Of a stretch of DNA of 15,948 bases, positions 1-15,948 are shown in pieces; positions within the stretch are counted from its first letter, which is position 1; each line of letters begins with the position of its first letter. The DNA comes from a virus. Taxonomy: Duplodnaviria > Heunggongvirae > Uroviricota > Caudoviricetes. Position numbers and translations under genes: made by a program. Location of the stretch: IMG/VR virus record IMGVR_UViG_2617271049_000005. The stretch is one strand, 5' to 3'. The notes under the pieces are model-generated. The model did not search any database, was not told the origin of the DNA, and saw only the letters and a program-made list of their open reading frames with translations.

Positions 1-38
1 TTTAATCGTGAAGGTTTTCCCGGACTGACTGACGCCGG

Positions 39-893
39 TCAGCAGTTCGTCATCAGGGCGTCACCGCCACCACCGGTGGCCTTGCTGCGGCGCTGCTGGG
101 TCAGACTTTCGGTGTTGTCGAGACTGTTTTTCAGGCGGCTGAATGCCTGACTGGTTTTATCCGCCCTGTCAGTCACCTCCTGCTTAAGTGCGGAAAAGGC
201 GGTTTCCACCTCAGCGAGGCGCTGCTCAGTGGCGCTCAGTTTTTCCTGCACATGTTCAGCAACAGCGGTCACCGCTTCATGCACGTCATTCAGACGGGCG
301 TCATCGCTGGCCTGTTTGCGGCCAAAAATGGATTTCACCTTTTCGGTCAGGGCGGTGAACACGGTTTCAGGCAGGTCTTCAAATTCCAGCTCAACAGGCG
401 TTGCCACTGAAATCAGGTTTTCAGGGCTTAATTTGAAGCGGTTCAGGGGGTTGTGTTTTGCCGTGCGGCAGAATTCCAGGTATTCCGTACCGAGGCTTGC
501 CGGGTCATCGGTGACGGCCAGCCCCACCAGATAACATTTGCCGGTGTTGGCAAAGTTCGGCTGAATTTCCATTGAGGTGTAGACCTTCTGCGCGGCCTTG
601 TTCATCGCGATAAGGTCATCGGTCGGGGTGATTTTCGCAAACAGCGCCCATTTGCCTTTCAGCGCCGAATCATCGTCAATCTTTTCGGCCTTCAGTTCGA
701 CCACATCGCCATAACGTTTAAAAATACCGTCAGGCAGGATGCCGCGCAGATGTTCCAGGTTAATGCGGCAACCATAGACACGCGGGTCAAAGGTTTCCGC
801 CATTTCCTGAATATCCTGCGCACTGATGACACGCCCGTCACAGGTGTCACCCTCAACGCCGATACGAAAGAATTTTGAGACTTTTTTTGCCAT
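39..893 (-). CDS. O: capsid scaffolding protein gpO
   Basis: Minus-strand ORF 39..959. Starting at the internal ATG (893..891, protein MAKKVSKFFRIGVEGD...) gives 284 aa, the recalled size of P2 gpO. Divergent from P, as in P2. The longer 306-aa ORF start is probably an upstream alternative start artefact. Confidence 0.8.
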   Translation of the reverse strand: MAKKVSKFFRIGVEGDTCDGRVISAQDIQEMAETFDPRVYGCRINLEHLRGILPDGIFKRYGDVVELKAEKIDDDSALKGKWALFAKITPTDDLIAMNKAAQKVYTSMEIQPNFANTGKCYLVGLAVTDDPASLGTEYLEFCRTAKHNPLNRFKLSPENLISVATPVELEFEDLPETVFTALTEKVKSIFGRKQASDDARLNDVHEAVTAVAEHVQEKLSATEQRLAEVETAFSALKQEVTDRADKTSQAFSRLKNSLDNTESLTQQRRSKATGGGGDALMTNC

Positions 894-1066
894 TGTCAGG
901 AGTCCTGAATAGTGAGTAGAGGAGTCACATGTCGGCATCAGTTTCCCGACGATGCGCATCCTCCGCCATCAGTCCCGGATGGCTTATCACTGACACAACA
1001 GCACCTTAGCGAATCGCGGGGCGCGACTCAGTAGCCTTGCCGTGTATTCATCACGGCGAGGTATTC
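894..1066. promoter_or_regulatory. divergent late promoter region between O and P
   Basis: 173-bp gap between divergently transcribed O and P, where P2 places its Ogr-dependent late promoters. I found no clean TGT-N12-ACA Ogr site by eye, so this is positional inference only. A CCGTG-N7-CACGG dyad lies at about 1040..1058. Confidence 0.3.
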
Positions 1067-2839
1067 ATGACCATCACCACAGACACCACTCTTTTACACG
1101 ACCCGCGTCGTCAGGCGGCGCTGCTGTACTGGCAGGGGTTTTCCGTGCCGCAGATTGCCGCCATGTTGCAGATGAAACGTCCGACGGTGCAGAGCTGGAA
1201 ACAGCGCGACGGCTGGGACAGCGTTGCCCCCATCAGCCGTGTCGAAATGAGTCTGGAAGCGCGACTGACCCAGCTCATCATCAAACCGCAGAAAACCGGT
1301 GGTGACTTCAAGGAAATTGACCTGCTGGGACGCCAGATTGAACGACTGGCACGGGTAAACCGTTACAGTCAGACCGGCAACGAGGCAGACCTTAATCCGA
1401 ACGTCGCTAACCGCAACAAAGGCGGGCGTCGCAAACCGAAAAAGAATTTTTTCAGTGACGAGGCCATCGAAAAGCTGGAGCAGATTTTCTTTGAGCAGTC
1501 TTTCGACTATCAGTTGCACTGGTATCGCGCCGGGCTTGAGCACCGCATCCGCGATATCCTGAAATCCCGCCAGATTGGCGCGACGTTTTATTTTTCCCGC
1601 GAGGCGCTGCTGCGCGCCCTGAAAACCGGTCATAACCAGATTTTTCTGTCGGCCAGTAAAACGCAGGCGTATGTGTTCCGCGAATACATCATCGCCTTTG
1701 CCCGGCTGGTTGACGTTGACCTGACCGGTGACCCGATTGTCCTGGGCAATAACGGTGCAAAACTGATTTTTCTCGGCACCAACTCCAACACCGCGCAGAG
1801 CCATAACGGCGACCTGTACGTCGACGAGATTTTCTGGATCCCGAATTTTCAGGTACTGCGTAAGGTGGCATCAGGTATGGCCTCACAGAGTCACCTGCGT
1901 TCGACCTATTTCTCCACCCCGTCCACGCTGGCGCACGACGCCTACCCGTTCTGGTCGGGTGAACTGTTCAACCGGGGACGCGCCAGCGCCGCCGAACGCG
2001 TGGAAATCGACGTCAGTCATAACGCCCTTGCCGGTGGGCTTCTCTGTGCGGACGGCCAGTGGCGACAGATTGTCACCATTGAGGACGCCCTGAAAGGTGG
2101 CTGCACGCTGTTCGACATTGAGCAGCTCAAACGCGAAAACAGCGCCGACGATTTTAAAAACCTGTTCATGTGTGAATTTGTTGACGACAAGGCGTCGGTG
2201 TTCCCGTTCGAGGAGCTGCAACGCTGCATGGTCGACACGCTGGAAGAATGGGAAGACTATGCGCCGTTTGCCGCGAATCCGTTCGGCTCCCGCCCGGTAT
2301 GGATTGGTTACGACCCGTCACACCGTGGCGACAGTGCCGGATGCGTGGTGCTGGCACCGCCGGTGGTGGCCGGTGGCAAATTCAGAATACTTGAGCGTCA
2401 CCAGTGGAAAGGCATGGACTTTGCCACTCAGGCGGAATCCATCCGCAAACTCACCGAAAAATACAACGTCGAATACATCGGTATTGATGCCACCGGCCTC
2501 GGTGTCGGCGTGTTCCAGCTCGTGCGCTCGTTCTATCCCGCCGCGCGCGACATCCGCTACACGCCGGAAATGAAAACCGCAATGGTGCTCAAGGCAAAAG
2601 ACGTCATCCGCCGTGGCTGTCTGGAATATGACGTCAGCGCCACCGACATCACCAGCTCGTTTATGGCTATCCGCAAGACCATAACCAGCAGCGGACGCAG
2701 CGCCACCTATGAGGCCAGCCGCAGCGAGGAAGCCAGCCACGCCGACCTCGCCTGGGCGACCATGCACGCCCTGTTAAATGAGCCACTCACCGCCGGTATC
2801 AGCACCCCGCTGACATCCACCATTCTGGAGTTTTACTGA
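1067..2839 (+). CDS. P: terminase ATPase (large) subunit gpP
   Basis: ORF 1037..2839. The ATG at 1067 (MTITTDTTLL...) is preceded by GAGGT at about 6 nt and gives 590 aa, the recalled size of P2 gpP. Its stop overlaps the Q start (TGATG). Confidence 0.85.
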   Translation: MTITTDTTLLHDPRRQAALLYWQGFSVPQIAAMLQMKRPTVQSWKQRDGWDSVAPISRVEMSLEARLTQLIIKPQKTGGDFKEIDLLGRQIERLARVNRYSQTGNEADLNPNVANRNKGGRRKPKKNFFSDEAIEKLEQIFFEQSFDYQLHWYRAGLEHRIRDILKSRQIGATFYFSREALLRALKTGHNQIFLSASKTQAYVFREYIIAFARLVDVDLTGDPIVLGNNGAKLIFLGTNSNTAQSHNGDLYVDEIFWIPNFQVLRKVASGMASQSHLRSTYFSTPSTLAHDAYPFWSGELFNRGRASAAERVEIDVSHNALAGGLLCADGQWRQIVTIEDALKGGCTLFDIEQLKRENSADDFKNLFMCEFVDDKASVFPFEELQRCMVDTLEEWEDYAPFAANPFGSRPVWIGYDPSHRGDSAGCVVLAPPVVAGGKFRILERHQWKGMDFATQAESIRKLTEKYNVEYIGIDATGLGVGVFQLVRSFYPAARDIRYTPEMKTAMVLKAKDVIRRGCLEYDVSATDITSSFMAIRKTITSSGRSATYEASRSEEASHADLAWATMHALLNEPLTAGISTPLTSTILEFY

Positions 2840-3876
2840 TGAGCAAGAAAAAAGGGAAAACACCGCAACCTGCGGCAAAAAAAATGACCGCCAGCGCCCC
2901 GAAAATGGAGGCATTCACCTTTGGTGAGCCGGTGCCGGTACTCGACCGCCGTGACATTCTGGATTACGTCGAGTGCATCAGTAACGGCAGATGGTATGAG
3001 CCGCCGGTCAGCTTTACCGGTCTGGCGAAAAGCCTGCGTGCTGCCGTGCATCACAGCTCGCCGATTTACGTCAAACGCAATATTCTGGCCTCGACATTTA
3101 TCCCGCATCCGTGGCTTTCCCAGCAGGATTTCAGCCGCTTTGTGCTGGATTTTCTGGTGTTCGGTAATGCGTTTCTGGAAAAGCGTTACAGCACCACCGG
3201 TAAGGTCATCAGACTGGAAACCTCACCGGCAAAATATACCCGCCGTGGCGTGGAGGAGGATGTTTACTGGTGGGTGCCGTCCTTCAACGAGCCGACAGCC
3301 TTCACGCCCGGCTCCGTGTTTCACCTGCTGGAGCCGGATATTAATCAGGAGCTGTACGGCCTGCCGGAATATCTCAGCGCCCTTAACTCTGCCTGGCTGA
3401 ATGAGTCGGCCACGCTGTTCCGCCGCAAGTATTACGAAAATGGCGCACATGCCGGATACATCATGTACGTCACCGATGCCGTGCAGGATCGCAACGATAT
3501 CGAAATGCTTCGCGAAAACATGGTTAAGTCGAAAGGCCGCAATAACTTTAAAAATCTGTTTCTCTATGCCCCGCAGGGGAAAGCCGACGGCATTAAAATT
3601 ATCCCGCTCAGTGAAGTGGCGACGAAGGACGATTTTTTTAATATCAAAAAAGCCAGCGCCGCAGACCTGCTGGACGCGCACCGCATCCCCTTTCAGTTGA
3701 TGGGCGGCAAGCCGGAGAACGTCGGGTCGCTGGGTGATATTGAGAAAGTGGCAAAGGTCTTTGTCCGCAATGAGCTTATCCNNNNNNNNNNACTGAACAT
3801 CGCCGCCTGCGGGCGGCTTTTTTACATCCCGTCATCACGCCCTCACACGCTCACAACCGCACAAAACACTCCTTAG
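2839..3876 (+). CDS. Q: portal protein gpQ (3' end uncertain because of N run)
   Basis: ORF 2839..3876, 345 aa including 4 X from the 10-nt N run at 3782..3791. Recalled P2 gpQ is about 344 aa. Translationally coupled to P. The frame after the N run cannot be verified; an alternative frame would stop at about 3794..3796. Confidence 0.7.
   Translation: MSKKKGKTPQPAAKKMTASAPKMEAFTFGEPVPVLDRRDILDYVECISNGRWYEPPVSFTGLAKSLRAAVHHSSPIYVKRNILASTFIPHPWLSQQDFSRFVLDFLVFGNAFLEKRYSTTGKVIRLETSPAKYTRRGVEEDVYWWVPSFNEPTAFTPGSVFHLLEPDINQELYGLPEYLSALNSAWLNESATLFRRKYYENGAHAGYIMYVTDAVQDRNDIEMLRENMVKSKGRNNFKNLFLYAPQGKADGIKIIPLSEVATKDDFFNIKKASAADLLDAHRIPFQLMGGKPENVGSLGDIEKVAKVFVRNELIXXXXLNIAACGRLFYIPSSRPHTLTTAQNTP
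3802..3823 (+). terminator. candidate intrinsic terminator (GC hairpin plus T6) near the 3' end of the Q-P operon
   Basis: GCCGCC (3802..3807), loop TGCG, GGCGGC (3812..3817), then TTTTTT (3818..3823). It lies inside the annotated Q reading frame downstream of the N run, so either the Q frame is mis-set by the gap or the hairpin sits in the last codons. Confidence 0.35.
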
Positions 3877-3965
3877 ACACACCAACGCCCCGACGCACAA
3901 TCTAAACGCCATCACGACGCGCTCAGACGCTGAAAAAATAAAATCAGCACCACCGCCAGCGCGCA

Positions 3966-3984
3966 GTGCTTTCCCCGCCTCGCC
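3966..3984. other. cos: cos site, 19-nt cohesive-end sequence
   Basis: GTGCTTTCCCCGCCTCGCC at 3966..3984 is the exact reverse complement of the P2/186 cohesive end as I recall it (GGCGAGGCGGGGAAAGCAC). Position between Q and old matches P2. Confidence 0.7.
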
Positions 3985-4178
3985 CGCCCGCTTCACGGGG
4001 CGGTTTTAATGCACCTTAATAAAACTAATGAGCCATCAGTATTTCCAGTCAAAAGCCAAGCCATATCACAGTTTCCCTTAATGCAATCTCATGCACCCTT
4101 GAATGCAACGACTATAAAATGTAAAAAAGCGTTTCGTATGAACTCATTGCATACAAATAGCACATTTAAGGAAAAATA

Positions 4179-5939
4179 ATGACTGTACGTCTTGCTTCAG
4201 TTTCAATTAGCAACTTTCGTTCTTGTAAGTCAACATCGGCTATTTTGCGCCCCTTCACTGCTTTAGTTGGTTATAATAACGCAGGAAAATCAAATATTAT
4301 CTTAGCAATTAAGTGGCTGTTAGATGGCTCTTTGATTTCAGAATCAGATGTGTACGATCCTACACACCCCGTATCCGTTGAAGGCGTTATTCAAGGTATA
4401 ACAGATGATACTCTGTCTTTGTTAACAGAAGAGAATCAACAAAAAATAGCTCCGTTTATAATTGACGGGACTCTTACCTTTGCAAGAAGACAGGAATTTA
4501 ATAAGGAAACAGGAAAAGCCAAAAAAAGTCTGGATGTATATGACGGTACCACGTGGAAGAAAAACCCTGGCGGCATAGATGGTGCAATCTCCAATATATT
4601 TCCGGAACCAATTCATATCCCTGCAATGTCTGACGCTGTCGAAGACTCAACAAAATGCAAAAACACGACCACAATAGGAAAGATACTTTCCGCAATTGTT
4701 TCTGAAATAAAACAAGAACACGAAGAAAAATTTTCAAAAAACATATCAGAAATAGGTAAATATCTTTCTCACAACGGTGAGAACAGATTAGAAAGCCTTA
4801 ATAAAATAGACTCAGGTGTAAATAAAAAAGTAAACCAATTTTTTCCTGACGTAAGTGTAAAGTTACACTTTCCCACACCGACATTAGATGAGATATTTAA
4901 ATCCGGCACTCTGAAAGTTTTTGAGTCTCGGGAAGATGAACCGGTAATGAGAGATATCAGCCGATTTGGTCACGGAACACAACGTTCCATTCAAATGGCA
5001 TTAATTCAATACCTGGCCGAAATAAAAAAAGAAAACAGCGAATCAAAAAAATCAAACACTTTGATTTTCATTGATGAACCTGAGTTATATTTACACCCTT
5101 CAGCCATTAATTCTGTCAGAGAATCACTTGTCACATTAAGTGAATCAGGGTATCAGGTTATAATATCAACTCACTCAGCCAGTATGCTTTCTGCAAAGCA
5201 TGCAGCAAATGCGATTCAGGTTTGTAAGGATTCTAATGGAACCATAGCAAGGAAGACTATATCTGAAAAAATCGAAGAATTATATAAATCTTCATCACCG
5301 CAATTGCACTCAGCATTCACGCTTTCTAATTCATCATACCTTTTATTTTCTGAAGAAGTTTTGCTTGTTGAAGGGAAAACAGAGACAAACGTTCTATATG
5401 CACTTTATAAAAAAATTAACGGACATGAACTCAACCCGAGTAAAATCTGCATTGTTGCCGTTGACGGTAAGGGTAGTTTATTTAAGATGTCACAAATCAT
5501 CAATGCCATCGGCATAAAAACAAGGATTCTAGCTGATTGTGATTTCTTATCAAATATTCTATTAACAGAGCATAAAGACTTACTTAGTACTGAATGTGAT
5601 AATCTATTGACTGCTTTGATTGAATCAATCAACTCAGGAGAGCTTAGTTTAAATACAAAAGTTACTACTTTTGAGTCATTCAAAAGCATTTCAAGCAAAG
5701 ACTTCATCAAAATATGTAACCATGAAAAAACACAAAAGCATATACATGAAATACATCAAAAATTGAAAGATAACGGAATCTATATATGGAAATCCGGTGA
5801 TATAGAGGCTGTTTATGGATTTGGTAAAAAACAAACTGAATGGGATAGTCTTTTAGATTGTTTATGTGATGAAAGCAAAGATGTTAGAGCAGTAATAAAA
5901 AAATATGATGAAATGGAAGATTTCATAAAATGGATTTAA
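4179..5939 (+). CDS. old: OLD-family ATP-dependent nuclease (ABC-type ATPase plus C-terminal TOPRIM); probable P2 Old
   Basis: 586 aa, the recalled size of P2 Old. Walker A GYNNAGKS near the N-terminus, signature-like GHGTQRS, Walker B LIFIDEPELYLHP, H-loop-like ISTHS, TOPRIM glutamate LLVEGKTE and DxD in ILADCDF. SD AAGGA 6 nt before ATG. Visibly AT-rich. Sits next to cos as old does in P2. Confidence 0.85.
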   Translation: MTVRLASVSISNFRSCKSTSAILRPFTALVGYNNAGKSNIILAIKWLLDGSLISESDVYDPTHPVSVEGVIQGITDDTLSLLTEENQQKIAPFIIDGTLTFARRQEFNKETGKAKKSLDVYDGTTWKKNPGGIDGAISNIFPEPIHIPAMSDAVEDSTKCKNTTTIGKILSAIVSEIKQEHEEKFSKNISEIGKYLSHNGENRLESLNKIDSGVNKKVNQFFPDVSVKLHFPTPTLDEIFKSGTLKVFESREDEPVMRDISRFGHGTQRSIQMALIQYLAEIKKENSESKKSNTLIFIDEPELYLHPSAINSVRESLVTLSESGYQVIISTHSASMLSAKHAANAIQVCKDSNGTIARKTISEKIEELYKSSSPQLHSAFTLSNSSYLLFSEEVLLVEGKTETNVLYALYKKINGHELNPSKICIVAVDGKGSLFKMSQIINAIGIKTRILADCDFLSNILLTEHKDLLSTECDNLLTALIESINSGELSLNTKVTTFESFKSISSKDFIKICNHEKTQKHIHEIHQKLKDNGIYIWKSGDIEAVYGFGKKQTEWDSLLDCLCDESKDVRAVIKKYDEMEDFIKWI

Positions 5940-6113
5940 CTTAATCTGATACTATTACAGCACAGTACTAAACCAATAGTGATAGGCTGTGCTTTACCCA
6001 AGGATGGTGATTTCAAAATCAGAATGTGCTATAAGTACGTCAATCTAGTAACCTAAACACACAAACAAATCAATCATTAAGATTTATAATTCTGGAATAT
6101 AAAAGGTGTTGAT

Positions 6114-6875
6114 ATGAAGAACATGGATATTGTGAAAGCTGTAAAAGATGGAATGAAAAAGTCAGCCGACGCAACTTATTTAATGGATTTCAGTTCTGGT
6201 GCAAAAATAAACACTGAATATGTAGCTACCGTATCTATAGGTCTATCGTTGTTAGAAATAAAATCTTTTCGCCATGGTGATTACAAAGTTATATTTGAGT
6301 ACCATACAAATAAATTCATTAATGCAACAGTTCCTTTATCGAAACGGTCTGACCCCCAAAAAATATTCTCAAAAAAAACTGTCAGAAAAAACACAAACAC
6401 AACAAGATCAGGCAGAATTGATATTGCCATATTGGACAGCAGACCATTTTTCGACATTCCAATATGTGCAATAGAAGTTAAAGGAAATGCCCCCTGTAAA
6501 AGTCTTTTATTTTCTGACATAAGAAGAAATCTTGAATACTTTAAACACACAGGCCCTACAGGAAATTCAAGTCTTGGCCTAGCATTAAACTGTTCATTCC
6601 ATTCATACAATGATTCAACTAAAAAAAATTACTGCACTACAATCCACCATAAGGAAGACATGATAAGGAAATTAAAAAACAAATATAAAAAATACATATC
6701 CGAATTAAATGAAGAAATTCCAGACGATATATCTGTTACAATTGATGTTTTTACAGCAGCAGAGCATTTACTATCTCCTGATGCTGACCAATATGAATAC
6801 GAATCACATATAGATGACTTACATTTGACGCTTGGCGTTATGGTTATATTCGAACGAAAATCGATACTCAATTGA
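6114..6875 (+). CDS. tin: Tin-position cargo protein with PD-(D/E)xK-like motif; probable P2 Tin
   Basis: 253 aa, about 29 kDa, which fits my recollection of P2 Tin. Very AT-rich. SD AGGTG 5 nt before ATG and a TATAAT at 6085..6090. Lies between old and orf91/A as tin does in P2. Motif RIDIAILD...ICAIEVKG (D103/D108, E121-x-K123). Identity as Tin is by synteny and size only. Confidence 0.55.
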   Translation: MKNMDIVKAVKDGMKKSADATYLMDFSSGAKINTEYVATVSIGLSLLEIKSFRHGDYKVIFEYHTNKFINATVPLSKRSDPQKIFSKKTVRKNTNTTRSGRIDIAILDSRPFFDIPICAIEVKGNAPCKSLLFSDIRRNLEYFKHTGPTGNSSLGLALNCSFHSYNDSTKKNYCTTIHHKEDMIRKLKNKYKKYISELNEEIPDDISVTIDVFTAAEHLLSPDADQYEYESHIDDLHLTLGVMVIFERKSILN

Positions 6876-6913
6876 TATCATTTGTGGCTTAGAATAATTT
6901 GCTTATTTACAAT

Positions 6914-7240
6914 TTAAAGCAAATATATTGCCACCGTTCTTCGCCTTAGATTTATAAAAAATGTGGAGGATACTGCCAGCTTGACAGTCAGCGGCAGTAT
7001 CTCACCTAGTATTCTGTGCAGCAAGACATAATCTTCCAGCCAGTCTGACAGGTCAGTAACATCTGTTATCCGGGCTTCAACCTTTCGCCCCGTAAACACA
7101 CCCTGCACCCATTCATGCAAAATCAACGTGTCCCCGCGCTCATAATTACGATCTTTTTTCCGAAACTCTGCGCGTTTCTTTCCTTCCAGTACAAGGTCGA
7201 AATATTTTGCGTGCAGCTTTACCTCGTGAATTTTTGCCAT
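6914..7240 (-). CDS. ASCH-like small protein in the P2 orf91 position, translationally coupled to A
   Basis: ATG at 7240..7238 overlaps the A stop (TGATG on the minus strand) and gives 108 aa (MAKIHEVKLHAKYFDLVLEGKKRAEFRKKD...). Contains the ASCH-type GxKxxExR signature (GKKRAEFR). The longer 120-aa ORF start lies inside A. Confidence 0.6.
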   Translation of the reverse strand: MAKIHEVKLHAKYFDLVLEGKKRAEFRKKDRNYERGDTLILHEWVQGVFTGRKVEARITDVTDLSDWLEDYVLLHRILGEILPLTVKLAVSSTFFINLRRRTVAIYLL

Positions 7241-9525
7241 CATGTCCACTCCATTACTGTTGAGAATCCCGGCCACTCATCAGCGACCGGATACGTGAAT
7301 TTTTTCCCGTCATAATTTACGGTTGCTCCACGCGCCAGCGCCTCAAGTTCCCATCGCTGAGGCCTGATACCGTTCTGAGCAAGGTCAACGCGGATACGGG
7401 TGATCTGCAATCGTTCAGACCTGGTCAGTCTGGCAGATGGTGCAATTTCATGCGGTTTTAACGGGCTTCCGTTTCTTTGCTGACGGTTTGGCGTTCTCAT
7501 GTCGTATTTTAATGCGCCCCTGAGCGCCCTCACGACCTCCGGTTCATTCCATTCAATAACACCGTCATCAACCAGATTAAGCACTGCTGCGGCGTGCTCA
7601 GAAGGTGTGGGAGCCGGTAACGAAGTATCACCACCGGTGAGCTTTCCACAGTTATTGACAGGACTCCGAGGCGCGGCGATGCCGCTTTTTAAAGTCAGAG
7701 GCTCAACGACCGGAACTTTCGGCACAATGCGCCAGTCCGTCGTTCTGGTGATATGAATATGACGCGCGCCGAGATGCGGCGCGTAAATGCCGACCACTCT
7801 CTCGACTTCTTCCTCGTACTCGTTAACTTCATCCGACGGACTACGGGCGACCCTGACAGTCTGACAATCGCGCGGGACATTTGCCCCACCCTGCGCGCTG
7901 ATATACAACGCAAAATCACCACTGTCTGCGGCGGCGCGTGCAGCCTCGACGCGCTCGTCAAACTCATCAGCAATGCTGACGCCGCGAGGCAATTTGCGTA
8001 GTTCACGGTAAGCCCCCATTGTCGGCAGACCAACCGTTTTAAATTGTGGGATGCGCCACGTTGACGCCCATGCGGTAACAGCCGCAGCAGTGTCTTTCAG
8101 CGGTCTGCCGGTATCGTTATCGAGCTGACCATCCAGTGCATAGCCATCGATGTTTTTTGAGATGTATTTCGCGATATACCCCGCAGCACCGCCCTGGTTA
8201 AGGTGTTTTGCCTGAAAACGGTTTCGCGCGGCTCCTCTTTCGTCGCCATCCTCTTTGAGCGCATAGCGACGCATGATTTCGATAATCTGGTTACGCTGGC
8301 GTGGATGACAAAAAAGCATCATATGCCAGTGCGGCGTTCCGTCGTGGTGTGGCTCGACGACACGCAAACCGTAGACCTGTAAATCATTATCCTTGAATGC
8401 CGTGCGCATCAGGCTCCAGATACGGCAGAGATAACGCTGCGCATCCTTTGGATTAAATGCCTCATCGTTCCAGCCGTGATTAAGCTGAACGGTTTTACTT
8501 TCGCCTTTTCCGACCTGACGTGTCGGGTGATACTTTGACGGCGCGGTCAGCGTGATAAACATCCCCAAATCACCCTCTGCGGCGGCGTAACGCTCAATAC
8601 CGGCAATGGTGTTCATCAGCTCCATCCGGCGAATTTCAGGATTAGAAATACTGCCCATCACCTTACTGATAAGGTCGATGCGCTCGCCGGTTTCCCTGTT
8701 TTCAAGGTCACACGATTTAAGAAATTCCAGATTTGCCTGGCGGCGTGCACGCACATCACGAATGGCATGTTTACTGGCATAAGGAGAACGGTCTTTATTC
8801 ACCTCCCCGACAGCAATCAGTAACGCCTCATGCCAGCGCATACGCTGGCCTTTGAGCTGATGAGTCCACCACTCATCGTTAAACAGACGGGCAATGGCAG
8901 AATATGCCTGCCTCGTGGTCATCTGTCCTTTACGGTATTTTTTCCAGTAAAGCGGGGAAATATTGAAAGCACGTGCAGCGCCAGCAACATGACCATAGAG
9001 GTGAGCCTGCGCCTCATCCGTAAACAGCGATTCTTTTTCGCCATGTGCATCCACCCAGGCATCGCTGAGTTCCTCATACATCATGAAAAGCTGCGATGAG
9101 ATACGGGCGGCAAACTTTTTCAGCTCCTTGTCATTCATTCCAGGCAGGCGCGCATAGTGGTCACGCTCTGCCAGAAACAGCAACGACGCGTCGGTGTTCA
9201 TTTCATGGCGCTGATTCACGCGCTCAATGCGCGGCCATAAACGACGCTGAAAAGTGGATGTGAGGAAATAAAACCCGTGCACCGGGCTTTTATTGCGCCG
9301 GATGTAGTCATAGCGTGAAGTAAACAGCGAACGCAAAAAGTAAGGCAGGCGGTTAATCGTGGATAAAACACCTTGCACCTGACGCATCTCGTCACGTGTA
9401 AGGGGTCTTTCGCGCCCGACGGCCTCGCGTGGCGCGTTCCATGCATAAGCACCGGTAAACATCTTACCGGTGCCTGCGGCAAATGCTGACGGAGGGACAA
9501 AACGCCCGGAGGCTTTAACGGCCAT
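7240..9525 (-). CDS. A: replication initiation endonuclease gpA (rolling-circle initiator)
   Basis: ORF 7240..9567. The internal ATG at 9525 (MAVKASGRFVPP...) gives 761 aa, the recalled size of P2 gpA. Largest early-operon gene, upstream of the tin/old cargo as in P2. Confidence 0.85.
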   Translation of the reverse strand: MAVKASGRFVPPSAFAAGTGKMFTGAYAWNAPREAVGRERPLTRDEMRQVQGVLSTINRLPYFLRSLFTSRYDYIRRNKSPVHGFYFLTSTFQRRLWPRIERVNQRHEMNTDASLLFLAERDHYARLPGMNDKELKKFAARISSQLFMMYEELSDAWVDAHGEKESLFTDEAQAHLYGHVAGAARAFNISPLYWKKYRKGQMTTRQAYSAIARLFNDEWWTHQLKGQRMRWHEALLIAVGEVNKDRSPYASKHAIRDVRARRQANLEFLKSCDLENRETGERIDLISKVMGSISNPEIRRMELMNTIAGIERYAAAEGDLGMFITLTAPSKYHPTRQVGKGESKTVQLNHGWNDEAFNPKDAQRYLCRIWSLMRTAFKDNDLQVYGLRVVEPHHDGTPHWHMMLFCHPRQRNQIIEIMRRYALKEDGDERGAARNRFQAKHLNQGGAAGYIAKYISKNIDGYALDGQLDNDTGRPLKDTAAAVTAWASTWRIPQFKTVGLPTMGAYRELRKLPRGVSIADEFDERVEAARAAADSGDFALYISAQGGANVPRDCQTVRVARSPSDEVNEYEEEVERVVGIYAPHLGARHIHITRTTDWRIVPKVPVVEPLTLKSGIAAPRSPVNNCGKLTGGDTSLPAPTPSEHAAAVLNLVDDGVIEWNEPEVVRALRGALKYDMRTPNRQQRNGSPLKPHEIAPSARLTRSERLQITRIRVDLAQNGIRPQRWELEALARGATVNYDGKKFTYPVADEWPGFSTVMEWT

Positions 9526-9790
9526 ATGAGCCAAAAGCCTCTGAACAACGCTTGCTGAGTTGCTCAACCTGCACGTTTAAATCAGCAAAAGACTTTGCGC
9601 TTCCGGTCAGAATATCGTGATGCATCAGGCCTGAAACGAGCTGGCTTAATTTCGGGTAATAACCAACCACCGCCAGCCATTCCTGACCGGCGTTTTTACC
9701 GCTTTCCGCTCTCTTTTTCTCGTGGAGAATAAACTGAAAGCTGTCACTGGTAACGACATAACGTTCGCCAATTTCAATACGAATACTCAT
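9515..9790 (-). CDS. small early-operon protein (P2 orf83 position)
   Basis: 91-aa ORF whose ATG overlaps the orf82 stop (ATGA) and whose 3' end overlaps the A start by about 11 nt. Assigned by synteny. Confidence 0.5.
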   Translation of the reverse strand: MSIRIEIGERYVVTSDSFQFILHEKKRAESGKNAGQEWLAVVGYYPKLSQLVSGLMHHDILTGSAKSFADLNVQVEQLSKRCSEAFGSYGR

Positions 9791-10011
9791 GCCGTTCTCC
9801 GGTAATGTTTGTTTTTTGCTTCAAAGACTGACTGACAGGAAACACAACGCGTGGCTGACGGGTAAGCCGCACGACGGGCAGCAGGTATTGGCGCGTCACA
9901 CTCTTCGCAAACCAGCGCAGAAGCACCGCAATGTTTTACCCTTGCCGCGTTAATCTGACGCTCCAGTAATTCAGCCTGTTGTTCCTGAATAAAATCTACG
10001 TTGTCCGGCAT
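9787..10011 (-). CDS. C4 zinc-finger protein, TraR/DksA-like (P2 orf82 position)
   Basis: 74 aa with CxxC...CxxC (VCEECDAPIP...TRCVSCQSV). AAGGAA SD-like sequence upstream of the ATG at 10011..10009. Confidence 0.65.
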   Translation of the reverse strand: MPDNVDFIQEQQAELLERQINAARVKHCGASALVCEECDAPIPAARRAAYPSATRCVSCQSVFEAKNKHYRRTA

Positions 10012-10084
10012 TACCAGTTCCTTTTGTCGTTCAGTTTTTTAAATTCATCAGCGCAATAGCTGGCGATTTCTGTCGTTAATTTCG

Positions 10085-10321
10085 TCAGTTCATCCACGGA
10101 GGAAATTTGCTTGTGAAATACAGCGCGTTTAACAAGTAAATTGACCACATCAGACNNNNNNNNNNGTTTAATTCACTCTGATAAATCGCGATAACAGATT
10201 CAGTTATTTCGCGTTTTTCTTTATCAAGACCAAGTTGAATAAGAGACAAATCGCCATTTTTCATAACGGCGATTTTTAAGGCGTTATTCAGTAATACAAC
10301 TGAACGAGAACAGGACATCAA
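10085..10321 (-). CDS. small early-operon protein (P2 orf81 position); interrupted by N run
   Basis: 78-aa ORF with ATG overlapping the orf80 stop. Contains the N run at 10156..10165, so length and frame downstream of the gap are uncertain. Confidence 0.4.
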
Positions 10322-10542
10322 AGCACCTCCCCGCGAGACAATCCGATATTGTGAAATTTTTCCGACTCCTGACTGAGCAGCTCGACTATCTCCACGCGGG
10401 ATAACTCCGCCTTTGTGATGTGGCGAATCATGGCGTCAAGATGAGAAGAAAAGCGCGTCGCTGCGTCGGCCTGTGCTTCGGTTCTGGCCTGTTGCAGCAG
10501 TAATGCGTATATACCGCACTGATTTTCAGAAACTGTATGCAT
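10318..10542 (-). CDS. small early-operon protein (P2 orf80 position)
   Basis: The ORF track starts at a TTG (10575). The internal ATG at 10542..10540 has a GGAG SD about 6 nt upstream and gives 74 aa ([12 protein letters not shown]...). Confidence 0.5.
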
Positions 10543-10605
10543 AACTTTCTCCAGGCAAAAAGAAGCCCCGCACAATTAAGTGCGTTAAAAACTCTGGTTA
10601 ATTAC

Positions 10606-11106
10606 TTAATGCAGATATTGCTCCGGTTTTACCGACGTCAGAATTGTCGGTGCATACTCAAACAGACTGAATAATTCACGTAATGCACGGAATAAAGCAT
10701 CACGCCAGTAACATGACTCTTCATTAATTCGCCAGTATGGCTGGTTGAATTCTTTTTCAGTCAATCCGGCATGCATAAATAAAGTACGACGCTGACTGAC
10801 TGTTAAAAAACTAATATATGCATACTCACTTGCGCCAACCTGACGGCGTTTTGAGAATGCACCACGCAATTCATCAATTGCACATACCAGTCGTTCACGT
10901 TCGACGTCGTTCATTTCTTCAAAACACATCGTTGCGTGACGCTGTTTTAACTGAGCATGGAAGCAAACCGTTAACCGTTCGCGCTCCATCATCTGATTAT
11001 AATAATCACATGTATCCTGCCAGCGAGGAACGGCAAGATGCTTACCAATTATCCGGCGCATAGCTGCTGGCTGTTTTTCAACGAGATTGAGCGTCATCAC
11101 TGTCAT
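10606..11106 (-). CDS. B: replication protein gpB
   Basis: ORF 10606..11112. The second ATG (11106, MTVMTLNL...) has a GGAGG SD at about 8 nt and gives 166 aa, the recalled size of P2 B. Position between cox/orf78 and A. Confidence 0.65.
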   Translation of the reverse strand: MTVMTLNLVEKQPAAMRRIIGKHLAVPRWQDTCDYYNQMMERERLTVCFHAQLKQRHATMCFEEMNDVERERLVCAIDELRGAFSKRRQVGASEYAYISFLTVSQRRTLFMHAGLTEKEFNQPYWRINEESCYWRDALFRALRELFSLFEYAPTILTSVKPEQYLH

Positions 11107-11273
11107 TTCCATACCCTCCGGCTTTTCAGAAAGGTCAGAGCCTTTTTTAACGGACTCTGTTTTTTGGTGCGGATAATGATTCCCTTACGCCCCTTACCGT
11201 GGGTGATGGTGAAGTCAATCGCCCTGGGGCTTTCGTTACGCAGTAACTGAGCAATACAACGAGGCTCATTCAT
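11103..11273 (-). CDS. small early-operon protein (P2 orf78 position)
   Basis: Internal ATG at 11273..11271 (MNEPRCIAQ...) is preceded by AGGAGA at 5 nt and gives 56 aa. Its stop overlaps the B start. Confidence 0.45.
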   Translation of the reverse strand: MNEPRCIAQLLRNESPRAIDFTITHGKGRKGIIIRTKKQSPLKKALTFLKSRRVWK

Positions 11274-11283
11274 ACGGTTCTCC

Positions 11284-11559
11284 TTAACGTGGTTCACCGA
11301 GACCTAACCACATCAACCAGCCGTCACGAATCTCTTTAGGGCGGCTTTCATAAGCCAGTTTTAGTCCGTTATTCCATGCCGGAAGGTATACCCAATATTC
11401 ACCTGCACGACCTGAAGCTGATTGTGGATCGGTCATATCAATTACAGGCAGCTTTCCTTTATCGATCATCCGACGAACCGCTCCTGTCGATTTTCCTATT
11501 AGTTTTGCGAACTCCTGATAAGGAATCGCATCAGTCATGAGTGTTACTTGCTTGCTCAT
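11284..11559 (-). CDS. cox: Cox (excisionase / lytic-switch repressor of Pc)
   Basis: 91 aa, the recalled size of P2 Cox. First gene of the early operon, divergent from C. Confidence 0.75.
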   Translation of the reverse strand: MSKQVTLMTDAIPYQEFAKLIGKSTGAVRRMIDKGKLPVIDMTDPQSASGRAGEYWVYLPAWNNGLKLAYESRPKEIRDGWLMWLGLGEPR

Positions 11560-11673
11560 GTCGTCCTCTAGCCCTCATGAATTGCGTTTAATGTCTTATA
11601 ATGCCTTTTAGTGCCCACATCCAAGCACTAAACAATCTACATCTAAACTAAATACTATTGAGATCTAAACACC
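11560..11673. promoter_or_regulatory. immunity switch region (face-to-face Pe/Pc promoters with C-repressor operator repeats)
   Basis: Intergenic between cox (minus) and C (plus). Direct repeats ATCTAAAC at 11641..11648 and 11663..11670 (22 bp centre to centre) plus a degenerate copy CACTAAAC at 11627..11634; the repeats flank a -10-like TAGTAT on the minus strand. TATAAT at 11597..11602 on the plus strand. Confidence 0.5.
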
Positions 11674-11973
11674 ATGTCAAACACGATAAGCGAGAAGATA
11701 GTCTTAATGCGAAAATCAGAGTATTTGAGCAGACAACAACTTGCTGATTTAACAGGGGTTCCGTATGGCACGCTGAGTTACTATGAAAGTGGTCGTTCAA
11801 CACCTCCAACAGATGTCATGATGAACATCCTGCAGACCCCACAATTCACCAAATACACTTTATGGTTCATGACCAATCAGATCGCTCCTGAGTCCGGGCA
11901 AATTGCGCCCGCTCTCGCACACTTTGGGCAAAACGAAACAACGTCGCCCCACTCCGGTCAAAAGACTGGTTAA
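11674..11973 (+). CDS. C: immunity repressor C (HTH)
   Basis: 99 aa, the recalled size of P2 C. HTH-like segment LSRQQLADLTGVPYGTLSYYESG. Immediately upstream of int on the same strand. Confidence 0.8.
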   Translation: MSNTISEKIVLMRKSEYLSRQQLADLTGVPYGTLSYYESGRSTPPTDVMMNILQTPQFTKYTLWFMTNQIAPESGQIAPALAHFGQNETTSPHSGQKTG

Positions 11974-12088
11974 CAATTCATCGTGAATATATTCATCACA
12001 AGTGCCTACTATTGGTGGCTAAATTTCAGCCACCACGAAAAAAGCGATTAGTAGTCGCAAAAAAACACACCACTCGGAGGGTTTTCTG

Positions 12089-13102
12089 ATGGCAATCAAA
12101 AAACTCGATGATGGTCGATATGAAGTGGACATCCGCCCTACTGGACGTAATGGAAAACGCATCCGTAGGAAGTTTGATAAGAAAAGCGAAGCTGTCGCTT
12201 TCGAGAAATACACGTTGTACAACCACCACAATAAAGAATGGCTATCAAAACCAACAGACAAGCGACGTCTGTCGGAGCTGACACAGATCTGGTGGGATTT
12301 AAAGGGTAAACACGAAGAGCATGGGAAATCTAATCTTGGAAAAATTGAAATCTTCACAAAAATAACGAATGACCCATGCGCATTTCAAATTACGAAATCG
12401 CTTATCAGCCAGTACTGCGCCACACGAAGAAGTCAGGGTATTAAACCTTCGAGTATCAATCGTGATTTAACATGTATTAGCGGCATGTTTACAGCCCTGA
12501 TTGAAGCGGAGTTATTCTTTGGTGAGCACCCTATCAGAGGGACAAAAAGGCTTAAGGAGGAAAAACCAGAAACAGGCTATCTAACACAGGAAGAAATTGC
12601 CTTACTGCTTGCAGCACTTGACGGCGACAATAAAAAGATTGCGATTCTTTGCCTGAGTACAGGAGCACGTTGGGGAGAAGCAGCTCGTTTGAAAGCAGAA
12701 AATATCATCCATAACCGCGTCACGTTTGTTAAAACGAAAACAAACAAACCACGCACCGTCCCGATCTCAGAGGCTGTTGCCAAAATGATCGCGGATAACA
12801 AACGAGGTTTTTTATTCCCTGATGCTGATTACCCTCGCTTCAGACGAACAATGAAAGCAATAAAACCGGATTTGCCAATGGGGCAAGCCACACATGCACT
12901 AAGGCACAGCTTTGCCACTCATTTCATGATTAATGGAGGAAGTATTATCACGCTACAACGGATACTAGGTCACACGCGGATTGAGCAAACTATGGTTTAC
13001 GCTCATTTTGCGCCAGAGTACCTTCAGGACGCCATTTCTCTTAATCCGCTAAGAGGTGGTACTGAGGCCGAGAGTGTCCACACAGTGTCCACAGTAGAGT
13101 AA
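12089..13102 (+). CDS. int: tyrosine integrase
   Basis: 337 aa, the recalled size of P2 Int. C-terminal catalytic region HALRHSFATHFMINGGSIITLQRILGHTRIEQTMVYAH with conserved R, H-x-x-R and Y. GGAGGG SD 8 nt before ATG. Adjacent to the att core. Confidence 0.9.
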   Translation: MAIKKLDDGRYEVDIRPTGRNGKRIRRKFDKKSEAVAFEKYTLYNHHNKEWLSKPTDKRRLSELTQIWWDLKGKHEEHGKSNLGKIEIFTKITNDPCAFQITKSLISQYCATRRSQGIKPSSINRDLTCISGMFTALIEAELFFGEHPIRGTKRLKEEKPETGYLTQEEIALLLAALDGDNKKIAILCLSTGARWGEAARLKAENIIHNRVTFVKTKTNKPRTVPISEAVAKMIADNKRGFLFPDADYPRFRRTMKAIKPDLPMGQATHALRHSFATHFMINGGSIITLQRILGHTRIEQTMVYAHFAPEYLQDAISLNPLRGGTEAESVHTVSTVE

Positions 13103-13182
13103 CGTTTAAGGGCTTTCAGTGGTAATTTATGCCGCTCAAACCCGCATTGTACCGTTGAAAGCCCCTACTGGTGACACCCTAA

Positions 13183-13209
13183 ATCTCCCTTACACGGGCT
13201 TATTTTTTA
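13183..13209. other. att: phage attachment core (prophage/host junction)
   Basis: AATCTCCCTTACACGGGCTTATTTTTT is the exact reverse complement of the 27-bp P2 att core as I recall it (AAAAAATAAGCCCGTGTAAGGGAGATT). It lies about 80 bp past the int stop, with host genes beyond. Confidence 0.65.
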
Positions 13210-13366
13210 TGCATAAGCCCTATCCCTGGTCACCGTCTTCCATTGACCACATCGATAGAATCCTCCTTCATAGCACGATGCCTTACACTTATCGGCATCG
13301 TGCTCCCACAGGTTCCGGCTACGCACAGCCAGAACGCGCATATTTGACGCTTACCAAAAAATATTC

Positions 13367-13684
13367 TCACTCTCCACATTTGAATGTCAGACGAGCGACG
13401 CCATGTAATCCTGCACCTTCTGTCTTCAGGTCAACTATCTGCATTTTTTTGCCCTGAGTAACACAGAAATGGGCTGCATCATTTTTTACTATATTTTCTG
13501 CACCAGATATTCTGCCCCTGGATAAAGAAGCTTCGGCTTCGGTGTAGTATTGGTTATCGAGTTTACGCTGAATATTACTTTTATATGCAAGGCCAAATTT
13601 ACCGATACTTGTCTCATCATTATGCACAGCACAACCAGACATAAGAAAAACACTAATTAATGATATAGCAGCTATCTTGTTCAC
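13367..13684 (-). CDS. yegR: small lipoprotein YegR (host)
   Basis: ORF 13367..13744. A GTG start at 13684 gives about 105 aa with a signal peptide and lipobox-like ...ISLISVFLMSGC. Sits next to yegS as in the E. coli chromosome. The ATG 5 codons upstream (110 aa) is an alternative. Confidence 0.55.
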   Translation of the reverse strand: MNKIAAISLISVFLMSGCAVHNDETSIGKFGLAYKSNIQRKLDNQYYTEAEASLSRGRISGAENIVKNDAAHFCVTQGKKMQIVDLKTEGAGLHGVARLTFKCGE

Positions 13685-14089
13685 CTCACCTTCCCCCATT
13701 AAATACCAACGACACTCTCTAGTGTTTAAATATAATAATGGCATGATTATTATAATTGAATAGGATTATAATAAATGTTCTGTACAACATTTCCTACATA
13801 AGTAGGAATTACGGACATGGAGGCCCTTCCGGGTAACTCTATGGGGGCTTTAATATATTATATTGAAGATGCCACTGTTTAGTTGAATATTAGGTATATG
13901 CTCTTTTTTGAAATTTATCGGTGGCTGCCGTTAGTATTCGCTGTCCCCATTGCAAGCTCCTGGTGGTAACCACTGAATCCTCCATACTTGAACTGACTTT
14001 TTATCCTCCGACTTTCATCCTGTTCTGACTCCACCTTTTCTTTTCTGCTCTACACTATCTACAGACCAATCATAAAGGCACATACGATC

Positions 14090-14989
14090 ATGGCAGAATT
14101 TCCCGCCAGCTTACTGATTCTTAATGGCAAAAGTACTGACAATTTACCATTGCGCGAAGCAATTATGCTGTTGCGTGAGGAAGGAATGACAATCCATGTG
14201 CGGGTCACCTGGGAGAAAGGCGATGCCGCACGATATGTAGAGGAGGCCCGGAAGTTGGGCGTCGCGACGGTGATTGCCGGTGGTGGCGATGGCACCATTA
14301 ATGAAGTTTCTACGGCGTTGATTCAGTGTGAGGGGGATGACATACCCACGCTGGGAATTTTGCCATTAGGAACCGCCAATGATTTTGCCACCAGTGTAGG
14401 GATTCCTGAGGCACTGGATAAGGCGCTGAAACTGGCAATTGCCGGTAACGCCATTGCGATAGATATGGCGCAGGTCAACAAACAAACCTGTTTTATTAAT
14501 ATGGCGACAGGCGGATTTGGGACGCGTATTACCACAGAAACGCCGGAAAAATTAAAAGCCGCGCTGGGTGGCGTCTCTTACATCATTCATGGCTTAATGC
14601 GCATGGATACTCTGCAACCGGACCGTTGTGAAATCCGCGGTGAAAACTTTCACTGGCAAGGTGACGCCCTGGTCATTGGTATTGGTAACGGGCGTCAGGC
14701 CGGTGGCGGTCAACAATTGTGCCCGAACGCGTTAATTAACGATGGCTTGCTGCAACTGCGCATTTTTACCGGCGATGAAATTCTTCCAGCTCTCGTATCA
14801 ACCTTAAAATCTGACGAAGATAACCCGAATATTATCGAAGGCGCTTCGTCGTGGTTTGATATACAAGCCCCACACGAAATCACTTTTAATCTTGATGGCG
14901 AACCGTTGAGTGGGCAAAACTTCCATATTGAAATACTTCCGGCGGCGTTGCGTTGTCGATTACCACCAGATTGTCCATTATTGCGCTAA
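14090..14989 (+). CDS. yegS: lipid kinase YegS (DAGK_cat family)
   Basis: 299 aa. N-terminus [15 protein letters not shown]... and the GGDGT motif ([13 protein letters not shown]) match E. coli YegS as recalled. Confidence 0.85.
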
Positions 14990-15027
14990 TCAAACTATTC
15001 TCTCTTGAACCAGGGAGAATCCGTAAT

Positions 15028-15061
15028 GCCGGATGCGGTGTAAACACCTTATCCGGCATAC
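15028..15061. repeat. REP (repetitive extragenic palindromic) element
   Basis: GCCGGATGCGGTGTAAACACCTTATCCGGCATAC closely resembles the E. coli REP consensus GCCGGATGCGGCGTGAACGCCTTATCCGGCCTAC. Lies between convergent yegS and gatR. Confidence 0.6.
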
Positions 15062-15070
15062 AGAACAATA

Positions 15071-15850
15071 CTACACCGTAATTAATTTTACCCGTGTCTT
15101 CTGCAATGCCAGTTTATCCACATCTGACACGGCATCATCGGTAATAATAATGTCAATTTTTTCGATTGGCAGTACCTGATTAAAACCGCGACGGTTAAAT
15201 TTCGATGAATCGAGAACGGCAATCACTTTATTAGCGGCGGTGACCATCGCCCCGCTAATCGAATAACCTTCATTAAAGGTCGTAATACCATTAACCGCAT
15301 CAATACCATCAGCACCGACAAACATTAAATCGGCATTAATATCCTGCAATGAACGCTCGGCAATGGAACCATGCATCGAGCGCGTTTTATGGCGGACCGT
15401 GCCACCGCAGACGACCAGAGTAATGTCTTTATTTTCGGAAAGGGCAAACGCTGCCGGGAGACTGTTGGTAATCACCGTGATATTTTTGGCGGTCATTAAT
15501 CCTTCGGCGATAAGCATTGTCGTACTTCCGCTGTCGAGAATAACGGTCATCCCTTCGTGGATCATTTTGACTGCCGCCTGCGCTATTCTGTTTTTTGGCG
15601 CGCTGGCGAGCTGAAATCGCTCTTTAAACCCGACTTCCTGGGTCTCGGTTTCACTATTACCGGACATTATTTTCGCCGCACCGCCATGAAAGCGCGTAAC
15701 CACACCTTTTTGTTCGAGAAAGCGCAAATCGGCACGGATTGTCGCTTCCGAGGCAGCAAATACTCCCGCCAGATCCTGAACAAGCACGGTTCCCTGTTCA
15801 TTCACTAATTGGATGATCTTATTCCTTCGCTCGAATGAATTCATCGTCAT
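15071..15850 (-). CDS. gatR: DeoR-family transcriptional repressor, galactitol operon repressor GatR-like (intact)
   Basis: 259 aa. N-terminal HTH (IIQLVNEQGTVLVQDLAGVFAASEATIRADLRFLEQKG) and DeoR C-terminal sugar-phosphate-binding domain. Adjacent to yegS as in E. coli. True start may be the second ATG (MNSFERR...). Confidence 0.75.
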   Translation of the reverse strand: MTMNSFERRNKIIQLVNEQGTVLVQDLAGVFAASEATIRADLRFLEQKGVVTRFHGGAAKIMSGNSETETQEVGFKERFQLASAPKNRIAQAAVKMIHEGMTVILDSGSTTMLIAEGLMTAKNITVITNSLPAAFALSENKDITLVVCGGTVRHKTRSMHGSIAERSLQDINADLMFVGADGIDAVNGITTFNEGYSISGAMVTAANKVIAVLDSSKFNRRGFNQVLPIEKIDIIITDDAVSDVDKLALQKTRVKLITV

Positions 15851-15948
15851 TTACCCATATTCAATTGTGGCTAGTGTAAACGAAGGGGGACCATTGGTGA
15901 ATGATCTGTTTTGCACAATACCGGGCCAGCATCTCGCTGGCCCGAGGT

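Follow-up and report, generated by a model that had tools for sequence, protein, structure and literature searches.

The AT-rich stretch between the cos site and the replication gene A in the window (the whole 15,948-nucleotide stretch of DNA that was analysed, IMG/VR record IMGVR_UViG_2617271049_000005) is almost certainly the P2 phage cassette for lysogenic conversion, old-tin, located in the cos-proximal hotspot of a P2 prophage and encoding two products that are independent of each other. Positions 3966–7400 share 99.9% DNA identity with the P2 genome (AF063097; also NC_001895), and the position, orientation, gene sizes and spacers of the locus are all the same as in that reference. The cos-to-A interval contains two DNA differences from P2, with Old identical and Tin differing by two residues, and nothing was found that contradicts the identification. 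The old-tin locus is already known, and there is nothing new in the locus itself; the added value is modest and lies with Tin, whose likeness to a restriction-endonuclease-type nuclease is less documented than the rest of the locus.

Hotspot Position and Prophage Context

The slot is bounded by the portal gene Q, which ends near 3800, together with the joined cos site at 3966–3984, and by the replication gene A (7240–9525, minus strand), its right-hand anchor, which was mapped from the gpA annotation of AF063097. The 19-nt cohesive-end sequence, gtgctttccccgcctcgcc, matches cosR of AF063097 (locus positions 1–19). The cos site marks the left boundary of the slot, with 3985 as the first base beyond it, and at the other end 7240 is the first base of the stop codon of A. 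The gpA-gpQ slot has been described as a variable defence hotspot of P2-like phages, with old and tin as its reference cargo, and the anti-phage activity of both genes was confirmed in the same study (Rousset et al., 2022; PMC9122126). The stretch studied here lies between Q/cos and A, and the cargo at this position varies in related phages amid conserved flanks. Of 5426 complete E. coli genomes, 378 have the flank, and 17 of these 378 also carry the full cargo. The published hotspot, the slot comparison and these counts bear out the suggestion in the preliminary description that P2-type phages swap anti-phage cargo here.

The match to P2 ends in the attP core, at 13209, and gives way to E. 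coli DNA carrying yegR, yegS and a DeoR-family regulator. This is a P2 prophage integrated beside E. coli yegR, in agreement with the P2-type prophage that had been proposed. The surrounding prophage is not strictly P2, with late genes 98.3% identical to those of P2, a cos-Q spacer 89.6% identical and an early region 99.5% identical.

Base Composition and the Variable Segment

In 500-nt windows the GC content is 0.53–0.60 at positions 1–4000, falls to 0.30–0.38 at 4001–7000 and returns to 0.49–0.57 past 7000, confirming the earlier impression that the slot is far more AT-rich than the backbone. The low values extend over the cos-to-old leader (0.39), old (0.35), the old-tin spacer (0.32) and tin (0.33), compared with 0.53 for gene A and 0.56 for the late genes, and are seen at third codon positions as well (0.28 in old and 0.27 in tin, against 0.55 in A and 0.71 in P).

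Comparison with phages Wphi and L-413C places the breakpoints at 4013 and 7020, defining an exchangeable cargo segment of ∼3.0 kb at 4014–7019 (plus strand) with a GC content of 34%, compared with 53–56% in the flanks. The last backbone bases on the left are a conserved cos-adjacent stretch (3984–4013, plus strand) containing a terminator-like match, a GC-rich hairpin followed by T's at 3984–4003; homology to L-413C spans 3966–4013 and then ends. The cargo had been delimited as 3985–7240, and whilst the AT-rich cargo does lie there, the segment that is swapped is slightly narrower. No direct or inverted repeats of the kind expected for a transposon- or integron-type insertion were found flanking the cassette, and an Rfam search of the entire window gave no match.

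On the right, homology to other P2-like phages restarts at 7020, within orf91 (6914–7243, minus strand), a gene overlooked in the preliminary description. It encodes a 109-aa DUF3850/ASCH protein identical to P2 Orf91, with Pfam DUF3850 at residues 5–75, and is the last gene of the early operon; it belongs to the backbone and not to the cargo. Its 3′ tail, the codons past the DUF3850 domain (6914–7019), lies inside the variable segment. The two plus-strand genes opposite A that were described as a two-gene cassette are present, but the interval also holds this third gene.

The old Gene and Its Product

The gene old (4179–5939, plus strand) encodes a 586-aa protein with an ABC-type ATPase and a TOPRIM nuclease, and alignment turned the likely assignment to P2 Old into identity at 586 of 586 residues with AAD03309.1, the founding member. 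Pfam detects AAA_15 (E 6.9e-28), AAA_21 (E 8.8e-20) and OLD-like_TOPRIM at residues 389–455 (E 1.2e-17), and the protein matches the PADLOC Old profile (E 1.3e-214), with weaker matches to GajA and AriA. The ATPase motifs are evident as a Walker A (GYNNAGKS, 31–38), a Walker B (LIFIDE, 295–300) and an H-loop at H332, and the TOPRIM motifs as catalytic-type E398/E402 and a DxD (DCD) at 453–455. Residues H332 and E402, which were mutated in published studies of Old (PMC12445682; PMC13096335; bioRxiv 10.64898/2026.07.10.737580), are both present.

As in other class 1 OLD nucleases, such as that of Thermus scotoductus (PDB 6P74), an N-terminal ABC ATPase and a C-terminal TOPRIM domain occupy one polypeptide. 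The neighbors of old are cos and tin, as befits the stand-alone gene of class 1, and no UvrD-type helicase ORF, the mark of class 2 and Gabija, is found within 3985–7240. The protein therefore differs from Gabija, in which GajA has a helicase partner, and from PARIS (AriA/AriB), in which the TOPRIM is a separate protein. It is the founder of the class 1 OLD-family nucleases itself and not a variant.

The annotated old-tin mRNA has two start sites, at 4133 and 4135 (plus strand; misc_features of AF063097 at locus positions 168 and 170), lying 44–46 nt upstream of old, and is a single mRNA in the reference record; the DNA around these sites is identical to AF063097. The annotated promoter was missed by a simple sigma-70 consensus scan, which returned fewer sites overall than in shuffled sequences, so the transcript start is placed from the reference annotation. 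Between old and tin lies an intergenic spacer of 174 nt (5940–6113, plus strand; 32% GC), and expression of the pair is constitutive in the lysogen according to the literature.

Old has been characterized as an ABC-ATPase/TOPRIM abortive-infection tRNase (PMC12445682; PMC13096335; bioRxiv 10.64898/2026.07.10.737580), which is lethal in recB/recC hosts, excludes lambda and cleaves the tRNA anticodon stem (PMC12445682; bioRxiv 10.64898/2026.07.10.737580). These published activities should apply to the protein encoded here because it is identical. Following the published description, Old would rest as an inactive tetramer until an infecting phage disables RecBCD, as lambda does through Gam, or presents hairpins of ssDNA at its origin of replication; the activated enzyme would then cut the anticodon stem, mainly of tRNA-Thr(UGU), halting translation and aborting the infection.

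The tin Gene and Its Product

The gene tin (6114–6875, plus strand) encodes the 253-aa T-even exclusion protein of P2, with a predicted restriction-endonuclease-like fold. It is identical to AAD03308.1 at 251 of 253 residues, the substitutions being N2K and R27S; serine is the residue found at position 27 in most relatives, where the reference P2 protein has arginine. Profile matches include PADLOC Tin (E 3.7e-98 over residues 3–249) and phrog_9821 (E 5e-176). The partner of Old had been named as likely Tin, and the alignment upholds this, thereby excluding the alternative that the pair is a less-characterized variant containing some other protein.

The mechanism of Tin has reportedly been understood so far through a “gp32 poisoning” model dating from 1997. 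All Tevenvirinae, and only those, are sensitive to Tin, which is described as blocking T-even phages by poisoning their ssDNA-binding protein, gp32 (PMC8594841), and bioRxiv 10.1101/2022.08.27.505566 cites a core replication protein as the route of escape from Tin.

Acquisition of the Cassette and Independence of Old and Tin

Composition by itself does not distinguish horizontal acquisition of foreign cargo from selection for low GC in place (e.g., through H-NS silencing or expression tuning), and elsewhere in the early region of P2 the GC content, 0.42–0.48 at 9750–13000, is likewise below that of the late genes. Selection in place is nevertheless extremely improbable in view of the comparative evidence. 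Related phages are ∼95–96% identical in the flanks up to the sharp breakpoints at 4013 and 7020, yet the genes that they carry between these points are unrelated; Wphi, for instance, has a cytosine methylase there and L-413C just one hypothetical gene. Identity to P2 drops from 99.9% in the cassette to only 89.6% in the neighboring cos-Q spacer, which indicates mosaic exchange, and relatives of Tin are found in several other mobile elements. Diverged old-tin orthologues at this site in every P2-like phage would point to evolution in place, and the genome and phage comparisons show the opposite. A single two-component defence system, with Tin as partner or effector of Old, would agree with the adjacency of the genes on the same strand and their annotation as one mRNA, with the same arrangement of a diverged pair in another P2-like phage (Tin 83% identical), with an “Old-tin” entry in a review table and with the joint cloning of old and tin by Rousset et al. 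(PMC9122126). This is, however, very unlikely: several sites of Tin homologues have no OLD-type neighbor, Old alone confers both defence and toxicity (PMC13096335; PMC12445682; bioRxiv 10.64898/2026.07.10.737580), Old and Tin, treated as separate systems in assays, differed in phage spectrum (PMC8594841), and the full phenotype from single-gene constructs, Old against lambda and Tin against T-even phages, is reported in the cited papers. Old and Tin are each a single-gene system, independent of the other, and since relatives of Tin occur without Old, the term “two-gene cassette” should not be taken to imply a two-component system.

Predicted Fold of Tin and a Possible Nuclease Activity

The suggestion that the 253-aa protein is PD-(D/E)xK-like is supported by its predicted fold and a conserved motif. 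An AlphaFold2 model built on a 22-sequence alignment (a single-sequence run gave a pLDDT of 41 and was unusable) has the predicted alpha-beta-beta-beta-alpha-beta core of this fold. In the model, strands two and three of the core carry the motif, D...(D/E)-x-K, with D103 on a predicted strand at 101–108 and E121-x-K123 on another at 115–125. Across 62 relatives with 16–46% identity, residues E35, E62, D103, E121, K123, D135 and R138 do not vary. A Pfam scan of Tin and the 62 relatives found nothing above noise, placing them in no curated nuclease family; a profile made from the Tin alignment found nothing relevant among PDB sequences, only a chance coiled-coil match, and Foldseek, run with the 22-sequence model, had no significant match in the PDB. 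The PD-(D/E)xK fold is that of the type II restriction endonucleases BamHI, BglII, OkrAI and BstYI and of the CBASS effector NucC, with which Tin shares only 9–13% identity, and tin differs from restriction enzymes and CBASS in having no adjoining cognate methyltransferase or cyclic-nucleotide synthase. From the modelled fold and the motif, we infer that Tin may be a metal-dependent, BamHI/BglII/NucC-type nuclease of the PD-(D/E)xK superfamily. Neither a report of Tin as such a nuclease, or of Tin nuclease activity, nor a dedicated modern paper on Tin structure or mechanism was found in the literature search, with subscription literature mostly outside its scope.

The predicted fold, together with a motif of catalytic type that is strictly conserved, offers a directly testable alternative to gp32 poisoning, in which gp32 or gp32-coated ssDNA would be the trigger or guide of Tin and not a passively poisoned target. 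We tentatively favor this reading, at a little under even chances, in which Tin would be an active nuclease whose cleavage is licensed or directed by gp32 or gp32-coated ssDNA, and the founder of an unannotated single-gene family. The classical model, in which Tin is non-catalytic and binds and poisons gp32 stoichiometrically, the endonuclease-like fold being only a scaffold, has perhaps one chance in three of being correct. It needs no catalysis and agrees with the poisoning described in the literature (PMC8594841), with escape mutations in a core replication protein (bioRxiv 10.1101/2022.08.27.505566) and with the absence of a nuclease-family match in sequence or a significant Foldseek match in the PDB. 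Invariance of the acidic-acidic-lysine constellation of PD-(D/E)xK enzymes down to 16% identity, however, is not what one would expect of a pure binder, and relatives of Tin occur in other mobile elements and in other Enterobacterales (e.g., Pectobacterium and Klebsiella), in which the partner is not necessarily T-even gp32. In addition, in other defences with escape mutants in phage SSB genes, it is the SSB or SSB-presented ssDNA that activates an enzymatic effector. Retron-Eco8, AbpAB, Hna and DARNA are described as responding to phage SSBs, and phages escape them by mutations in their SSB gene; the likeness of Tin to these systems would be confined to the trigger, as suggested by its gp32-dependent phenotype, and the proteins are unrelated. 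DARNA, considered as a relative of Tin and also an SSB/ssDNA-activated defence, was rejected since it is a HEPN protein (tRNase).

The Tin Family

Scanning genome contigs, each species represented by one genome, for Tin peptide patterns gave no confirmed relative, and the broader Tin alignment (A2) is too divergent for deriving such patterns. The Tin family, of ∼250 aa and with 194 cluster representatives, has no Pfam model, and this wider unannotated family is now reached by defence-annotation tools only through the narrow Tin profile. If the nuclease reading is true, its members would be single-gene defence nucleases moving among P4-like islands and the moron slots of P2. Five other contexts, in phage and satellite slots, contain Tin homologues without Old, and those with no OLD-type neighbor include homologues between P2-type S and V genes, after tail-fibre assembly genes and in AlpA-containing islands.

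Identity and composition of the old-tin cassette

Over 3966–7400 the window is 99.9% identical to bacteriophage P2 (AF063097 / NC_001895; megablast against phage records), where the gene order annotated at this stretch is old, tin, orf91, A. Only two base differences from P2 were found between cos and A in an ungapped comparison, both within tin. All 586 residues of Old match AAD03309.1, Tin carries two substitutions relative to AAD03308.1 (N2K and R27S), and Orf91 is identical to its P2 counterpart. The preliminary description had assigned the pair to P2 Old and Tin, an assignment it would have dropped at less than 30% identity; since the identities are at or near 100%, it stands. Taken as a whole, that observation is confirmed and its interpretation supported, and the feature is an already known one, the type example of its kind. 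Profile matches agree with the annotation, with PADLOC recognizing Old (E 1.3e-214) and Tin (E 3.7e-98), PHROGs giving phrog_4747 and phrog_9821, and Pfam placing AAA_15, AAA_21 and OLD-like_TOPRIM on Old and DUF3850/ASCH on Orf91, with no match on Tin. At Tin codon 27 (6192–6194) the window encodes serine, as do most relatives, and the P2 reference record of 1998 has arginine; the R27 reference allele, or its sequence, is the outlier.

GC content in 500-nt windows is 0.53–0.60 up to 4000, 0.30–0.38 at 4001–7000 and 0.49–0.57 beyond 7000, a clear trough that bears out the AT-rich interval previously noticed between cos and A (0.30–0.38 inside against 0.49–0.60 in the flanks). By segment, GC content is 0.35 in old, 0.33 in tin and 0.32 in the spacer between them, and 0.53 in gene A and 0.56 in the late genes on the left; at third codon positions it is 0.28 in old and 0.27 in tin, against 0.55 in A and 0.71 in P. 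The P2 early/immunity region (9750–13000; orf80–83, B, cox, C and int) is intermediate in composition, its 42–48% GC being above that of the cassette and below that of the late genes. As described beforehand, two plus-strand ORFs, old (4179–5939, 586 aa) and tin (6114–6875, 253 aa), run opposite to A, which is on the minus strand together with orf91 (6914–7243). The 19-nt P2 cohesive-end sequence is present in joined form at 3966–3984, so the interval originally proposed, 3985–7240, exactly spans the space from cos to the A stop codon.

Identity with P2 stops at 13209, within the attP core, and from there to 15948 the sequence is E. coli chromosomal DNA, with yegR, yegS and a gene for a DeoR/GlpR-family regulator; the element is therefore a prophage, with its host junction on the int side. 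In E. coli K-12 this site presumably harbours the ogrK-yegZ P2 remnant. The window also contains two runs of exactly 10 N. That at 3782–3791 replaces 87 nt of P2 (P2 192–278) at the 3′ end of Q; the ORF listed for Q (2839–3876) crosses this gap, which makes its end unreliable. That at 10156–10165, in the orf80–83 region, appears to stand for around 10 nt, as the P2 alignment crosses it with only one gap opening.

Exchange at the cos-proximal slot

The gpA–gpQ cos-proximal region of P2-like phages is a defence hotspot, with 1,650 gene arrangements among 18,150 occurrences, and old and tin have been named as its reference cargo (Rousset et al., PMC9122126). Some part of the interval is matched in 378 of 5,426 complete E. 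coli genomes, mostly the orf91/A flank alone, and the entire cargo is present in only 17. In the comparison across P2-like phages, homology to Wphi and L-413C runs from cos to 4013 and resumes at 7020; between these breakpoints the genes of Wphi include a cytosine methylase, and the only gene of L-413C is a hypothetical one. Such variable cargo between conserved flanks, together with the genome counts, supports the hotspot description.

The right breakpoint lies inside orf91, directly past the end of the DUF3850 domain (residues 5–75), and the last ∼35 codons of P2 orf91 are thus exchanged AT-rich DNA, the C-terminal tail of Orf91 (6914–7019) being encoded by the cargo. This tail varies among P2-like phages, Orf91 being 93 aa long in Wphi, 147 aa in L011 (a locus from another P2-like phage) and 150 aa in L-413C. 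Identity to P2 is 99.9% in the cassette (4014–7019), 99.5% in the early region, 98.3% in the late genes and 89.6% in the cos-Q spacer (3792–3984); the cassette is closer to P2 than its surroundings are, and the prophage is a mosaic relative to reference P2, as expected of an exchanged module. No repeats flanking the cassette were found, and no Rfam family matched anywhere in the window. A GC-rich hairpin followed by T's (3984–4003) adjoins cos within the homologous stretch up to 4013. The hairpin is also conserved in L-413C, and it points towards the old promoter region; it may protect the cassette against read-through or form part of the packaging signal.

Functions of Old and Tin

As the protein is identical to P2 Old, the published mechanism is applicable here. 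Old is expressed constitutively in the lysogen and becomes toxic once lambda Gam inactivates RecBCD; it is an ATP-dependent tRNA endonuclease that cuts both anticodon-stem strands at a paired CNG motif, preferring tRNA-Thr(UGU), and this cleavage leads to translation arrest (PMC12445682). An inactive tetramer is reported to open to active dimers, and ssDNA hairpins at the lambda origin to activate Old (2026 preprint, 10.64898/2026.07.10.737580). T-even phages encode an Old inhibitor, Gp49.2 (PMC13096335). The motifs that these papers require were all found, namely Walker A (31–38), Walker B (295–300), H332, E398/E402 and DxD (453–455).

For Tin, every Tevenvirinae phage assayed was sensitive and no others were (PMC8594841), and escape mutations, in the account given by a later citing work, fall in a core replication protein (Mosig 1997, cited in 10.1101/2022.08.27.505566). 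A word-indexed search returned only 23 clusters of close relatives, all of ∼250 aa and, where named, from Enterobacterales; an exhaustive profile search returned 194 cluster representatives of distant relatives at E ≤ 0.001. A structure model from the single sequence was unusable (pLDDT 41), but that from a 22-sequence alignment was confident (pLDDT 84, pTM 0.85). It places D103 on strand 101–108 and E121-x-K123 on the following strand (115–125), with helix 34–46 and strand 57–64 before and helix 129–144 and strand 156–166 after. The only invariant columns in 62 full-length relatives (16–46% identity) are E35, E62, D103, E121, K123, D135 and R138. In the model, this order of elements and the motif placement correspond to the canonical PD-(D/E)xK arrangement, and the predicted fold and invariant D103 and E121-x-K123 agree with the PD-(D/E)xK-like label given to Tin earlier. 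Structure and motif would together place Tin in the restriction-endonuclease-like superfamily, at the head of a wider family left unannotated: none of the curated sequence families matches Tin or its relatives, and no paper stating its fold was found in the literature searched.

With the catalytic-type residues invariant, Tin is somewhat more likely than not a nuclease whose activity gp32, or ssDNA coated with gp32, licenses or directs, which would parallel other SSB-linked defences. A non-catalytic Tin is a less probable but appreciable possibility; it would share the same predicted fold. The fold and motif evidence for Tin's superfamily and its wider family is the sole part of this analysis that goes beyond existing records; it offers a testable refinement of an older model rather than a novel type of system.

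Old and Tin as joint or separate defences

The old-tin pair is annotated as a single mRNA, and in another P2-like phage a diverged pair, whose Tin is 83% identical, occupies this slot in the same arrangement. Elsewhere Tin relatives stand alone: they lie between S and V in a P2-like prophage, follow the tail-fibre assembly gene in another P2-type tail cluster, and sit in Klebsiella islands that also encode AlpA and a DUF927 protein and in an AlpA-containing Pectobacterium island. Because these are single-gene inserts in other variable slots (L015 5001–5804, L005 6001–6777, L013 5001–5762 and L002 6001–6771, all loci from other phages or islands), Tin is a mobile, stand-alone module. Published work has likewise used Old alone (PMC13096335; PMC12445682; 10.64898/2026.07.10.737580) and assayed Tin separately from Old (PMC8594841). 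The lone Tin relatives and this separate treatment point to old and tin each being an independent single-gene defence, the two being carried together by P2.

Follow-up and report, generated by a model that had tools for sequence, protein, structure and literature searches.

A reading frame beside cos in an Escherichia coli prophage is almost certainly the old gene of bacteriophage P2

Layout of the prophage around old

The stretch of DNA that we analysed, hereafter the window, is 15,948 nucleotides long and runs from the phage genes O, P and Q through a cohesive-end site, an intact reading frame, tin, the replication gene A and the integrase gene to host genes (Table 1). The intact reading frame lies between Q/cos and A and is followed by tin, which is the arrangement of the P2 old locus. 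Megablast against phage records and direct comparison both matched all 1761 of its 1761 nucleotides (100%) to positions 31620-33380 of AF063097.1. Its translation is identical to the P2 Old protein (AAD03309.1; NC_001895.1 is a second P2 record), and the matching P2 feature carries the text 'old: nonessential protein; lysogenic conversion; exonuclease; blocks growth of phage lambda'. Over the 2153 nt that begin with cos and end with codon 2 of tin (3966-6118), zero differences from the P2 reference were seen; this interval includes the 213 nt upstream of old back to cos, within which the old-tin transcript starts. The full-length nucleotide and amino acid comparison yielded no sequence evidence against identity with P2 old.

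Table 1. Features of the window around old, with motifs and residues of the Old protein
Feature	Position (nt)	Strand	Remarks
Gene O		-	Scaffold; left of cos
Gene P		+	Terminase; left of cos
Gene Q		+	Portal (Phage_portal); left of cos
cos	3966-3984	.	19-nt P2 cohesive-end sequence; matches AF063097.1 cosR and cosL; upstream edge of the accessory island
old-tin mRNA transcript starts	4133 and 4135	+	From AF063097.1 features 33426 and 33424; sequence identical
Shine-Dalgarno-like AAGGA	4168-4172	+	6 nt before ATG; read from the sequence
old CDS	4179-5939	+	586 aa plus stop; ATG at 4179, stop codon ends at 5939
Walker A / P-loop, GYNNAGKS	4269-4292	+	aa 31-38; K37 at nt 4287-4289
ABC signature-like, GHGTQRS	4968-4988	+	aa 264-270; aligns with the equivalent GajA segment (phmmer)
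Walker B and D-loop, IDEPELYLHP	5070-5099	+	aa 298-307; Walker B D299 and E300, D-loop H306
H-loop, STHS	5166-5177	+	aa 330-333; H332
TOPRIM core (Pfam OLD-like_TOPRIM)	5343-5543	+	aa 389-455
TOPRIM, LLVEGKTE	5361-5384	+	aa 395-402; E398, K400, E402
TOPRIM, DCD	5535-5543	+	aa 453-455; D453, D455
D541 and E543, second-metal ligands	5799-5807	+	Metal B; mutated in PMC7049728
K550	5826-5828	+	Mutated in PMC7049728
tin	6114-6875	+	P2 annotation; PADLOC Tin 3.7e-98; downstream of old, shared mRNA
orf91 (DUF3850/ASCH)	6914-7243	-	After tin
Gene A (Phage_GPA)	from 7240	-	Replication
orf83 to orf80, B, orf78, cox		-	After gene A
C		+	Before int
int	12089-13102	+
Attachment core			After int; P2 match ends at about 13209
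yegR, yegS, DeoR/GlpR regulator			Host genes after the prophage

According to the P2 annotation, old would be a non-essential lysogenic-conversion gene, co-transcribed with tin from starts just inside cos. A scan of positions 3850-7300 for consensus promoters and terminators missed the annotated old promoter (5 promoter-like sites, compared to 12.2 in shuffled sequence), and the transcript starts were therefore taken from the P2 record. A 56-aa reading frame at 4009-4179 was considered as a partner of Old and rejected: it has no Pfam match, overlaps both annotated starts (4133 and 4135) and is missing from the P2 annotation.

The preliminary description of this DNA had presented the gene as standing alone. 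This is correct in that no helicase partner adjoins it, but per the P2 record its mRNA is shared with tin. Tin differs from the reference P2 protein by 2 residues (N2K and R27S), and a Pfam search found no domain in it. The P2 record annotates tin as blocking the growth of T-even phages; tin is a separate, independent exclusion gene and no partner of Old.

Two runs of ten N were observed in the window. The first, at 3782-3791, stands for about 87 nt at the 3' end of Q, and the second, at 10156-10165, stands for 5 nt inside orf81. Beyond int, a literature search yielded no name for the attachment site of P2 adjoining yegR; at the yegR-adjoining position E. coli K-12 presumably carries a P2 remnant (ogrK/yegZ).

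With 34% GC, old and tin together stand out as an AT-rich island between flanks with 53-57% GC. This composition is consistent with the Q/cos-A interval being a hotspot for exchangeable defence cargo, as described for P2-like phages, in which 1,650 gene arrangements were reported for 18,150 occurrences of the interval (PMC9122126). Among 5426 complete E. coli genomes only 17 carry old, while a match to 80% or more of the window was found in 54; the rarity of the gene, although P2-like prophages are common, fits the published view of a hotspot into which defence genes are swapped. Divergence from reference P2 is uneven along the prophage: it is zero from cos to old, about 0.4-0.7% from tin to A, where gpA has 5 amino acid changes, and reaches 1.7% in the O-P-Q arm (98.3% identity to the reference). 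This unevenness suggests that the prophage may have a mosaic history. An identical old allele was found in at least 11 of the 17 old-carrying complete genomes. It is conceivable, but on balance doubtful, that recombination at the cos hotspot very recently spread the old cassette among P2-like prophages, as opposed to the cassette having diverged together with the backbone. Even if such a spread had occurred, the gene itself would still be an ordinary P2 old.

Domain architecture and family assignment

The six ATPase and TOPRIM motifs that had been listed in the preliminary description each occur exactly once in the 586-aa reading frame, and a motif search gave all of them definable positions (Table 1). 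The N-terminal part has the ABC-type ATPase expected of the OLD family, with Walker A, Walker B, D-loop and H-loop, and the C-terminal part has the expected TOPRIM domain with the acidic ligands of two metals, arranged as E...E, DxD and a distal D/E pair. We infer that GHGTQRS is the signature of the ATPase; no mutant of this motif was found in the published Old work that we searched. All residues of Old that are named in the literature (23 of 23) are present with the same numbering. They comprise the catalytic residues K37, D299, H306, H332, E398, K400, E402, D453, D455, D541, E543 and K550 and the tetramer-interface residues Y32, L170, I177, F185, I192, L196, F221, F222, L229, F231 and Y304. 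Old is predicted to be a single chain, in which an ABC-type ATPase with an inserted dimerisation region is fused to a C-terminal TOPRIM nuclease.

Profile searches led to the same family. The PADLOC 'Old' profile was matched over positions 2-578 of 578 (1.3e-214, 712.3 bits), and in Pfam the protein matched AAA_15 (6.9e-28, 98.8 bits for a cut-off of 32.1), AAA_21 (8.8e-20) and, over profile positions 1-67 of 67, OLD-like_TOPRIM (1.2e-17, 64.6 bits for a cut-off of 23.2). These matches are far beyond chance. A significant OLD match and a TOPRIM domain, on which the preliminary description had staked its proposal of an OLD-family protein, were hence both found with sequence profiles. Among PDB sequences the best match was 6p74 (1.3e-10), and several GajA chains matched at about 2e-9. 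In NCBIfam no family reached its cut-off, the best being retron_eff_Eco8 with 57 bits for a cut-off of 250, which means no more than that NCBIfam lacks a dedicated model for P2 Old.

Similarity to other OLD families raises the question whether the gene is one component of a larger system whose partner was overlooked, namely the GajA of a Gabija system (Class 2), a retron OLD (Class 3) or a split pair of the PARIS type. Weaker profile matches do point in these directions: GajA models were matched with E-values down to 7.9e-32, AriA at 1.9e-33 in the ATPase part only, and the retron Eco8 effector at 1.1e-15, again far below its cut-off. However, none of these other families exceeds 115 bits (the best GajA model reaches 108.6), compared to 712 bits for Old, and Pfam matches and annotation revealed neither a helicase gene, UvrD-like or GajB-like, nor a reverse transcriptase gene nor a separate nuclease gene near old in either flank. 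A gathering-threshold scan of the whole window with Rfam returned 0 matches, retron RNA included, and a tRNA scan of the whole window found no tRNA gene, which excludes a retron non-coding RNA or a rescue tRNA next to old. Gabija was rejected for the lack of a GajB-like gene and the difference in score, a retron OLD for the lack of a reverse transcriptase and of retron RNA and for its score in NCBIfam, and PARIS on the ground that a single chain carries both ATPase and TOPRIM. The gene neighbourhood already refutes a multi-component system, to which we give practically no credence.

Old is encoded here as a single gene, with no UvrD/PcrA/Rep-like helicase adjoining it and outside any retron cassette, and the lack of an adjoining helicase, reverse transcriptase or retron RNA gives the locus a Class 1 layout. 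This agrees with the assignment of P2 Old to Class 1 (PMC7049728, PMC10568477). The preliminary description had proposed an intact Class 1 ATPase-TOPRIM protein, carried by a prophage and expected to behave like P2 Old; it turned out to be P2 Old itself, with full identity in nucleotides and in amino acids.

Known since 1969-1970, Old of P2 is the archetype of its family. We conclude that the reading frame at 4179-5939 is almost certainly bacteriophage P2 old, residing in a P2 prophage of an E. coli chromosome, and that the tRNase mechanism described for P2 Old in the literature would apply to it. Both the OLD family and its Class 1 have this gene as their founding, or type, member; it is not a mere relative. 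It is an intact reading frame and an already known, well-studied anti-phage defence gene; its presence is no new finding. The value of the identification lies in precise annotation and in the prediction of how the host strain behaves. In RefSeq the gene is labelled no more specifically than 'ATP-dependent nuclease' or 'AAA family ATPase', and no NCBIfam model reaches its cut-off, so the name 'P2 Old' is more informative.

Target and mode of action of Old

The target and the structure of Old were worked out in 2025-2026 (PMC12445682; bioRxiv 10.64898/2026.07.10.737580). Earlier, the substitutions K37A, D299A, H306A, H332A, E398A, D453A, D455A and K550A had been reported to abolish the killing of recBC(ts) cells (PMC7049728), as does each of the substitutions at E402, D541 and E543 (Schiltz et al. 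2020, PMC7049728). The Walker A and TOPRIM mutants that the preliminary description had proposed to construct were therefore already published for the identical protein (PMC7049728).

In the classical explanation, Old is an ATP-stimulated DNA exonuclease and endonuclease in vivo, and DNA degradation would account for both the exclusion of lambda and the death of recBC cells. In vitro, MBP-Old was reported to act as a 5'-3' DNA exonuclease, and DNA is nicked and degraded by Ts OLD, a Class 1 homologue (PMC7049728, PMC10568477). The protein also has the same two-metal TOPRIM site as relatives that cleave DNA, such as GajA, and a weak, ATP-independent activity on single-stranded DNA is still detected (PMC12445682). 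However, when lambda Gam or T7 Gp5.9 elicits Old toxicity (Govande et al. 2025, PMC12445682), genomic DNA and plasmids stay intact, while tRNA-Thr(UGU) is depleted and loses its anticodon arm (PMC12445682). Purified Old left plasmid DNA, lambda DNA and the GajA substrate DNA uncut; it cleaved the tRNA at two points, needing no ATP for the cut after nucleotide 28 but ATP hydrolysis for the one after nucleotide 40 (PMC12445682). Tested as mutants, E402A abolished tRNA cleavage, H332A cut the tRNA at site 1 only and was non-toxic in combination with E402A, and a phage tRNA-Thr rescued cells intoxicated by Old (PMC12445682). An independent study likewise found no nuclease activity on double-stranded DNA and reported that Old cleaves a small set of tRNAs (bioRxiv 10.64898/2026.07.10.737580). 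We consider DNA degradation in vivo a very unlikely explanation of the phenotypes. The term 'OLD-family nuclease', under which the gene had been described, is borne out by the family matches, but the nuclease now has to be understood as a tRNA endonuclease in vivo (PMC12445682; bioRxiv 10.64898/2026.07.10.737580).

Cryo-EM at 3.1 A showed an auto-inhibited tetramer of Old, with the TOPRIM residues E398, K400, E402, D453 and D455 in the catalytic pocket of the model, and mutants of the dimer interface were hyperactive (bioRxiv 10.64898/2026.07.10.737580). Aberrant DNA, in cells deficient in RecBCD, and single-stranded DNA hairpins of the lambda origin were reported to activate the protein. This activation model, with its transition from tetramer to dimer and its origin hairpins, comes from a 2026 preprint whose authors call for further evidence (bioRxiv 10.64898/2026.07.10.737580).

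Based on the literature for the identical protein, Old is most likely an abortive-infection tRNase gated by the sensing of DNA structure. At rest, Old would be held as an auto-inhibited tetramer. Loss of RecBCD function, whether through recB or recC mutation, lambda Gam or T7 Gp5.9, together with the accumulation of aberrant DNA, would trigger it; single-stranded hairpins at the origin of a replicating phage may act as a second trigger. The TOPRIM domain would then make two staggered cuts, dependent on ATP hydrolysis, in the anticodon stems of certain host tRNAs, chiefly tRNA-Thr(UGU). Removal of the anticodon arm would stop translation and kill or arrest the cell, so that the infection is aborted.

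Exclusion of lambda and lethality in recBC hosts, both expected from the preliminary description, are documented for the identical gene and would be expected here as well. The phenotypes inferred for this prophage are those documented for old because the putative promoter stretch, from cos to the ATG, is also identical to P2. Identity with P2 Old predicts that the host excludes RecBCD-inhibiting phages, wild-type lambda among them, that it does not tolerate recB or recC knock-outs, and that it supports Spi- selection.

These phenotypes would be absent if old, albeit intact, were silent or ineffective in this strain, owing to a defective prophage, a resident anti-OLD factor or a resistant host tRNA-Thr(UGU). 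The two N runs of the assembly, in Q and orf81, mean that the prophage as a whole may not be intact, and a phage-borne inhibitor, Oad2, as well as resistant tRNAs have been reported (bioRxiv 10.64898/2026.07.10.737580). The promoter and leader region, however, does not differ from that of P2, the lysogenic-conversion annotation and the gene's own transcript starts suggest independence from the lytic functions of the phage, and neither a known inhibitor nor a tRNA was found to be encoded in the window. A silent or ineffective old likewise appears to us very improbable.

Comparison with known systems

Bacteriophage P2 Old itself shares every character examined: nucleotide and amino acid sequence, the upstream region to cos, tin downstream and the position between Q/cos and A. 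The difference from the P2 reference is that the gene resides here in a prophage of a natural or draft E. coli genome, the other arms of which are slightly diverged.

Thermus scotoductus OLD (6p74), the Class 1 OLD that is defined by its structure, has the same single-gene layout, with an ABC ATPase, a dimerisation insert and a TOPRIM domain. The two proteins are distant: the match is partial, covering Old residues 270-445, a segment that includes Walker B and extends over the first TOPRIM motif, with a further, weak stretch in the N-terminal part. The catalytic residues of Ts OLD guided the choice of the P2 Old mutants (PMC7049728). Ts OLD was reported to be a dimer that cleaves DNA in vitro and has no known phage target (PMC10568477), whereas P2 Old was reported to be a tetramer that acts on tRNA (bioRxiv 10.64898/2026.07.10.737580).

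GajA (8sm3, 8j4t, 8wy5) resembles Old in its ATPase-TOPRIM fusion, its conserved acidic residues that bind metal and its apo-like closed TOPRIM channel. In contrast to Old, GajA requires the adjacent helicase GajB, carries a helical insert in its TOPRIM domain and nicks specific DNA sites in a reaction that is inhibited by ATP (PMC10568477).

PARIS (AriA/AriB) and the OLD protein of retron-Eco8 follow the same logic, in which an ABC ATPase serves as the sensor and TOPRIM as the effector. Retron OLDs differ in that they depend on a reverse transcriptase and msDNA. PARIS kills, like Old, by cleaving tRNA and is countered by phage tRNAs, but its ATPase and its nuclease are two proteins, whereas Old combines both in one chain.

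Divergence from reference P2 and sequence gaps

The similarity of the prophage to reference P2 (AF063097.1) varied along the window. The arm carrying genes O, P and Q (window 2-3781) contained 65 mismatches in 3780 nt (1.7%), while the stretch from cos through old (3966-6118) showed 0 mismatches in 2153 nt and the following ~4 kb with tin, orf91 and A (6119-10155) had 18 substitutions. Because divergence from P2 differs between these three regions, the sequence suggests a mosaic or recombinant history near the hotspot at cos. At the protein level, Tin differed from its P2 counterpart by two residues (N2K and R27S), and gpA carried the changes M50V, T234A, V320L, H368R and N407H.

Two runs of undefined bases interrupt the prophage. 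Alignment to P2 indicated that exactly 10 N at 3782-3791 replace about 87 nt, corresponding to the last ~30 codons of the portal gene Q. The apparent end of the Q open reading frame at 3876 is therefore an artefact, the reading frame crossing the gap into the Q-cos spacer. The second run, also exactly 10 N (10156-10165), interrupts orf81 and replaces only 5 nt of P2 (AGGAG), which shifts every downstream conversion from P2 to window coordinates by +5. Since both runs share this fixed length, they suggest scaffold gaps or masked stretches.

Prophage-host junction

The match to P2 stopped near 13209, where the attP core lies, with the junction at ~13182-13209 and host DNA from 13210 to 15948. 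In E. coli K-12, a P2 remnant occupies this same position. A literature search gave no name for the attachment site at the yegR junction.

The AT-rich island next to cos

Window 3985-6913, covering old and tin, forms an island of 34% GC (34.8% for old, 32.9% for tin) between flanks of 53-57% GC. Such an island is typical of horizontally acquired cargo at the cos-proximal hotspot of P2. In the prophage, the terminator-like hairpin bordering cos could insulate old against read-through from the P-Q operon.

Features located in the window
Feature	Position	Strand	Observation
Terminator-like hairpin	3984-4003	+	CCGCCC...GGGCGG then TTTT; adjoins cos on the old side; unannotated in the P2 record
tin	6114-6875	+	PADLOC 'Tin' model, 3.7e-98
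orf91 (P2)	6914-7243	-	DUF3850/ASCH domain, 1.1e-16
gpA, replication protein	7240-9525	-	5 residue differences vs reference P2
yegR (host)	13367-13684	-	Beyond prophage end
yegS (host)	14090-14989	+	Beyond prophage end
DeoR/GlpR regulator (host)	15071-15844	-	Beyond prophage end

Tin matched no family in Pfam or NCBIfam, the PADLOC model being the sole one to recognize it. Beside the island, orf91 is full length, whereas the equivalent gene in E. coli strain EC50, the closest genome, is annotated as a truncated pseudogene.

Follow-up and report, generated by a model that had tools for sequence, protein, structure and literature searches.

The tin gene of bacteriophage P2 is carried by the window analysed here (the whole 15,948-nucleotide stretch of IMG/VR record IMGVR_UViG_2617271049_000005; Table 1), and its product very likely adopts the PD-(D/E)xK, or restriction-endonuclease-like, fold according to structure models, with a set of active-site-type residues that is retained almost without exception across a widespread family. 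Because this restriction-nuclease fold comes together with conserved active-site residues, Tin would probably act as an enzyme rather than as a passive poison.

Being a classic abortive-infection or exclusion gene of E. coli, tin serves as a reference in BASEL, in old-tin cloning and in PADLOC, and both the gene and the Tin phenotype are already textbook matter. Tin excludes all Tevenvirinae tested and no other phage tested, T4 DNA replication is its target, and the old-tin locus works as a defence module. The sole mechanistic description of Tin is the genetic model of Mosig et al. (1997), which, as related in the papers that cite it, mapped T4 escape from Tin to gene 32 and concluded that Tin poisons gp32. 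This poison model becomes directly testable against an enzyme alternative once Tin is given a restriction-nuclease fold and a conserved catalytic constellation. From their selection against lambda-vir, Vassallo et al. 2022 (PMC9519451) also report recovering, of "tin and old, the former"; if this wording means tin, the spectrum would extend beyond T-even phages, but the authors may just as well have meant old, or have cloned fragments with both genes.

The assignment of the open reading frame to tin is secured by 99.9% DNA identity to P2 (NC_001895) over positions 5,900 to 7,300 and by a gene order (old, tin, orf91, A, with orf91 and A convergent with tin) that is the same as in the reference. 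At the protein level, identity to the reference Tin (NP_046797) is 99.2% over 253/253 residues, with N2K and R27S, neither of them in the conserved core, as the sole differences, and the PADLOC Tin HMM (PDLC02359) is matched at E = 3.7e-98 over profile positions 2 to 239 of 239. The original prediction had spoken of a protein at the Tin position; the position was right, and the protein is Tin itself. In a composition profile, old and tin share an island of 30 to 38% GC that is sharply bounded by P2 backbone of about 50 to 57% on either side, the tin reading frame having 32.9% GC where the window as a whole has 47.0%. Such a profile fits horizontal acquisition of the cargo at the cos-proximal hotspot, the defence hotspot between gpA and gpQ of P2-like phages being already known. 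To the right of int, positions 13,150 to 15,948 are E. coli core chromosome (yegS, a DeoR/GlpR-family regulator and the yegR region); the yegS/DeoR-family region is found in 5425 of 5426 complete E. coli genomes and is 95 to 99% identical to nearly all of them. With this chromosomal right end, and with the old/portal side of the window joined across cos, the window therefore represents an integrated P2 prophage and not a virion genome.

Table 1. Features of the tin region in the window, followed by Tin-like genes in type I R-M operons of Bacteroidota, listed by locus
Feature	Position	Strand	Remarks
Low-GC cargo island with old and tin	4000-6900	n/a	Composition profile
old (ABC ATPase plus TOPRIM nuclease)	4179-5939	+	Upstream gene of the annotated old-tin transcript; P2 record includes old-tin mRNA start sites
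Shine-Dalgarno-like AAGGTG	6103-6108	+	5 nt upstream of the tin ATG; read from the sequence
tin CDS	6114-6875	+	253 aa plus stop, frame open
E35 codon	6216-6218	+	N-terminus of core helix 1 (35-47); 138/138 homologues
E62 codon	6297-6299	+	Core strand 1 (57-64); 138/138 homologues
Motif 1, RIDIAILD, core strand 2	6414-6437	+	D103 codon 6420-6422 invariant; D108 codon 6435-6437 variable
Motif 2, ICAIEVKG, within core strand 3 (115-125)	6462-6485	+	E121 codon 6474-6476; K123 codon 6480-6482
D135...R138	6516-6527	+	Core helix 2 (129-144), directly after the ExK strand; each 138/138
Tin-like gene, L005	8001-8771
Tin-like gene, L007	8001-8774
Tin-like gene, L009	7001-7786
Tin-like gene, L010	7001-7762
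Tin-like gene, L011	7001-7777
Tin-like gene, L014	3303-4097
Tin-like gene, L021	4401-4796
Tin-like gene, L022	6001-6765

The neighbouring old gene is a defence system separate from tin. Old was considered as an obligate partner of Tin and rejected, no Old-like ATPase/TOPRIM gene lying beside any homologue outside P2; Tin is, for the same reason, an autonomous one-gene module. The gene is also rare, near-identical copies occurring in 17 of the 5426 complete E. coli genomes (where the PGAP name is always "hypothetical protein"), and a search of 50,697 phage records found it in P2 alone, with one plasmid match.

A nuclease-like signature had originally been proposed from two short motifs, RIDIAILD and ICAIEVKG, with D108, E121 and K123 as the triad, and the translation confirms both motifs where they had been placed, at residues 101 to 108 and 117 to 124 respectively. 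A bare D-x(10-30)-[DE]-x-K pattern turns up in 93% of shuffled Tin sequences, and in 0.5% of shuffles when it is combined with hydrophobic strand context. The significance must therefore come from conservation and structure, and it is conservation that carries the case for the nuclease motif. In the alignment of the 23 close homologues returned by a word-indexed search (41 to 99% identity), D103, E121 and K123 are invariant and D108 is replaced by glycine in about half. When 1.84 billion cluster representatives were searched exhaustively by HMMER with the close-homologue profile, 195 proteins came out at E <= 0.001 (102 of them at E <= 1e-10), nearly all single-domain proteins of 230 to 280 aa. 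Across 138 full-length homologues, whose median identity to Tin is 26%, the sole invariant positions are E35, E62, D103, E121, D135 and R138, followed by K123 (137/138) and by Y36, T39, G100 and I120 (each above 90%), and the most distant members, from Bacteroidota, retain all seven conserved residues. At D108, Asp is found in 19 of the 138, with Lys, Ser and Glu common.

As read from these alignments, the catalytic-type aspartate of Tin is D103, within GRIDI, and not D108, and the catalytic-type residues of the family are under strict purifying selection. The PD-(D/E)xK signature is thus supported and the E121/K123 half of the proposed triad stands, with the aspartate reassigned and the constellation enlarged to take in E35, E62, D135 and R138. 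E35 would serve as an auxiliary metal-binding acidic residue, and D135 and R138 presumably occupy the site where HsdR/RecB-type nucleases have the QxxxY helix motif.

The fold was modelled using AlphaFold2 without templates from alignments of 23 rows (model 1: pLDDT 82.8, pTM 0.84) and 131 rows (model 2: pLDDT 95.9, pTM 0.92). The same order of elements is seen in both: an N-terminal helix (3-24), a helix with E35 at its start (35-47), a strand bearing E62 (57-64), an excursion (65-95), a strand with D103 (101-108), a strand with E121 and K123 (115-125), a helix with D135 and R138 (129-144), a strand (156-166) and then a helix-strand-helix-strand extension to residue 248. The restriction-endonuclease fold is recognised in the models by its alpha-beta-beta-beta-alpha-beta core, the alpha/beta core on which the original prediction depended, with the aspartate on the second core strand and the ExK on the third. 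As modelled, then, the tin product is one PD-(D/E)xK-fold domain, preceded by a helix at the N-terminus and followed by an alpha/beta extension at the C-terminus, and the topology suggests that the seven conserved residues would cluster in space. The structural matches of model 1 were BglII (8.3), OkrAI (8.3), 3ijm, a "restriction endonuclease-like fold superfamily protein" (8.3), BamHI (8.0), BpuSI (7.3), a DUF820 putative nuclease (7.2), BstYI (7.0), NgoMIV (7.0) and NucC (6.4), and those of model 2 were OkrAI (8.1), BglII (7.7), BamHI (7.1), 3ijm (7.0), NgoMIV (6.8), BstYI (6.7) and NucC (6.7). A Foldseek search of the PDB with model 1 returned nothing at E <= 0.001, its weak top matches being methyltransferases, a null result treated as uninformative for so divergent a fold.

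None of the sequence-profile methods reaches a conventional significance threshold for Tin. The protein has no match in Pfam, nothing below E = 1 among PDB sequences, a spurious Dps match alone in NCBIfam (E = 0.007, far below the cut-off) and, in PHROGs, phrog_9821 of "unknown function"; the PDB sequences, searched with a profile HMM built from 131 family members, gave just a meaningless LytE match (E = 1.7). When the 131 aligned members were scanned singly, the recurrent sub-threshold Pfam matches (E 0.0015 to 0.03) all belonged to the PDDEXK clan, namely HSDR_N_2 (five), HSDR_N (three), VRR_NUC (two), RE_TdeIII, PDDEXK_9, PDDEXK_15 and PDDEXK_4. HSDR_N-type domains are the most frequent of these, and the HsdR N-domain (HSDR_N, PF04313) is the only family with an in-register profile match to Tin. 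Against a profile of 100 sequences (the HsdR N-domain of locus L005 plus 99 homologues), hhalign aligned Tin 101-125 with HsdR 153-173 at E = 1.7e-4 and a probability of 49% over 21 columns only, placing D103 on the Asp of the HsdR PD and E121/K123 on its ExK (RIDIAIL...IPICAIEVKGN in Tin, RPDLVLF..IPVCIIECKRP in HsdR); against the single HsdR sequence, E was 0.0016. As sequence evidence this is motif-level support in the correct register and not a full-domain match. Tin also differs from HsdR in having no helicase motor, and the helix after its ExK has D..R and not QxxxY.

Comparison with the better-known enzymes of this fold sets Tin apart from each. The type IIP enzymes BamHI, BglII, OkrAI and BstYI, themselves PD-(D/E)xK proteins, share 10 to 13% identity with Tin, with sequence homology undetectable. 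The lysine position of the ExK is Glu in BamHI and Gln in BglII, whereas Tin keeps the canonical Lys. Type IIP enzymes are sequence- and methylation-specific, in contrast to the phage-specific activity of Tin, and type II endonucleases have a cognate methyltransferase alongside, whereas none adjoins P2 tin, whose neighbours are old and orf91/A, or its close homologues; without a methyltransferase, Tin is not a BamHI-like R-M enzyme. NucC, the effector of type III CBASS and type III CRISPR-Cas, is activated by cA3 from a partner cyclase; its structural match to Tin is lower than those of the type II enzymes and no sequence similarity was detected. No CD-NTase/CBASS or type III CRISPR partner lies beside P2 tin or at the gamma-proteobacterial homologue loci, and the SMODS or STING genes of some Bacteroidota R-M islands are variable neighbours and not a fixed partner. 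Lacking a cyclase or CRISPR partner, Tin is not a NucC.

The gamma-proteobacterial relatives of tin are mobile-element cargo, one lying beside P2-type tail genes (L012), two in islands with AlpA, H-NS or integrase (L013 and L017) and one next to a relaxase (L002). A profile search of genome contigs with the close-family alignment gave no confirmed locus, and a second scan with a Bacteroidota-clade alignment gave 5 loci. The distant clade is found in Draconibacterium, Bacteroidia, Flavobacteriales, Bacteroidaceae and Chitinophagaceae, where 8 of the 11 loci examined have the Tin-like gene between hsdM and hsdS of a type I R-M operon, its start usually falling 0 to 22 nt after hsdM or overlapping the hsdM stop codon. 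The other three are placed beside a ResIII/SNF2 helicase (L016), in a SIR2/DUF4145/DpnII island (L015) and near a TIR protein (L020). At one of the R-M loci (L014), a tandem paralogue was considered and rejected, as the 256-aa upstream neighbour is without any of the invariant residues.

By analogy, the Tin-like genes in these R-M operons may be functionally coupled to the methyltransferase complex. PrrC is a latent nuclease whose gene is nested in EcoprrI, a type Ic R-M locus, and which a T4 product activates, and the Bacteroidota Tin-like genes recall it in being nested in a type I R-M operon. The fold of PrrC (an ABC-type ATPase plus an anticodon nuclease domain) is unrelated to that of Tin and P2 tin, unlike PrrC, adjoins no R-M genes, so that the likeness is an analogy for the Bacteroidota homologues.

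Taken together with the exclusion phenotype, we consider it somewhat more probable than otherwise that Tin is a latent PD-(D/E)xK nuclease switched on by T-even gp32 or by gp32-coated single-stranded DNA. Tin would be made by the prophage as a latent metal-dependent nuclease whose active site is spread over helix 1 (E35), strand 1 (E62), strand 2 (D103), strand 3 (E121-x-K123) and the next helix (D135/R138). During a T-even infection, gp32 or the single-stranded DNA that it coats would switch the enzyme on, and activated Tin would cut nucleic acid at or near replication intermediates, bringing T4 DNA synthesis to a stop. The escape mutations in gene 32 would then mark the trigger, or a factor presenting the substrate, and not a stoichiometrically poisoned target. 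On the strength of sequence and models, catalysis by Tin is likely; that gp32-bound single-stranded DNA is the trigger we put at about even chances, and RNA is a less likely substrate. The DNA-cleaving or DNA-end-binding role in exclusion that was originally suggested is an inference.

The proposed trigger draws on other defence systems, Retron-Eco8, Hna, AbpAB and DARNA, in which escape likewise falls in the phage SSB, as it does in gene 32 for Tin, and is now read to mean that the SSB, or the single-stranded DNA that it presents, activates the system. [quoted passage not shown] With escape in an SSB gene re-read as loss of an activating signal, licensing of Tin by gp32 or gp32-bound single-stranded DNA is therefore the most economical model. 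The systems also differ from Tin: the effectors are not alike (a HEPN RNase in DARNA, a retron, helicase-nucleases), the SSB-linked systems have a broad phage range whereas Tin acts on T-even phages only, and among the PADLOC HMMs Tin matches the Tin model only, with no homology to these systems.

It is also conceivable, though unlikely in our judgement, that Tin is a non-catalytic poison built on a nuclease-derived scaffold, which binds gp32 or caps gp32-ssDNA filaments, so blocking the cooperative coating of single-stranded DNA and replication, and in which the conserved residues are needed for folding or to bind DNA or metal, as they are in certain inactivated PD-(D/E)xK proteins. This is what the published conclusion of gp32 poisoning and the escape mutations in gene 32 would suggest, as far as they are relayed in later papers, and the evidence for the fold is the same as for the predicted enzyme. 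Against it, the full catalytic constellation is invariant in 138 sequences, down to about 17 to 20% identity, among them Bacteroidota homologues that lie in type I R-M operons and cannot owe their selection to T4 gp32; such invariance is the signature of an enzyme rather than of a binding scaffold for one phage protein. A poison expressed from a prophage would moreover need to titrate gp32, a protein that is very abundant in infected cells.

Tevenvirinae have hypermodified cytosines in common. A spectrum limited to this group would be expected if Tin were a modification-dependent (type IV-like) nuclease for hmC or glycosylated T-even DNA, with escape through gp32 being indirect, and the restriction-endonuclease fold, the type II enzymes as best structural matches and the lack of a methyltransferase partner in P2 would all suit such an activity. 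We nonetheless hold it to be improbable: the escape mutants, as reported in the citing papers, lie in gene 32 and not in DNA-modification genes; Tin is a single compact domain without a separate SRA/DUF-type reader domain; and the type I systems that house the Bacteroidota homologues are blocked by modification, a different logic. Should the ambiguous lambda-vir recovery (PMC9519451) have been of tin, the target would not be just modified DNA. That the motif arose by chance on an unrelated alpha/beta fold (Rossmann-like, for instance), leaving Tin outside the PD-(D/E)xK superfamily, is very improbable.

PD-(D/E)xK folds are common among defence proteins, and the Tin family is filed as a new member family of this known superfamily. 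Neither Pfam, NCBIfam, PHROGs and PGAP annotation nor a literature search (with most subscription journals outside its scope) yielded a fold assignment for Tin, in agreement with the original prediction, whose author was not aware of one. Within the sources searched, the fold and explicit catalytic constellation of Tin thus appear to be new, as does an unannotated family of at least 195 clusters (50% identity) that reaches into type I R-M operons. Annotation is hereby supplied for these clusters, which have no Pfam family and are labelled "hypothetical protein" in every source name encountered. A finding of this kind will not surprise specialists, yet it makes a long-standing mechanistic claim testable, and a gp32-licensed Tin would join the increasing number of defences for which phage SSB, or SSB-bound single-stranded DNA, is the signal of infection.

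A broader reading, offered tentatively and more doubtful than the activation of Tin through gp32, is that Tin founds a widespread family of latent restriction-fold nucleases whose ancestral home lies between hsdM and hsdS in the type I R-M operons of Bacteroidota, the P2 copy being a free-standing offshoot rewired to T-even gp32-coated single-stranded DNA. In the same reading, the nuclease may be held in check by the methyltransferase complex, or cooperate with it, by analogy with PrrC. If this were true, the "poisoning" mechanism of 1997 would be wrong and Tin would rank among the simplest known SSB-sensing immune nucleases. With distant members placed between hsdM and hsdS, type I R-M loci seem to have a further layer that is still unexplored.

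The Tin-like gene of L016 (5656-6456) lies just downstream of a gene for a 1088-aa ResIII/DEAD/SNF2 helicase without a recognisable HSDR_N domain (1907-5173), and supply of a nuclease in trans to this helicase is a possibility. Lastly, the R-M operons follow the order half-hsdS, hsdM, Tin-like gene, hsdS and hsdR, with variable defence genes both between the Tin-like gene and hsdS and between hsdS and hsdR. The genes found after the Tin-like gene and before hsdR encode Fic, SMODS+SLATT, STING-TIR, an SMC-like ATPase and a metallophosphatase. Variable cargo in the hsdS-hsdR interval or ahead of hsdM was located at L005 (10081-11160), L007 (9982-13773), L010 (7766-9594) and L011 (3166-5466 and 9086-11833), the embedded types being Fic, SMODS+SLATT plus an SLFN_AlbA_2/HATPase protein, a TIR-STING protein, an SMC-like ATPase and a metallophosphatase. 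Given this variable embedded cargo, these type I R-M loci act as integration hotspots for defence genes.
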